Positions 1 to 64,000 of a stretch of DNA of 64,000 nucleotides are shown piece after piece. The notes beneath the pieces are model-generated. The model was not told the DNA's origin and did no database searches. It saw only the letters and a program-made list of their open reading frames with translations. The stretch spans positions 423,338-487,337 of the forward strand of contig JBDHAB010000001.1 in assembly GCA_039588295.1 (NCBI GenBank), in the 5' to 3' direction. Source of the stretch: Gemmatimonadota bacterium. Lineage in GTDB: Bacteria > Gemmatimonadota > Gemmatimonadetes > Gemmatimonadales > GWC2-71-9. The translations under genes and the position numbers were made by a program. The stretch's first letter is position 1, and the number at the start of each line of letters is the position of its first letter.

Positions 1-150
1 CCAGCCCATGATGTCGCCAGCATTGTTCGCATCGGCCGTGCGGTCGATCAGTGTCTGGATTGCAGCGACATCGGCATCGAGCGGCGGTGGGGCTTCCCCA
101 CACGCAAGGCCGCTCACGGCGACGAGGACGGCAAGGAATCGGATTCTCAT
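1..150 (-). CDS. Lipoprotein, probable NTF2/DUF4440-like (3' part outside window)
   Basis: Manual translation MRIRFLAVLVAVSGLACGEAPPPLDADVAAIQTLIDRTADANNAGD; lipobox-like LAC followed by an NTF2-like first helix. Confidence 0.55.
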   Translation of the reverse strand, partial: MRIRFLAVLVAVSGLACGEAPPPLDADVAAIQTLIDRTADANNAGDIMGW

Positions 151-258
151 CGGTGTCACCCGGTGATCAATGGGCCTGATGTCCACGAATTGGCTGTGGT
201 TGTATGGGAATCACGGAACCAGGAGGAGGAGGGTATGCTCCACCTGAATCCGATTCCC

Positions 259-480
259 TCAGGGTTCTCGTAGAGCCGAATCGAGCCGGGCGCGGCGAGC
301 AGCCGCCGAGTCCGCCACGTCCAGCGCCTTCTTCACGCCGGCTGCGCCAGGGAGGTTCGACTCCGCCAGCACGCTGTCGCGGGCGCGCTCCGCTTGCGGA
401 TCTTGCGGGCGCTCGGCGGTGTCTTGAGAGCCGCAGCCTAGGGTCATTGAAAGCAGGAGTCCGGCGATCATGGCGCGCAT
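259..480 (-). CDS. Small hypothetical lipoprotein
   Basis: Hydrophobic N-terminus ending in TLGC. Confidence 0.65.
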   Translation of the reverse strand: MRAMIAGLLLSMTLGCGSQDTAERPQDPQAERARDSVLAESNLPGAAGVKKALDVADSAAARRARLDSALREP

Positions 481-533
481 GAGGGTTCCCCGCTGAAGAG
501 ACTATCACAGTGTGGTCGGTGATCGACCGGGGG

Positions 534-1010
534 TCAAGCGATGGAGGCCAGCTGCCTCAAGTCTTCAGCCGTGAGGCTGATCGCTTGGGCGAATCCGCCG
601 ACGTAGCGTCCCCTTTCAAGCTGCAATCGGTAGAGCCTGAAGTCACCGAGCGAGAAAGTCGGCTCGCTGGACGGGAATCGCCGAGTGAACAGCCGCTGCC
701 CATCGCGATACGCGTCGGTTCCCCTGTCGATCGGCTGCACGACGCCGTGGAGGGTCAACCGTGGAATCTGCAGGGGATCGATGTCGGGCCCGTCGGGCTT
801 GTGAATCAGCGCGCTGAAGTGCGCTCCCGGCTGAAGGCCACGGCTGTGACGGGCCAAATCCGAAGCGTGCACGAGCACGGCCCGATAGTCGGGAGTCATG
901 GCGTACGGCAGAAGACCGACATGCGGCTCGCCGGACACGAGCAGCGACAGTGCGAGCACCCGTTGGGTCTCGAGCAGATCTCGCAACTCCTGAAGGTGAT
1001 CCGGGTTCAT
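534..1010 (-). CDS. Pyridoxamine 5'-phosphate oxidase-like (HugZ-type split-barrel) protein
   Basis: SDLARHSRGL, PRLTLHG, LGDFRLYRL, YVGGFAQA motifs. Confidence 0.8.
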   Translation of the reverse strand: MNPDHLQELRDLLETQRVLALSLLVSGEPHVGLLPYAMTPDYRAVLVHASDLARHSRGLQPGAHFSALIHKPDGPDIDPLQIPRLTLHGVVQPIDRGTDAYRDGQRLFTRRFPSSEPTFSLGDFRLYRLQLERGRYVGGFAQAISLTAEDLRQLASIA

Positions 1011-1024
1011 GCGGGCACGAGTGG

Positions 1025-1291
1025 CTAGCGCAACAGATCCAAGGTCCGCTCGATGAGGGCGACGGCCTCAACGGAGTCTTCGGGGTCCACATAGTCGAGG
1101 GCAGAGGCGAGTTCGCGGAGTGCCTCCTCCCCTGCGGCATCGGTCCCCTCAATCGCGTCCGCAGCCAGAACCTGCTCCTGAAACGCTGTGATCGAGGGCG
1201 AACGTTGCCCCGGCACTTGGAGAGCTTCGTGCAGCAGGTTCAAGAGGTCGGACAAGTGCGGTACCATGGCGGCGTGCAATTCGTTCGGCAC
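1025..1291 (-). CDS. Hypothetical protein
   Basis: Helical 88-aa ORF co-oriented with neighbours. Confidence 0.45.
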   Translation of the reverse strand: MPNELHAAMVPHLSDLLNLLHEALQVPGQRSPSITAFQEQVLAADAIEGTDAAGEEALRELASALDYVDPEDSVEAVALIERTLDLLR

Positions 1292-1576
1292 GGATTATGG
1301 CCTCGGGCACAGGCTCGTGCCGGGTCGGTCGTCGAGGCCCGCGGGCATTACCAGCGTGACCGTCTCACCGGCTCGGCGTAGACGCGCCGCCCCACCAGGC
1401 TGCCGCCGCGGCACGTACCTCCCCGTCGTAAAGCCGAGGACCACGGCCACGGAGAGGATCTCGCTTATGGAGATACGATAATCTGGTACCATGCGAAAGT
1501 AACCCACCCAGACGTTACGGACCTCTTCGCACCACGAACCTCGTCGTCGCCAGCTCGACGGCCACACGAGGGATTG

Positions 1577-2539
1577 CTACCGGCCGCGCCCGGTGGCCGG
1601 GTCGCGTCCATAGAACGCCGACAGCTCATCGTACAAATCGGGTGCGCTTCTGCGCAGTTGCGCCGGCTTCTCAAAGAACGCCTCAGTCGCCACGGCAAAG
1701 AACTCTGCACGGTTCGTTGCCCCATATTTATTGAGCACCGTTCGACGGAATTGCTTTCTCGCTCGTTTCAATCGCTCGTGGTGCTTGCCCACGACGGCCG
1801 CCCATGTCTGCAGCGAGGAAGTCGGCAGCGCTGCGGGTACGCCGTCCGCGATCCCATCCTGCTGGTCCAGCCGGTGGGCGAACTCGTGAAACACCACGTT
1901 CCGCCCGTCGTCTGCATTCGCGGCGCCCCTACGCGCCGCATCCCAGGATACGACGACGGTACCGCCGATCCAAGACTCTCCCAGTCTCGACTCACGCGGC
2001 GGCGCAATCTGTCCGGTGGACAGCGCGTGCTGGCGGAGGGCGTCATCCGGTGGTGTGTACGCTCGTGGGTAGACCAAGATCGTCTTGAGATCCGGATAGC
2101 ATCCGCTTTCGAGGCTCAGCAGGAGGTAACAGGCTTGGGAGGCGATGTTGAGCTTCATCTCCTCAGTCAGCTCGAGCCCACCGCATCCCTCGAACCGCTT
2201 CTCGTGCAGGAACACCTGTACATAGCGCAGGAGCCGCGCACGCTCAGGATCCGAGAGGGCGTGGGAAAGGGGAAAGGTCCGGTGGAGGATTTCGAACCAG
2301 TGCGATGGTATCGGTTCGTCGCGGAACTCAACCGGTCGAGTCCAGCGGATACTGGCGAGCCATTGCCTTGCGAGATACATGAATGCGGCGACGGCTGCGA
2401 GGCCAAGTAGCCCGGCACCGACCAAGATGAAGAGCTCCATCGGACGACCCGTCACAAGCGCAAAGCCAACCAGGACGATACCGCCGAAGGCGGCGAGGAG
2501 CGGAAGTCGCCGTCTGGCGGTCAGATCAGGTATCGACAT
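1577..2539 (-). CDS. M90 (MtfA-like) zinc peptidase with N-terminal TM segments
   Basis: LGESW, DGRNVVFHEFAH, YGATNRAEFFAVATEAFFE. Confidence 0.9.
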   Translation of the reverse strand: MSIPDLTARRRLPLLAAFGGIVLVGFALVTGRPMELFILVGAGLLGLAAVAAFMYLARQWLASIRWTRPVEFRDEPIPSHWFEILHRTFPLSHALSDPERARLLRYVQVFLHEKRFEGCGGLELTEEMKLNIASQACYLLLSLESGCYPDLKTILVYPRAYTPPDDALRQHALSTGQIAPPRESRLGESWIGGTVVVSWDAARRGAANADDGRNVVFHEFAHRLDQQDGIADGVPAALPTSSLQTWAAVVGKHHERLKRARKQFRRTVLNKYGATNRAEFFAVATEAFFEKPAQLRRSAPDLYDELSAFYGRDPATGRGR

Positions 2540-2589
2540 CCGTGGCTTGCGGAGTTGCGCACCGGCGATCTAGTCCGGGAGCGTGGTGC

Positions 2590-2841
2590 TCAAAAGATGC
2601 GGTATTTGACCGCCAGGTACACTAGCATCGCCACGCAAGCCAAGATGGCGGGTATAGCGAGGGACGTGATCAGCTTTGCCCGCGCCATCGCTTGCTTCTG
2701 AAGGGCGATGGCCTCGCTCCGCACCTTCTTGGTTTCTTCCGCCGCCTCGTGCAGGAACTGAAGCGTCTCGTCTTGTTTCGCCAGCAATTCTCGTTGCGCC
2801 TGACGCATTGCGTCGAGCGCCTCGTGCATCTGTTGGTCCAC
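2590..2841 (-). CDS. Hypothetical coiled-coil protein with C-terminal TM helix
   Basis: RBS-like AGAGGG upstream; amphipathic helix then hydrophobic tail. Confidence 0.6.
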   Translation of the reverse strand: MDQQMHEALDAMRQAQRELLAKQDETLQFLHEAAEETKKVRSEAIALQKQAMARAKLITSLAIPAILACVAMLVYLAVKYRIF

Positions 2842-2860
2842 AGCTCATCCCTCTTGAAGG

Positions 2861-4099
2861 TCAATTGCCTGGCATTGCTCGATGTCTCACCGTCGCGAGC
2901 AAGGCGTCGAGAAATGGCCCGAGAACGGACGGACGTCCGCCGCCAAAGATATTCCAACTGTTGACCACACCGATCAGGCGGTATTCCGGGATAACGACCA
3001 GGAATTGTCCGCCAAAACCGAGACCGGCCCACACGTCCGCCGCGTCGCGATCGATCCGCCACCACTGATAGCCATATCCCCAGCCCGCGCGATTGACACC
3101 CTCAACCCGGCGCGCGGTTGAGGCCTCGACCCAACCCTCCGGGAGGATGCGACGGCCGTCCCAGATGCCGTCGTTCATGTACAGATACCCGATCTTGGCC
3201 AACTGCTCTGCCTCGAGGTAGAGGCCGCCTTCGGTGTCCGGCAGGCCCCTTGGCGTCTTCTTCCAGTGGTAGTCGTGAATGCCAAGCGGGCCAAACAGGT
3301 GTTGTTCCGCGTATTCGTCGACATAGCTCCCGGTGGCGTTCTTCACGATCGCAGACATCAGGTGGCTTCCGCCGCTATTGTAGACCCACTTCTCACCCGG
3401 GTTGGCGTCCATCGGCTGGTCGAGGGTGAATTGGACCCAGTCATCACTCGCCTCGAGCTGCAGCGTGGTGTTGGTTTCGTCGAACGGGCGGTCCGATTCG
3501 TGCCACTCGATCCCGGAGCGCATGGTCAGCAGATCGTCCAGCGTCACATTCCGTAACCACTCGTCGGCATTCGACAGATCATAGTTGTCGAGAAAGGCCA
3601 CAATTGGGGTGTCGATCCCTTCGATCTCGCCTTGCCCGATCGCGATCCCAATCAATGCCGACGTCACGGATTTCGTCACGGACTGGAGCGAGTGAATGTC
3701 CCGGCCTTGGTAGTATGGGTGCCAGTCGGGATGATAGTAGTTGTACTGGTGTATGTCGCTTGCGTCGCGGCATGTACCTTGACCGCATCCCAGTGTCCCC
3801 TCATGTCCTTGGCTGATCGTGCGGTAGTCGTTTTCGTATTGCTCGCTGACTACGAGATATCCGTTGCGCACGACGACCATGCGATCGACGTAGCCGTACG
3901 TTCCAGCCTGGATGGTTCGGTGCAGCGCTTCGAGTGGTGCAGGGTGGAGGCCCTGAGCCTCGGGTGAGCTGAGGCTCCAGCCACTGGTGGGCCCGGCCGC
4001 CTGCTGAGCGGCGATTCGCGAGCCGTGTGCGCTCGCGAGAAGCATGATGGTAAGCCGCAGGCAAGCGCGGAGTAGGCGAGCGGCGGTCACAGCACACAT
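2861..4099 (-). CDS. Serine hydrolase, beta-lactamase/AmpC-like family
   Basis: SVTK (SxxK), LLTMRSG, YNS, YGYQWW; start chosen at ATG 4099 after GGGAGG. Confidence 0.88.
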   Translation of the reverse strand: MCAVTAARLLRACLRLTIMLLASAHGSRIAAQQAAGPTSGWSLSSPEAQGLHPAPLEALHRTIQAGTYGYVDRMVVVRNGYLVVSEQYENDYRTISQGHEGTLGCGQGTCRDASDIHQYNYYHPDWHPYYQGRDIHSLQSVTKSVTSALIGIAIGQGEIEGIDTPIVAFLDNYDLSNADEWLRNVTLDDLLTMRSGIEWHESDRPFDETNTTLQLEASDDWVQFTLDQPMDANPGEKWVYNSGGSHLMSAIVKNATGSYVDEYAEQHLFGPLGIHDYHWKKTPRGLPDTEGGLYLEAEQLAKIGYLYMNDGIWDGRRILPEGWVEASTARRVEGVNRAGWGYGYQWWRIDRDAADVWAGLGFGGQFLVVIPEYRLIGVVNSWNIFGGGRPSVLGPFLDALLATVRHRAMPGN

Positions 4100-4136
4100 C
4101 GGTTCCTCCCCGAAGATGGCCCAGCGCGGAGGTGCG

Positions 4137-4610
4137 CTAGTCGAGGCGCGCAATGGAGCGCTCGAAGTCGCGCACGAACATCCGGCTGCCTTTCGCGAAT
4201 ACCTCGTGTCCCTCTGATTCCAAGTGTCTCTTCTGACCGGTGACCCCTCCGGGGTACTTCGGGTTCAACTCACCACCCGCCTTCAAGGTACGCCAGTACG
4301 GTGTGATCGCTGTCCGGCCGTCGGCTTCATCTTCCCCTGCCGCACCTGCGGCAATCCGCGCCAGAATCCCGGTGGTAATCGGGCAGCCGATCGTCGCGTC
4401 ATGTCGACGGGCGACGATCTCTCGGATGTGATTGATCGTGATGAGCTTACGCTTCGGCACCCTGCGCATGATCTCGTCGACTTCTCGGGGAGCCGGGATG
4501 ACGATCGTTCCGGTTCCCCACTGCTTGCGCATTCCGTCTGAGATGGCTTCCACACGCGGTAGGTCCTTGCTGTCTGCCAACTTCTCCCGGAAGGCCTTGC
4601 GTCGTCCCAC
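4137..4610 (-). CDS. MGMT/ATL-like DNA-binding domain protein
   Basis: CPITTG and TPYWRTLKAGGELNPKYPGG; GTG start inferred. Confidence 0.7.
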   Translation of the reverse strand: MGRRKAFREKLADSKDLPRVEAISDGMRKQWGTGTIVIPAPREVDEIMRRVPKRKLITINHIREIVARRHDATIGCPITTGILARIAAGAAGEDEADGRTAITPYWRTLKAGGELNPKYPGGVTGQKRHLESEGHEVFAKGSRMFVRDFERSIARLD

Positions 4611-4625
4611 TGTCGCACTCCCCTC

Positions 4626-4640
4626 GGCGAACCGTTCGGC
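4626..4640 (-). mobile_element. Collapsed attC-like remnant
   Basis: Minus strand GCCGAAC-G-GTTCGCC between a stop codon and the next RBS. Confidence 0.35.
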
Positions 4641-4648
4641 CTGCCGAA

Positions 4649-5230
4649 CTAACGTGAGATCATCACGTGCGCGGTCGGCTTGCCGGGAAACATCAGCCAC
4701 GGGACACCGTCACCCGGACGGCTGGGTAAACCGGTCTGCTCAGCCGTCGCGTAGGCCATGTAGATCACGGTCAGGTGGTTGAGCCCCTCCATGTTCTCGG
4801 GGCTCACGGTAGAGGGATCGGATCCAAACAGTTGATGCAGTGCGGCTGGGTGTCGCGGCATCTCCAGACGACCGGCCTCGATCTCTTCCCACCGCCGCTC
4901 GATCGACGGCTGTCCCGTGATCCCCTGGGCGTGTAGTTCGCGACCGCGCGCCATGTATGGCGCGAGGGACTTGTGATAGCAGGCAGCCTGGAACCGATCG
5001 TCTCCCGGGCGGTCTGCCAGGCAGATGAAGTCGCCGGTGCCGCGGCGGAGCGGCACGACGGTGCCATCCTCATAGCCGAGCACAGTGGCGCTTACTCGTT
5101 CGGCCTCGGGGAGCGGTAGCACCGCGAGCGCGATCTGGCGGTCGGCCGCCTGGGCGACGGCGGTGATCGGTGTGACCGCCGCAAGAAGGAGGAAGCCGAT
5201 CGGCAGTGCGAACCGGTTGAGCCTCATCAT
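4649..5230 (-). CDS. Secreted hypothetical protein
   Basis: Signal peptide, GGAGG RBS, FICLAD..ACYH and PWLMFPGKPTAHVMI motifs. Confidence 0.75.
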   Translation of the reverse strand: MMRLNRFALPIGFLLLAAVTPITAVAQAADRQIALAVLPLPEAERVSATVLGYEDGTVVPLRRGTGDFICLADRPGDDRFQAACYHKSLAPYMARGRELHAQGITGQPSIERRWEEIEAGRLEMPRHPAALHQLFGSDPSTVSPENMEGLNHLTVIYMAYATAEQTGLPSRPGDGVPWLMFPGKPTAHVMISR

Positions 5231-5322
5231 TGGACCTCCCCTGGATCCGTGGTGTGAAGTTGGTGTCCCCGCCGGAGTGCTTGGTCACGCTTACGCGAGT
5301 GAGCTGCGTTCTCGTCAACGTG

Positions 5323-5787
5323 CTATGCCTTCTTGCGGGGTCTTTGCTTGGAGTGGACGTCCTTCGCTCGGGCAATCAGCTTCTCAACTTCCAACGATGC
5401 GATCGTATCGCCTATGAGCGGTAGCGGGAGGTCGTCCAGCTTGCGGAATCGCACGCACGACTTGCCAACGTCAAATCGCTTGCCAGTTGCCCTGTAGGCC
5501 GTCTCGAACTCTCGGCACGACTCTTCCGAGCTATAGATACCGGTGAGGTAGACTGCCATGTGGTTCTTCTGCGATGCCAGAGCGGCATACATGAGTGGCT
5601 GACCGTTATACGTGTCTGGATACGTCTTCAAGGGTACCTGATACGTGATCATCCCCCAGTTCATCACCTCTTCGTAGCCCGCAGGTAGATTCTCGAGAAT
5701 GACCTGGCGAACCGTGGAGAGAGCCTGACGTCGTGTGTCGGGCAGTGCCGTGAGGTACTGCTCAACGGTGGTGGCCTCCGATCGCAT
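5323..5787 (-). CDS. DUF1801 (YdhG-like) protein
   Basis: WGMITY, YAALASQKNHMAVYL, GKSCVRF. Confidence 0.88.
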   Translation of the reverse strand: MRSEATTVEQYLTALPDTRRQALSTVRQVILENLPAGYEEVMNWGMITYQVPLKTYPDTYNGQPLMYAALASQKNHMAVYLTGIYSSEESCREFETAYRATGKRFDVGKSCVRFRKLDDLPLPLIGDTIASLEVEKLIARAKDVHSKQRPRKKA

Positions 5788-5838
5788 AACGATCCTCCTC
5801 TTTCTTGATCAGTGGCGTCGATGTGGAGCCTGATAGCG

Positions 5839-6567
5839 TCATGCATCCTCTATTTGGGAGAGACGGGCCACGTACTCGCCATGTTGCTCGCTCAGTACCT
5901 CGCAGGTCCATCCCATTGACACGGCGTGCTGCCGCAAGGTCTGCGGATCCACGTGCAACCAGTCACAATACGGGCCCGTCTGACCCTGAAACTCGAACTG
6001 GATGCGGATCATTCCGACATACCGCCCTTGTTGACGATTTGTTTCATGGTAGGCCAGATGGATCGGATCGTCGGTCTGCCGAACGTCCACGGAATGGATG
6101 AGCACCTGTCCCTCGGTACTGGTGAGTTGATGGGCGTGGCCAAGGAACCGGTCCAGACCCGATAAGCCTTGAACCATTCCTATGCCATGACCCAGCATCA
6201 AGAGAGTATCGAACGGGCCGCCGTCAAACTGGAATACGTCGGCGCGCTGAACGTCCTGCACACCGCGCTCGGCCATGATATCGACCGCCTGTGGGCTGAT
6301 GTCGATGGCCGTGACGTGCAGTCCCTGAGATTGCATGACCAGAGCGTGAAGTCCTGAGCCGGCGCCAATGTCGAGCACGTGCCCCTGACAGCGCTCGAGC
6401 GCTGCCACCTCGAGCGGCGAGAACTCGGTTGGCGGGCGGAAGAAATGGCTCACCGGTACAGGGTCCTCGAATCCGTCATCGCGTCGTATGGTGAGCCGGG
6501 TGTCCGTCTCACCGGTGAAGTACGCGAGAAGCGCGAGTCCGTGTGGCATCATGGCGTCTGGATGCAT
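5839..6567 (-). CDS. Class I SAM-dependent methyltransferase
   Basis: VLDIGAGSG, AIDIS, FDTLLML; start moved to ATG 6567, downstream of an attC-like core at 6646. Confidence 0.85.
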   Translation of the reverse strand: MHPDAMMPHGLALLAYFTGETDTRLTIRRDDGFEDPVPVSHFFRPPTEFSPLEVAALERCQGHVLDIGAGSGLHALVMQSQGLHVTAIDISPQAVDIMAERGVQDVQRADVFQFDGGPFDTLLMLGHGIGMVQGLSGLDRFLGHAHQLTSTEGQVLIHSVDVRQTDDPIHLAYHETNRQQGRYVGMIRIQFEFQGQTGPYCDWLHVDPQTLRQHAVSMGWTCEVLSEQHGEYVARLSQIEDA

Positions 6568-6645
6568 CGCAATCAGGTCTTGTCGTTGACGGTTCTCGTG
6601 TCCAGTGACGCTTGGCATCCTTGGGCGCTCGTTGCGTGGATCTGG

Positions 6646-6670
6646 TTCTAACAACCGCGCAACCAGCTGC
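6646..6670 (-). mobile_element. attC right-arm remnant
   Basis: Minus strand GCAGCTGGTTGCGCGGTT-GTTAGAA, resembling the right arms at 11600 and 18375. Confidence 0.45.
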
Positions 6671-6857
6671 TCTGGGGTATCCACCGAGTTCTCGACGAAA
6701 CACTCAGGTCCGAAGATCGCCCCGGTGAACACGGTACGTAGCAGGTTCACTCGCTCCGTCCCGATTGTCCAGGCATCGCGGGGCGGCATCGCGTGCCGCC
6801 GCTACCTCCGGGACTCAAGAGAACTCTCGATTCTCCTGAAAGACCGCTGGTGGCGCC

Positions 6858-7367
6858 TCATGCGCTGTGGCTGAGACACCGATCGGGACGTCGCGGCAGC
6901 CACCGGTTGACTCGCTGCAGATACCGCGAGTACGTGGTCCCGAAGCGCTGTGACAACACTGGTTCCTCATAGAGTCGCACGAAGAGATGCGCAAGAAGCC
7001 ATCCGCAGGCGGCAAGCAGCTCGATGGCGGGAGAGCGTAACCACAGTCCGACGCCACCCAGCAGTCCGAGTGCGCCGAGGTACATGGGGTTCCGGACCCA
7101 GCGATAGGGACCCACCACGACGAACGTCCGCGGCGCATCAAAGGGTGCCGGTGTGCCTCTACCCGCGGCAACGAAGAGGATGCCACACAGGAGTACCAGG
7201 GCGCCTCCCAGACCCGCCAACACGAGGCCCAACGGCTGGACCCACTGCGGAAGGCTCACGCCGAGCCGAGTGTCCAGGGGTCGGATCAGGACTGCGAGCC
7301 AGGCCCACAGTAGCATGAAACCGGTCATGTAAAGAAGAGCGCGAACGGCAAGCAATAGGCCAGTCAT
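6858..7367 (-). CDS. Isoprenylcysteine carboxyl/phospholipid methyltransferase family membrane protein
   Basis: GRGTPAP, GPYRWVRNPMY, YEEPVL..RFG..Y..Y. Confidence 0.9.
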   Translation of the reverse strand: MTGLLLAVRALLYMTGFMLLWAWLAVLIRPLDTRLGVSLPQWVQPLGLVLAGLGGALVLLCGILFVAAGRGTPAPFDAPRTFVVVGPYRWVRNPMYLGALGLLGGVGLWLRSPAIELLAACGWLLAHLFVRLYEEPVLSQRFGTTYSRYLQRVNRWLPRRPDRCLSHSA

Positions 7368-7380
7368 GATCCACTGATGG

Positions 7381-7848
7381 TCAAATCTTGTCCCAATTCC
7401 AGATCGCGTACTGTGTCGCCTGATTCAATTTGTGGCCGCACTCCTTGAGGGTCAGGAGGATGCTTCCTCGATGGTGACTCTCATGCGCGACGAAGTATGC
7501 GAGGCTGGTCGCGACCCCCTTCTTGAAGCCGCGGCGCTTGGCTTCCCCCGCGATCAGATCGGCGAGAAACGATTCCACCGCGGCCCCTGACGCGGAAAGG
7601 GCCTTTCTAAGCTGCGGCTCTGTGGGGTGCGTCTTGGCCTGGAACGTCTTGAGCTTCTGCGCGAGATCTCTTGCCCGTTGTTGCAGGTGCCACACACGCA
7701 CATTGTGGATATGAGCGAACTGCCCAGCGACGTCGCGGCCGCCGTGCTTCGAGAGGGTGCACCGCATGCCCGCACTACTGATGCGGTCGATCAGAAACAG
7801 GTTGATGCGGTTGTTCGTGCGCCAGGCTTCGAGCACCTCCTCGAGCAT
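7381..7848 (-). CDS. DinB family protein
   Basis: FAHIHNVR and HESHHRG metal-binding histidines. Confidence 0.85.
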   Translation of the reverse strand: MLEEVLEAWRTNNRINLFLIDRISSAGMRCTLSKHGGRDVAGQFAHIHNVRVWHLQQRARDLAQKLKTFQAKTHPTEPQLRKALSASGAAVESFLADLIAGEAKRRGFKKGVATSLAYFVAHESHHRGSILLTLKECGHKLNQATQYAIWNWDKI

Positions 7849-7909
7849 ACACCCTCCAGTTCCGGCGGAGGCCGGCTGGTGCCTCAGGCGTTCGCGTCGT
7901 GGCACGTTG

Positions 7910-8416
7910 CTATCCGTCGCGCCGTTCCGACACCAATCGCGAAATGGACTGGGCGCCGATCCCTGCGGATTGGCCGGTCACGACTCGCCGGTGATAGTCC
8001 ACTTGTCCGAGGTGGAATGCTAGGTGAGCGGCCAGATGGGTCAGGAACAGGCCGGTCGCGAGCCGGGTGCCGCCGACAGCAAGTGGGTACTGCTGGCTGA
8101 GATTTCCATCGTCGAGGCGCTCGAACGTCTGTCGTACCACCCGGATGGTGGCCTCAATCCTAGCCTCTAGCTCGGAGCGCGGCACCGAGCGGTCGGCAAA
8201 CTCGGCCTCGCGGTCGCGAACGTAGCCGGTACCGCCCAACTGTGCTCCGATGAAGTGCTGGAGGTTACCGGTGAGGTGAAGCGCGAGTGTGCCAGCCGAG
8301 TTCGCGATTCCCTGGGGGCACGCCCACAGCGCGTCCTCCTCGGGGTACGCACGAATCTCCTCGCGGAGCGCCGCCAGATCCCGAGCGATGACTAGTTGAA
8401 GGAACTCTGTTGTCAT
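7910..8416 (-). CDS. DinB family protein
   Basis: NSAGTLALHLTGNL, RDREAEF, HLAFHLGQVDY. Confidence 0.88.
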   Translation of the reverse strand: MTTEFLQLVIARDLAALREEIRAYPEEDALWACPQGIANSAGTLALHLTGNLQHFIGAQLGGTGYVRDREAEFADRSVPRSELEARIEATIRVVRQTFERLDDGNLSQQYPLAVGGTRLATGLFLTHLAAHLAFHLGQVDYHRRVVTGQSAGIGAQSISRLVSERRDG

Positions 8417-8497
8417 GTCGAACCCCGAAGTCTCCAAACATGGTGGTTTCGCTGCCCTGCCGGGCACCCACGCGCCGATGGCGGCAGGTAGAGCCCG

Positions 8498-9394
8498 TCA
8501 GTTCCCACTGGATCTCAAGAACTCTCGAATCAACGTTCGGAACCGACTGGGATCTTCGATGAATGGAAAATGACCGACGTTTGACAATACTTCGAGACGC
8601 GCGTTCGGGACCGCAGCTGCCGTCGCCCGGATTGCCGTCGGTGCGAAGACAGAGCAGTCGCCGTAGATCAGCAAGACGGAGACATCCAGCGCTTGCAGCG
8701 GGCCCGTGATATCCCATTCTCCCAGATCGGCCCGAAGGGCGGCAGCGGCAGCGTTCAGGTTTGCAAGACTGTCCGCGGTGAATCCGAAGTTCAGTGCCTC
8801 AGCCTGTGCCGGATCGGCAAAGTACGGCCGTAGAAACACCCGGAAGTAGGCTTCGACGAGTTCCGGTTGCCGTTGCCAATCGGGATTCGCGGTGAACGCA
8901 TCGAGGCGTGCCGCGTCCGCGGGCGAACGGCGCGTCGCGATGGTGTCGCGGTAGGTCGCCCAACCTGCATAGGTGATCGGGTCGCCGTCGATCACGACCA
9001 CTCGATCCGTCCGATCCGGATAGGCGATGGCATAATGCAGGGCCAACAACCCACCGAACGAGTGCCCCAGGAGAGTGACGCGGTCGATGCCGACGGCCGC
9101 TCTGACTGCGTCGAGGTCGGCCACGAACTGGGCCATCGTCAGCAACGCGGGCCGATCGGCGCCGGTCGATGCTCCACTGCCGCGCTGCTCGTAGAAGATG
9201 AGCTGCACGATGTCCGAGAGTTGCGCGGTGATCGCATCCTCGAGGTACTGGCGCCCGAACCCTGGCCCACCCGGAACCACGATCACCGGGGCTCCCGTGC
9301 CAACGGCCGTGTACCGCAGCCACGTCCCAGCTACTTCAACACCCCGCCCCAATGGCTCGGCTCGAGCATGTGGTTGCGTGGAGCCTGGCTTCAT
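8498..9394 (-). CDS. Alpha/beta hydrolase (proline iminopeptidase-like)
   Basis: PGGPG, GHSFGG nucleophile elbow, GHFPFIE. Confidence 0.85.
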   Translation of the reverse strand: MKPGSTQPHARAEPLGRGVEVAGTWLRYTAVGTGAPVIVVPGGPGFGRQYLEDAITAQLSDIVQLIFYEQRGSGASTGADRPALLTMAQFVADLDAVRAAVGIDRVTLLGHSFGGLLALHYAIAYPDRTDRVVVIDGDPITYAGWATYRDTIATRRSPADAARLDAFTANPDWQRQPELVEAYFRVFLRPYFADPAQAEALNFGFTADSLANLNAAAAALRADLGEWDITGPLQALDVSVLLIYGDCSVFAPTAIRATAAAVPNARLEVLSNVGHFPFIEDPSRFRTLIREFLRSSGN

Positions 9395-9399
9395 GATGG

Positions 9400-9860
9400 C
9401 TAACGATCGGTGTAGTGGTCCGCGTCCGCGTACGTGATCAACCAGTCCTTGCCCCGGCGCTGCCACACGAGCGTGAGTCACGGAAGGTGAACGAAACGAC
9501 GGCGCCGTCTCGTCCCAGCACGATCACCTCCACAGCGGTAAACCCTGGTTCGAAATGCTGGAACGTCCCGAGCGTGCGCCGGATACTGGCGGCGACCGAG
9601 TCGTACTCTGAACGGACCCCGTCGTTGTACATGTAGAACTCCGGTGCCAGATGCGCAATCACACGCTCGGCATCCAGCGCCCGTTCGGCGGACTCGAACG
9701 CACGGGTGGCGGAATCGGCGCTCGCCGCAATGGCCGCGCGCTCCGCGTCAGTCAGAGACGCACCGCCGGCCTGACACGCACTGAAGAGTACGCAGCCGAA
9801 GAGGAAGGTCGGTCGACAGAATCGCATAGCGGGCCCTGCAAGGTTCTCGTCGAAAGCCAT
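9400..9860 (-). pseudogene. NTF2/DUF4440-like lipoprotein, frameshifted near 9475
   Basis: Frame ends ..SFTFRDS; a plausible C-terminus TLVWQRRGKDWLITYADADHYTDR* continues in another frame to TAG at 9400. Confidence 0.7.
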
Positions 9861-9882
9861 GGTCAACGCTCAAGCGTTAGCG
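9861..9882 (-). mobile_element. Collapsed attC-like remnant
   Basis: Minus strand CGCTAAC-GCTTGAGC-GTTGACC followed directly by ATG. Confidence 0.45.
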
Positions 9883-9926
9883 AAATCTACGCGTCGTCAG
9901 CCGCTCGCTGGCGCATGCAGAGATCG

Positions 9927-10736
9927 TCACTGAAGCTGGTGACAGCGCCACTCCCCCAGGGAGGTGAGTTGCAGCGTGCGGAGGTCAAAAGCAAACAGGC
10001 TGTCCACTCCCACGTCAAACATGTCAGGGATCTCCGGACAGAGCGAGCGCGGTAGCTCGGCGCCGCTGAGGAGCCAGATGCGGACTGTGGTGCTATCGAT
10101 CACGCCGGCCATCTCTCCAGCGCCTTCCAGTGTGAGCAACTTCTTCCGGGACGGCACGTCGTACAGGATCAGGTCCCGTAGTTGACCCGTCCCACTGTCG
10201 AGGAGGAGGAGGTCTTCCCACAGGCCGGAGTAGTACTCGGCCCACTCGTTGCGGAGGACGAAGTCGCCAGCTAGGCTATCCGTCGTGCAATCAGCGACGG
10301 CAACCGGCGCTCCTGGGGCCCGCTCGCGCACGATGGCAACGGGCTCCGGGTCGGGTGATTCCCATTCGACGACCACGTACCGATCGTAATGATGGCAACG
10401 CACGCGAGGGGCAACCTCCCTGCTTTCGGTGGCACGGAAGAACATGCGGTAGACGGAGTCCCCACCGGTCTGTCCCGCGGGCATGGTAGGGGCGGGCACC
10501 TCGAGGTCGGCGGAGTCGAGCGGCTCGGAGGACGCCGGCTGGTTCGTGTCCGGCACGGGCTCGGCTATAAGGGAATCGGAGGAGAGGGCCGAATGGCCGA
10601 CGTCGACCGCAGGGTGATCTCGCTTGTCACCTGCGGTGCAGCCAAGGGTGTAAGCCGCGACGATGAGCGCAAGAGCGCCCCACCAGCGCTGACGTCGAAG
10701 CGCAGCGACCTTCTGCCGCTTCAACACGTGGCTCAC
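9927..10736 (-). CDS. Hypothetical lipoprotein
   Basis: TLGC lipobox, low-complexity linker, Cys-containing beta-rich domain. Confidence 0.65.
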   Translation of the reverse strand: MSHVLKRQKVAALRRQRWWGALALIVAAYTLGCTAGDKRDHPAVDVGHSALSSDSLIAEPVPDTNQPASSEPLDSADLEVPAPTMPAGQTGGDSVYRMFFRATESREVAPRVRCHHYDRYVVVEWESPDPEPVAIVRERAPGAPVAVADCTTDSLAGDFVLRNEWAEYYSGLWEDLLLLDSGTGQLRDLILYDVPSRKKLLTLEGAGEMAGVIDSTTVRIWLLSGAELPRSLCPEIPDMFDVGVDSLFAFDLRTLQLTSLGEWRCHQLQ

Positions 10737-10928
10737 GGTTCAGATTCCAAGCGGCGACTCCAACAACGATTCGAGCCGGAGATCGGCGTAGACTTTAGCG
10801 TTGTCGTCTCCCAGTTTGCGGATCATGGTGCCCATGACGCCGTGTAGCATTCACGGTCGAGCTGTGGATGTCGCTCCAGCTGTGCACCACCATCATCTCC
10901 TCTGTTCGCCATCGGCGCCATCCGGCAC

Positions 10929-11309
10929 TCACCGTTGCATGCCGAGGTACATACCGCCGAAGTAGGGAATCAGCCAGGCCAACCACACGAGCAGACTGTA
11001 TCGGTGGAAGCCTGCCCGCACCTCTTCGCTTCCCCTCCGCGTGACCCAGCTGGCCCAGATGGCGTGGGCCAGCATGAGCCAGAGGGCGATTTGTCCGGTG
11101 AGTGTGTGCAGCTCCCGCAGGTCGAACGGTCCTTCGGCCATGCGGTGCATGGCCCATGTGCCGGAAACGTCGAACACGAAGCCGGTCCAGAAGGCGGCCA
11201 CATGCCACGGCTTCAGGTAGCGGGCGATCCGCTCGGACCAGACCCCCAGGGAGTAGAAGACGAGCGCGAGCGTGATCAGGGTAGAGGATACGATCAACGG
11301 GGTCGACAC
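10929..11309 (-). CDS. HsmA/TIGR03987-like membrane protein
   Basis: LALVFYSLGVWSE, LKPWH, FDVSGT, HTLTG, WLIPY. Confidence 0.8.
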   Translation of the reverse strand: MSTPLIVSSTLITLALVFYSLGVWSERIARYLKPWHVAAFWTGFVFDVSGTWAMHRMAEGPFDLRELHTLTGQIALWLMLAHAIWASWVTRRGSEEVRAGFHRYSLLVWLAWLIPYFGGMYLGMQR

Positions 11310-11388
11310 GGGTGCGCCCTAGATGGAAACTGCCTACGTCCCTTGTTCAAATTCATTTCTGCACCTCGCCGTGATCCTGCCGTGGCGA

Positions 11389-11577
11389 CTACCCAACGGG
11401 ACGTTCGAATATCACTTCGCAGAAGTTGGCGCTTGCCCACAAGCCACCGGCCCCGGGCGCGAATACCTGCACCAACCGCCAGCCTTCGGAGGCATGGTCC
11501 CGGACGACGCTTTGGTACTCTTTGCTCTTTGCACGGCCCTTGAGAGGGACAAATCTGTACTCATATCTGGTCTGCAT
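11389..11577 (-). CDS. DUF4177 domain protein
   Basis: YEYRFV..GWRLVQV..IFERP. Confidence 0.8.
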   Translation of the reverse strand: MQTRYEYRFVPLKGRAKSKEYQSVVRDHASEGWRLVQVFAPGAGGLWASANFCEVIFERPVG

Positions 11578-11599
11578 GATGAGATCTCCCGATGGATTC

Positions 11600-11619
11600 G
11601 CCTAACGGTTCGCGCTTGA
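11600..11619 (-). mobile_element. attC right arm with perfect core
   Basis: Minus strand TCAAGCGCGAACC-GTTAGGC, 22 nt before the ATG; no matching left core found. Confidence 0.6.
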
Positions 11620-11718
11620 TTCGGGGCACCGCCACCTACTACCGCTGATGAGCTAGGACCACGTCGATCGTAGAAACCGCGAATGCTCACCGTGATGCTG
11701 CCAGCGGCCTGCTGCAGC

Positions 11719-12072
11719 TCAGTTTCCACCAGTCAGCGACGGGAAGCCGATTGCCACCGTGAGCCGCAGGGCCTGTTCCTCGGAAAATCCCTCCTGCAGC
11801 AGCGCCTCGTAGTAGTTGCGGGCAAAGGACGCCAGGCGCTCGGCGGTCTCAGGGCGCTCGAGCACGTTCAGCATCGCCTCCATCATGTTCTCCATCATCA
11901 TGCCGAACGCCGGCCCCATGCTCTGCATCATCGTCGTGACCGAATCCGATGCAGCGCTCGCATCGAACGCGGAGGGTTCCTGAGCGCGACCGGAACGTGG
12001 CGCTTCGCAGGCGGCCGCGAGCAGGACGACTGCAAGAGCATAGAAGAGTCTGAAACGAAAGGTGCGAAGCAT
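11719..12072 (-). CDS. Hypothetical lipoprotein
   Basis: LAAAC lipobox; YYEALLQEGFSEEQAL. Confidence 0.7.
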   Translation of the reverse strand: MLRTFRFRLFYALAVVLLAAACEAPRSGRAQEPSAFDASAASDSVTTMMQSMGPAFGMMMENMMEAMLNVLERPETAERLASFARNYYEALLQEGFSEEQALRLTVAIGFPSLTGGN

Positions 12073-12143
12073 AATTCCCCTCTTGTGAAAGGTGCGCAGT
12101 GCGCCGCCTAGTGGCTCTGTCCCTCAATACCGTGACGATGCCG

Positions 12144-12449
12144 TCATCGAGGTCCAGTCGCAACGTAGTGAGCAAACCCGACCAGGACGAGCACACAAGC
12201 CGCCACGACGGGGAGCAGGATCTGCACGTCTCTCACCCCGCTACGGAACAGCCAGGCAGCCGGGGCGAGGGCAAAGAGCACGAACGCGAGCAGCGTTGGC
12301 ACAACCCAACGGTGGCCGAAATTCCACGTCCATCCTACGACAAAGCGGTTCCGAACGATGACGCGTGGATCGGCACGACAGGCATAGATGACGCCCAGCG
12401 TCCAATGTCGGTCGTCACTTCGCAGCGCTTCGGCTTCTTCGCGGGTCAT
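12144..12449 (-). CDS. DUF5808-like membrane protein
   Basis: W.LGVIY...DPRVIV..GWTWNFG; start overlaps upstream stop (ATGA). Confidence 0.7.
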   Translation of the reverse strand: MTREEAEALRSDDRHWTLGVIYACRADPRVIVRNRFVVGWTWNFGHRWVVPTLLAFVLFALAPAAWLFRSGVRDVQILLPVVAACVLVLVGFAHYVATGPR

Positions 12450-13120
12450 GGCATGTCTCTCGCCAGTTCATTGATGTCGTGACTCTCGATGATGCGTTTC
12501 GAGTATCCGCTCGCGGCCACCCGTATCATGGCGCGACCAACGTTCTCCGTGGTCGTCACGTATTTCGGAGCCAGCCGCCTCAGCAGCGGGTACAGAGGAC
12601 CAACCAATGTGTAGATGGCTTGGTAGAGCTTCGTCTTCGAGCGGACACCCTTGAGCGGCTGGATGAAGCCCGGCCGAAACATAAACGCGGCTTTGAACGG
12701 CAGGCGGAGCAGGTGGTTCTCGGTCTTGCCCTTCACGCGAGCCCACATGAAGCGCCCGCGTTCCGTGCTGTCCGTACCCGCTCCCGAGACATAACAGAAG
12801 GTCAGAGTGGGATTCAGCGCCACGATCGCTTTTGCCGTGGCCACGGTCAGCTCATACGTCAAGCGGTGATACTGTTTCTCATTCAGTCGCGCCGCAGACA
12901 CTCCGAGGCAGAAGAGGCAGGCATCGTAACCCGCCAGATCGGCCTTGATGTCAGCGTAGTCGAAGAAGTCGGCACGGATGATTTCGTGGACCTTCGGATG
13001 CGTCATCCCGCAGGTGCTACGCCCCACGACCAACACTGAAAGCACCCGAGCATCGGCCAGGCACTCCTTCAGGACCCCCGACCCAACCATCCCTGTGGCG
13101 CCGAAGAGGATGACCTTCAT
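12446..13120 (-). CDS. NAD(P)-binding epimerase/SDR-like protein
   Basis: GATGMVG Rossmann motif, CLFCLG, YVSGAG, WARVKG. Confidence 0.88.
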   Translation of the reverse strand: MKVILFGATGMVGSGVLKECLADARVLSVLVVGRSTCGMTHPKVHEIIRADFFDYADIKADLAGYDACLFCLGVSAARLNEKQYHRLTYELTVATAKAIVALNPTLTFCYVSGAGTDSTERGRFMWARVKGKTENHLLRLPFKAAFMFRPGFIQPLKGVRSKTKLYQAIYTLVGPLYPLLRRLAPKYVTTTENVGRAMIRVAASGYSKRIIESHDINELARDMP

Positions 13121-13288
13121 CGTGTGTCTGCGTCCAGGCTAGGACTCATGTCGGCTCGGCTCGCAGCGTTCCACCGCGCACGGTTGCACCCATGATGATG
13201 GCCGCGCCGCCCAAAGGTGCTTCGATAGCGCACGAGCACAATGGTCGCGGTCACGAATCTACGGCCTCGATACATGCTCTCGTGGACC

Positions 13289-14551
13289 TCATCGTCGAGT
13301 TGGGCTCCCGGGCTGCTCAGTCGACAGAATCGCCTCCATGGCCGCATCCCGCCCGGCGAAGTAGTCCTCGGAGGAAGGTGGCGCCCAAAGGTCTGGCTCA
13401 ATCGAGCGGCGTCCATCACCCGGTGCGTCACCGTGGTACACCGACGACACCGTGAGCGTGAGGTCACTGTTGGGCAGGCGAAGCCTGACGGCGTCGCCGA
13501 AGTGGTTGGGGCTCCCCCCGGTCGGCTCCCCGACGAATACCACGCCCGTCGTGGCGTCCAGCCGCGTGACGAGCTTCTGCGCGGCGGAGTAGGTTCCGCG
13601 CCCGATGATCACGTAGAACCGTCCCCTGGTGACCGACGGCGACGACTTCACCCATTCGACGACGGGGGCGTTCAGGTAATCATTGCCGCCGCCATTGCCG
13701 CGGACGTCCAGCACGATACGCTGGATCGGGAGATCCCTCGCGAACTGCGAAACGCGGTCGAAGTACTGTGCAATCGTTTCGTCGGAGGCATCCCGCACGC
13801 GATTGTACTGCACATAGAGCGTCTGAGATTCCTCCAAGTACTGATGCCAGTAGTTGTCGGCCACCCGCCGACGGTAGAGCGGCTCGGTGTCACCTTCCGC
13901 CGCGTCGATCCAGTTCAGGGTGGCGTCAAACGGCAGCGGCGTGAGATCGACGGTGAGTTCTCGGCCCTGGCGGTCCGCCAACACGAAGCGCGCCTGATCT
14001 CGGTCCGGGGTGATCTCGAGCGCGTGTAGGATCTCGGGAAGCACCATGGCGTCCGGCACCCGATTCTTCAGTGTCATCGCATTGTCATGGGCCGTGATGG
14101 TAGCGACCGCAGTGTACGCCTCCTCGGCGGTCCTGTCGCCGAGCTTCAGGAGGCGAGCGCCGACGGCGCCTCTCAGCGCAGAGGGCGCGCTGCGCACGAA
14201 GATCCCGTCGTCAAAGACGTGGAGACGAAGTGGATACTGACCGGTCAAGAACTGGAGGCCACCCCGAATGCCGGTATGACCATCCTGGATCATCGCAACG
14301 ATCCGAGCCATTTCCACGATGATCTCATGGCTGTCCAGCGTGGGAATCCTTGCGTACAGGGCATCGACCATGCTTTGCAGGGACTCTTCCGTAACGGCGT
14401 GGAACGGGTTCGGGTGATGCGTCCGGATCGATTGCCAAAGGAACGCCAGATCCTCGCGCCATTGCGACGTGGGGAGAGTCTGAGCTTGTGAAGTGGCGAA
14501 GCCCCCGGCGAGCAGCAATGTCAAGAAGACTGGAAGAAATGAACGTTTCAC
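13289..14551 (-). CDS. Secreted S41-family peptidase
   Basis: Signal peptide, DGHT, LDVRGNGGG, TYSAA, VGEPTGG. Confidence 0.85.
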   Translation of the reverse strand: MKRSFLPVFLTLLLAGGFATSQAQTLPTSQWREDLAFLWQSIRTHHPNPFHAVTEESLQSMVDALYARIPTLDSHEIIVEMARIVAMIQDGHTGIRGGLQFLTGQYPLRLHVFDDGIFVRSAPSALRGAVGARLLKLGDRTAEEAYTAVATITAHDNAMTLKNRVPDAMVLPEILHALEITPDRDQARFVLADRQGRELTVDLTPLPFDATLNWIDAAEGDTEPLYRRRVADNYWHQYLEESQTLYVQYNRVRDASDETIAQYFDRVSQFARDLPIQRIVLDVRGNGGGNDYLNAPVVEWVKSSPSVTRGRFYVIIGRGTYSAAQKLVTRLDATTGVVFVGEPTGGSPNHFGDAVRLRLPNSDLTLTVSSVYHGDAPGDGRRSIEPDLWAPPSSEDYFAGRDAAMEAILSTEQPGSPTRR

Positions 14552-14635
14552 AAGATCAACTCACTCAGTTGACACGTTTCCGTGGCAAGTCAGCGGCACA
14601 TTCGGGCTGCAGCCGATCTATGGTTGGCGTGTGTG

Positions 14636-15181
14636 CTACCGTGACCAGGGCGGTACGATGTCGTTCATCCGTGCGTAGGCAACCGACTGCCCGACATGCT
14701 CGTTCATATGTGCCAGCAGCTGAAATAGCACCGCCCACCCGGGAACGCTCCGGCCGTAAAGCGTCGTCAAGCGTGTGAGGTCCGCCTCGCCCATATCATT
14801 GACTGACGCTCGGACGTGCTCGATCGATTGCGCCAACAGCTGGGTTACTGTTGCCTTGTCCGTGATCGACTCGAAGTTCTGCCAATCGACACCTGGAGCG
14901 GCGTCAATGCCAAGTGACTGCTCGAGGTACAGATAGTTGTAGCGCGCGATGTGCGCGTAAACGCGCCCGATCGACATGACGCCCTCGCCGGGACTCCACG
15001 TGTAGAGATCTGCGGGAATCTCCCTCGAGAGCATCATGAGTTTTCGACTCGACCGGTCGAAGTGATTCGCAAACTCATCGCGATAGTCCGTCGGTGCGCT
15101 CTGAGCGAGAGAAGTTGTCGCGCCGACGAGCAATGCGAACGCCAGAAGCAGGATGGTACGCGTCATTTCAGTCGACCTCAA
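14636..15181 (-). CDS. Secreted DinB family protein
   Basis: Signal peptide, YAHIA, HMNEHVGQSVAYAR..VPPWS. Confidence 0.85.
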   Translation of the reverse strand: MRSTEMTRTILLLAFALLVGATTSLAQSAPTDYRDEFANHFDRSSRKLMMLSREIPADLYTWSPGEGVMSIGRVYAHIARYNYLYLEQSLGIDAAPGVDWQNFESITDKATVTQLLAQSIEHVRASVNDMGEADLTRLTTLYGRSVPGWAVLFQLLAHMNEHVGQSVAYARMNDIVPPWSR

Positions 15182-15636
15182 AGTGATGGTGGGGTCATCG
15201 AGTCGGCCGCTCCCAGCTCGGGGAGGCGCCGCGCACGGTCGATCGCGGCAGCCATTGCGCTCGCCTGCTCCCGGTCTCGACGGCGGATCTTAAGCCTGAG
15301 TACTCCGAGTCGAGCGCTTGGGATCCCCTCGAAGACCTCGAGGCTTCGCCCCTGGAGCTCCAGGCGCGGCGTCCACCATGCGCGGAACCGCACGCTTGCG
15401 ATAGCATTCGCCGGGACCTCGAGCCTCCCGATGGGCGAGCGGTCGACCTCATCAGTCACGCCACTGAACGTCACCCACTGCGAATTCCGTGTCGCGGCCC
15501 ACTGCAAGGAGATGGTGTCCCCGTCGAGATGAAGCAGGCCTTCCACCCGATAGGAGATGGAGCGCACGCCCTGAGAATCGAGGGCGTCGATGCCCGGAAC
15601 CCGCAGCCGAAACGGGAGCGGATCGGTCAACGACAT
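15178..15636 (-). CDS. Hypothetical protein
   Basis: GGAGG RBS; stop overlaps the next start. Confidence 0.6.
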   Translation of the reverse strand: MSLTDPLPFRLRVPGIDALDSQGVRSISYRVEGLLHLDGDTISLQWAATRNSQWVTFSGVTDEVDRSPIGRLEVPANAIASVRFRAWWTPRLELQGRSLEVFEGIPSARLGVLRLKIRRRDREQASAMAAAIDRARRLPELGAADSMTPPSL

Positions 15637-15670
15637 GACCCCTCCTGGCAGCTCGATGCGTCTGATGCAG

Positions 15671-16126
15671 CTAGGCGCGCGGGTTGCATGCGACTCGAGC
15701 ACCCTCGTAGCTCACAAGCGCGCTCGCTCCAAACCTCGTAAAGACGTGGCCTCTTCCGGTGAATCGCTCGTCTCGGACGTTGCCGAAGAGCCAGATCCAC
15801 CACGATGCGTCTCCCCACTCAACCCGAACGGAACCAGCCCTCAGCGGTTCCCACCGCCCGCGCATCCGTGACCCAGGGATAATGACAACGCCGCGGGCCG
15901 TGATCCCAAGCTCGATGTGAGACGGCGCAATGCTCGTGTCAGGATTGGCCATTGGCTCACCGGCTATACGCTGCAGGGACCAACAAACGCTCGGGAGGTC
16001 ATCGGGGGGCGGCCGCCGACCCAGCACACCGCAGCCGCTTGCGAGGACCGTGACCAGGAACGCAACGGCGGCCGGTGAATGGGGGCCGCCTCGAGAGCCG
16101 GACAACGCGCCCCTGCCGCTATGCAA
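15671..16126 (-). CDS. Hypothetical lipoprotein (start uncertain)
   Basis: LASGC lipobox-like motif. Confidence 0.45.
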   Translation of the reverse strand: MHSGRGALSGSRGGPHSPAAVAFLVTVLASGCGVLGRRPPPDDLPSVCWSLQRIAGEPMANPDTSIAPSHIELGITARGVVIIPGSRMRGRWEPLRAGSVRVEWGDASWWIWLFGNVRDERFTGRGHVFTRFGASALVSYEGARVACNPRA

Positions 16127-16304
16127 TAGTCATCTCGGGTAAAGGCAGTTCCTTCAAGTACAGCGACTCGAGGGCAGCGCCGGTCTCGATGTTGTCGAAG
16201 TAGCAGAACTCGCCATGCTCGCCAAGGTTGCCGCTTTGAATCATCTCCTGCCCTTGTCTGGAGAGTTCATCTTTGGTCGACCGCTCCTTCTCGAGTACAT
16301 CCAA
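16119..16304 (-). pseudogene. C-terminal remnant of a VOC (methylmalonyl-CoA epimerase-like) gene
   Basis: IQSG..GEFCYFD..TGAALE resembles a VOC C-terminus; no N-terminal half present. Confidence 0.45.
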
Positions 16305-16328
16305 CTTCTCTTCTAGTTTGTGTCCACG

Positions 16329-16823
16329 TCAGTTCGTGCAATTTGGGGGACGTGGCGGCTGTTCGGCCAAGTTGGCGGCGAAGGACGCGGGCAGATTGGC
16401 CGCATGGAAACCGTCCCGTACCGATCCTTTGAACGCCGTTCCACCGTAGCCGGTCGGATGCATGTGTGCCCGCACCAAGATGACTGTGTCGGCCAGCACC
16501 GACACCGGCCCGCCGCCCCGTGTGAATGGTTGCTCCGCGACGTGGCTGTGCGACAGCGTTCGCCGGTAGATCAACCGACCATCCTGGCTCAGCACTTCCC
16601 ACCAATCGGCGTATAGCCGGCAACCCCTGTCAGGACTTCGGACTCCCACGTCGAATCTATAGGCCCCTGGCTCTCCAGTGGTGCGCACCGACACGACATC
16701 GGCGGCGGGCCCAGGCGATTCGAGTTGAGAGGTCTTCGGTGCCGTCGTCCGACACGCGACCGCCAGGAGGAGGAGCGGCCACACACCAAGGCAGGCCTTG
16801 GGGACTCCAGTACCGAACCTCAT
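16329..16823 (-). CDS. Conserved hypothetical lipoprotein
   Basis: LAVAC; SPDRGCRLYADWWEV, HSHVAEQPFTR, RAHMH. Confidence 0.75.
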   Translation of the reverse strand: MRFGTGVPKACLGVWPLLLLAVACRTTAPKTSQLESPGPAADVVSVRTTGEPGAYRFDVGVRSPDRGCRLYADWWEVLSQDGRLIYRRTLSHSHVAEQPFTRGGGPVSVLADTVILVRAHMHPTGYGGTAFKGSVRDGFHAANLPASFAANLAEQPPRPPNCTN

Positions 16824-17107
16824 CGCTCTATTGATAGGTGACGTCCAGCGCCTGTGCTGCGCGCGTGCTCGATCATCATGTGGGAACATGTCATTTGAAC
16901 CACGGTGTCGTCCAGCCAGCATACATCACTCTTCAATCGGGATCGCCGCCCTAGCCGGGGCTTTACCGGGGGCGCTGGCGGCGGCGAAGTGAAGGAACGG
17001 TGTTCAGTTGAGACTCTTCGAGCAAGCGTCATTACGCTGCAGCATTCTGCAACCCACGTTTGCGTGATGGAACCTCGTGTGACGATGAGCGCCCAACCTG
17101 CATGCGA

Positions 17108-17323
17108 TCACCGTTTGGGCAGGAACCAGTGGATGTAACCACAGTCGGCGCAGACGAAGCAATCCGCATTTGGCGAGGCCCACTCGAGGTCGAAGAAGGT
17201 GGCGACTTGAGTGTGGAGCTGTGCCCGCCGGTGCCAGAACCGATCGTGGTGACAGATTTCACACCGGAGGTCGTGTCCTTCGACTTGGGCGGGTTCAGGT
17301 TCGCGCTTGCCAAATAGTCCCAT
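17108..17323 (-). CDS. Zinc-ribbon protein
   Basis: CEIC..CADCGY; AGGAGG RBS. Confidence 0.8.
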   Translation of the reverse strand: MGLFGKREPEPAQVEGHDLRCEICHHDRFWHRRAQLHTQVATFFDLEWASPNADCFVCADCGYIHWFLPKR

Positions 17324-17347
17324 TGGACCTCCTTGCCTTCAGACCAC

Positions 17348-17399
17348 GCTGAACGGTCCGTGCCGCTGCCAGGGGGCCGGCTTCAGGCGCCCATTAGAC
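17348..17399 (-). mobile_element. Degenerate attC site
   Basis: GTCTAAT (contains the upstream TAA stop)-GGGCGCCTGAAGCCGG..GCAGCGGCACGGACC-GTTCAGC. Confidence 0.55.
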
Positions 17400-17768
17400 A
17401 TCACCATCCTGCCAACGGCGACCGCCAAGTACCCAAAGTGGTATCGTGAGGGGTAGCAGGAGAGACGCGGACCACCAACCCGTGATTCCCATTTGTCGCG
17501 CGTCACCGAGCGCCCAGACCCCCCACGCCACTGCGGTGAAGAAGAGGATGTAGATCGGCGTCATGAGGCGTCGATAGCTGACGGCTGGGTATCGCCACGG
17601 AGCGAAGAGTAGAATCGAAGTCACGGCCGCTCCGAGGATGGCGAGCCCCAGCGCCGCACGCTCGGGCTCGCCCTGAGCTAAGACGATTACCGAAAGAATC
17701 AACACCCACACGAATCCTCCGGACCACCCTAGCACCCAGCCGAGCTTCTCGCCGGACCGTGTTGTCAT
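17394..17768 (-). CDS. Four-TM membrane protein
   Basis: GEKLGWVLGW.GGF.W, APWRYP..Y..LM; start after the attC core. Confidence 0.75.
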   Translation of the reverse strand: MTTRSGEKLGWVLGWSGGFVWVLILSVIVLAQGEPERAALGLAILGAAVTSILLFAPWRYPAVSYRRLMTPIYILFFTAVAWGVWALGDARQMGITGWWSASLLLPLTIPLWVLGGRRWQDGDV

Positions 17769-17792
17769 GACCCCCACCGGGACAGAAGTGAT

Positions 17793-17855
17793 GTCCAACG
17801 TGCCGGCGTGTGAGCCGCGGGCGACGTGCCCGCCAGTCGCACCTCTGAGTTGGAT
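17793..17855 (-). mobile_element. attC site, apparently intact (63 bp)
   Basis: ATCCAAC (RYYYAAC)-TCAGA-GGTGCGAC-TGGCGGGCACGTCGCCCGCGGCTCACACGCCGGCAC-GTTGGAC (GTTRRRY); complementary cores and an internal GCGGGC/GCCCGC stem. Confidence 0.8.
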
Positions 17856-17910
17856 CTGCTCGTATTTAGCCAGGCGCTCGCATCCGCGCCACCTACCGCC
17901 CCCGCTCAGC

Positions 17911-17928
17911 TCCTAACGCGTGCTAGGC
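17911..17928 (-). mobile_element. Collapsed attC-like remnant
   Basis: GCCTAGC-ACGC-GTTAGGA. Confidence 0.5.
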
Positions 17929-17961
17929 AGTGGGCTCGGCGATGCACTCCGAGCGGACACA

Positions 17962-18366
17962 TCAACAGGTCGAGTGGATAAGCGCCCCGGCCGGATGTGC
18001 CTCCGACAGCTCGTTGTAGAGGCGTACGGCCTCCTCGGTCTTGACCACATGTGCGATGACGTTGTTCGACTCGAGCATTCGCAGGGTCTCGGGACACACT
18101 TGCAGGCGGCCGAGCATACCCGTTGACAGCACCACCACTACCGCGCCGCGCACGAGTAGCTCTTCGACATCAGCAGGTTGCGTCCCGGGTTGATGATTGG
18201 TGCCAGTTTCCCGCCAGTCCCATTCCCGAGCACCGCCGGGAAAGAGCTTGGCGTCCTTGAATGCACCATGGGACTCCACACGCACGTGACCCCAAGAGAG
18301 GTGCGCAATGCGCGGGGATACGGGCTGTTCCTTCAGGAGGGCCGTCTCCAATCCGATGATTGTCAC
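17962..18366 (-). CDS. Mth938-like (DUF498) protein
   Basis: FKDAKLFPGG..WDW.ETGT.H.PG, YNEL, LIHSTC; start uncertain. Confidence 0.85.
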   Translation of the reverse strand: MTIIGLETALLKEQPVSPRIAHLSWGHVRVESHGAFKDAKLFPGGAREWDWRETGTNHQPGTQPADVEELLVRGAVVVVLSTGMLGRLQVCPETLRMLESNNVIAHVVKTEEAVRLYNELSEAHPAGALIHSTC

Positions 18367-18374
18367 TCGCCGCT

Positions 18375-18439
18375 GTCCAACGACCTGGCGCTGAGCTACA
18401 GCGCCACGGAACCTGCGCCTTTGAGCGTTCCCGCTAGGC
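18375..18439 (-). mobile_element. Degenerate attC site (65 bp)
   Basis: GCCTAGC (contains the upstream TAG stop)..GTAGCTCAGCGCCAGGTC-GTTGGAC. Confidence 0.65.
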
Positions 18440-18835
18440 CGCTTCAATGCGGTTGAAGATCTCCACCATCCGCTCAGGATTGACATAGAGCTGCCATACA
18501 GCGACACGCCCATCTTCGACCACGACACGCCACGCCGCCTGCGCTACCCAGTGATTCTCTGATTTGAGCACTCCGTCCTGATCGAATGTACCCTCGGCGA
18601 CGCCAAACAGTGCGACTGTGTCACCCTGCGAAAACGCGTCTTTCACGTGAATCTGAAAGTCAGGAACCATCGAGAAGTACTTCTCCCATCCCCGACGCAT
18701 CTCCTCGCGTCCGGAATGTTCACTGCCATCAGAGTCCACGAACGCGTGGTTCTCTGTCATCAGAGTTGAAAGCAGATCCGGATTGCCGGAATTGATGGCA
18801 TCGACGAATGAATATGCAACCTGAGTGGGAGTCAT
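18434..18835 (-). CDS. SnoaL/NTF2-like protein
   Basis: FVDAIN, H.FVDS.G, YFSMVPD, AAWRVVV..W. Confidence 0.85.
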   Translation of the reverse strand: MTPTQVAYSFVDAINSGNPDLLSTLMTENHAFVDSDGSEHSGREEMRRGWEKYFSMVPDFQIHVKDAFSQGDTVALFGVAEGTFDQDGVLKSENHWVAQAAWRVVVEDGRVAVWQLYVNPERMVEIFNRIEAA

Positions 18836-18856
18836 TCTGTGACACTCCTCTACGCC

Positions 18857-18871
18857 ACCTAACGGTCAGGC
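18857..18871 (-). mobile_element. Collapsed attC remnant
   Basis: GCCTGAC (contains the TGA stop)-C-GTTAGGT (perfect GTTRRRY), then RBS and ATG. Confidence 0.55.
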
Positions 18872-19135
18872 CAGGGTGGTGAACCATATTGCTGGCTCGC
18901 CAGCCACGCCGGCTGCTGACATCACTTCACCCAAGCGGTCGGACGCTACAAAGGCTCGGGTAGCCTGCAGTGTCTCAAAGTCATGCCACGCGGTCACGTC
19001 GTTGGGGTCGTCCGCCGACATGAAGACCGCGTCACCAATCACGCCCATGCCCTTCCGCTCATCGTCGAAATCGTCATAGGCCTGTTTCCACTTGGCGAAG
19101 TCGGCTACTGGATGGCGCACAAACATGCGAATCAT
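18866..19135 (-). CDS. Dimeric alpha/beta-barrel (cyclase/ABM-like) protein
   Basis: VRHPVADFAKWK, DDPNDV, M..AGV.GEP. Confidence 0.8.
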   Translation of the reverse strand: MIRMFVRHPVADFAKWKQAYDDFDDERKGMGVIGDAVFMSADDPNDVTAWHDFETLQATRAFVASDRLGEVMSAAGVAGEPAIWFTTLA

Positions 19136-19172
19136 GGTGACCTCGTGAGTGGGTGTTGTGAGTTGGGACTGC

Positions 19173-19217
19173 CGCTAACGTGCAGCGCGGCCGCACACAG
19201 GAGATACACTGCTCGGC
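19173..19217 (-). mobile_element. Degenerate attC site
   Basis: GCCGAGC..GTTAGCG with flanking CTGCCG/CGGCAG inverted repeat. Confidence 0.45.
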
Positions 19218-19262
19218 AGCGCTAGGGCAACTGCCGGTCTCCCCTGCAAATGGCGGTCACCT

Positions 19263-19616
19263 TTACACGCTCATCGCCTTCGGTCGTGCATGCCGTGACT
19301 GATAGATGCCGAGCTTGCCGCCGCCCGGCAGGGTCAGGCGCGTGATCAAGCCCCAACTCTCGGTCTGCACGGGGCTGCTCGTGATGCCGTATTTCTTCAT
19401 TTCCGCGGTGAACGCCTCGACATCGTCGCACATCAGATAGAACTCGTGCACGTCGTTCTGTTCGGATGGATGTACTGCAACCTCCGCCGGTGGCAATCCG
19501 AAGATCAGCCAGCCGCCGCCCACATCGACATTCGTCAGCTTGAGTACGTCCCGCAGAAAGGCGCGGTCGGCATCCGGATTCGTGCTGTAGATGATTGAAT
19601 GCGCACCGATGATCAT
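19263..19616 (-). CDS. VOC/glyoxalase family protein
   Basis: GAHSIIYS, GGGWLIF.LPPAEVAVHP, LPGGGKLGIY. Confidence 0.88.
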   Translation of the reverse strand: MIIGAHSIIYSTNPDADRAFLRDVLKLTNVDVGGGWLIFGLPPAEVAVHPSEQNDVHEFYLMCDDVEAFTAEMKKYGITSSPVQTESWGLITRLTLPGGGKLGIYQSRHARPKAMSV

Positions 19617-19892
19617 GGTAGCTGTTCCTCCACTATCGGCACCATGTTGCTGACAGATCCGGTGGTGTCTCGCTCCAACCTTGGGGTGTCATGCGAGGTC
19701 ATAGTCGAGTGTAAGCGTGTGCCGGCCGCAACGGGCTGGCGCGGGGGCAGGGACGATTGCATCGCGTAGCGAAGCATGTCACTGTCCAGCGAAGGTTTCC
19801 ATCTCAACCAGAAGCTCGGGAAACACGAGAGGGTTGACGCCGAGCAAAGACTGGGGAGGACGGGTCCGCGCCTCTCCATTTCACAAGGACGC

Positions 19893-20678
19893 TCATGATC
19901 GCCGGTTCAGGATTTCTTTGCGCAGGATGTTCCTGAACCGCCCCTTGCTCACGTAATGATCGGACAGCAGCTTGCCGTTCCACACCAGGTTAAAGACACC
20001 GTAATAGGAAGGAGCATGTTGCGCTTCTTCCGGACTGTCGAGCACCGTGACATTCAGTTCGAGTCCGTGTTCGGCCGCCATCTCTGAGAGGTCGCTCACC
20101 GACTTCGGCAGCATGGGACATTGAGCGCCGTAAACGATGTGCAGGCCCTTGTACCGTGCCAGGTTGGCGGTGATGTCGCGGAAGCGCGGTGCGGGGCCTT
20201 CTTCCAGCCGGTGAATGACAAGCTCGAACCGATCGGCCTGTGCTATCGGCTCGAATCCGTTGTTGAGAAACACTTGCCTGCCTGCCATCCACGGGCCCTC
20301 GCTCACCATCGCTGCGACCCCTCTGACGCCCACCTGTCGGGCTTCCTCTACGCAGGCTTGGATCAAGCGGCTCCCGAGCCCGCCCACCTTTTGCCCTGCG
20401 GAATAGACCCACAGGCAATGCACAAACAGCCAGCCTTTGGCGTCCACCGGCCGCCAGGCGTATTCGCCCGGCACGTATTCGAGGAACGCCAACGGCTTGC
20501 CCTTGCCGTCACGGAACAGCAGAAAGCGCAGGCCCTCGGCGAACCGCTCTTGTAGCCATTCGACTTTGGGATCATGGCCAAGATGCTTCGGATTCGTGAT
20601 GCAGCCGATGCCGCACGGCGCCAGGTTTCCAGGACCGACCTTTTCCAGGGTAGCCTCAGGCATTCGTTGCTGCTTCAT
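19893..20678 (-). CDS. GNAT acetyltransferase with YoaP-like C-terminal domain
   Basis: EYVPGEYAWRPV, HCLWV, GLGSRL, QCP, APSYYGVF. Confidence 0.85.
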   Translation of the reverse strand: MKQQRMPEATLEKVGPGNLAPCGIGCITNPKHLGHDPKVEWLQERFAEGLRFLLFRDGKGKPLAFLEYVPGEYAWRPVDAKGWLFVHCLWVYSAGQKVGGLGSRLIQACVEEARQVGVRGVAAMVSEGPWMAGRQVFLNNGFEPIAQADRFELVIHRLEEGPAPRFRDITANLARYKGLHIVYGAQCPMLPKSVSDLSEMAAEHGLELNVTVLDSPEEAQHAPSYYGVFNLVWNGKLLSDHYVSKGRFRNILRKEILNRRS

Positions 20679-20679
20679 G

Positions 20680-21159
20680 CTACGTCCCGTCCTGAACCCA
20701 GGTCCAGCTCAGGAACAGCCACTTGCCTCCCTCCTTCACCAGCGTCGCCGTCCACCTCCCAGCAACAGACTGATCCACGCCCGCTCCAAACTTCATTGCT
20801 TCCCGGTAACGGAGGTGGACGATCGCCACGTCATGACGCAGCTGCACCGCAAGTGGCTCAACGTCGAACTCCGTGATCGTACCATTCGCGTAGAAACCCT
20901 CAATCATTGTTCTGATTTGTCGGCGACCCAGGGGTACATCCTGCTTGTAGTCCCAGCCTTGAAACTCCTCATGGAAGTAGCTCATGATCTCTTCCACATC
21001 CCCTGCAATCGATACCCGGGTGTACTCATCGAGCGCCGCAAGCACCTCTTGTTGGGCCGGCGACCATTCCTGGGCAATCAGCGACGCCGGCCTCACGACT
21101 GGAACAACGATGCTGGCCAGCACCGCACAGCCGGTGACGAGTTGTTTCATGGTACTCAT
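20680..21159 (-). CDS. Secreted NTF2/DUF4440 protein
   Basis: Signal peptide, DVAIVH, GRWTATLVKEGGKW; GGAGG RBS. Confidence 0.8.
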   Translation of the reverse strand: MSTMKQLVTGCAVLASIVVPVVRPASLIAQEWSPAQQEVLAALDEYTRVSIAGDVEEIMSYFHEEFQGWDYKQDVPLGRRQIRTMIEGFYANGTITEFDVEPLAVQLRHDVAIVHLRYREAMKFGAGVDQSVAGRWTATLVKEGGKWLFLSWTWVQDGT

Positions 21160-21194
21160 GCCTCCGTCATAGACCCCCGGTGATACCGGATTCG

Positions 21195-21362
21195 GACCAA
21201 CGGGTTGCCGCGGTTGAACGGTTCTCGGTTTTGCTGTGGGCGTCACGCCCACGGTACACGATCATCATTTCCTCGCATCAGTCTCTTGCCTTGACGCGGC
21301 AGCCGACACGCGGGCCTCCCCGAGTCGTGCGCGGCAGCGAGCTGATGAGGTGCGTGTTAGGC
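21195..21362 (-). mobile_element. Degenerate attC-like region
   Basis: Perfect GCCTAAC 8 nt after the upstream stop; candidate right core GTTGGTC at 21195-21201; pairing uncertain. Confidence 0.45.
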
Positions 21363-21370
21363 AGCGGCGG

Positions 21371-21538
21371 TCAGGACGCCTGTTTGCCTTTGTAGACAGT
21401 GACAAGCCCCTTGATGATGAAGAAGGTCCCGAGGCCGTCAAAGAAGAGGTTGAAAAGGCTGAAATCGCCCAAGAAGACGGATCCGCCAAAGAAGAGACCG
21501 ATGGCGATCAGAACCACACCCGTGATGATATCCCGCAC
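21371..21538 (-). CDS. Small two-TM membrane protein (55 aa, missing from the ORF track)
   Basis: GTG start after GGGAGG; MRDIITGVVLIAIGLFFGGSVFLGDFSLFNLFFDGLGTFFIIKGLVTVYKGKQAS*. Confidence 0.7.
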   Translation of the reverse strand: MRDIITGVVLIAIGLFFGGSVFLGDFSLFNLFFDGLGTFFIIKGLVTVYKGKQAS

Positions 21539-21612
21539 TTGGAGCCCTCCCTGAGGTAGACGGTTCGTGCTATGGTTTCCGCGCTACGTCACGCTGCCGG
21601 CTGACGTCGGTA

Positions 21613-21706
21613 GCCGAACGTGCACAGTTTCCCGATGGCGCACAACCCACCGGCTTTCAGTCAGACGAACGGGCCCGTGCTCGCCAGGTCCTCACACGTG
21701 TTTGGC
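21613..21706 (-). mobile_element. Degenerate attC-like site at the 5' end of the array
   Basis: GCAGCCAAAC..GTTCGGCTAC, ends complementary at 8 of 10 positions. Confidence 0.45.
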
Positions 21707-21851
21707 TGCCCGTTTCGACGGCGGCGAACGAGCTCGTTGGCGATAGGCCGCTGGAATAGGAGACGCACCACCCGCAAGCCGCGTGCTCGCTTGACGGTGG
21801 CTTGACGCACTTTCGAGACCTTGTCCGCAGGCGCCGACAAGGTGTTCCGAC

Positions 21852-24071
21852 GTGCGATTCCCGAGGCTGTTCGCTGCTCATGCGCTGACCAATACCTCAG
21901 GTCCCTTCGCGTTCGCGTGGGTCCGCAGGGCCATTCTGGCCGGGTGGTTGGCGGCGATGGTCGTGGCCGTCGGCGTCGGCGTCTTCGGATTTCGCATCGA
22001 CAACTCCGTTGGGGTGTGGTTCGCGGCGGATGATCCCGCGCTCGCGGACTATCGCCGCTTTCTGACGGATTTCGGGAACCGCGAGTGGATACTCGTGGCC
22101 CTGGAGCGCCACCCTGCCAATCGTCACGCTCGGGTCGCCGGTCGGGATGCGCTGGTCGCGACGCTGGGGCAGATGGATCATGTGCACCGGGTCCTCTCGT
22201 CCTCGGACTTCCCGGAGGAAAGTGATCTCGTCCGGAAGTTCCTGAAGCCGAACACGGAGAGTCCCTACGAGGCGCTGCTGCTCCAAGTCACCAACGACAT
22301 CGAGACGCAGGACGGATATCGCGAGGCGCTCGTCACCGAGATCCGGCGGGTCGCGCAGGCGTTTCCGACCATCGACAACGTACATGTTGCGGGTACGGCG
22401 GTGATCAACGGAGAGCTGAACCGTGCCGCCCGTCGGGACATGTTCCTCTTTTTCCCGGTCGTCGCCCTGTTCGTTGCCCTCTTGGGAGGCGTGATCTTCC
22501 GCAACGCGCGCGACACAGCCGTTCTGCTCAGCGTGTCGCTCGGGACGGTCGTCGGCACTGAAAGTCTTCTCATCGGCATTGGGTACCCGCTGAATATGAT
22601 CACCATCATGCTGCCGACGGTGCTCATCGCCCTCTCGGTGGCCGATGCGGTTCATCTGATCCATGCCTTTCACACCTTCCGCGCGAGCGTGGGAGACGCT
22701 GCGTCTGCCACCACCCGGGCGGTGAAGTCCATCGCCTGGCCCTGCGCCGGCACCAGTCTGACGACCATCGCGGGTTTCCTCGCCTTCTCCGGAAGCGACG
22801 TTCTCCCGGTCTTCCAGCTGGCGGTCTTTGGTGCGGTCGGCATCGCGATGGCCTGGGTGCTGACAATGACCGTCGCACCTGTCCTCCTCACGGTGCTGTG
22901 GCGGGAAACCCGGCGCCCGGAGCTCCCGGCTGCGGCGCTGGGGGAGCGACTCCTCGGACAGTGGTGGCGGTTTGCCGACCGGCACCCCCGCTGGATCGTT
23001 GCCGCGTTCTCGGTGGCAGCTGTCTTGTTGGTCGGCTTGGTGTCGTTGCGGGCCGATACGGACTACGTGAAGTTCTTCCGATCCGGGACCAGGGTTCCAC
23101 AGGACTACCAGGTGCTCCAGCGGGAGGGATTTCCCCAGAACCCACTCAACCTCGTACTCCGGTTGCCGGCGGGCGAATCCCCCCTCTCGCCGGAGTACTT
23201 GAGTCCCCTGCGGTCGTTTGCCAGCAGCTTGGAGACGCTTCCCGGTGTGCAATCGGTGCTGTCTCCGTTCGTCATGGCGAACGCGCCGGCTGCCATGGGC
23301 GACCAAGCGGCGAGCCACGGCGGCATGCTCTCCCGCCAGTCGGACCAGCTGCAGTTCGTCGTGATGATGGATCACACGAGCAGCCAAGAACTCTTCAAGC
23401 TGCTCCCGGAGATTCGGGCGTTGGCCCGGCGAGTCCTTCCGTCCGAAATGCGCCTGATCCCCACCGGGACCTCTCTCCTCTGGGCCCGCATGGACGACGG
23501 TGTCATCCGCACACAGAGGCAATCGTTGCTCATCGTGTCCGTGGTGTGCTTCGGCATTCTCGCCGTGCTGTTCCGCTCTCTCTGGTTGGCCGCGCTCGGT
23601 CTGGTGTTCAGCCTTTATCCGGTGGCCATGGTCCTGGGTCTGATGGGCCTGTGGCGTATCCCGGTGAACATCGCGACGGTGCTCATCGCCGGGATCGCTG
23701 TAGGGCTCGCCGTGGACGACACGATCCACGTCGTCCACACGTTCCAGGAGCTGCGCCGGCGGGGCATGGACCGCAGCAAAGCCTGTGAGGAGACCCTGGT
23801 CGCGGTGGGTCTGCGGATGGTGATGACGTCGTGCATTCTGGTGGGGTCGTTCGCCATCATGGGGCTCTCCGACTTCATGCCCACCTCGCAGTTCGGGCTT
23901 CTCAGCTCGCTCACCATCGTGCTGGCCCTCGCGGCGGACGCGACGCTTCTCCCCGTCGTTCTGGCGTGGCGCCGTCGAGAACCCGCTGGACAGCGCCGCA
24001 CCGATCGCGCACTGGCGGAGACCGTCGATGCCGACCCCGGGCTCTCGAGCCCAACTGCATGGGGAGGCTGA
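21852..24071 (+). CDS. MMPL/RND family transporter
   Basis: Two repeats of TM plus periplasmic loop plus TM bundle; SVADAVH, TTIAGF, GLAVDDTIH. Confidence 0.9.
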   Translation: MRFPRLFAAHALTNTSGPFAFAWVRRAILAGWLAAMVVAVGVGVFGFRIDNSVGVWFAADDPALADYRRFLTDFGNREWILVALERHPANRHARVAGRDALVATLGQMDHVHRVLSSSDFPEESDLVRKFLKPNTESPYEALLLQVTNDIETQDGYREALVTEIRRVAQAFPTIDNVHVAGTAVINGELNRAARRDMFLFFPVVALFVALLGGVIFRNARDTAVLLSVSLGTVVGTESLLIGIGYPLNMITIMLPTVLIALSVADAVHLIHAFHTFRASVGDAASATTRAVKSIAWPCAGTSLTTIAGFLAFSGSDVLPVFQLAVFGAVGIAMAWVLTMTVAPVLLTVLWRETRRPELPAAALGERLLGQWWRFADRHPRWIVAAFSVAAVLLVGLVSLRADTDYVKFFRSGTRVPQDYQVLQREGFPQNPLNLVLRLPAGESPLSPEYLSPLRSFASSLETLPGVQSVLSPFVMANAPAAMGDQAASHGGMLSRQSDQLQFVVMMDHTSSQELFKLLPEIRALARRVLPSEMRLIPTGTSLLWARMDDGVIRTQRQSLLIVSVVCFGILAVLFRSLWLAALGLVFSLYPVAMVLGLMGLWRIPVNIATVLIAGIAVGLAVDDTIHVVHTFQELRRRGMDRSKACEETLVAVGLRMVMTSCILVGSFAIMGLSDFMPTSQFGLLSSLTIVLALAADATLLPVVLAWRRREPAGQRRTDRALAETVDADPGLSSPTAWGG

Positions 24072-24072
24072 C

Positions 24073-27000
24073 ATGACGGACCCCTGGACCGGATCCACTT
24101 CCTATGCGGCCTACTGCCGCCCGAAGCTCTCGGGCCTCCTCGAGAGCCTGGGCCTCAATGTGGTGTTCACCAAGGCCCGGGGAGCCTACTTGTACGTGAG
24201 GGATGATGACGGGAACGAGGTGAGGGTGCTGGACCTCGTCGGTGGGTTCGGAGCCGGACTGCTGGGGCATAACAACCCCGAACTGAAAGAGCTTCTCAAG
24301 TCCGAGCTGGATGCGGACGTTCCGTTTCTCGTCCAGAGCTCCGAGCGTCGGGAAGCGGGCCGACTGGCCGAAAAGCTCAACCGGGTGCTGCCGACCCGAA
24401 CGCGATACCTGTGTCACCTGACCAATAGCGGCGCTGAGGCCGTCGAGGCGGCTTTGAAGCACGCGTACAAGGTGCGGTTCGATGCTCTCCGACGTCAGTT
24501 CGATCGCATCTCGCGGGACATCGAGCGGTTCTTCCACGCAACGGAGAGGGACCACCCGGACATCGAGATTCCGGGACACGACCGGGACCTCGGCAAGTTC
24601 CGTGACGATCTGGACGAACACAACCTTGCCCAATTCGAGCGCTTTCGGCAGAGGCCCGTGGTGCTGGCGTTCAAGGGCTCGTTCCACGGTAAGACCGCTA
24701 CGGCGCTCAAAGTCACATTCAACAAGACCTATCGGGAGGGGTTCGAAGGGCTGTCGGCCGTTCGTCCGGAGTTCATCGACTTTGCGGATGTCGGACGTCT
24801 CGACGAGATCCAGCGGGGCCACCAGATCGAATTCGTGGTGCCCAGGGTCGAGGACGGGCGGATCGTCGTGGAGAAGGTGTCCTCCACCAGGATCGTCGCG
24901 CTGTGCGTCGAGATCATCCAGGGCGAAGGCGGCATTCGGCCCATTCCGGACGCGGTCCTGCAGGATCTCGCCGTCCAGCGTGATCGCCTGACCATCCCGT
25001 ACCTCATCGACGAAATCCAGACGGGTTGCGGACGCACGGGCTCGTTTGTCGCCTACGGCGCCGGTCCTCTGCGGGAGATCGATCCCGAGTACGTGACCCT
25101 GAGCAAGGCGCTGGGCGGAGGGTTGGTGAAGATCGGAGCGGCCCTCATCCGGGAGGACATCTACGACCAGGATTTCGGGATCCTCCACACCTCGACGTTT
25201 GCCGAAGACGAAGTGGGGTGCATGGTCGCCAATCGGGTCGTGGACATCCTCACCCGTGACGACAACCGATTCATGAACGAGGTGGCCGAGAAGGGAGAAT
25301 ACCTCCTCGCCGGTTTGCGAACGCTCCAAGAGAGGTATCCCGACGTCGTCCGCGAGGTCCGGGGCCGGGGTCTCATGATCGGTGTGGAGTTCACCGACTT
25401 GGAGGACAAAGGTCCGCTGTTTCGGTTTGGCGTGCGCCAGGGATTCCTCTCCCTGCTCGTTGCCAGCTACCTGCTGCACCATCACCGGATTCGCCTGCTA
25501 GCTCCGGTGACGACGCTCATGAAGGGGAATCCTGGCAAGAAGCGGCTGTCCGTCCTGCGGATCCAGCCGGCCGCGGACATTGCTCGGGAGGACATGGACC
25601 ACGTCCTGAGCGCGTTAGACGAGGTCTTCCAGGTCATCTCCCGAAACAACGATGGTGTCCTGGTCGGCCACTTGGTTGGAGTGCCCGTGTCGGTCGCGGA
25701 ACGAAAAGTCCCGCTTTGGGTGGACGTTGCGCATCCGCTGATTGATCGACGGGTGGATTTCGACGCCCGTGTAGGATTCGTCGTTCACCCCGCGCATCTC
25801 GAGCAGGTGCTCCGCTACTACTTCCCGAGCCTCGAGGGGCGGGTCGAGCACGAGCGACTGGCGATCTGGTGGTCACAGTTGGCCAGATTCCTCGAGCCGG
25901 ACGTGATCCACACCGATTACATCAGCTCCGACGGCTTCGTGGTCGAAGTCAACTTCGTCTCGGTTCCGTACCTGCCACGCCATCTCGTCGAGGTCTACAC
26001 CAAGGGCAGACGCATGCCCGATCCCAAGCGCCTTGACCTGCTGCGACTACAGGAGATTCAAGACAAGATCCAGGATGCCGTGACCACGGCCAAGGAACTG
26101 GGGGACGATCACATTCCGACCGCGATGGTTGGTCTGGGTGCCTACACGTCGATCGTCACCGATCGTGGAACCACCGTCAACGACTACGAGGTACCCGTCA
26201 CGACGGGTAATGCCTACACGGCCGGCCTGATGGTGCAGGGCATTCTGAAAGCGGCGGAACTCCAGCACATCGCGTTGGCGGACGCGAAAACGGCGGTGGT
26301 GGGAGCCGCCGGGAACATCGGGTCGGTGTTGGCGGCCATCCTCTCCAGCCATGTGGGGAGCTTGAAGCTCATCGGCCGAGAATCCGGCGACGGTGTCCGG
26401 CGGCTGCGAAGGACCCGCCTGCAGTGTCTTCTCTACCTGGCCCGCAAGGCGCGCGAGCAGTTCCGCGAAACGGGTTCGCTGCACGATGTCAGGGTTGGGG
26501 GACTCGGCGACCGCATTCTCCGAGACATCGTGCTTCCGGGACTGCGCTCTTCCGAAAGCGCCCCGGTTTGGGAGCGCACGGAAGATTGGCTGCGAGGAAA
26601 GGATGAGGATGTACGCGAGCTGGGAAGCCTGCTGGAGAACGCCCTCGATCGACAGGGTGGCATGGAGAACAATGCGTACATCTCGATCCACGTGTCGGTG
26701 CAGGCGGTCCGGGATTGTGACGTGGTCACCATTGCGACGAACTCGCCGGAAGGTCGTCTCATTACGCCCGAGCTCGTGAAGAAGGGTGCGGTGGTCTCGT
26801 GTGCGTCGGTGCCGTCGAACCTCAGCGTGGCCTTTAAGGATCATCTGGAGGAGTATCTCGTCTTTGACGGAGGCTACGCCCGTCTGCCCGAAGATCACGA
26901 AATCCATTGCATCGGGCTGCCCGAGAATGGGATGACCCCCGGCTGTCTCAGTGAAACCATCCTGCTCGGGTTCGAGGGACTGAACGGTTCCTTCGCCAGG

Positions 27001-27150
27001 GGAGCCATCGAGCCGGCGCAGGTGGATCAGGCCCTGGGAATGGCCGAGCAGTATGGCTTTGCGCTGGGTGATTTCAAGCTGAACGGAACAGCCTTCCTCG
27101 AGGGCGCTCTTTCGGGGAACGGGAATGGAACGAAAGGACAGAAACCATGA
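24073..27150 (+). CDS. Class III PLP aminotransferase fused to a C-terminal acyl-ACP/thioester reductase-like domain
   Basis: NSGAEAVEAALK, SFHGKT, QGEGG, DEIQTGCGRTG, LSKALGGG; then GFVVHP, GLGAYTSIVT, TTGNAYT, GAAGNIG, GCLSETILL. Confidence 0.88.
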   Translation: MTDPWTGSTSYAAYCRPKLSGLLESLGLNVVFTKARGAYLYVRDDDGNEVRVLDLVGGFGAGLLGHNNPELKELLKSELDADVPFLVQSSERREAGRLAEKLNRVLPTRTRYLCHLTNSGAEAVEAALKHAYKVRFDALRRQFDRISRDIERFFHATERDHPDIEIPGHDRDLGKFRDDLDEHNLAQFERFRQRPVVLAFKGSFHGKTATALKVTFNKTYREGFEGLSAVRPEFIDFADVGRLDEIQRGHQIEFVVPRVEDGRIVVEKVSSTRIVALCVEIIQGEGGIRPIPDAVLQDLAVQRDRLTIPYLIDEIQTGCGRTGSFVAYGAGPLREIDPEYVTLSKALGGGLVKIGAALIREDIYDQDFGILHTSTFAEDEVGCMVANRVVDILTRDDNRFMNEVAEKGEYLLAGLRTLQERYPDVVREVRGRGLMIGVEFTDLEDKGPLFRFGVRQGFLSLLVASYLLHHHRIRLLAPVTTLMKGNPGKKRLSVLRIQPAADIAREDMDHVLSALDEVFQVISRNNDGVLVGHLVGVPVSVAERKVPLWVDVAHPLIDRRVDFDARVGFVVHPAHLEQVLRYYFPSLEGRVEHERLAIWWSQLARFLEPDVIHTDYISSDGFVVEVNFVSVPYLPRHLVEVYTKGRRMPDPKRLDLLRLQEIQDKIQDAVTTAKELGDDHIPTAMVGLGAYTSIVTDRGTTVNDYEVPVTTGNAYTAGLMVQGILKAAELQHIALADAKTAVVGAAGNIGSVLAAILSSHVGSLKLIGRESGDGVRRLRRTRLQCLLYLARKAREQFRETGSLHDVRVGGLGDRILRDIVLPGLRSSESAPVWERTEDWLRGKDEDVRELGSLLENALDRQGGMENNAYISIHVSVQAVRDCDVVTIATNSPEGRLITPELVKKGAVVSCASVPSNLSVAFKDHLEEYLVFDGGYARLPEDHEIHCIGLPENGMTPGCLSETILLGFEGLNGSFARGAIEPAQVDQALGMAEQYGFALGDFKLNGTAFLEGALSGNGNGTKGQKP

Positions 27151-28985
27151 CGAGCCAAGTGCGGTCTACGCTCGCGGCGTCGCCGGACGAACGACACATC
27201 GGTTCGGTGGCGGACATCGTGCGCGCCAGGCTTCCGTCCTACGGGAGGCAACCCGCCATCCGCTACGACGATGGAAGCAGCTACAAGACCCTGAGTTTCA
27301 TGGACGTTCTGAACAACATCAGGCGGGCAGTCCAAGTCTTCGCTGCGACCGAACCCCGGCAGCACATCGTCTGCACGTTCGTCAAGAACCGGCCGGAGTG
27401 GGACATGCTGGCGCTGGCCAGCATCCATACTGGGAATATCCTGTTTCCCCTCGACACGAAGATGCACGACGCCGAGCTGGCGCACCTCCTGCAGCAGAGT
27501 CCTCCGGATATGGTGCTGGTGAGCCCCGCTTCCCGCCTACGCATGAAGGGGGTCCTCAAGCAGCTCGGCCTCCGTCCGCGGATCCTGATCGCCGACCTCT
27601 ATCGTGTGTTCGAGGACAGCGACGCTCCCAGCATGGGGTACCTGGAGGATCACGAGCAGCGAATGTCCTCCTTACCGTTTCCCGTGGACGCCACGTTTCC
27701 GGAACCCAGCGAGCGGCTGCGCCAGCCCGATCTGGTGCTCGGCCACTACGCGACATCCGGCACTACGAGTCTACCGAAGCTGGTCCGCATCACTCACGCA
27801 AACATCGTGGCGCAAGTGAACGAGGGCATGGACGTCATGAACCTACGGAAGACCGAAGACCTTCTCAATATCGGCCCCTACACCCACATCGCCACGCTGC
27901 TCGAGTTTCTCGTGACCAAGGCCAGGGGTTTCTGTGTGACGTACTTCACACGCGAACCGGATGAAGACAAGGTCTTGGAGAACGAGATCAAGAAGTTGAA
28001 GAAGCTCGGGGTCCGCATCAAGGCGCTGATGGCCGTTCCGAAGTTCTGGATCTACATCATGAAGGAAGTGCTGGAGGAGATGAAGGACAAAGCGATCTGG
28101 AAGGATCTCTATGAACATCTGACGAGCATCGAGCGGCACGCCAAGCTCCACGATATCGGGACGTTGGACAAGGCGAAGCTCACCGCGATCCGGATCTTCC
28201 TTCGCAACAAGATGGGGGGACACTTCAGCTACGGCATCTCATCCTCCACCCGAATCGATCCTGGCGTGATCGAGATCTTTGCGAAACTCGGCGTGACGGT
28301 GATCGACGTCTACGGCGCGACCGAAGCCTCGGGCTTCATCGCCAGGAACCGCCTCAACGAGAGCCGGCGGGGCTCCTGTGGCCGATTGATCGCGGCGTTG
28401 GAATTCAAGGTCGACAATCCGAGGATCATTCCGGGACGCGAGCACCCGGTGGGTGAACTCCTTGTGAAGGGCGCGACCATTTGCCCGGGGTACGTGGGCC
28501 AGGAAGATGGATCGCACATTGACGCAGACGGGTTCTATCACACCGGCGATCTCGCCTGGGTGGACGAGGACGGATGGGTGTTCCTGGTGGGACGGGAGAA
28601 GGAGTTGATGGAGTGGACCGACGGGAGCCTGATAGACCGAATGCACCTGTCGAATCTCCTGGTTCGTTCTATCTGGGTCAAAGATGCTCTCGTAACGAGG
28701 CTGAACGATGAGGACCACCTCAGCATGTTTGTCTTGCCCGATTGGCCTCGCATCGAGAAGGACGCGGGATTTCGCCAGTCCTTGGAGACCGGCGTTCGGC
28801 GCGAAGAGGCCCTCAAGGCCCGACTGCTGGAGGCTGCGGCGTACGCGCAATCGCTGGCAGATATGACCGCGCGTCTCTCGACGGAGAAGATCTACCTGTT
28901 GGCGAGGAAACTGGAGCGCACGCCGACGCACAAGATCAAGTTCATCAGGGAGTTGGAACGGCTCGATCTCGAGTCGTACGTCTGA
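27147..28985 (+). CDS. AMP-dependent acyl ligase (long-chain acyl-CoA synthetase-like)
   Basis: TSGTTSLPK, YGATE, TGD, GREKE, RTPTHKIK; ATGA overlap with the upstream gene. Confidence 0.88.
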   Translation: MTSQVRSTLAASPDERHIGSVADIVRARLPSYGRQPAIRYDDGSSYKTLSFMDVLNNIRRAVQVFAATEPRQHIVCTFVKNRPEWDMLALASIHTGNILFPLDTKMHDAELAHLLQQSPPDMVLVSPASRLRMKGVLKQLGLRPRILIADLYRVFEDSDAPSMGYLEDHEQRMSSLPFPVDATFPEPSERLRQPDLVLGHYATSGTTSLPKLVRITHANIVAQVNEGMDVMNLRKTEDLLNIGPYTHIATLLEFLVTKARGFCVTYFTREPDEDKVLENEIKKLKKLGVRIKALMAVPKFWIYIMKEVLEEMKDKAIWKDLYEHLTSIERHAKLHDIGTLDKAKLTAIRIFLRNKMGGHFSYGISSSTRIDPGVIEIFAKLGVTVIDVYGATEASGFIARNRLNESRRGSCGRLIAALEFKVDNPRIIPGREHPVGELLVKGATICPGYVGQEDGSHIDADGFYHTGDLAWVDEDGWVFLVGREKELMEWTDGSLIDRMHLSNLLVRSIWVKDALVTRLNDEDHLSMFVLPDWPRIEKDAGFRQSLETGVRREEALKARLLEAAAYAQSLADMTARLSTEKIYLLARKLERTPTHKIKFIRELERLDLESYV

Positions 28986-29303
28986 GGTGGAAGGCTCCGT
29001 CAGCCTCGATACTGGCGAGTCAACCATGCGGGCTCGACAGGCCCGGGGCGGACTAGACGCCGCCTGCCCGGGAGTGGCGCCCGAGAACCACCGAGTGGAC
29101 CGCCACCCCACCTACCATCCCAGGGTCCCCTAGACGGTCCACTTACACAGAGCGTATTTTTAGAGCGGGGAGGGGTGGAGGAGTTGCTGGTCGCTCTTCG
29201 CCGAGATGGGGGGTCTGTGTCTCGGCACGGTGCCCGCGCGGGCACCGGATGCGCTCCGACACGCCAATCGGTTGCATCGTCTTCTTCAGCATGGAGTGAC
29301 CCA

Positions 29304-31403
29304 ATGGAACAGCCTCGTAGTGATCGTTCGAGAGCCGAGGAATGGCGGCATAAGCTTCTCCTTTGCGTATCGGGCCTGCTGCTCTTCGAGACGCTCACGG
29401 GCCTATCCGTGTTCTTGCTTCCGTTTTCAGTCTCGAACCAAGTCATGGTCCTGCTCCATACCGTGGTCGGGCTCGTGTGCCTTGTGCCATTTGCCTGGTA
29501 TCAGACTCGCCATTGGCTCATCTATCGGCCGCTACGCATGTCGCACGTGAAGCTCACCGGCTATTTCGCTATGGTGGCGACTGTCATCGCCATCGTATCC
29601 GGCCTGGTGCTGACCGTTCAGGCCTTGTGGGCAACGCGTATCAGCTACGCGTGGGACTTGATCCACATCGTTGCCACGTTTGCGCTGATCGCGTCCGTCG
29701 TTCCCCACCTCTTGGTCCTCGTCAATCGTGAAGTGCGAGCGGCCCGTGTCGGCAACGGCGATTCGGCACTCGGCGCCACAAAGAGCTTTGGCCTGGGCTC
29801 GTTCCTGGTCGCGGCGATACCGTTCGTGGCCGTTGCGCTGGTAGCGTACTGGTATGAGCCGCCGACGATGGCGAACGACTTCCCAGCTGACTACAGCTAT
29901 CTGTATGGCCCAGACCGGCCGTTCGCGCCCAGCCTCGCGCGTACGAACACAGGCACGGCGTTTGACGCACGATCCATGAGCGGTTCGGAATCTTGTGGAA
30001 CGGCACGGTGTCACGAGCAGATCGTGAAAGAGTGGCAGGTCAGTGCCCACCGTTACTCTGCGATGGACGCGGCTTTCCAGTCGGTGCAGGAGGTGATGGC
30101 CCAACAGAATGGCGCCGAGTCGACGCGCTACTGCGGCGGCTGTCACGATCCCGTCTCGCTGTTTTCGGGGGCCAAGAACGTCTTCACCGAAGAGCTGACG
30201 AACCTCGCCGGATATCAGGAAGGTGTTTCCTGCATCGTTTGCCATGCAATTGAGGAAACCGACGTCAAGGGGAACGCGAACTACGTCATCACGCAACCGA
30301 ACCGCTACATGTTCGAGCTTGATGAGGGAAAGACGGCCCGGTTCTTCAGAGACTTTCTCCTCCGGGCCTATCCTCGCAATCACGTGGAGACCCTCCAGCA
30401 CCGGTTGTTCAAGAGCCCAGAGTTCTGCGCGGCGTGCCACAAGCAGTTCATCGACGAGGAGATCAACCAGGTCGGATGGGTGCAGCTCCAGAACCAGTTT
30501 GACAATTGGAAGAACAGCAGATGGAACGAGCCGGGGGACCCGCGCGAGACGATCGAGTGCCGCGAATGCCATATGCCGTTGACGGAATCCCACGATCCCT
30601 CCAGTGGAGACGAGCTCGATTACAATCGCTCGGCGCGTGACGGCAAGCACCGCAGCCATCGGTTTCTGGCGGCCAATCAGTTCATGCCACTGGCTCTGAA
30701 GCTCGAAGGGGCGCAGGAGCACGTGGATCTGACGGAGCAGTGGCTGCGGGGTGAGACCGAGATCCCCGAGATTGCCGACAAGTGGCGCTCGGGCCCCGCC
30801 GTTCCGCTGGAGCTTGTGGTCCCGGATTCGGTGAACCCTGGGGAGGACGTGAAGGTTCAAGCAGTTGTCACCAACAACAAGGTCGGCCACGACTTCCCCA
30901 CTGGGCCGCTCGATATCATCCAGGCGTGGGTGGAGATCATCGTGAAAGACCAGGCTGGCAACATCGTCTTTCAGTCGGGGAGCAGAGACGAGAGGCATTT
31001 CATTGAACCCGGGTCCTTCATCTTCAAGGCAGAACCCGTCGATCAGTCCGGCAACCTGATCGACCGCCATAATCTCTGGGAAATGGTCGGGGTGCGATAT
31101 CGCCGCTCCATGTTTCCCGGGGCGTCCGACAGAGCGGAATTCGGCTTCTCGTGTCCTGCGACGACGGTCCCTGCGCAAGGCCGTGAGGGCGGCGGGCCGC
31201 CATCCCTCGACACAGACGCGGAATTCGAGGCGCCCGGCCAGCAAGCGACGACGTTGCACGTATCGGCGAAGTTGCTCTACAGGAAGGCAGACCAATTTCT
31301 CCTGAACTTCCTGTTCGGTGAGGACGCCAACCTGACCGCGCCGATCACGGTCATGTCGGAGGACGAGAAGACAATCGTCGTGAGGCCGCGGGAATCGTTA
31401 TAG
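29304..31403 (+). CDS. Membrane-anchored multiheme c-type cytochrome (c554-like)
   Basis: About 5 N-terminal TMs carrying His; CGTARCH, CGGCH, CIVCH, CAACH, CRECH; GHDFPTG. Confidence 0.85.
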   Translation: MEQPRSDRSRAEEWRHKLLLCVSGLLLFETLTGLSVFLLPFSVSNQVMVLLHTVVGLVCLVPFAWYQTRHWLIYRPLRMSHVKLTGYFAMVATVIAIVSGLVLTVQALWATRISYAWDLIHIVATFALIASVVPHLLVLVNREVRAARVGNGDSALGATKSFGLGSFLVAAIPFVAVALVAYWYEPPTMANDFPADYSYLYGPDRPFAPSLARTNTGTAFDARSMSGSESCGTARCHEQIVKEWQVSAHRYSAMDAAFQSVQEVMAQQNGAESTRYCGGCHDPVSLFSGAKNVFTEELTNLAGYQEGVSCIVCHAIEETDVKGNANYVITQPNRYMFELDEGKTARFFRDFLLRAYPRNHVETLQHRLFKSPEFCAACHKQFIDEEINQVGWVQLQNQFDNWKNSRWNEPGDPRETIECRECHMPLTESHDPSSGDELDYNRSARDGKHRSHRFLAANQFMPLALKLEGAQEHVDLTEQWLRGETEIPEIADKWRSGPAVPLELVVPDSVNPGEDVKVQAVVTNNKVGHDFPTGPLDIIQAWVEIIVKDQAGNIVFQSGSRDERHFIEPGSFIFKAEPVDQSGNLIDRHNLWEMVGVRYRRSMFPGASDRAEFGFSCPATTVPAQGREGGGPPSLDTDAEFEAPGQQATTLHVSAKLLYRKADQFLLNFLFGEDANLTAPITVMSEDEKTIVVRPRESL

Positions 31404-31406
31404 ACG

Positions 31407-33239
31407 ATGGCGTCCGCGATACCACGACGTCGAAGGCTGCTTCTCCGGACGGCAGGCCTCGGCGCACTCTTCGTCGCTGGGGCAGTCGTCGCTGTGTGGC
31501 TCGCCGTGAGGCCGGAACCCACTTACCGGCCGGGTGAGGGCGTTGCAGGGCTGAAAGCCGACCTTGCGCGCCCGGTCCCGGCTGATCACCCGCGGATCAC
31601 TTTCGCGAACGTGACCCAAGAAGCGGGGATCGATTTCCCGCACTTCGCTGGACAACGTTCATCGCAGCTGCCGGAAGACATGGGATCCGGTGCGGCTTGG
31701 GGTGACTTCGACAATGATGGCTGGTTGGACCTCTACGTCGTCAACGAGGTCGGACCGCTGACGTCCGTGGAGGGGGAGGAGGTGGCGCAGTCTCCGGCAC
31801 ATGCGGCGTTGTATCGCAACGCCGGCGACGGCACGTTTCGCGAGGTCAGTGCGGAGGCCGGCGTTCAGTTCCGCGGTTGGGGGATGGGGGTGGCTTGGGG
31901 AGACTACGACAACGACGGCTGGCTCGATCTCTTCGTGTCGGCGTACGGCGAAAGCGTGCTGTATCAGAACAATGGAGATGGCACGTTCGCCGACAGGACC
32001 CAGGAGGCGGGCCTCGGTGGGCGTCCTGGCTTCTGGGCGGGAGTGTGTTGGGGAGACTACGATCGAGATGGCTTTCTCGACCTCTACGTGACGGGATACG
32101 TCAAGTATCGATACCTAGCGGACCAACAACGATCGCTGCAATACGATGTCGAGCAACCCGCCGGCATCAACCCATCGTCGTTCGCGCCAGAACGGAATCT
32201 CCTGTATCGCAACAACGGGGACGGGACCTTCAGTGAGGTGGCGGCCCAGGCCGGTGTGTCGGGTGAAATCGGGCGAAGTTTGGGCGCCGTGTGGGCCGAC
32301 TTCGACGATGACGGCTGGCCCGATCTCTATGTTGCGAACGACGTTTCCGACAACGTGCTGTACTGGAACCAGCGAGATGGGACCTTCAGGGATATCAGCC
32401 TCGCCGCTCGGGTCGCGGACTACCGCGGCGCCATGGGAATCGCGGTTGGCGACTGGGATCGGGATGCGGACGTGGACATGTTCGTCACGCACTGGATAGC
32501 GCAGGAAAACGCGCTGTACAGCAACCTCCGGTCGGAGTTGCGTGCCCTCGGTTCCGACACGCTCCAGCCTCTGCAATTCATAGACGTGGCAGACCGATAT
32601 GGACTGGGGCAAGTTGCACTGGACTTTATCGGATGGGGAACGTCCTTCATCGATTACGACAACGACGGCCAGCTGGATCTCTTCGTCGTCAACGGAAGCA
32701 CGTTACAGCAGGATGACGATCCACGACTCCTCGTACCGATGACCGACCAAGTGTTCTGGAATCGCGGGGCAGACGACGGATTCTACGATGTGTCTTCGGT
32801 GAGCGGTGAGTACTTCGGGCACGCCTATGTGGGTCGGGGCGCAGCGTTCGGAGATTACGACAATGACGGTGACGTCGACGTCTTTGTGGTGAATAACGTC
32901 GGGCCAGGTATCTTGTTGCGCAACGAAGGTGGCAATCGGAATCAGTGGCTGCTGGTGCAGCTTGCCGGAACGCAGAGTAACCGGTCGGCCGTTGGTGCGA
33001 GACTGCGCCTCGTTGCTGGCGAGACCGTCCAGATCCGTGAGGTGGGTGCACAGAGCCCGTACCTTTCGCAGAACAGTCTCGTTCAGCATTTCGGTCTCGG
33101 CGCACTGCAGGCGGCGGACACGCTGGAGATCAGATGGCCCAGCGGATTGCACCAGATCGTGCTACGGCCGCTATCCAATCAGATCCTGCGTGTCTCGGAG
33201 GGGGCGGCGGTTCCGAACGCCGCCGAGCAACCGCGGTGA
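31407..33239 (+). CDS. CRTAC1-family FG-GAP repeat protein with ASPIC/UnbV domain
   Basis: Repeated WGDFDNDGWLDL motifs; SNRSAVGAR, HFGLG, IRWPSG. Confidence 0.92.
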   Translation: MASAIPRRRRLLLRTAGLGALFVAGAVVAVWLAVRPEPTYRPGEGVAGLKADLARPVPADHPRITFANVTQEAGIDFPHFAGQRSSQLPEDMGSGAAWGDFDNDGWLDLYVVNEVGPLTSVEGEEVAQSPAHAALYRNAGDGTFREVSAEAGVQFRGWGMGVAWGDYDNDGWLDLFVSAYGESVLYQNNGDGTFADRTQEAGLGGRPGFWAGVCWGDYDRDGFLDLYVTGYVKYRYLADQQRSLQYDVEQPAGINPSSFAPERNLLYRNNGDGTFSEVAAQAGVSGEIGRSLGAVWADFDDDGWPDLYVANDVSDNVLYWNQRDGTFRDISLAARVADYRGAMGIAVGDWDRDADVDMFVTHWIAQENALYSNLRSELRALGSDTLQPLQFIDVADRYGLGQVALDFIGWGTSFIDYDNDGQLDLFVVNGSTLQQDDDPRLLVPMTDQVFWNRGADDGFYDVSSVSGEYFGHAYVGRGAAFGDYDNDGDVDVFVVNNVGPGILLRNEGGNRNQWLLVQLAGTQSNRSAVGARLRLVAGETVQIREVGAQSPYLSQNSLVQHFGLGALQAADTLEIRWPSGLHQIVLRPLSNQILRVSEGAAVPNAAEQPR

Positions 33240-34105
33240 AGCGCGTCGCGGGCTTCCTCCTTGCGGTGGGTGTTCTCTTTGTGGCAGTCACCGTCTTGAA
33301 GAGTAGGTCGTCCGGGACGCCCGGCAGTGTCGATTCCGCTGGCATGTCAGTCGAGGATCGGGACCGGATCCGGCGTTTTTGGGAGACCTACCGCCTGGCC
33401 ACCGAACACCGCATCGCGGGACGGTCGCGGGAAGCAGCGGACGCGTACACCCGTGCGCTGGCACTCAATCCCGAGCATCAAGATGCGCTTTACTACCTGG
33501 GAAACATGGACTTCGACCTGGGGAACCTCGCCGCCGCCGAGCACGCCTGGCAGCGGTTGGTGGAGATCGATCCCACCAGCGCTCGCGCACATTCGCAGTT
33601 GGGCACTCTGTATTTCTGTGTCGGCGAGCAGGAGATGCTCCAGCCCGAGAGAGCCACGGCCGAGTTTCAACGAGCGTTGACGATCAACCGCGAGGAGACG
33701 GGCCCACTCCTTCGTCTCGGCGAGATTGCCCTGGTTCTGGGAGATCTGGAGAATGCGCTTTCCTACTTCGATGCGGTTGTCGGTTCGGACTACTCCAGCG
33801 TCGAGGCGCACTTCTACAAGGGCTACATCGCATGGAAGGCGGGCGCGTTGGACCGAGCATCGGAGCTACTGGCAGCAGCGACCCGCCACGCACAGCCGGC
33901 AGAGCCCGCGGAAGGCGTGCCAGGCGAAGGCGATACTCGAGCTGGTGCCGCTCCTATGGTGACCGCCCCCGTCAGGTGCGGGGCGATGCGGGCTCGTGTG
34001 GACGACCTCACAGCGTTGGATGAAGATGTCGCTCGCCGCGTGGGACCGATCTATCGGGAGTTCGACGAGCTGCTGAAGGACGTGCGGCGGAGGCTCCCCC
34101 ACTAA
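33236..34105 (+). CDS. Membrane-anchored TPR protein
   Basis: [20 protein letters not shown] repeats; GTGA overlap with the upstream stop. Confidence 0.85.
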
Positions 34106-34368
34106 GCGGCGTCGTGGACCGCGCCCGCCCGGACGAAGACTGGCGACGAAGATCGGTTGGCGAAGGGGCGGGTGGATCGCCATCCGCGGTTACCGAATCG
34201 GGACGCAAATGGCAACGGCCAGCTCAGCCCGAAGCCGGTGATCATCGGTGGAAAACGCCGGGAACCCCCGTATTTTGGGCAGCATCTGTGGAGTGCGATG
34301 CTCGGCGTGATTCATGCAGGAGAGGTTTTGGGGCGATTCATCTCGATGTAGTGTTCGAGGGAGGCAGC

Positions 34369-35478
34369 GTGGCCCTACCGAACCGACCCACACATGAGGC
34401 GCGAATCCTCGTCGTGGACGACGAGGAGCCAAACATCCAGCTCCTCGAGCAGATCCTCGGCTCGGTAGGCTACACGTCCGTCAGGAGCACGAATGACTCG
34501 CGGCAGGTGCTCGATCTGTACCGAGAGTTCGAGCCGGATCTGATCTTACTGGACATCAAGATGCCGCACCTCGATGGGCACCAGGTGCTGGAGCAGTTGG
34601 GACAGGTGGTACCTGACGGGGAGTATCTCCCGGTGCTCGTGCTGACGTCAGACGGAAGCACGCCGACGAAGCGCCACGCGTTATCGGGCGGCGCCAAGGA
34701 TTTCCTGACCAAGCCGTTCAGCCCGATGGAGGTCCGGCTACGCGTGCAGAATCTCCTGGAAACGCGGTTCCTCCACTGCGCGCTGCGTGACCACAACCGA
34801 CTCCTCGAACAGCGCGTGGAGCGGCGCACGGCTCAGCTCATCCGGCGCACGGACGAGCTCGAAGAGGCCCGCGTCGAGATCCTCGAACGGCTCGCGCGCG
34901 CTGCAGAGTTCCGGGATGACGCGACGGGGTTGCACACGCGCCGTGTCGCGCGGACCGCGTCTCTGTTGGCGGAGCGCCTGGAGCTGCCCGACGACGAGGT
35001 CGACTTGATCCGGCGGGCGGCGTCGCTGCACGACATCGGCAAGATCGGCGTGCCCGACTCGGTGTTGCTCAAACCGGGTCCACTCGATCCCTCCGAAATC
35101 GAGGTCATGCGAACCCACGCCGCGATCGGGGCGGACATTCTGTCGGGGAGCCGTGTGCCGCTCCTGGGCGTCGGACGGGAGATCGCACTGACCCATCACG
35201 AATGGTGGGACGGCAACGGCTATCCGTCCGGCCTCCAGGGGCGGGCGATTCCAGTCTCCGGTCGGCTTGTGGCGGCAGCCGATGTCTTCGATGCGCTGAC
35301 GCACGCTCGGCCGTACAAGGAAGCTTGGTCCCAGGAAGACGCCGCCGATGAAATCCGAAGCGAGGCCGGCACCCACTTCGATCCGGACGTTGTCGCAGCG
35401 TTCACCGATCTCTTCCGCGAGGGATTGCTCGATGAACGTCGTCTCGAAGAGGACGAACTGCTGGGAGTGATCCCATGA
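34369..35478 (+). CDS. Response regulator with HD-GYP phosphodiesterase domain (RpfG-like)
   Basis: [46 protein letters not shown]. Confidence 0.93.
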
Positions 35479-35987
35479 GTCGTGGCGCAGCGGTGATGGC
35501 GGCTGGTGCGCTTGTCGCAGGCTGCGCGGGTGGGAGCCTCCGGAGCGGGCCGAGCAATGCCGACCACATGACGGCGGCACTGAGCGCGCTCGAGCAGGAC
35601 AAGCTGCTCCCCGCCTTCGACCATCTGCTCGCCATCGTCTACTCGCATCCCGGAGGCAGGCTTGAACGCCATGCGCGGCTCCTTGCCGCCGCGCTCTCGC
35701 TCGATCCGCGGAACCCCGCGCGCGATCCCAAGTTCGGCGCCGAACTGCTAACGGGTTTTCGAAAGAGCGGACGAGATGCATGGGAGACATCACTCGCGCA
35801 TGCGCTCTTCGTCCTGGCGCTCGATCTCGGAGCGGTGCCGGACTCGGCGCTCATGGACAATGCTCCGGCTGCTCCGCTTCCAGCGCTCACGGCGCAACCG
35901 ATGGCCGTGAGGCTGCGCGAGCTCGAAGCAGCCGTGGCGCAGCTCCAGGAAGAACTCAAGCGCATTCGCGAGACGCTCAAGCCTTGA
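35475..35987 (+). CDS. Lipoprotein with C-terminal coiled coil
   Basis: LVAGC lipobox; [27 protein letters not shown]. Confidence 0.75.
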
Positions 35988-36000
35988 GGGGGACTACCGA

Positions 36001-37686
36001 GTGACCATTCGGGCCAGACTGCTCCTCGCCTTTGCCGCGGTCGCCCTGCTCTTGGGGATGCCCTTGGCGTACGGCGTTGGGCGCCTCGGTGAGGTACGCG
36101 AGATCGCGGTGGATCTGCAGACTACCCAGGCGGAGGCCTTCGACGCGCTGAGCGAGCTGCGCGCGGGACTGGTCGAGTTCGACCGCCACGTCCGGAGCTA
36201 TGTGATCGCACCCGATCCTGCATTTCGCGCGGGGATGCAAGGGGCGCTGGACCAGGCCCGCGAGGGTGCCGGTCGACTCGCACGACTGGGCATCGATGGT
36301 GACCACACGCCACCGACCGAGTCGCTGGATTCCCTCGCGGCGACGACCGTCGCGTTGGAGGCGCTGGTCGAGGCCCGCCGGGCGCAGGAGGCCACGGACT
36401 TCTTGCGAACTGTGGTGCAACCCGTGGTCGTCGAGGCACGCTCTACCGTCGACCCGATCGGTGTGGCGATCAATCGATCCAGCACGAGCACCGCCACCCA
36501 AGCGCGCGAGATCAGCGCTCGAGCGATTCGAACGGCGCTCATCGGGGCCCTGATCGCCCTCGTGCTGGGTGCCGCCGTCGCAATCTGGACCACGTTGGTA
36601 CTCACCCGTCCCGTGTGGCGCCTGCGGAGCAGCATGGCTTCCGTGGCGAAGGGTGTGTTCCTGGCACCATGGGACTTGCCATACGAGCGGTATGACGAAG
36701 TCGGCGATCTCAGCCGTTCGTTCCGATCAATGACCAATCAGCTGGCAGAGCTGGAACGAATCCGAGGGGAATTCTTGAACGTCGTGAGTCACGATATCAA
36801 GGCACCGCTCAACGTCATCAATGGGTGCGCGGAGCTCGTGCAAGAGGCGGCGGGTTCGCAACTGGACGAGGAGCAGCGCACCCATTTGGACACGATCCAC
36901 GAGCATGTGCGGCTGCTGACCGAGCGAGTGGACCGGATGCTGAACCTCGGTCGGCTGGAGGCGCAGGCGTATCCCATTGCTGCCGAGCGTGTGCCTGTCG
37001 TACCGACGTTTGGCTGGGTGCGGAGTGCTTTCGAGCCGCAGGCCCGCCACCACGGGATCGAGTTTGCCGTGACCGTCGATCCCAGCGCACCGGCCTTCGT
37101 GGAGCTGGATCCCGAGTGCCTTCACAATGAGATCCTCGGGAATCTCCTGTCCAACGCGTTCAAGTTCACGCCGCGTGGCGGCACGGTCGCGATCCGCGTC
37201 TGGGGCGACCGCACGCAGCCAGCCGCCTTGCACTTCGCGGTGATCGACTCGGGAGTCGGTATCCCGGAGGACGAGCTGCCTTTTGTGTTTAGCAAGTACT
37301 ATCAGGCCGGCACGCGGAAGTCCGGCGGCGGCGTGGGTCTCGGGCTCGCGATCGTTCGCCAGCTCGTGGCAGCGCATGGTGGATCCGTGGAGGTCGAGAG
37401 CCGTCGCGGCGGCGGGACAATCTTCCACGTGATGTTGCCCGGGACGGTCCCGGAGCACCCTGGGAAGGGCAGCTGGCCGGCGCGGGCTCGACAGCGGCAC
37501 CCAGCTCCGACGGACGCGCGCGGGCTCGAGGCTGAGCTCGCCGGCCAGCAGCAGGTGACTCCCGTGCGGCGTTGGCTGCGGCGTACGCGCCGCTCATTCG
37601 CTTCGGTTTTCGGGCCGCGCCGGTTGGAGCAGGATGGCGATGGGCAACGTGGCGGGCGTGACGACGAAGGCTCGCACGTGTCGTAG
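36001..37686 (+). CDS. HAMP-domain sensor histidine kinase
   Basis: Two TMs, DEVGDL, SHDIKAPL, NLLSNAFKF, DSGVGI, GLGLAI. Confidence 0.93.
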   Translation: MTIRARLLLAFAAVALLLGMPLAYGVGRLGEVREIAVDLQTTQAEAFDALSELRAGLVEFDRHVRSYVIAPDPAFRAGMQGALDQAREGAGRLARLGIDGDHTPPTESLDSLAATTVALEALVEARRAQEATDFLRTVVQPVVVEARSTVDPIGVAINRSSTSTATQAREISARAIRTALIGALIALVLGAAVAIWTTLVLTRPVWRLRSSMASVAKGVFLAPWDLPYERYDEVGDLSRSFRSMTNQLAELERIRGEFLNVVSHDIKAPLNVINGCAELVQEAAGSQLDEEQRTHLDTIHEHVRLLTERVDRMLNLGRLEAQAYPIAAERVPVVPTFGWVRSAFEPQARHHGIEFAVTVDPSAPAFVELDPECLHNEILGNLLSNAFKFTPRGGTVAIRVWGDRTQPAALHFAVIDSGVGIPEDELPFVFSKYYQAGTRKSGGGVGLGLAIVRQLVAAHGGSVEVESRRGGGTIFHVMLPGTVPEHPGKGSWPARARQRHPAPTDARGLEAELAGQQQVTPVRRWLRRTRRSFASVFGPRRLEQDGDGQRGGRDDEGSHVS

Positions 37687-37989
37687 AGGTAGTGGTCGCC
37701 GAATCGCGACACACCATACCCTGAGCCTTCGACCGCAAAATCCATCACACACCGCAGCTCTCGTTTGGCACAATCCGTCAAGCTCAATTGACATCTGGTC
37801 GCCCCCGCAGGCAGCATTAGGAACCCTCTCGCTGGACAGGAACTTCGATTAAGGGTCGTTCGCCGGTCTCTTGAGGCCAGTCCCAATCCCTGTCCGCGGG
37901 AGGAGCCAATACCTGTCAGCATCGGCCTCGTGACTACTCCGCGTTTGAGACACGTGACAACCCGAATGTCTATGGGGGGACGAAGACAA

Positions 37990-39936
<1,947 letters not shown>

Positions 39937-40103
39937 CGGAAGTAGAAGCCTCGTCGTCAACCCGCGACCCCTGATGCCATGCCAAGGCTATCGCGACGGA
40001 TGACCGGGATTGGGAATACTTGTGTCAGGACCCGAGATATCGCCGGGTGGCCGCTTCTTCCCTTCTCGCCAGCAGAGCAACTTCCCACGAGGGGTTCGCT
40101 GTC

Positions 40104-42703
40104 ATGAAATCAGCGGCCCGTGCAGGATTGTCAGCCGTGATGTGGCTCATGCTGCTGATTCACTTCGGGTGCGGAACCCGGGCAGCGGTGGACGCACTGC
40201 ACGATCGGCTCAAAGTCACCCACACCGGCAAGCATGATGAGGTGGAAGTCGGCAGCAAGTATGTCGGTTTGGAGTTGATGAACGGATCACCCCTGCTCAA
40301 TCGGATCAGCTTCTACTATCCCGTCGCAAACAGTGTGGATCTGACCCGCGACTATTGGAAACGCGGCGAATACCCATGCCTCTTTTTGGGACTCAAGTCA
40401 GGTGACGCGCCGAAGGAGTGGATCGGCCTCGAACCGTGGCAGTACGAGCTGACGCCGTATGCGGTAGCGTATACCCGGCAGGATGACACGAAGGCCGTCA
40501 CCGTCAGCTACGATTTCATGGAGACATTTCCGGCCTTCAGACTGAGGATTGTCGTCAGGAATCTGGGCGACCAACCGCTGCCGATCGAATTGTACACCCA
40601 CCTGGAAGCGACCCAGCGACCCAGCGCACGAGCCATACCTATGCCATCAAAGACAGCGCCTGGACCGAACAGCTCGAAACCGGGGAGACTGTCTATGTGA
40701 ATTATGAAGCCGCAGAGACGGGACCGAACCAGCTGTTCGTCACCAACGTGGGAGATATGCCATCCAGTTTCAGCACGCGGTCACGAACGCTGGGAACAGC
40801 AGGCTCCGTGCCTGAATGGTGGACAACGCACGACTCCAGATTGCCGGGAGAGATCATACCGCGGGGCGAGCCCGACAAGCCCGTTGTGGCCTTCCAATAC
40901 CACAAAGTGATCGAGCCGGACGAAGCACTGGAGGTGGAACAACTGATCGGATCGACACTGCCCGGCGAGGCAAAGTCTATGGCAGTTGCGCTTCGGGCAT
41001 CCTACCGCACCGAGATATCCAACTATCGCGAGTCCATACTGGGAGCTGCCTATGCGAAGGGCAACCTTCGTACTTCAGACCGGGCACTCGATCACAGCGT
41101 CAGCTGGGCACAGGCAATTCTGGCGGCAAACATCCATTACATCGATGGTTCCTTTGTTCCCATGCCGGCGCCTGCCGAGTACAACTTCTATTTCACGCAT
41201 GATGTCCTGTTAACGGATCTGGCTGCGGTCAATTTCGACTTGCCCAGGGTCAAACAAGATCTGGAGTACATCATCACCCGCGCCTCCGATGAGGATGTCA
41301 TTCCCCACGCCTACTACTGGAAGGATGACCGTTATCAGACCGAATGGGCTAGTTCGGATAGCTGGAATCATTTCTGGTTTGTGATTGTCGCCAGCAGCTA
41401 CTTGCGCCACTCCGGTGACACTGCAACCGTGAGAAAGTTGTACCCATACATTGAAAAAAGCCTTTCGATGGTGATGTCCAACAAACATGCCGATGGTCTG
41501 TTGTGGGCGGAGCGCCCCGACTGGTGGGATATCGGGCACGTCTATGGCCCACGTGCCTACATGACCATTTTGGCCTTTCGTGCCCTGCGGGACTTCGCCT
41601 TCACATCGCTGGTGCTGGAGCAGAAGACGGCAACAGACCTGAAGCAATACGAAGATGTTGCGGCAGAGCTGCAGGCCGGGCTGTCAGAGCGGCTGTGGGA
41701 TGAAGAGCTGGGATACCTCATGAACGTGAATCCCGGCCACGAGATCGACCGACACCTCTACAGCGGGTCATTATTGGCTGCCCACTATGGCCTGCTGGAC
41801 AGCGCGAAGACCGCCCGCCTCACCGAGACTGCCGGCCGGCACATGGTTGATGAGCAAATCGGGCTGTACAATGCGTATCCCATGGATTTCCATGAACGCA
41901 TCGAGGAATACCGGTTCTCGGGAGGGGAAGCGGGCGACAAGTACTACTACTTCAATGGAGGGGTGTGGCCGCACGGCAATGCCTGGTACGCTCTGGCCCT
42001 CATGGCCGTGGGGAAGGAATCAGAGGCACTCGAATTCATCAAGCATGTCATGACGCTCGAAGGCGTGATGAAGAGCCCGAACGGCCAGCCGGCCATGTAT
42101 GAATTCCGCAATGCCAACGCAGAGGACCGCGAGGCGTATGGGCAGCTGGACAAGCCCCAGTTCACATGGGCGGCTGCCTGGTACCAGTATGCGCTATACA
42201 GGCTGTTTGGCGTCCGGGAAAATGAGTGGAATATCGCCATCGAGCCGTTCGTACCCGAGAACACCCGGCAAATCGAGTATGGACTGACGGTAGGCGGAAA
42301 CCGTGTGCAGGTTCTGGTGCGCGGCAACGGTTCCGCTATCAAGCAACTGCTGATCGATGGAAGGCCACGGTTTTCGGCCGTGCTTCCCCGATCAGCGATG
42401 GCCGTTTCAACGATCGAAGTAGAACTCGGGGAGGTTGAGGCACCCTACCTCACCTCAACACAGGCGATACTGGTGGAAAGCGAGTACAGCCGGCGGAACA
42501 ACAGCCTGCTGGTGATACTGGAAGCATTCGCCGGGCACTCGAGCGAGACGCAGATCGTGTCTCCTCTCAGGCCCGTTTCAGTTGTGCACAATCGGGCTCC
42601 ATTAGCCACCGGATGGTCGGTAGGCAGCGTGGGAGAGGCGTACAGGACCCGAATCCAGCTCACGCACTCCTCACAGTTGGATACCCTACTGGTTCAATTC
42701 TAG
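40104..42703 (+). pseudogene. Large secreted six-hairpin glycosidase-like gene split by an 8-bp duplication
   Basis: AGCGACCC repeated at 40607-40622; removing one copy joins the two ORFs into 863 aa; PDWWD and YFNGGVWPHGNAWY resemble (alpha/alpha)6 glycosidases. Confidence 0.75.
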
Positions 42704-42767
42704 CGTTCAGGCGTATTCGCGCAGAGGACGAACCGGCTTGGACGATACCCAGGACTGGTCGAGCACC

Positions 42768-44024
42768 CTAGCCTCCGCCCGGCCACCCTCGACCCTCGTC
42801 TCCCAACGGACGCTCCAGACTCCACAATGTGAGCTGCTCGACGTCGAGCTCATCCAACGTCAACCCAATCACGTAGTCCGGCCCGATGTCCAACGGACGC
42901 GTTCGCGGAGGCATCGTGAGCCGCCCGACCGCTCTCCCATCGGCATTCACGATCGTGTAGGTACGGCTGAGCTGACCGGGCAGGAGGTACTCACCGATCC
43001 ACAGGTGCTCCAACGCGTCAACCACGAAGTGGTTGTACGGTGGAACCCACTCCGGAATCGGAACCTCGGCCATCTGCGCGCGGATGTCTCGCGCAGCCGC
43101 ATCGTCGCGCGCGTTCGCGATGCGCTCATCCAAGTGCGCTTCACGGAGTTCCGCCGTCACTGAGAGTCGGGCTCGGGCAAAACGCACGATGCGCATCAGC
43201 ACGGCATCCAGCGTGTAGGCGCGGATCTCCCACGCGTCTCCCGTACCGAGCCAAATCCGGTCGGCCGCGGCCGCCGCCGCCGTGACCCGTCCAAAGGGGA
43301 GCGTCGACGCTTGGAACATGCCGCCACTGCTGCGGGCGAACATCTCGGCCGCAGGCACGTCGCCGAGGTCGGCACGCACGCTCCCGTCGGGCATCAGGAC
43401 CACGTACCGCGAGTTTGGTCGCACCGCTCCCGTCGGGAATCCTGCCTCGCTCGAGAAGAACATCCCACCGCCCATCGCGAGACCACCATCCGCGGTGATG
43501 CCAATGGCCACGGGGTATCCCCCGCCCTCCTCGCCGATCCGGTAGGACCGCGCGTAACCGGCATCGACGTGGAGTATCGACACCCTCCGCAACTGGCTGT
43601 CGTACACGACGACGCTGTCGGACCCCAACAGACCGGCCAAACGCGGGGACTCGAACTCCCCGGGGCCTTCGCCTTTGCCACCAAGCGTATGCTCCAGTTG
43701 TCCCCCCGCGTCGTAGATCCGAAGCTCGCCATCCCCACCATCCACGACCGCGATCCGTCCATCGGGAAGACGCCGCGCCCCGCCGACACGAAAGAGCTGC
43801 TGTGAGTCCGGCACATCGAGACCACCAATCGTGAGCGTCGGCGCGCCGCTCAGTACCCACCCGGCGCGGATACCGAGCGTGTCGATCCGATTCTCCACGA
43901 TCCCGATCCCCGCGCTGTCGCGCGTGGTTACGGTCACCGGGGGTTGGTCGGGCGTGTCGGTGCAGGCGACCAGGATCATGGCCACCGCCACTGCAACGTC
44001 CGTCGTGTGAGACATCTTGCTCAT
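42768..44024 (-). CDS. 6-bladed beta-propeller lipoprotein
   Basis: LVAC lipobox, RDSAGIGIVEN, GGKGEGPGEF, DELDVEQ; GGAGG RBS. Confidence 0.8.
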   Translation of the reverse strand: MSKMSHTTDVAVAVAMILVACTDTPDQPPVTVTTRDSAGIGIVENRIDTLGIRAGWVLSGAPTLTIGGLDVPDSQQLFRVGGARRLPDGRIAVVDGGDGELRIYDAGGQLEHTLGGKGEGPGEFESPRLAGLLGSDSVVVYDSQLRRVSILHVDAGYARSYRIGEEGGGYPVAIGITADGGLAMGGGMFFSSEAGFPTGAVRPNSRYVVLMPDGSVRADLGDVPAAEMFARSSGGMFQASTLPFGRVTAAAAAADRIWLGTGDAWEIRAYTLDAVLMRIVRFARARLSVTAELREAHLDERIANARDDAAARDIRAQMAEVPIPEWVPPYNHFVVDALEHLWIGEYLLPGQLSRTYTIVNADGRAVGRLTMPPRTRPLDIGPDYVIGLTLDELDVEQLTLWSLERPLGDEGRGWPGGG

Positions 44025-44066
44025 CTTGCCTCCAACGTCTGATCGCTCATCCACGACGTCTACAGA

Positions 44067-44094
44067 CGTTAGGCGTTGGGCGTTAGGTGTTAGA
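44067..44094. repeat. Heptamer tandem repeat, 4 copies
   Basis: cgttagg cgttggg cgttagg tgttaga. Confidence 0.7.
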
Positions 44095-44265
44095 CCCCTA
44101 ACCGCCGACGATCACCCACGCGGACCGGTCGCGGATCGGCCAGAAGCGACCCGGCCCCCACAGCCGAACCCCATTCAGGTGCGCACGCCGTGTCGCAGCT
44201 TCCGACCACCGGCGAGGTTCGATCTACCCGGATCTTCGTGGGGTCGCGGGCCCCGCTTCCCGCCG

Positions 44266-46980
44266 CTACCGCCGCGCGGTCAGCTCCGTCTCCTGCGTGC
44301 CGCCGCCCATCATGGCCGGGAGCTTGGTCGTGCCGCGCACGACCAGGTGCGGCGCGTCACGCGTCACGTTGAGCGTCGCCGTACCGGACTCGTCCCCGTC
44401 GAGCGGCGACAGCGCCACGATCCAGGTCTCGAACGTGCCGGCGCCTGTGGTGACGGTCTCGCTTCCCGTCACGGTGATGCCGATCGGCCGGATCTTCTGC
44501 GTGAGCAGTGCCAGCATCTGCATGCTGCCCACGTAGTCCTCGGCCAGGGGGAGCCCCGCGAGGAGCACGTCGCGGCTGGCGCCCTCGCCAAACACCACGC
44601 CCTCGAGTGCTAAATCCACTGGTATCGACTGTGGGCCGATCTCGAGCGTGCCGGTCACCGTCGTATCCGTGAACCGGAGCATGACCGTTGCCCCGCCGGT
44701 GGCGTCGCGCCGCACGGGCACGAGCGTCGCCGGGTCCACGTCGAGCGTGTCCGCCGCCGAGAGGCCCGGGACCTGCACGGCATCCACGATCCGCCACACG
44801 GCCTTGTCGTCGAACGTGGCCGCGGTGACGGTGCGGGTCGAGCTGAACTGCTGCTCCCGACCCATCGTCTTGACCGTTGTCGCGTAGGTGAGCGTCATCG
44901 GCGCCAGCGCAGCGCCGTTACCCGCCGCGATCATCGCCCCCACCATGGCCGCGCCACCCGGTGGCGCCGTGGTGACGGTGACGGTCTTCGGGTCCACGGT
45001 CAGGGAGGCGAGCTTTCGGGCGATGTCCTCCGGCATGGACTCCTGGTAGCGCCCGCCCAGATGCGTGGCAAAGAACTTCTCCATCGCCACCGCGATGGCG
45101 AGCCGATTCTCGCGGCCCGCGAACCCGTGGCCTTCGTCCGGCGCCAACAGGTACTCGACCGGCATGCCGCGGTCTCGTAGCGAGACCACGATCTGCTCGG
45201 ACTCGGCCTTGTTGACGCGCGGATCGTTGGCCCCCTGGATCACGAGCAGCGGAACCCGGATCTGATCGGCCGAGTGGATGGGCGACATCTTCTGGAGCAG
45301 CTCCAGGTCTTCCGGATCGTCGGGATTGCCAAGCCGCACGTTGAAGATCTTCTTGATGGGCGCCCAGTACGGTGGGATGGACGCCAGCAGTGTCAGTAGG
45401 TTCGACGGGCCGACGTACGAGACGCCCGCCGCGTAGAGATCCGGTGTGAACGCCAGTCCGGCGAGCGTCGCGTAGCCGCCGTACGAGCCGCCGAAGATCC
45501 CCACGCGGGTGGGATCGGCGATTCCTTGCTGCACGAGATACGCGACCCCATCGCTGATGTCGTGCTGCATGGCCCCGATCCCCCACTCCTTGTTCCCGGC
45601 GTTGAGGAACGTCTTCCCGTATCCGGTGGAGCCGCGGAAGTTGGGCTGGAGCACGGCGTAGCCGCGGTTGGCGAGGAACTGGGCGTACGGGTCGTAGCCC
45701 CACGAGTCGCGCGCCCACGGGCCGCCATGCGGCAGGATCACGGTCGGCAGGTTCTTGGCCTCGAGCCCGCGCGGCAGCGTGAGGTACGCGGGGATCGTGA
45801 GTCCATCCCGTGCCGGGTAGCGCACGGGCGTGGCAAAGGCCAGGTGCTCGCTCGGCAGGTCGGGTCGGGACCGGTAGAGCAGCGTCGCGGTCCCCGACTG
45901 CCGGTCGTAGAGGTACGCGGCACCCGGATCCACGTCGCGCGAGACCGAGATGACCCAGTATCGCTCGTCCGACGTCTGCGATCCGACGCCGAGCTCGCCG
46001 TCCGGCAGCGCCGCGCGGATCCGTTCCAGATCCTTGGCGAATTGCTCCGTCTTGGGATAGATCCGCACGCGGTCGCCGACGTACACAGTGGCGAGCAGAT
46101 CACCCGTGACGTCCGAGAACGCGGCCCCGCCGAAGTCCACCTGGTCCTCGGGGTCCGCCTCGACGACCTCGAGGTCCATGGTCTGGGGATCGAGCAGGGC
46201 GAGCCGCGTGAGATCCACGTCGGCGCTCTTGTTGGTGGTCATGTACACGCGGCGGCCGTCCTTATGCACGCGGACCGGCCCGCAGCTCTCCTTGTTGCTG
46301 CACTCGTATACCGTGGTGAGCGCGCTCCCGTCCACCCGCAGGATCTCGGTGCCGCCGTCGTCCTTGATGCGCACGCCGAGCCGCAGGTTGCCGGCCCGAT
46401 CGGCGAGGAAGCCGGCCACGCGGTCCTGGTTCTCGAGCACGAGCGTGCGCTCGCCGGTCGTGAGGTCGATCGTGTGCACGTCGTGCCACTGTGGATCGCG
46501 GTCGTTCAGGCTCACGACGATCGTGTTCGGCGTCTCGCGTGGGACCGCGTTGATCCGGGCCTGAATGGCGCCGTACGGCGTGAGGTCACGTGCGGGCGGC
46601 ACGCCCGTCGTGGCCTCCGGCGGCGCGGCGGGATCCACCGCGTAGATGTGGTAGTTCTCGTTGCCGCCTTTGTCCTGGACGTACAGAAGGTATTTGCTGT
46701 CCTGCGACCAGAAGTACCCCGTGACCGGCCGTGTCGTGTCGGCCGTCACCGGCTTCGCCGCGTCGAATGGCTCCGGAGTGCGCTTGACCCAGATGTTCAT
46801 GATTCCGCCGTACGGCTTGCGGAACGAGATGAACCGGCCATCCGGCGAGATCTGGGCGCCCGAAATCTCGGGATCGCCGAAGAACAACTCGCGGTCAATC
46901 AGGGGCGGCTGCTGCGCGGCGGCACCTATCGGAACGGCAAGCAGCACCACCAGGGGAATCACAAAGAGGATGCGTCGCAT
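44266..46980 (-). CDS. S9 family (dipeptidyl aminopeptidase/acylaminoacyl) peptidase with an extra C-terminal beta domain
   Basis: Signal peptide, HGGPW, GGSYGG, NDPRV, DEGHG. Confidence 0.93.
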
Positions 46981-47309
46981 GATACTCACGCCTCCAGTGG
47001 CGAGAGGGAATACAGGGAACCTAGCCAACTGGGGCGGTTCGGCGGTACCGGCGGGAGAGGACGGGAACGACGGGAGTGACGAGAACAACGGTATGGCGGG
47101 TGAACTCTCACACGTGCTCACGCCAGTCTCGACGCGATCGACGTCACCAGTAAGGTCACTAATGACATTCCCGCTCAATACCAACGCACCTGCTTGCACG
47201 TCGAATGTGACTGTCAAGGCAGCGAATTTGAAGACGGCGGGTTCACATCAACCATGCGATCCTGACGCCGCGCGAGGGATCCGCGCCGGCGCTCGCGACC
47301 GAGCGACCC

Positions 47310-49418
47310 CTACTCTCCAGCCGGACGGAACCGAATCGCGTAGCCGCCGCCTCGGCCCATCGACAACGTGAGGATCGAGGTACTTGTCACCACCTCGTCA
47401 CGCAGATCGATGGCGTACGGATTCGTTTCCCAGTCGGCCCCTGCCCCGTCCCCGTAGATCTCCGCGACGAACGATTCTCCGCTCGGCAAGAAGTCGAGCG
47501 TCACGTCCACCGATCGGGCCTGTTCGTCCGTGACGGCGCCGAGATACCAATCGGCGCTGTGGCGATCCTTGCGGACAAAGACCGCGTAGTCACCGATCGC
47601 GGCGTCCGGCACGTATGTGTACTCCCAGTCCACCGGCACGTCGCGGATGAACTGAAACGCCGATCGTGTACCGGATGACTCGCGCTCGTGTGCTTCGTAG
47701 TTCTCGACCAGATCGGCGGCCATGTGGAGTGGGCTGTAGAGCACGACGTAGAGGGCGAGCTGACGCGCCAACGTCGACGGCATCCGATGATTCGGGCGGT
47801 ACTCCGGGTACCGCACGGCGAAGACGCCGGGCGTGTAATCGAACGGTCCACTCAGCATGCGCGTGAAGGCCAGCACCGGCACATGTTCGAGCGGATTCGG
47901 CACGCCGGCGCCCGAGTTGTACTCCTGCCCGCGAGCGCCTTCCCGCGTCATCATGTTCGGAAACGTGCACCGGATGCCCGTGTCCTTGATTGGTTCGTGC
48001 ACATCGATCATGATGCCGTAGCGCGCCGCCGTCTCGATGACTTTGCGGTAGTGCCGCACCATGTACTGACCGTGGTGCCACTCGAGCTCGCCATTGCCGC
48101 GATTGATGTTCTGCCCAAACCCGACGTAGCCGGTCTTGACCGCCTTGATGCCGAGCCGCTGGTACAGCGCAAACGCATCCTCCATCTGTGCTTCGTAGTT
48201 CAGCACGTCGGCGCTCGTCTCGTGATGGCCGATGAGCGAGACCCCGCGCTCCAGCGCGTACCGCTGCACCTCTTCGAGATCGAAGTCGGGATACGGCTCG
48301 GTAAACCGGAATAGCGACCCGTTCTCGAGCCAGTTGCCGTCCCAGCCGATGTTCCACCCTTCGACGAGCACGCCAGCAAATCCGTTGCTCGCTGCAAAAT
48401 CAATGTATCGCTTTGCATTGGCCGTCGTCGCGCCATGCTTGGCGCCGGATTCCCATGTGTTCTTGCCGATGTGCATCCCCCACCAGATACCGACGTACTT
48501 GCCTGGTTCGACCCATGACACGTCGCCGAGCCGATTGGGCTCCGCAAGGTTCAAGATGAGCGTCGACTCCGCGAGGTCGGCGGGCGTGTCCGCGATCTGG
48601 ATCGTGCGCCACGGCGAGGCGTGGGGCGCGGTCGCACGCACCTTGACGCCATCGGACCATGGCACGAGGTCGACCTCGAGGGTGACCCCACCGCCTGTCG
48701 ATGCGCCGACGCCCATCAGTGTCATCGACGCGTAGTCGGTGAGATCAGACTCGTGAATACTCAGATACGGCCGCGCCGTTCCAGCGGCGTCCTGAGTCGA
48801 CGTGGATGGCTCGAGCGTCAGTGGGGTGTGCACCGTGTCCAGGCTGCCGCCAGGCGACCTCGTGTACAGATACTCGTAGCGGTTCTCCCGATACGCCGGG
48901 ATCCACCATGCATCGTACGGGCTCGTGAGTGCGAACTCGGTGAGCTCATCGGTGATTGCGAAATCGCCGAGCTCCGGCTGCTCTGGCCACGCATACCGGA
49001 AGCCCACGCCATCGTCGAACACCCGAAAGATGATCTGCATGCGGCGCTGGGGTGGCTCGCTGCGCCGTAACTCGACCTGCAACTCGTTGTGATGGTCGCG
49101 CACTTCAGCAACTTCCCCCCAAGGCTGGACCCAGCTGTCATCCACCGCACCGGTGCGGCGCCTCACAAGCACCAGGTTGGTGTCGAACGACGCGCCGTCG
49201 GCAAGAACGACACCCAGCAGAGCCCGGTCGATGAGCGGCATGCCGTCCCGCACAACGCGATAAGCTGGAACACCGTCGGCGAGTTCGAACGTCATGGTCG
49301 TGCGACCGTCCGGGGCAGTCACCGAGATCACCGCGTCGCGCTGCGGACTCGTGCACGCCATGGTAAGAAGCCCCAGCACCGAAAGGCCTATGAACAGCTG
49401 GAAACGCGTCACGCGCAT
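47310..49418 (-). CDS. GH97 alpha-glucosidase (SusB-like) lipoprotein
   Basis: PGKYVGIWWGMH, VEGWN.GW, HHETS, HEPIK, REGARGQEY, DYTPG. Confidence 0.93.
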   Translation of the reverse strand: MRVTRFQLFIGLSVLGLLTMACTSPQRDAVISVTAPDGRTTMTFELADGVPAYRVVRDGMPLIDRALLGVVLADGASFDTNLVLVRRRTGAVDDSWVQPWGEVAEVRDHHNELQVELRRSEPPQRRMQIIFRVFDDGVGFRYAWPEQPELGDFAITDELTEFALTSPYDAWWIPAYRENRYEYLYTRSPGGSLDTVHTPLTLEPSTSTQDAAGTARPYLSIHESDLTDYASMTLMGVGASTGGGVTLEVDLVPWSDGVKVRATAPHASPWRTIQIADTPADLAESTLILNLAEPNRLGDVSWVEPGKYVGIWWGMHIGKNTWESGAKHGATTANAKRYIDFAASNGFAGVLVEGWNIGWDGNWLENGSLFRFTEPYPDFDLEEVQRYALERGVSLIGHHETSADVLNYEAQMEDAFALYQRLGIKAVKTGYVGFGQNINRGNGELEWHHGQYMVRHYRKVIETAARYGIMIDVHEPIKDTGIRCTFPNMMTREGARGQEYNSGAGVPNPLEHVPVLAFTRMLSGPFDYTPGVFAVRYPEYRPNHRMPSTLARQLALYVVLYSPLHMAADLVENYEAHERESSGTRSAFQFIRDVPVDWEYTYVPDAAIGDYAVFVRKDRHSADWYLGAVTDEQARSVDVTLDFLPSGESFVAEIYGDGAGADWETNPYAIDLRDEVVTSTSILTLSMGRGGGYAIRFRPAGE

Positions 49419-49528
49419 GCTATCCCCTCGTCTGGTGTTACGAGTCGTCGACGGCGGAACGTTAACGCGCGACGCAATCTCGGGAAAGGTGATACTCGCC
49501 ACCGACGCTTGAGGGGCGACAGAGGTCG

Positions 49529-51132
49529 CTAGAAGGGCGCCACCGCCGGTGCCGGCTGATGCGTTTCCCACCACCGCACCTGCTTCTCCCGATCCCATAC
49601 TGCCAGTGTCCCGCAAGCCGCGAGGGCCCTTGAGAGTTCGTCGGCGGTCTGCGCACGGTGCGCGGGGTCCTTCTCCAGACACTGCATGATGATCTGTTCC
49701 AACGCGGCCGGTATCTCCATCTCTGTCCGTTGCGACGGTGGAACCGGTTTTTCGTTCAAGTGCATCACCATGGTGCGCATGGCGGTCGGTCCCCGGAAGA
49801 CCAATTGTCCGGTGAGCAACCAATAGGCGACACAGCCGAGGGAGTAGATGTCGGTCCGGCCGTCGATCGGTTCGTCACCGGTCACCTGCTCGGGGGAGAT
49901 GTACCCCGGGGTCCCTCCCACCACATCGGGCGCCGTCAGCTTGACGTCGTCCTCCCGCTCGCCCCTGTGCTTCACCAGCCCGAAATCGAGCACTTTCACG
50001 AAGTCCAGGTCACGTCCGTACCGGCACACGTAGATATTTGCCGGCTTGATGTCCCGGTGGATCAGTCCGTGCTCGTGTGCCTCCGCGAGCGAGTGACAGA
50101 CCTGGCGTATCAGGTGCACAGCGCGCTCGGCAGGTACCGGCCCGAACTTCTGAACCAGCGTCTCGAGATCGAACCCGTCGAGCAATTCCATCACGTAGTA
50201 AAACGTTCCTTCGGCCGAAACCCCGAAGTCGTACAGTTCGATCGTGTTCGGTGAACGCATCGACGCGGTGGCTTGTGCCTCTTGGGTGAAGCGTTTGAGC
50301 GCGATGTCGTGATGCTCACCTCCGCCTTCCAAAACTTCGGGTCGAACCAACTTGATGGCAGCCGGGCGAGCCAGCATCCGGTGCTCCGCGCGCCACACTT
50401 CACCCATCCCTCCCTGTCCCAACCGCTCGACGAGCCGGTAGCTCCCCATCTCTCGTGCCTTCGCCACATCGGTCCCGAGCCGGTAGATGGCGCGCGCACC
50501 AACGTGTGTCATGAGGATGATCAGCAGGTACGGGAAGATCAATCCGACAATGAATTCCCCAGGCGTCAGTACGATCGTCGTGCCACCGTACTTCATGCTC
50601 AACGCTATCGTGATCGGCACGGCACTCACCGATGCGACCGTGGCTATCAGGGCCTTGTGGGGCTTTGCCGGGATGACGATGCTGAACAACATGACCCACG
50701 CGGCTACCCACGACAGACCATGCCGGGATGACGATGCTGAACAACATGACCCACGCGGCTACCCACGACAGACCAAAGATCTCGAGATGACCCATGTGGT
50801 ATTCGAGCCCTTCGTACACTCCCCAGTACTGCGCCATCGCGATCCCGAAGCTCCCCACGACCTCGAACGTCAGCCCCACGGTCATGAGCATTCGCGTCGT
50901 GAGTTGGGGTCGCGTTGTGACCCAAGCGACAACGAGGGCCACCACAATCGAGATGGCGGAGGGTCCCCAGTCGGAAGAAGACGAACGCGTACACGAGCGC
51001 CAATGCCCGGAGTCGCTTGGCCGATCTGAGTACCAGGTCGTCCGGTAGCGTTGACGACCCACTCAGGTCCTGGCCGCTCGCGGTAGAGGCGCGGCGGATG
51101 ACCGCCGTATTCGTATACGATTCGTGGTGCAT
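49529..51132 (-). pseudogene. Membrane Ser/Thr protein kinase with two frameshifts in its N-terminal TM region; kinase domain intact
   Basis: GQGGMG, AIK, HRDIKPAN, DFG, SPE in 49529-50692; N-terminus spread over two other frames. Confidence 0.8.
50666..50775. repeat. Perfect 55-bp tandem duplication
   Basis: 50666-50720 is identical to 50721-50775. Confidence 0.95.
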
Positions 51133-51249
51133 GGCTCTTCCCGGTCTGCACCAGAGTACCGTTGCGCGGCATTCCCGACAACCGTTTGTCTATTCGAACC
51201 GGGACACGACGCGTATGTTGGTGGGAGTCCCCCAACGGAGCGCACTCGG

Positions 51250-51897
51250 ATGCTCACAATGAGATCAGTGGTCTCGCTCATGGCCCTCATTGCAGTTGCA
51301 TCCGTGTCTGCAGCGGCACAGTCGCTGGAGAAGCGTCACCAGATCGGATTGCGCTTCGGTGTGTGGAATCAACTGACGGAAGTCAGGACCGAAGTCGGCT
51401 CGGGTGGGGTGTCAACCACGGTCGGAGGCACAGGGGTTCTGGGGGGAGTGGCCTACGGCCATTGGCTCAAAGAGCACCTTGCCTTACAGATCAGCGTCAG
51501 TGGCATGGCGGCACGCCTACATACCGAGGTTGGCGGCTCAGGCGTGTCCACTGAAATCGCTGTGGTCGCTCCGCTCCTCTTCGGGATGAAGTACTACTTC
51601 CCCAGGTCCACGTATGGTTCCTCCATCAGGCCCTTCGCGGCGGCCGGCATTGGAGCAATGATCGGCAATCAGCTGGAGACGCAAAGCGGCACGGTCGTCA
51701 CGGTGGTGGCCAGGACCGAAACTGCCGTCGGTGGGGAATTGGGTGGAGGAGTGGATTTCTTGCTGAGTCGCCATTTCCTGGCGTCCCTGGCTCTCGGGTT
51801 CAATCTCATGACGGATTTCTCGGAGCCGATTGGTGGCAGCAAGAACTACAGCGGTCCACAAGTCACGCTTGGCGTGAGTTTCGTGTTCGGCGGATAG
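51250..51897 (+). CDS. Outer-membrane beta-barrel protein (OmpW/OmpA-like)
   Basis: Signal peptide, alternating beta strands, RPFAAAGIG, terminal GVSFVF. Confidence 0.75.
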   Translation: MLTMRSVVSLMALIAVASVSAAAQSLEKRHQIGLRFGVWNQLTEVRTEVGSGGVSTTVGGTGVLGGVAYGHWLKEHLALQISVSGMAARLHTEVGGSGVSTEIAVVAPLLFGMKYYFPRSTYGSSIRPFAAAGIGAMIGNQLETQSGTVVTVVARTETAVGGELGGGVDFLLSRHFLASLALGFNLMTDFSEPIGGSKNYSGPQVTLGVSFVFGG

Positions 51898-52140
51898 TCC
51901 GAAACACAGGGCAGATCCGACGACGCGTCGCTGTCGCGCAGCGCACAAGCACATTCAGGACGAAGAGCGGCTCAGCGTCGGTCTTGGGTACGAAAGCGGC
52001 GAGCCTGGACTTCCCGGATCATCACGACGCTGCCAGGGTAGAGATCTCAAATAGCCGAGCTGCAGTTCCGTCCCTGTAGACCACTCTTCGACGAGGAGGC
52101 CACGATGATTCCTCCAGTCAATGAGCCGCGGGAAACCAGA

Positions 52141-53265
52141 ATGGAAATCAGTCGCCGAGACTTCGTGCGCGCTTCGGCGTTGGCGGCCGGCGGCGCAGTC
52201 GCGGGGGCATGTCTGGGGTCGACGACGGGTCCGTCGGCGACGACCGCACAAGTGGCCGCCGTTCGCGGCACCAACTTGGGCACCATGACCCGCGACGTGT
52301 TGGACGCTCTGGGTGGTATACAGACGGTGGTTCACGAAGGCGAGACCGTGTTCATCAAGCCCAACATGGTCTCACTCCCTGCGGCGGGGTGGAGCAACGT
52401 CTTCGCCGCAGGCGAATGCACCAAACCGGAGATCCTCATCGCCGTGGCTGAAGCGTGTCTCGAGGCGGGGGCCGCCGAGGTGACCATCGGCGATGGGTCC
52501 CACCAACCGTCGCTGAACTGGGAGCATGCGACGACCCTCGACGGGTCCAAGAACCTGGCGGGCGAAGCGGCGCGTCTCAGTTCGGCGTACGGCCGCCCGG
52601 TAAGGGTCGCGTCGCTGGAGGTGGATTCACCTGCGTGGGTGGAGGTTCCCTCCGGTACGTATCTCGGCACGATTGCGGTTTCGAGCCTGGTCGCCCGCGC
52701 AGACCGTGTGATCTCCGTCCCCGTGGCCAAGACGCATTCCTGGGCGCAGCTCACGTTGTCACTCAAGAACTTCATCGGCGTCACCCCGCTCGAGCGCTAC
52801 GGCGACATTCCGAACGGGATCATGGATCGCGGGGTCGTACTCGACCATAGCAGCCCGCGTGCGATCGCGGCCATCTATCTCGACATCGTGCAAGGTGTCC
52901 AGCCGGATCTCGCGATCGTCGATTTCTCGATCGGCGTCGAAGGTGATGGCCCGAACCTGCATCACGGGGGACGGACCGTGGACATGCGGGACCGGCTCGG
53001 ATCCTGGTTGCTTCTCGCCAGCACCGACCTGGTCGCCACCGATGCGACCGCTGCCCGGATCATGAGCCACGATCCGGCCCGGATGGCCCAACTCGCTATG
53101 GGATATGAGATGGGGATGGGTGAGATCCACGAGGACCGTATCGGGTTGCTTGGTGAAAGGCTTGATGACCTGCGTGTTTCGTGGTCCGCTGCGGACTTGA
53201 GAAATCAGTCAGTGTCGAGCCGCGGCGGCTGTCCAGCGTACTCGTGCATTCCGCGTCCGAGCTGA
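52141..53265 (+). CDS. Tat-exported DUF362 domain protein
   Basis: SRRDFV twin-arginine motif; IKPN, PVAKTH, TLSLKN, D.VATD. Confidence 0.88.
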   Translation: MEISRRDFVRASALAAGGAVAGACLGSTTGPSATTAQVAAVRGTNLGTMTRDVLDALGGIQTVVHEGETVFIKPNMVSLPAAGWSNVFAAGECTKPEILIAVAEACLEAGAAEVTIGDGSHQPSLNWEHATTLDGSKNLAGEAARLSSAYGRPVRVASLEVDSPAWVEVPSGTYLGTIAVSSLVARADRVISVPVAKTHSWAQLTLSLKNFIGVTPLERYGDIPNGIMDRGVVLDHSSPRAIAAIYLDIVQGVQPDLAIVDFSIGVEGDGPNLHHGGRTVDMRDRLGSWLLLASTDLVATDATAARIMSHDPARMAQLAMGYEMGMGEIHEDRIGLLGERLDDLRVSWSAADLRNQSVSSRGGCPAYSCIPRPS

Positions 53266-53356
53266 TAGTCACTGCGCAGAGTTGTTCCAATTCCGGTCTC
53301 GTGAGAATCGTCCAGAGGAGGGCTGCGCGCTCGCTTCGCTGACCGCTCCACGCGAA

Positions 53357-53463
53357 GAAGCTCATTCTGTGCGTTAGGACGCTCGTTCTCGGCGTCCAGC
53401 AGCTGATTCTCGGCGAGCATGAAGCTCATTTTCGTCGTGCAGAAGCGTATTCCTGGCGTGCAG
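53357..53463. repeat. Degenerate 21-bp tandem repeat, about 5 units
   Basis: Minus strand units such as CTGCACGACGAAAATGAGCTT and CTGGACGCCGAGAACGAGCGT; one unit is 22 bp. Confidence 0.55.
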
Positions 53464-53620
53464 AATGTCGGCCGGAGTTCCCGTAACCATTGTCACGACA
53501 AACAGTTAGATCCGCGCACCTCGGCTCCACGGGCCTGCCTGAAGCGACACTGCCCCAGGACGGACACGTGGGAGATCGGGAAAGACAGCCGGCGCAGCGT
53601 TGGTGCAGCCTCACTCGCCT

Positions 53621-53872
53621 CGGAGTAGGCTTCCCCTGCCACGGAGTAAGCTTCCCCTGCCACGGAGTAAGCTTCCCCTGCCACGGAGTAAGCCTCCCCC
53701 GCCACGGAGTAAGCTTCCCCTGGCTCGGAGTAGGCTTCCCCCGCCACGGAGTAAGCCTCCCCTGGCTCGGAGTAGGCTTCCCCTGCCACGGAGTAAGCTT
53801 CCCCTGCCTCGGAGTAAGCTTCCCCTGGCACCGAGTAAGCTTCCCCTGCCATGGAGTAAGCATTCCCAGGGA
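53621..53872. repeat. 21-bp tandem repeat, 12 copies
   Basis: Consensus cggagtaagcttcccctgcca with no spacers. Confidence 0.95.
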
Positions 53873-53883
53873 GCGCGGCCCTG

Positions 53884-53947
53884 CAGGACCCGGATCCAGT
53901 TCGCGCACTCCTCCGAGCTTGATACATTAGTGGTTCAATTCCCCTAA
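53884..53947 (+). pseudogene. Orphan 3' end homologous to the 40104-42703 gene
   Basis: RTRIQFAHSSELDTLVVQFP* versus RTRIQLTHSSQLDTLLVQF*; 48 of 58 nt identical to 42643-42700. Confidence 0.85.
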
Positions 53948-53990
53948 ACCTGATGGGTGGATCCCCCAATCCCGGTCCCCGACCGGCACA

Positions 53991-55625
53991 ATGATGGAGA
54001 CTGCTCTCTTGTCCAATCGCGACCGACACGAATGGTGGCAGACCGCAGTCGTGTATCAGGTCTACGTCCGAAGCTTCAAGGACACCACCGGCAACGGCGT
54101 CGGAGATCTGCAGGGCATCATTGACAAGATGGACTACTTCAGCGACACGCTCGGTGTCGACGCGATTTGGATCAGTCCGTTCTATCCTTCGCCGATGGCT
54201 GACTTCGGGTACGATGTGTCGGACTATTGCGACGTGCATCCACTGTTCGGCGATCTTGCGACGTTCGATCGGCTCGTGACACGCGCGCACGACCTCGGTC
54301 TCAGAGTGATCATCGACTTCGTGCCCAACCACTCATCCGATCAGCATTCCTGGTTCATCGAGTCACGAAGCTCTCGCGCCAACCAGCGCCGCGACTGGTA
54401 CGTGTGGCGCGATCCCAAGCCCGACGGCTCGCCACCCAACAACTGGCTCAGCGTGTTTGGTGGCTCAGCCTGGGAGCTGGACGAGCGGACGGGTCAGTAC
54501 TACCTGCATTCGTTCCTGAAAGAGCAGCCCGATCTGAATTGGCAAAACCCCACGCTCAAGGCGGCCATGTTGGACAACATGCGCTTCTGGCTCGATCGCG
54601 GCGTGGACGGATTCCGCCTCGATGCGGTGCTGTTCATGATGAAGGACCCCCACGAGCGGGACAATCCGCTGAACCGCGACGGCTCGCTCCACATGCACAA
54701 GTCGTTGGGGGCGTACGAGTCCCAAGTGCACGTGCATGACCAAGGACACGCAGACGTGCACCAGGTGTTTCGCCACATGCGCGCACTGCTGGACGAGTTT
54801 GAGCCGGCGCGGATGGCGCTGGCGGAGATGCACGTGTTCGACTGGGAACGATTGGCGTCGTACTACGGCGAGGATCTCGACGGCGTGCACATGCCGGCCA
54901 ACTTCGGGCTGCTGAAGGTGCCGTGGACCACGTCCGGCGTGCGAGAGGCCGTGGACGGCATCGAGGCTGCGTTGCCCCGGGGCGCGTGGCCCAACTACGT
55001 GCTCGGGAGTCACGACGACCAACGGCTGGCCACCAGACTCGGAGAGCACGGAAGCCGCCAGGCGGCAGTTCTGCTCCTCACGCTGCGCGGATCGCCGACC
55101 CTGTACTACGGCGATGAGCTCGGCATGCGTGAAGCCGAGGTTCCGGCACACCAGCAGCAGGATCCTTGGGGCATATCTGAGCCCGGCCTGAGCCGCGATG
55201 GCTGCCGCACGCCGATGCGGTGGTCACCCGACGCAACCGCCGGGTTCACCTCAGCCAGTGACCCTTGGCTGCCCATTGGGAGCGACCATGCGGTCCGGAA
55301 TGTCGAGTCTCAGCTTCAGGACCCTGACTCGCATCTCAACCTGTATCGCCGGTTGCTGTCGCTCAGACGGAACTCGGCAGCTCTTCGAGGCGGAGCGTAC
55401 CGGCCACTGGATCCGGTTCCACCCGAGTGCTTCGCGTTCGAACGCGTCGAGGGGTCGGAGCGCGTCCTTGTTGCGATTAACTACTCGACCGAGCCGGTCT
55501 CCGTAGACACAGCGGGATTCACCGGCCGGATCGCCGTGTCCACAGAGCGCGTGAACGAAGGCAGCGAGGTCACGGGGGCGCTCCAGCTGCTGCCACACGA
55601 GGCCGTCGTGGTAGTCGAGGAATAG
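53991..55625 (+). CDS. GH13 alpha-glucosidase/oligo-1,6-glucosidase
   Basis: YQVYVRSF, DFGYDVSDY, VPNH, DGFRLDA, AEM, SHD, RDGCRTPM. Confidence 0.93.
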   Translation: MMETALLSNRDRHEWWQTAVVYQVYVRSFKDTTGNGVGDLQGIIDKMDYFSDTLGVDAIWISPFYPSPMADFGYDVSDYCDVHPLFGDLATFDRLVTRAHDLGLRVIIDFVPNHSSDQHSWFIESRSSRANQRRDWYVWRDPKPDGSPPNNWLSVFGGSAWELDERTGQYYLHSFLKEQPDLNWQNPTLKAAMLDNMRFWLDRGVDGFRLDAVLFMMKDPHERDNPLNRDGSLHMHKSLGAYESQVHVHDQGHADVHQVFRHMRALLDEFEPARMALAEMHVFDWERLASYYGEDLDGVHMPANFGLLKVPWTTSGVREAVDGIEAALPRGAWPNYVLGSHDDQRLATRLGEHGSRQAAVLLLTLRGSPTLYYGDELGMREAEVPAHQQQDPWGISEPGLSRDGCRTPMRWSPDATAGFTSASDPWLPIGSDHAVRNVESQLQDPDSHLNLYRRLLSLRRNSAALRGGAYRPLDPVPPECFAFERVEGSERVLVAINYSTEPVSVDTAGFTGRIAVSTERVNEGSEVTGALQLLPHEAVVVVEE

Positions 55626-55628
55626 ACC

Positions 55629-57614
55629 ATGGCCACTCTGGACGTACTGATCGTTCTGGCGTTTGTCGCCTACGCGGTGTGGCAGGGGTTCTCGGCCAGG
55701 CGTGTCGCCTCGCAGAGTCTGGAGGAGTACTTCCTCGCCGGGCGCAGCCTTTCCGGATGGAAGGCGGGCCTCAGCATGGCGGCGACCCAGTTTGCCGCCG
55801 ACACACCGCTGTTCGTCACCGGGCTGGTAGCGACAGCCGGGATCTTCTATCTCTGGCGACCGTTCTGGATTTTCGCGCTCGCCTTTTTGTTGCTGGGATT
55901 CGTGCTGTCGACCAGCTGGCGCCGAGCGGGCGTGCTCACCGACGCGGAACTCACGGAAATCCGCTACGGCAGTGGGCCGGCCGCAACGCTCCGAGGTCTC
56001 AAAGCCGTCTATTTCGGGGTCGTCATCAACTGCGCCATCCTGGCCATGGTCTTGATCGCCGCGACGCGCATCGCCGAGCCGTTCCTGCTATGGGATCAAT
56101 GGTTGCCGGCGGCAATCTTCGATCGGGTCGTCGATCTGGTCCGCGCCATCGGCGTTCCACTGGTACCGATGAGCGAAACCGCTGACGGCACGTTCATTCT
56201 CGATACGATCAGCTGGGCGTCGGTGCCGTACGACGGCGCCGACGAGATGGTGTGGATCCTCTCCGCTCGCAATCTCATCTCCATTCTCGCCATCGTCGCG
56301 GTGACGACCCTCTACTCCACCACCGGTGGCCTTCGCTCCGTGGTCGCGACCGACATCGTGCAGCTCGGTATCATGTTGTTGGGAACGGTCGTCTTTGCCG
56401 GCTACGTCCTTTCCGAAGTCGGTGGCCTTGGCGTCCTCACCGAACGGATTCGAGCGTCTTTTCCACAAGACGGGTCCGCTGGGATTACGGGTAACCAGAT
56501 CCTCGCTTTCACACCGTCTCAGGCGAAGGGCATTTCGCTCGCCGTCATGGCTACCATGCTCGTCCAGTGGCTGGTGCACATGTACGCTGACGGAACCGGC
56601 TACTTGGCCCAACGTACGATGGCGTGTCGCACCGATGCGGACGCGAAGCGCGCGTCCATCATCTTCACGTTCGTCCAAGTGTTGGGTCGCAGCCTCATCT
56701 GGCTCCCGATCGCCCTCGGCGTACTGATCCTGTTCCCGCCCGCCCAAGGACTCGCCGGTGACCTGCTCGCAGCCGATCGCGAAGCCACGTTTGTACGCGG
56801 CATGAGCGATCTCCTGCCTGCGGGTATCCTCGGGCTGCTTCTGACGGGCATGCTCGCTGCGTTGGCCTCCACCGTCGACACGCATCTCAACTGGGGGTCG
56901 TCCTACCTCACCAACGACATCTTCAAGCGCTTCGTGTTTCCACGTCTGCTCAAGAGGGAGCCCCGACCCCGCACACTGGTGTGGGTAGCACGTGGCTCCA
57001 ACCTGTTTATCCTCCTGGTGGCCATGGGAGTCATGACCCAGTTGACTTCGATCCACACCGCGTGGCAGGTGAGCACCCTGCTCGGTGCGGGCATTGGGAT
57101 CGTATTGGTCTTGCGGTGGCTGTGGTGGCGCATGACCGCGTGGGGCGAGATCGCGGCGATCGCGGCGTCCCTCGTGCTTGCACCGATTCTGATCTTCACC
57201 GTCCCCATAGAACACCAAGGGACGCGATTGTTTGCCATGGCCATCGTAGGAACACTGGCTGGCATCGTGGCGTCGTACATCTCAGGACCTGAATCCACTG
57301 AGCGGCTGACGGACTTCTATCGGCGCGCCAATCCACCGGGCTTCTGGGGACCGATTGCCGTCGCCACCGGTGTGGCGCCCAATTACGCATCTCGCAAGCT
57401 CGGTCGGTCGGTCGCCGCCATGCTGCTGTGCGCGACCACCATCTTCTGCTTGCTCACCGGACTCGGCTCCTGGATGGTGGACAGCCCAGCGCCAACGTGG
57501 TTTCCGTGGCGTGGTGTGTGGATCGGACTGCTCCTGATCGTCGGGCTTGCCGTCATCCCGTGGTGGTGGAGGCTGGGCGAACTCGGTACGACGAGCGACA
57601 ACAGTACTGTCTGA
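55629..57614 (+). CDS. Sodium:solute symporter
   Basis: EYFLAGR, ATQFAADTPL, GGLRSVVATD, YLAQR. Confidence 0.92.
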   Translation: MATLDVLIVLAFVAYAVWQGFSARRVASQSLEEYFLAGRSLSGWKAGLSMAATQFAADTPLFVTGLVATAGIFYLWRPFWIFALAFLLLGFVLSTSWRRAGVLTDAELTEIRYGSGPAATLRGLKAVYFGVVINCAILAMVLIAATRIAEPFLLWDQWLPAAIFDRVVDLVRAIGVPLVPMSETADGTFILDTISWASVPYDGADEMVWILSARNLISILAIVAVTTLYSTTGGLRSVVATDIVQLGIMLLGTVVFAGYVLSEVGGLGVLTERIRASFPQDGSAGITGNQILAFTPSQAKGISLAVMATMLVQWLVHMYADGTGYLAQRTMACRTDADAKRASIIFTFVQVLGRSLIWLPIALGVLILFPPAQGLAGDLLAADREATFVRGMSDLLPAGILGLLLTGMLAALASTVDTHLNWGSSYLTNDIFKRFVFPRLLKREPRPRTLVWVARGSNLFILLVAMGVMTQLTSIHTAWQVSTLLGAGIGIVLVLRWLWWRMTAWGEIAAIAASLVLAPILIFTVPIEHQGTRLFAMAIVGTLAGIVASYISGPESTERLTDFYRRANPPGFWGPIAVATGVAPNYASRKLGRSVAAMLLCATTIFCLLTGLGSWMVDSPAPTWFPWRGVWIGLLLIVGLAVIPWWWRLGELGTTSDNSTV

Positions 57615-57633
57615 CCTCCGGTGGGGTCAGACA
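57608..57633. terminator. Hairpin between convergent genes
   Basis: TGTCTGACC/GGTCAGACA perfect 9-bp stem; no U-tract. Confidence 0.5.
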
Positions 57634-57634
57634 A

Positions 57635-58513
57635 TCACAAGCCGATCCCTGCGAGTTCCTCGGACGAAAGCACCGGCATGGCGCCCTGCTTCGTCGCCAC
57701 CAGCGCCGCATAGCGATTTGCCACATGCAGGGTCTCGTCCGGCGCGGCGTGGCGAACGAGCTGATGGGTCATCGCGGCGGTGAATGCATCGCCCGCGCCC
57801 ACCGCATCACCTGCGGACGTATCGACCTCAATGCCGGGCACGGAGACGTTTTCGTCCGATGTGGTGATCGAGGCACCATGTTCGCCGCGTGTCACGCACA
57901 CGGCCTGCACCCCGACGCTTTCGACAAGCCACTGGACGAGAGACGGTCTGTCCAGCAGAGTCGATACCTCAGCTACCTCCCACTCGCTCATCTTGACCAC
58001 GTCAGCTGCAAGAAAGGTGGCAAGGATGACCTCCGGGTCGATGAATAGAGGACGGAGGTTCACGTCGAACACGACCAGGGCGTGATCGGGAGCGTCTGAC
58101 ACAAGCTTTCGAATGGCCGCACGGCTCGTCTTGCAGCGCTGTGCCAGCGAGCCGACACAGATGGCATCTGCCTCCACGGCAAGCACCCGCGCCGCCTCGT
58201 CCGCAGCGATGCAATCCCACGCGACGTCTTTGGTGATCTCGTACCAAGGACTGCTGTGTGAGAACTTTACCACCACAGTGCCAGTGGGCTGCGCGATGTC
58301 ACGCTGCACGAAACCGGTGTCGACACCTCGCTGCCGAAGGTACGCGACGAGCTCATCGCCGTCAGCGTCGTTGCCGACACGCGTGATGATGACACCTCGA
58401 TCGCCGAGCTGGGCCGCATGGAACGCGACGTTGCACGGTGCACCGCCCGGTCGCCGTTGATCCGGAAATACGTCCCACAGCGCCTCCCCAATCGCGACGA
58501 TCGTCTTGGTCAT
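57635..58513 (-). CDS. PfkB carbohydrate kinase (fructokinase-like)
   Basis: IGEALWD, GGAPCNVA, FDVNLRP, DAVGAGDAF. Confidence 0.92.
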   Translation of the reverse strand: MTKTIVAIGEALWDVFPDQRRPGGAPCNVAFHAAQLGDRGVIITRVGNDADGDELVAYLRQRGVDTGFVQRDIAQPTGTVVVKFSHSSPWYEITKDVAWDCIAADEAARVLAVEADAICVGSLAQRCKTSRAAIRKLVSDAPDHALVVFDVNLRPLFIDPEVILATFLAADVVKMSEWEVAEVSTLLDRPSLVQWLVESVGVQAVCVTRGEHGASITTSDENVSVPGIEVDTSAGDAVGAGDAFTAAMTHQLVRHAAPDETLHVANRYAALVATKQGAMPVLSSEELAGIGL

Positions 58514-58546
58514 TGCTGGCTACGTGTGTCCGCCGTCACTCCACCT

Positions 58547-60208
58547 TTACCACCATGCGATCACGAAGAGGGTGATCAGCATCAACATGGCCACGGATTG
58601 GTATCTGTAGTTCTTGTACCATGGGAGCTGCGCGAGTGCCGGACCCTCTTCCGCCAGCAGGCTGGGCGACCAGGTCAACGTGCGAACGACCTCCTCAGAA
58701 GGCTTTGCGGTAGCGAGGCTCACGACCGCGAGAGCGGCGAGTGCGATCACGAGCAGGATCGGCGCGAGATAGAGAAAGTGTATGACCGGCGTGCCCGCCG
58801 CGACCATCTGCACTTGTTCTGGCGTCAGGGCGTGTGTCTGGATGATGATCGAGCCCGACAGCGCGAGGCCGAAGAAGACCGCCGCCGCCACGTGTCCGAC
58901 TACGAGTGCCGCCAACGCGCCATGCCCGTTCGCACGTTTCCAGAACACCCCGGCGAAGAAGCACGCGACAATCGGCGGTGCCAGGTAAGCCAGCATCTGC
59001 TGCAGGTAGGTCCAGATGTTCGGGAACTTGACGATCTGCGGCGCCCAGAGAATCGCCAGCGTCATGAACGCGAAGGTCACGATTCGGCCGGCAATGACGA
59101 GAGCGCGGTTCGAAGCCTTCGGCTTGAACTTCTTGATGAAGTCCATGGTGACCAACGTGGAGGCGGAATTGAGCGTCGAGTCGACGCTCGACATGATCGC
59201 CGCCACTAGTGCCGTGATGATGAGCCCGCGGACGCCTACCGGGAGCAGATCGAACATGAGCGTTGGAAAGATGAGATCCGGATTCTCCGCCAGCGCCGGA
59301 TAGTCGGCAGCGGGGTACAGCAGCCGGCCAAATATGCCCGGCAACACCATGAGGAAGATGACGGGGAGCTTGAGCAGGCCCGCGAAGAGCGCACCCCAGC
59401 GGCCGTGATCGAGATCCTTTGCCCCGAGCGCCCGCTGCACCATGAACTGGTTGGTGGCCCAGAAATAGAACCCCAGGAGAAAGACACCGGTGACCAGTCC
59501 TGGCCACGGCATGACTGGGTCCGATGCCGGGCGAACGATCGACAGGTCGCTTGCCGGAACACTGGCCACGACGGCCGACCAGGAGCCTCCGATGGCATTG
59601 AACGACAGCGCGGCGACGAGTCCGGCGCCGATCAGCAGCAGCACGGCCTGCACCGTGTCGGTGTAGACAACCGCCTTGAGTCCTCCCGCGATCGTGTAGA
59701 CACCGGCCACGATGCCAAGCACGACCACCGACAGCCACATCGGAACCTCAGGATAGATGATCTGGACGACCAGAGATCCCGCATACAGGGCGGCGGCCGT
59801 GTCGATCGTGATGTTCATCAGCACCAGCAGCGCCGAGAAGTAGTAGCGGGATCGTTGGTCGAAGCGTCGCTCCAGAAACTCCGGCATTGTGTACACGCGG
59901 GTCTTCAGATAGAACGGGAGGAAGAAGACCAGAAACACGATCAAGACGAGGGCCGCCATCCATTCGTAGTTGTAGACGGAGATGCCCGTGCTGAAAGCGG
60001 CGGACGACAATCCCACGAGCGTACTGGACGAGACGTTGGAAGCGAACAGCGAGAATCCGATGAGCCACCAAGTCAGCGTACGGCCGGCAAGGAAGTAGTC
60101 ATCGGTGGTCTTGGTTCGTCTCGCGAAGTATAAGCCGAGGGTAACGATGAACACGACGTAAACCAGCACCATCACCAGGTCTGGAGCCGCAAGCTCAAAT
60201 TGGGGCAT
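58547..60208 (-). CDS. Sodium:sugar symporter (SGLT-like)
   Basis: DYFLAGR, SLFASN, YTMPEFLERRF, NQFMVQRAL. Confidence 0.93.
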   Translation of the reverse strand: MPQFELAAPDLVMVLVYVVFIVTLGLYFARRTKTTDDYFLAGRTLTWWLIGFSLFASNVSSSTLVGLSSAAFSTGISVYNYEWMAALVLIVFLVFFLPFYLKTRVYTMPEFLERRFDQRSRYYFSALLVLMNITIDTAAALYAGSLVVQIIYPEVPMWLSVVVLGIVAGVYTIAGGLKAVVYTDTVQAVLLLIGAGLVAALSFNAIGGSWSAVVASVPASDLSIVRPASDPVMPWPGLVTGVFLLGFYFWATNQFMVQRALGAKDLDHGRWGALFAGLLKLPVIFLMVLPGIFGRLLYPAADYPALAENPDLIFPTLMFDLLPVGVRGLIITALVAAIMSSVDSTLNSASTLVTMDFIKKFKPKASNRALVIAGRIVTFAFMTLAILWAPQIVKFPNIWTYLQQMLAYLAPPIVACFFAGVFWKRANGHGALAALVVGHVAAAVFFGLALSGSIIIQTHALTPEQVQMVAAGTPVIHFLYLAPILLVIALAALAVVSLATAKPSEEVVRTLTWSPSLLAEEGPALAQLPWYKNYRYQSVAMLMLITLFVIAWW

Positions 60209-60231
60209 GCTTACCTCTTGTACCGGGTCAT

Positions 60232-61185
60232 CTACTCGTTGGCATGCGAATCATGTTCGTCGAGCCAGGCGAGCAACTCCGAGAGTCGGCCCGTGGCCAG
60301 CCCGATGCTCGTGTCGGCAGCCCCGTAGTAGAGGCGTATCTCGTCATGCACCAGGGTCCAGCCGCAAGGGAAGACGACATCTGCCACGTCGCCGAATCGC
60401 TCGTATGGCTCACGGGGAGAGAAGAGCCACTCGCGCGATCGCTTCAGCACGCGACGTGGGTTCTCGAGATCGAGCAGCGCGAGTCCCAAGCGATAGATGG
60501 ATCCCGACGCCGTGGTCCGGACACCGTGATACAGAATGAGCCATCCGTGATCCGTCTCGAGCGGTGGCGGCGAGAGTCCGATCTTGTGCGCGTCCCACCA
60601 CGCTCCCTCGCGGGCTCTGAGGAGAACCCGATGATCTCCCCAGTGCCTCAGGTCCGGCGAGAACGATATCCACATATGGGCGCCCAAGTTCCCACCTCCC
60701 GGGACGGGACGATGAATCAGCGCCCAGCGCCCAGCGAATTTGACGGGGAAAAGCGCGGCGTCCTTGTTTTCGGGTGGCATCACCGCACCGAGTCGCTCGA
60801 ACGTCGCAAAATCCTCGGTGGTGGCCAGCGAGACGAGGGGGCCATCCCTGGAGTAGGCCGTGTACGCCACGATCCACTGCTGTTCCTCCTCGATAAACGT
60901 GACCCGTGGATCTTCAATTCCCCAGATCTCCTCGGGGTGTGTATCAGGCTTCCCGACGAGAGTCGGAGCTGCGTCGATCCGCCATCCAGCTACACCGTCC
61001 GAGCTGCGTGCTACCGTGAGGTGAGACAGCCCGCGCCCGTCTTCCACCCGCATCAGCAGGGTTGTCTCGCCGTCGCATATTGTCGCGGCCGGGTTGAATA
61101 CGCTGTTGGCAGCATACGGTAGGTCGGCGGCAGTGATAATGGGGTTAGCCGGATGGCGCGTGAGCAACTCTGTGGGTGGGGTCAT
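60232..61185 (-). CDS. GH130-like glycosidase/phosphorylase
   Basis: SVFNPAA, GIEDPRVT, NKDAALFP, LYHGV, VVFPCG, YYGAAD. Confidence 0.9.
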   Translation of the reverse strand: MTPPTELLTRHPANPIITAADLPYAANSVFNPAATICDGETTLLMRVEDGRGLSHLTVARSSDGVAGWRIDAAPTLVGKPDTHPEEIWGIEDPRVTFIEEEQQWIVAYTAYSRDGPLVSLATTEDFATFERLGAVMPPENKDAALFPVKFAGRWALIHRPVPGGGNLGAHMWISFSPDLRHWGDHRVLLRAREGAWWDAHKIGLSPPPLETDHGWLILYHGVRTTASGSIYRLGLALLDLENPRRVLKRSREWLFSPREPYERFGDVADVVFPCGWTLVHDEIRLYYGAADTSIGLATGRLSELLAWLDEHDSHANE

Positions 61186-61350
61186 CGTCGTTCCGGTATT
61201 TCTCGTTGCGATGAGGCGTCTCCGCAGCGGTCTTGCCCACGGAACCGTCCTTCGTTGTTCGAGTTGCGGTTTGGGTCTGGCTAGATTTAGCTCCTCGCTC
61301 CACCCCGCGGAAGTGGACAATCATGCGCACCCGTTCAGGAGGTCTGCGTC

Positions 61351-62232
61351 GTGACACTCGTGCAAGAAGTCCTCGAATGGCAGCTGTTCACGCTGAGTGG
61401 CACACCGATCACGGTTGGCACACTGCTGACGGCTGTCGTACTCGTCCTGGTCAGCTATGTCATATCCCGTGTCGTTCAGCACGTCATTTCCCGCGCCCTC
61501 GAAGGCCGGCAGGTCGCGGACCGGGGAACGCTGCATGTGGTACGGCGGCTGGTTCATTACCTCGTCATGCTGGTGGGCATCGGTGTGGCGCTGGATACGC
61601 TCGGGATCCAGCTAGCCACGTTGTTCGCCGCTGGCGCGATCTTCGCGGTGGGGATTGGATTTGCCATGCAGAACATCGCGCAGAACTTCGTCTCAGGTGT
61701 CATCCTCCTGATCGAACGAAGCATCAAGCCAGGGGACGTGCTCGAAGTGGAGAAGACCGTGGTTCGGGTCATGCAGATGGGCATCCGTAGTACGCTGGCC
61801 CGAACACGGGATGAGGAAGAACTGATCATTCCCAACTCGGTCTTGGTACAGTCGACCGTGAAGAATTACACACTGCGCGATTCACTGTATCGCCTGCGTG
61901 TCCCCGTTGGAGTCGTGTATGGGTCCGATATGGCGTCGGTGTTCAAGACGCTGAAAGCGGTTGCGGATCGACAGGACTGGCGACACCATGAGAAAGAGCC
62001 ACTCGTGCTGCTGACCGCGTTCGGCGACTCGTCGGTTGATTTCGAAGTGTCTGTGTGGATCACCGACCCATGGTTTGCGCGACAAGCCATATCGAAGCTC
62101 CACGACGCCATTTGGTGGGCACTCAAGGAGGTCGGTGTGACGATCGCCTTTCCGCAGCTCGACGTACACCTCGATCCGCCGGTCGTGGAATCCATGCGGC
62201 GGTTGGGATCGCCGGCGCCTGCGACGAACTAG
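61351..62232 (+). CDS. MscS family mechanosensitive channel
   Basis: GIGFAMQNIAQNFVSG, GD, IIPNS, FGDSSV, IAFPQ. Confidence 0.92.
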   Translation: MTLVQEVLEWQLFTLSGTPITVGTLLTAVVLVLVSYVISRVVQHVISRALEGRQVADRGTLHVVRRLVHYLVMLVGIGVALDTLGIQLATLFAAGAIFAVGIGFAMQNIAQNFVSGVILLIERSIKPGDVLEVEKTVVRVMQMGIRSTLARTRDEEELIIPNSVLVQSTVKNYTLRDSLYRLRVPVGVVYGSDMASVFKTLKAVADRQDWRHHEKEPLVLLTAFGDSSVDFEVSVWITDPWFARQAISKLHDAIWWALKEVGVTIAFPQLDVHLDPPVVESMRRLGSPAPATN

Positions 62233-62458
62233 CTCCGTCGGGTGCCGCGGCGCGTTGGAATCAGGTCGCGAGATTCCGGTTCTGCAAGTCTCGGCCGATT
62301 ACGTGGCTCATGGGATACTCGATGCCGTCGTCGACAGCTACTTTGCAGGGGGTGGATTGGCTCGGCAAGGCAGGCCGGCGATGGAGACGACGAGGACGAC
62401 GTGGGCTGTCGAGCGACCGATTCGGAGCCAGTAATCGCGGGGACATGGAGCCTGGGTC

Positions 62459-63391
62459 ATGATTCAACAAGACACGACCGTTGTGCCGGCCGATACCACG
62501 TCAAGTGGACTGCTGCGTGCTCTCGAAGCTCTGGGTCTCGAGAGCAATGAGGTAGTGGTCAAGGCGATCGAGGCGGCGGCGATTCTCATCCTTGCCTGGG
62601 CGGCCATTCGCCTGGCAAAGCTCTTGCTCGATCGGCTGCAGCGGCGTCTCGCTGATGAGGACGCAGCCACCGACACTGCGGATAACCAGCGTGCACGGAC
62701 CCTGACGCAATTGCTGCGAAGCTTGATCACTGCTGTCGTTGGGATTGGGGCCGGGCTCACCGTGCTCGATCTGTTTTTCCCCATCGGCCCTCTGCTCGCC
62801 GGCATCGGTGTGCTTGGCCTTGCGGTCTCGTTCGGGGCACAGAGCCTGGTGAAGGACGTCATCGCGGGGTTCTTCATCCTGCTCGAGAATCAGTTTGCCA
62901 TCGGCGACATCGTGGAGGTCAATGGCAAGAGCGGGGTGGTCGAGCGCATCACCATGCGCATCGTCGGCTTGCGGGATGTGGAAGGCACTCTCCATATCAT
63001 TCCGAACGGCTCGATCACAGTCGTCAGCAACAAAACACGAGTGTGGGCGCGGGCGGTGCTCGATATTGGCATCGCCTATAAGGAGAGTGTGGACGACGTG
63101 ATCCAGGTGGTACAGAGCGAGGCTGAGAAGTTCTGGCGGGACCCGGACTGGCAACCCAAACTCGTGAACCCGCCGGTAGTCTGGGGTGTTCAGGATTTAG
63201 CTGAGAGTTCCGTCAATGTTCGGCTGATCGCTGACACCAAGCCAGCACAACAATGGGGGGTTCGGCGCGAGCTACTCCGTCGCATCAAGAATCGATTCGA
63301 TCAAGAGGGAATTGAGATTCCATTCCCGCAGCGGACGCTCCACTTGGCCCAGACCGATGCGCTGATGCAGCTACTTGCCCGAAATCGTTGA
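62459..63391 (+). CDS. MscS family channel (YbiO/YkuT-like)
   Basis: RARTL, FGAQSLVKD, ENQFAIGD, IPNG, IEIPFP. Confidence 0.92.
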   Translation: MIQQDTTVVPADTTSSGLLRALEALGLESNEVVVKAIEAAAILILAWAAIRLAKLLLDRLQRRLADEDAATDTADNQRARTLTQLLRSLITAVVGIGAGLTVLDLFFPIGPLLAGIGVLGLAVSFGAQSLVKDVIAGFFILLENQFAIGDIVEVNGKSGVVERITMRIVGLRDVEGTLHIIPNGSITVVSNKTRVWARAVLDIGIAYKESVDDVIQVVQSEAEKFWRDPDWQPKLVNPPVVWGVQDLAESSVNVRLIADTKPAQQWGVRRELLRRIKNRFDQEGIEIPFPQRTLHLAQTDALMQLLARNR

Positions 63392-63514
63392 ACGGAAGAG
63401 GTGGTCGCTGACACTCATCGACGCACCGCCGCCGGTCATGAACGCGAGGTAGAAGAAGCCGTCCTCTTTGGCAGGCTTGGTTGCGTGCGGTCGCGTGCTG
63501 TCCCCTGGGTCGAA

Positions 63515-64000
63515 TCACGGGTTCCGGCTGTCCAGCAGCAGCGATGAGCCGTCGGCCGCGAATAGGTGCAACCGGCGCACCTCGACGGACAGACTAACGG
63601 CCACCCCCGGCTCCAGCGCCGGCCCGCTGGGGACCGCGGCGATCAGTCGTCGGCCTCCCACCTCGACATGCAGATGCGTCGTCGCGCCCAATACCTCGGC
63701 CAGGACGAGTTGCGCACGGATTGTGACCGGCCCCGGTGCGTCGGCCAGGGCCAGATCTTCGGGGCGAACGCCGAGCGTGACCGCCTCGCCGGACGCGACT
63801 GTTGGGTCAGGCCTCGGCTCAGCCGCCAGCGGAATTCTGAGGGCGTCGGAGACGAACACGAGCCCGTCACGCTCGCGCTCCAGTCGCCCATCCAGGAAGT
63901 TCATGGGCGGGGTGCCGATGAAACCGGCTACGAACCGGTTGGCCGGCGCCCGGTAGACGTCGATCGGGCGGCCCACTTGGCGGATGCGCCCGCCGTCGAG
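63515..64000 (-). CDS. Sugar ABC transporter ATP-binding subunit (MalK/UgpC-like), 3' part
   Basis: PANRFVAGFIGTPPMN, LGVRPED, TOBE-like C-terminus. Confidence 0.9.
   Translation of the reverse strand, partial: LDGGRIRQVGRPIDVYRAPANRFVAGFIGTPPMNFLDGRLERERDGLVFVSDALRIPLAAEPRPDPTVASGEAVTLGVRPEDLALADAPGPVTIRAQLVLAEVLGATTHLHVEVGGRRLIAAVPSGPALEPGVAVSLSVEVRRLHLFAADGSSLLLDSRNP

What the first reader, a model, noticed from the sequence alone, without database searches (positions are those of the whole stretch)
21852..28985. Compact candidate fatty-amine (alkylamine lipid) biosynthesis and export operon
Seen: three tightly coupled genes (1-nt gap, then ATGA overlap): MMPL, aminotransferase-reductase fusion and acyl-AMP ligase. 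Known: in tambjamine synthesis TamA activates a fatty acid and TamH reduces the thioester to an aldehyde and transaminates it to a long-chain amine; PigE does related chemistry in prodigiosin synthesis; MMPL proteins move lipids. No pyrrole, PKS, NRPS or ACP gene is nearby. Inference: a stand-alone acid to acyl-CoA to aldehyde to amine route making an unknown exported amino-lipid.
Basis: partly seen in the sequence, partly recalled or inferred. Interest (0 to 1): 0.78.

Follow-up and report, generated by a model that had tools for sequence, protein, structure and literature searches.

The report
Three-gene fatty-amine lipid cassette
Three coupled genes, kept together in scattered bacteria, encode a known type of enzyme predicted to turn a fatty-acyl thioester into a fatty amine, an unstudied acid-activating enzyme that likely joins that amine to a second acid, and a transporter that would export the resulting, still unidentified, lipid.

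Summary
In detail: MMPL (21852-24071), a 1-nt gap, a 1025-aa class-III transaminase/acyl-ACP-reductase fusion (24073-27150), an ATGA overlap, and a 612-aa adenylating enzyme (27147-28985). The fusion has TamH architecture, with PLP lysine, GxxGxxG and catalytic cysteine invariant in 48 of 48 aligned homologues. The same three-gene order stands in 8 of 8 other genomes whose loci show both neighbours, with different flanks where seen. TA-TR fusions are known (TamH, KecF, PigE). What looks undescribed is the ligase: a tight family (54-83% identity inside, at most 24% to ordinary acyl-CoA synthetases) found beside this fusion in all 8 genomes where it was hit. It persists in two Kangiella-family clusters that already carry their own FAAL and carrier protein, and its acceptor-side motifs are altered. 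Published TamH rejects acyl-CoA. I slightly favour a terminal amide ligase making an N-alkyl fatty amide (0.45). Against this, the ligase keeps the A4 histidine of thioester-forming enzymes. A fatty-amine step of some kind is likely (about 0.85). No activity or product is shown.

The parts
21852..24071 (+). MMPL/HAE3-type RND lipid transporter, 739 aa, two repeats, Asp motifs SVADAVH (263-268) and AVDDTIH (621-626); start codon not certain
   Evidence: Pfam PF03176 twice; TIGR00921 E 2e-37, below its cut-off; 11 hydrophobic segments in a simple scan; 66-74% identity to close orthologues
24073..27150 (+). Class-III transaminase / acyl-ACP-reductase-like (TA-TR) fusion, 1025 aa, TamH architecture
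24073..25662 (+). Transaminase domain (aa 1-530), closest solved relative CrmG; PLP lysine K345 at 25105-25107
   Evidence: phmmer E 2e-67 to 5DDS; Foldseek TM 0.89 by target length; K345, D313, Q316 in 48 of 48
25756..27072 (+). Thioester reductase domain (aa 562-1000): G744xxG747xxG750 at 26302-26322, predicted catalytic C958 at 26944-26946
   Evidence: matches to 6JZQ/6JZU and 4PPM; Atlas rank 2 is long-chain acyl-ACP reductase; residues in 48 of 48
27147..28985 (+). Adenylating (ANL) enzyme, 612 aa, no carrier domain; member of an uncharacterised family derived from long-chain acyl-CoA synthetases
27948..27986 (+). Family-specific acidic loop of the ligase (aa 268-280), inferred to lie at the acceptor entrance
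   Evidence: net charge -4 to -7 in 38 of 38 aligned members; position inferred from the alignment, not measured on the model

Best explanation
This conserved three-gene cassette likely makes a two-chain N-alkyl fatty amide: the fusion enzyme is predicted to reduce a fatty-acyl thioester to an aldehyde and transaminate it to a primary amine, the dedicated ligase likely adenylates a second acid and joins it to that amine, and the MMPL protein would move the product across the inner membrane. Shown: gene anatomy, domain identity, intact catalytic residues, co-conservation. Inferred from characterised relatives: reduction through Cys958 and PLP transamination. Inferred more weakly: the thioester comes from housekeeping acyl-ACP or acyl-CoA in the minimal cassette and from a FAAL-loaded carrier in the Kangiella-type cluster; the ligase acts last as an amide synthetase. 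Chain lengths and the acid are unknown.
For: (1) The ligase and the fusion are the constant pair: every genome hit of the ligase family lay directly after the fusion (8 of 8 genomes: G000, G070, G402, G921, G911, G758, G401, G556). 38 of 119 fusion homologues with a contig size share that exact size with a ligase homologue, against 0.5 by chance. Identities over 39 pairs correlate, r 0.86 (kin are not independent). (2) In two Kangiella-family clusters a FAAL-type ligase and an ACP, the functional equivalent of TamA, flank the fusion, yet this ligase is kept at 56-57% identity. That is higher than the TA (49-52%) and TR (41-45%) domains in that clade. (3) PtTamH made no amine from C12-CoA (PMC9594044); AAR-type domains use acyl-ACP (PMC7744569). 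Distant TA-TR genes in Bacillota-type loci have no ligase among the neighbours scanned (L009, L018, L027, L057, L082). (4) The genome already has three ordinary long-chain acyl-CoA-ligase-like genes and FAS AcpP. (5) Acceptor-side motifs are changed family-wide: SSSxxD for SGGAPL, D(P/R)xxxSN for PxxIE, plus an acidic loop, whereas CoA binding needs Arg/Lys (PMC8460268). (6) ANL domains can acylate amines (PMC6677021; PMC10804368).
Against: The ligase keeps the A4 His247 in 38 of 38, where McbA has the Asp linked to amine activation, and keeps the A8 Gly493 in 37 of 38. Its nearest outside relatives are acyl-CoA/ACP synthetases and ligase-acyltransferase fusions. Its best TM-scores are to CAR adenylation domains (0.71-0.72), which feed a reductase. 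The acidic loop is followed by a basic helix (+5.6 on average), so the net charge at the entrance is unknown. The Kangiella clusters carry a second FabH, which could need an acyl-CoA primer and so explain the ligase's retention. Only two extended clusters, of one family, were read. No product or activity is known.
Confidence: 0.45

Rival explanations
1. One reading: the ligase makes the thioester (acyl-CoA, or acyl-AcpP as cyanobacterial Aas does; Aas recalled), the fusion converts it to a free fatty amine, and MMPL exports the amine or hands it on.
For: ACSL ancestry and kept A2, A3, A5, A7 and A10 motifs, His247 and Gly493; best TM-scores to CAR A domains; no FAAL in G000 nor at E 1e-40 in 4 of 5 other cassette genomes, so this is the only linked acid activator; AAR can take acyl-CoA.
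Against: PtTamH rejects C12-CoA; ordinary ligases are already in the genome; the ligase is retained beside FAAL plus ACP; altered A8 and SGGAPL motifs.
Confidence: 0.35
2. Carrier-free relay: the ligase passes its acyl-adenylate straight to Cys958 of the reductase, as LuxE/LuxC do in outline (recalled), giving acid to amine with no CoA or ACP.
Against: No fused form of this ligase family among the best 150 representatives; no conserved Cys in the ligase's C-terminal domain; the Kangiella clusters have a carrier.
Confidence: 0.08
3. Catabolic cassette: uptake or tolerance of environmental alkylamines, with deamination to the aldehyde and CoA-dependent oxidation to acyl-CoA.
For: Both reactions are reversible in principle (established chemistry); patchy spread, 3 of 401 genomes in the phylum sample.
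Against: The characterised or proposed TA-TR fusions I read about are biosynthetic; a ligase would be unnecessary; the extended cluster has FAAL, ACP and FabH, which build acyl chains.
Confidence: 0.05

Closest known systems
TamA/TamH of tambjamine YP1 (Pseudoalteromonas tunicata; PMC9594044, PMC5939613)
   Same: N-terminal CrmG-like omega-transaminase fused to a C-terminal AAR-like reductase with GxxGxxG and catalytic Cys; an adenylating enzyme in the same cluster.
   Different: TamA is FAAL-like with a fused ACP; here the ligase is ACSL-derived with no carrier. No TamQ/PigC-like condensing gene beside the cassette. An MMPL gene is fused into the operon. Identity to PtTamH itself was not measured (its sequence was not held).
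KecF (koreenceine) and PP_2782 (PMC6498172, PMC10829540)
   Same: Same TA-AAR domain order; reductive release followed by transamination proposed.
   Different: They sit in type II PKS clusters with ACP and ketosynthases and lead to cyclic alkaloids; the minimal cassette has none of these.
PigE (prodigiosin; NF053554, PDB 4PPM)
   Same: Both domains match (E 2e-81, far below the 850-bit cut-off).
   Different: Reverse domain order; pyrrole pathway.
Long-chain acyl-CoA synthetases (FadD11/ACSL type) and CAR adenylation domains
   Same: Core motifs and helical insertion; best TM-scores to CAR A domains.
   Different: At most 24% identity; own long branch; profile gap from 952 bits to about 180 bits for the next single-domain full-length protein.
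Amide bond synthetases McbA/ShABS (PMC10804368)
   Same: Proposed chemistry: acyl-adenylate captured by an amine.
   Different: The A4 His-to-Asp change of McbA is absent; aryl acids there.

Membership tests
TamH-type TA-TR fusion | N-terminal class-III transaminase with PLP lysine | tested here: met
   K345 in 48 of 48
TamH-type TA-TR fusion | C-terminal AAR-like domain with GxxGxxG and catalytic Cys | tested here: met
   G744/G747/G750 and C958 in 48 of 48
TamH-type TA-TR fusion | Thioester to aldehyde to amine activity; acyl-ACP rather than acyl-CoA as substrate | not testable with these tools
   needs an assay
Tambjamine/prodiginine cluster | FAAL-ACP didomain (TamA) | tested here: not met
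   no PP-binding domain in gene 3 or on the contig; no FAAL-grade hit in the genome
Tambjamine/prodiginine cluster | Linked TamQ/PigC-like condensing enzyme | tested here: not met
   PF01326 hits lie only on contigs C52 and C7; those genes were not examined further
Tambjamine/prodiginine cluster | Bipyrrole (MBC) genes elsewhere in the genome | not tested
   only flanking genes were scanned
Koreenceine-type cluster | ACP and ketosynthases linked to the fusion | tested here: not met
   cassette and flanks lack them; ketosynthases not searched by family
Fatty acyl-AMP ligase (FAAL) | FAAL profile match and FAAL insertion | tested here: not met
   no FAAL family among the best 25 NCBIfam hits; 15-18% identity to FAALs; no insertion after A5
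Long-chain acyl-CoA synthetase (ACSL type) | Adenylation motifs A3, A4 His, YGxTE, TGD, A10 Lys | tested here: met
Long-chain acyl-CoA synthetase (ACSL type) | SGGAPL and A8 PxxIE motifs as in the ordinary enzymes held here | tested here: not met
   SSSxxD and D(P/R)xxxSN instead; no NCBIfam cut-off reached
Long-chain acyl-CoA synthetase (ACSL type) | Forms acyl-CoA | not testable with these tools
   needs an assay
McbA-type amide bond synthetase | A4 His replaced by Asp (McbA D201) | tested here: not met
   His247 in 38 of 38; feature from PMC10804368
Carboxylic acid reductase (CAR) | Adenylation domain fused to carrier and reductase | tested here: not met
   single-domain protein; only the fold resembles the CAR A domain
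MMPL/HAE3 RND transporter | Two MMPL repeats with transmembrane Asp motifs | tested here: met
   HAE3 and HpnN profiles hit below their cut-offs
MMPL/HAE3 RND transporter | Exports the cassette's product | not testable with these tools
   inferred from linkage

The most novel reading that the evidence does not exclude
A self-contained three-gene pathway for a new class of bacterial membrane lipid, a ceramide- or wax-like N-alkyl fatty amide, in which a previously unrecognised family of adenylating enzymes acts as a fatty-amine N-acyl ligase; proteobacteria such as Kangiella make a tailored (hydroxylated or unsaturated) form with an added FAAL, ACP, membrane di-iron enzyme and LolA-like carrier.
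Probability: 0.4. Interest if true: 0.78.

Novelty: new variant of a known kind. Interest (0 to 1): 0.58.

Why it matters
In the papers I read, TA-TR fusions feed pigments or alkaloids; none describes one in a minimal lipid-export cassette. If the ligase is an amide synthetase, the cassette defines a new nitrogen lipid with a genetic marker, gives candidate genes for unidentified aminolipids, and offers a two-enzyme route to N-alkyl amides. If it makes acyl-CoA instead, it is a CoA-accepting TamH, useful for fatty-amine biocatalysis because PtTamH needs its own carrier. A cultured species (Kangiella taiwanensis) carries the extended form, so the question is directly testable.

Tried and rejected
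Complex prediction of the ligase (aa 36-604) with the reductase domain (aa 564-994): no verdict, score 0.17 against a mark of 0.32; not used as evidence. Sequencing runs: no RNA holder listed; four DNA runs laid gave only short contigs; nothing concluded on expression or habitat. Ligase not found in: plasmids, viral contigs, 0 of 351 genomes of one gammaproteobacterial order, 0 of 251 of a planctomycete-centred phylum sample, 0 of 5 and 0 of 3 handle genomes. Promoter and terminator scans were near chance (3 vs 1.0; 4 vs 4.9). VIA structure searches never ran, so the reductase fold was not compared structurally; it rests on sequence and Atlas features. Rejected: the downstream multihaem cytochrome/FG-GAP/TPR genes as part of the cassette (318-bp gap; no hit in any related locus); a tambjamine or koreenceine cluster; a TamA-type ligase. 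The 1378-aa frame at L004 is not a ligase fusion (no Pfam hit in its N-terminal 561 aa). The supplement of PMC10829540 (Table S4, gene neighbourhoods of distant TA-AAR orthologues) could not be read and may mention this cluster type.
Full report
Observation. Three + strand genes stand as described: an MMPL protein (21852-24071), one base, a 1025-aa protein from ATG 24073 to 27150, and a 612-aa protein starting in an ATGA overlap (27147-28985). Upstream genes run the other way, and 318 bp separate the next gene at 29304.

Gene 2. Residues 1-530 are a class-III transaminase closest to CrmG (E 2e-67; model pLDDT 86.7; TM 0.89 to CrmG). Residues 562-1000 match cyanobacterial acyl-ACP reductase and the PigE N-terminal domain (Atlas rank 2). 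In an alignment of 48 of the 120 listed homologues, K345, G744/G747/G750, C958 and E961 are invariant. This is the architecture and residue set given for PtTamH (K340, G707xxG710xxG713, C887), which converts TamA-bound C12 to dodecylamine with NADH and Glu and gave no product from C12-CoA (PMC9594044; read: parts 1-3 of 5 and 4 supplement passages). KecF and PP_2782 share the design (PMC6498172, passages; PMC10829540, part 1 of 5 and passages, supplement unreadable). The Streptomyces tambjamine route uses separate enzymes and an ACP (10.1101/2025.08.11.669332, parts 1-2 of 5). PigE thioester reduction was seen only in a search listing (PMC8341465). The fusion as such is therefore known.

Gene 3. 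It has no carrier domain and is not a FAAL, unlike TamA (PMC5939613, passages). It derives from long-chain acyl-CoA synthetases but forms its own family. The best 120 homologues are 53% identical or more. Ordinary enzymes held here are at most 24% identical. A profile search of 1.84 billion representatives gave one full-length member at 952 bits, fragments, then single-domain proteins near 180 bits; the long proteins among the best 150 scored 263 bits or less, so no fused form of the family showed. Adenylation motifs are intact. SGGAPL reads SSSxxD, the A8 PxxIE reads D(P/R)xxxSN, and residues 268-280 are acidic in 38 of 38 members. I infer from the alignment with a FAAL that this loop lies at the CoA-pocket entrance described in PMC8460268 (passages and section 5); this was not measured on the model, and a basic helix follows it. 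His247 and Gly493 are kept, so the McbA hallmark (PMC10804368, passages) is absent. Foldseek ranks luciferases first by E-value; CAR A domains give the highest TM-scores among the listed rows (0.71-0.72).

Conservation. MMPL-fusion-ligase in this order stands in 8 of 8 other genomes whose loci show both neighbours: G070, G306, G402, G921, G911, G1626, G1634 and the Polyangiaceae-family G758, whose MMPL is half-size. Left out of that count: L001 (MMPL plus fusion, contig ends before the ligase), a truncated second copy in G402, and two duplicate handles. Flanking genes differ where the loci reach them. The cassette is rare and patchy: 3 of 401 genomes in the phylum sample, 2 of 151 relatives with 0 of 8 in the own genus, 3 of 201 (one a duplicate), 4 of 31 (all in one genus), 1 of 201, 2 of 41 and 1 of 121 around Kangiella, 0 of 351 and 0 of 251 elsewhere. 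Indirectly, 38 of 119 fusion homologues share an exact contig size with a ligase homologue (chance mean 0.5, maximum 5; both lists are cut at 120), and the Bacteroidota pair has consecutive accessions WKN34984/WKN34985.

An extended form. Kangiella taiwanensis (L002) and a second genome of its family (L178) read FAAL, fusion, the same ligase (56-57%), ACP, 2Fe-2S/FAD reductase, MMPL (only 25-27% identical to ours), membrane desaturase/hydroxylase, LolA-like protein, FabH; each genome has another FabH. FAAL relatives share contig sizes with 16 of 62 distant fusions and 0 of 57 nearer ones, and the FAAL-linked fusions fall in one part of an unrooted, midpoint-drawn tree. That query was one Kangiella FAAL, so divergent FAALs could be missed; a FAAL profile found none in G000 and one, unlinked, in 1 of 5 other cassette genomes.

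Mechanism. An acyl thioester to aldehyde to amine step is likely (about 0.85, by homology). The open point is the ligase. It is kept, and better conserved than either fusion domain, in clusters that already have an acid-to-ACP loader; the genome has ordinary acyl-CoA ligases and AcpP; TamH rejects acyl-CoA while AARs prefer acyl-ACP (PMC7744569, review passages); ANL domains can acylate amines (PMC6677021, part 1 of 3). These points favour a terminal N-acylation to a neutral two-chain lipid, a plausible MMPL cargo (general knowledge). Against it stand the retained His and Gly, thioester-forming ancestry, CAR likeness, and FabH as another reason to keep an acyl-CoA ligase. I give 0.45 to amide ligase, 0.35 to thioester supplier, 0.08 to a carrier-free relay and 0.05 to catabolism.

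Novelty. Paper searches (open-licence PMC and bioRxiv only) found no description of this cassette, this ligase family or a product. PMC10829540 lists one Kangiella among PP_2782-like PKS clusters, a different gene set by its description; its unread Table S4 may bear on novelty. Earlier notes of this scan showed no look-alike of either protein and several other TA-TR loci; these are unchecked. Verdict: a real, conserved operon; a new variant of a known enzyme logic with an uncharacterised dedicated ligase; product unknown; testable in a cultured species.

Noticed in passing
window 21371-21538 (-): 55-aa hydrophobic ORF with a strong Shine-Dalgarno-like AGGGAGG upstream, divergent from the cassette; probably a small membrane protein gene.
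   Followed up: no
window 29304-34105 (+): Membrane-anchored multihaem c cytochrome, FG-GAP/ASPIC propeller and TPR genes; not found beside the cassette in other genomes.
   Followed up: partly
L002:8317-21566 and L178:5132-18373: Extended cluster FAAL - TA-TR - ligase - ACP - ferredoxin reductase - MMPL - desaturase/hydroxylase - LolA-like - FabH, with a divergent hydrolase and TetR gene; no paper found.
   Followed up: partly
L003:9153-12600 (also L192): G402 holds a second, truncated copy (3' half of MMPL, first 208 codons of the fusion) followed by an ORF that looks like a recombinase (recalled, not scanned); N runs nearby, so possibly an assembly artefact.
   Followed up: partly
L174:3598-4953: In the Polyangiaceae-family genome the MMPL gene is a single-repeat, half-size transporter.
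   Followed up: partly
L041 and L060: Distant TA-TR fusions (28%) with an MMPL-LolA fusion, desaturases, a ferritin-like di-iron protein and an amino-acid permease: another lipid-type cluster.
   Followed up: no
L004 and L007: Distant TA-TR fusions next to PPDK_N/PEP-utilizer proteins (PigC/TamQ-like architecture, recalled) and DUF3419; L007 also has a FAAL.
   Followed up: no
L009, L018, L027, L057, L082: Distant TA-TR fusions among housekeeping genes, with no ligase or carrier among the neighbours scanned.
   Followed up: partly
G000:C11:18691-22754: Operon with an adenylation enzyme, an 82-aa carrier protein and ORFs that look like an acyltransferase and an acyl-CoA dehydrogenase (by eye); a possible but unlinked carrier.
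   Followed up: no
P0302, P0353, P0265: Relatives (42-45%) of the Kangiella FAAL in Pseudomonas chlororaphis subsp. aurantiaca, Pseudoalteromonas byunsanensis and Nitrospira; their neighbourhoods were not seen.
   Followed up: no
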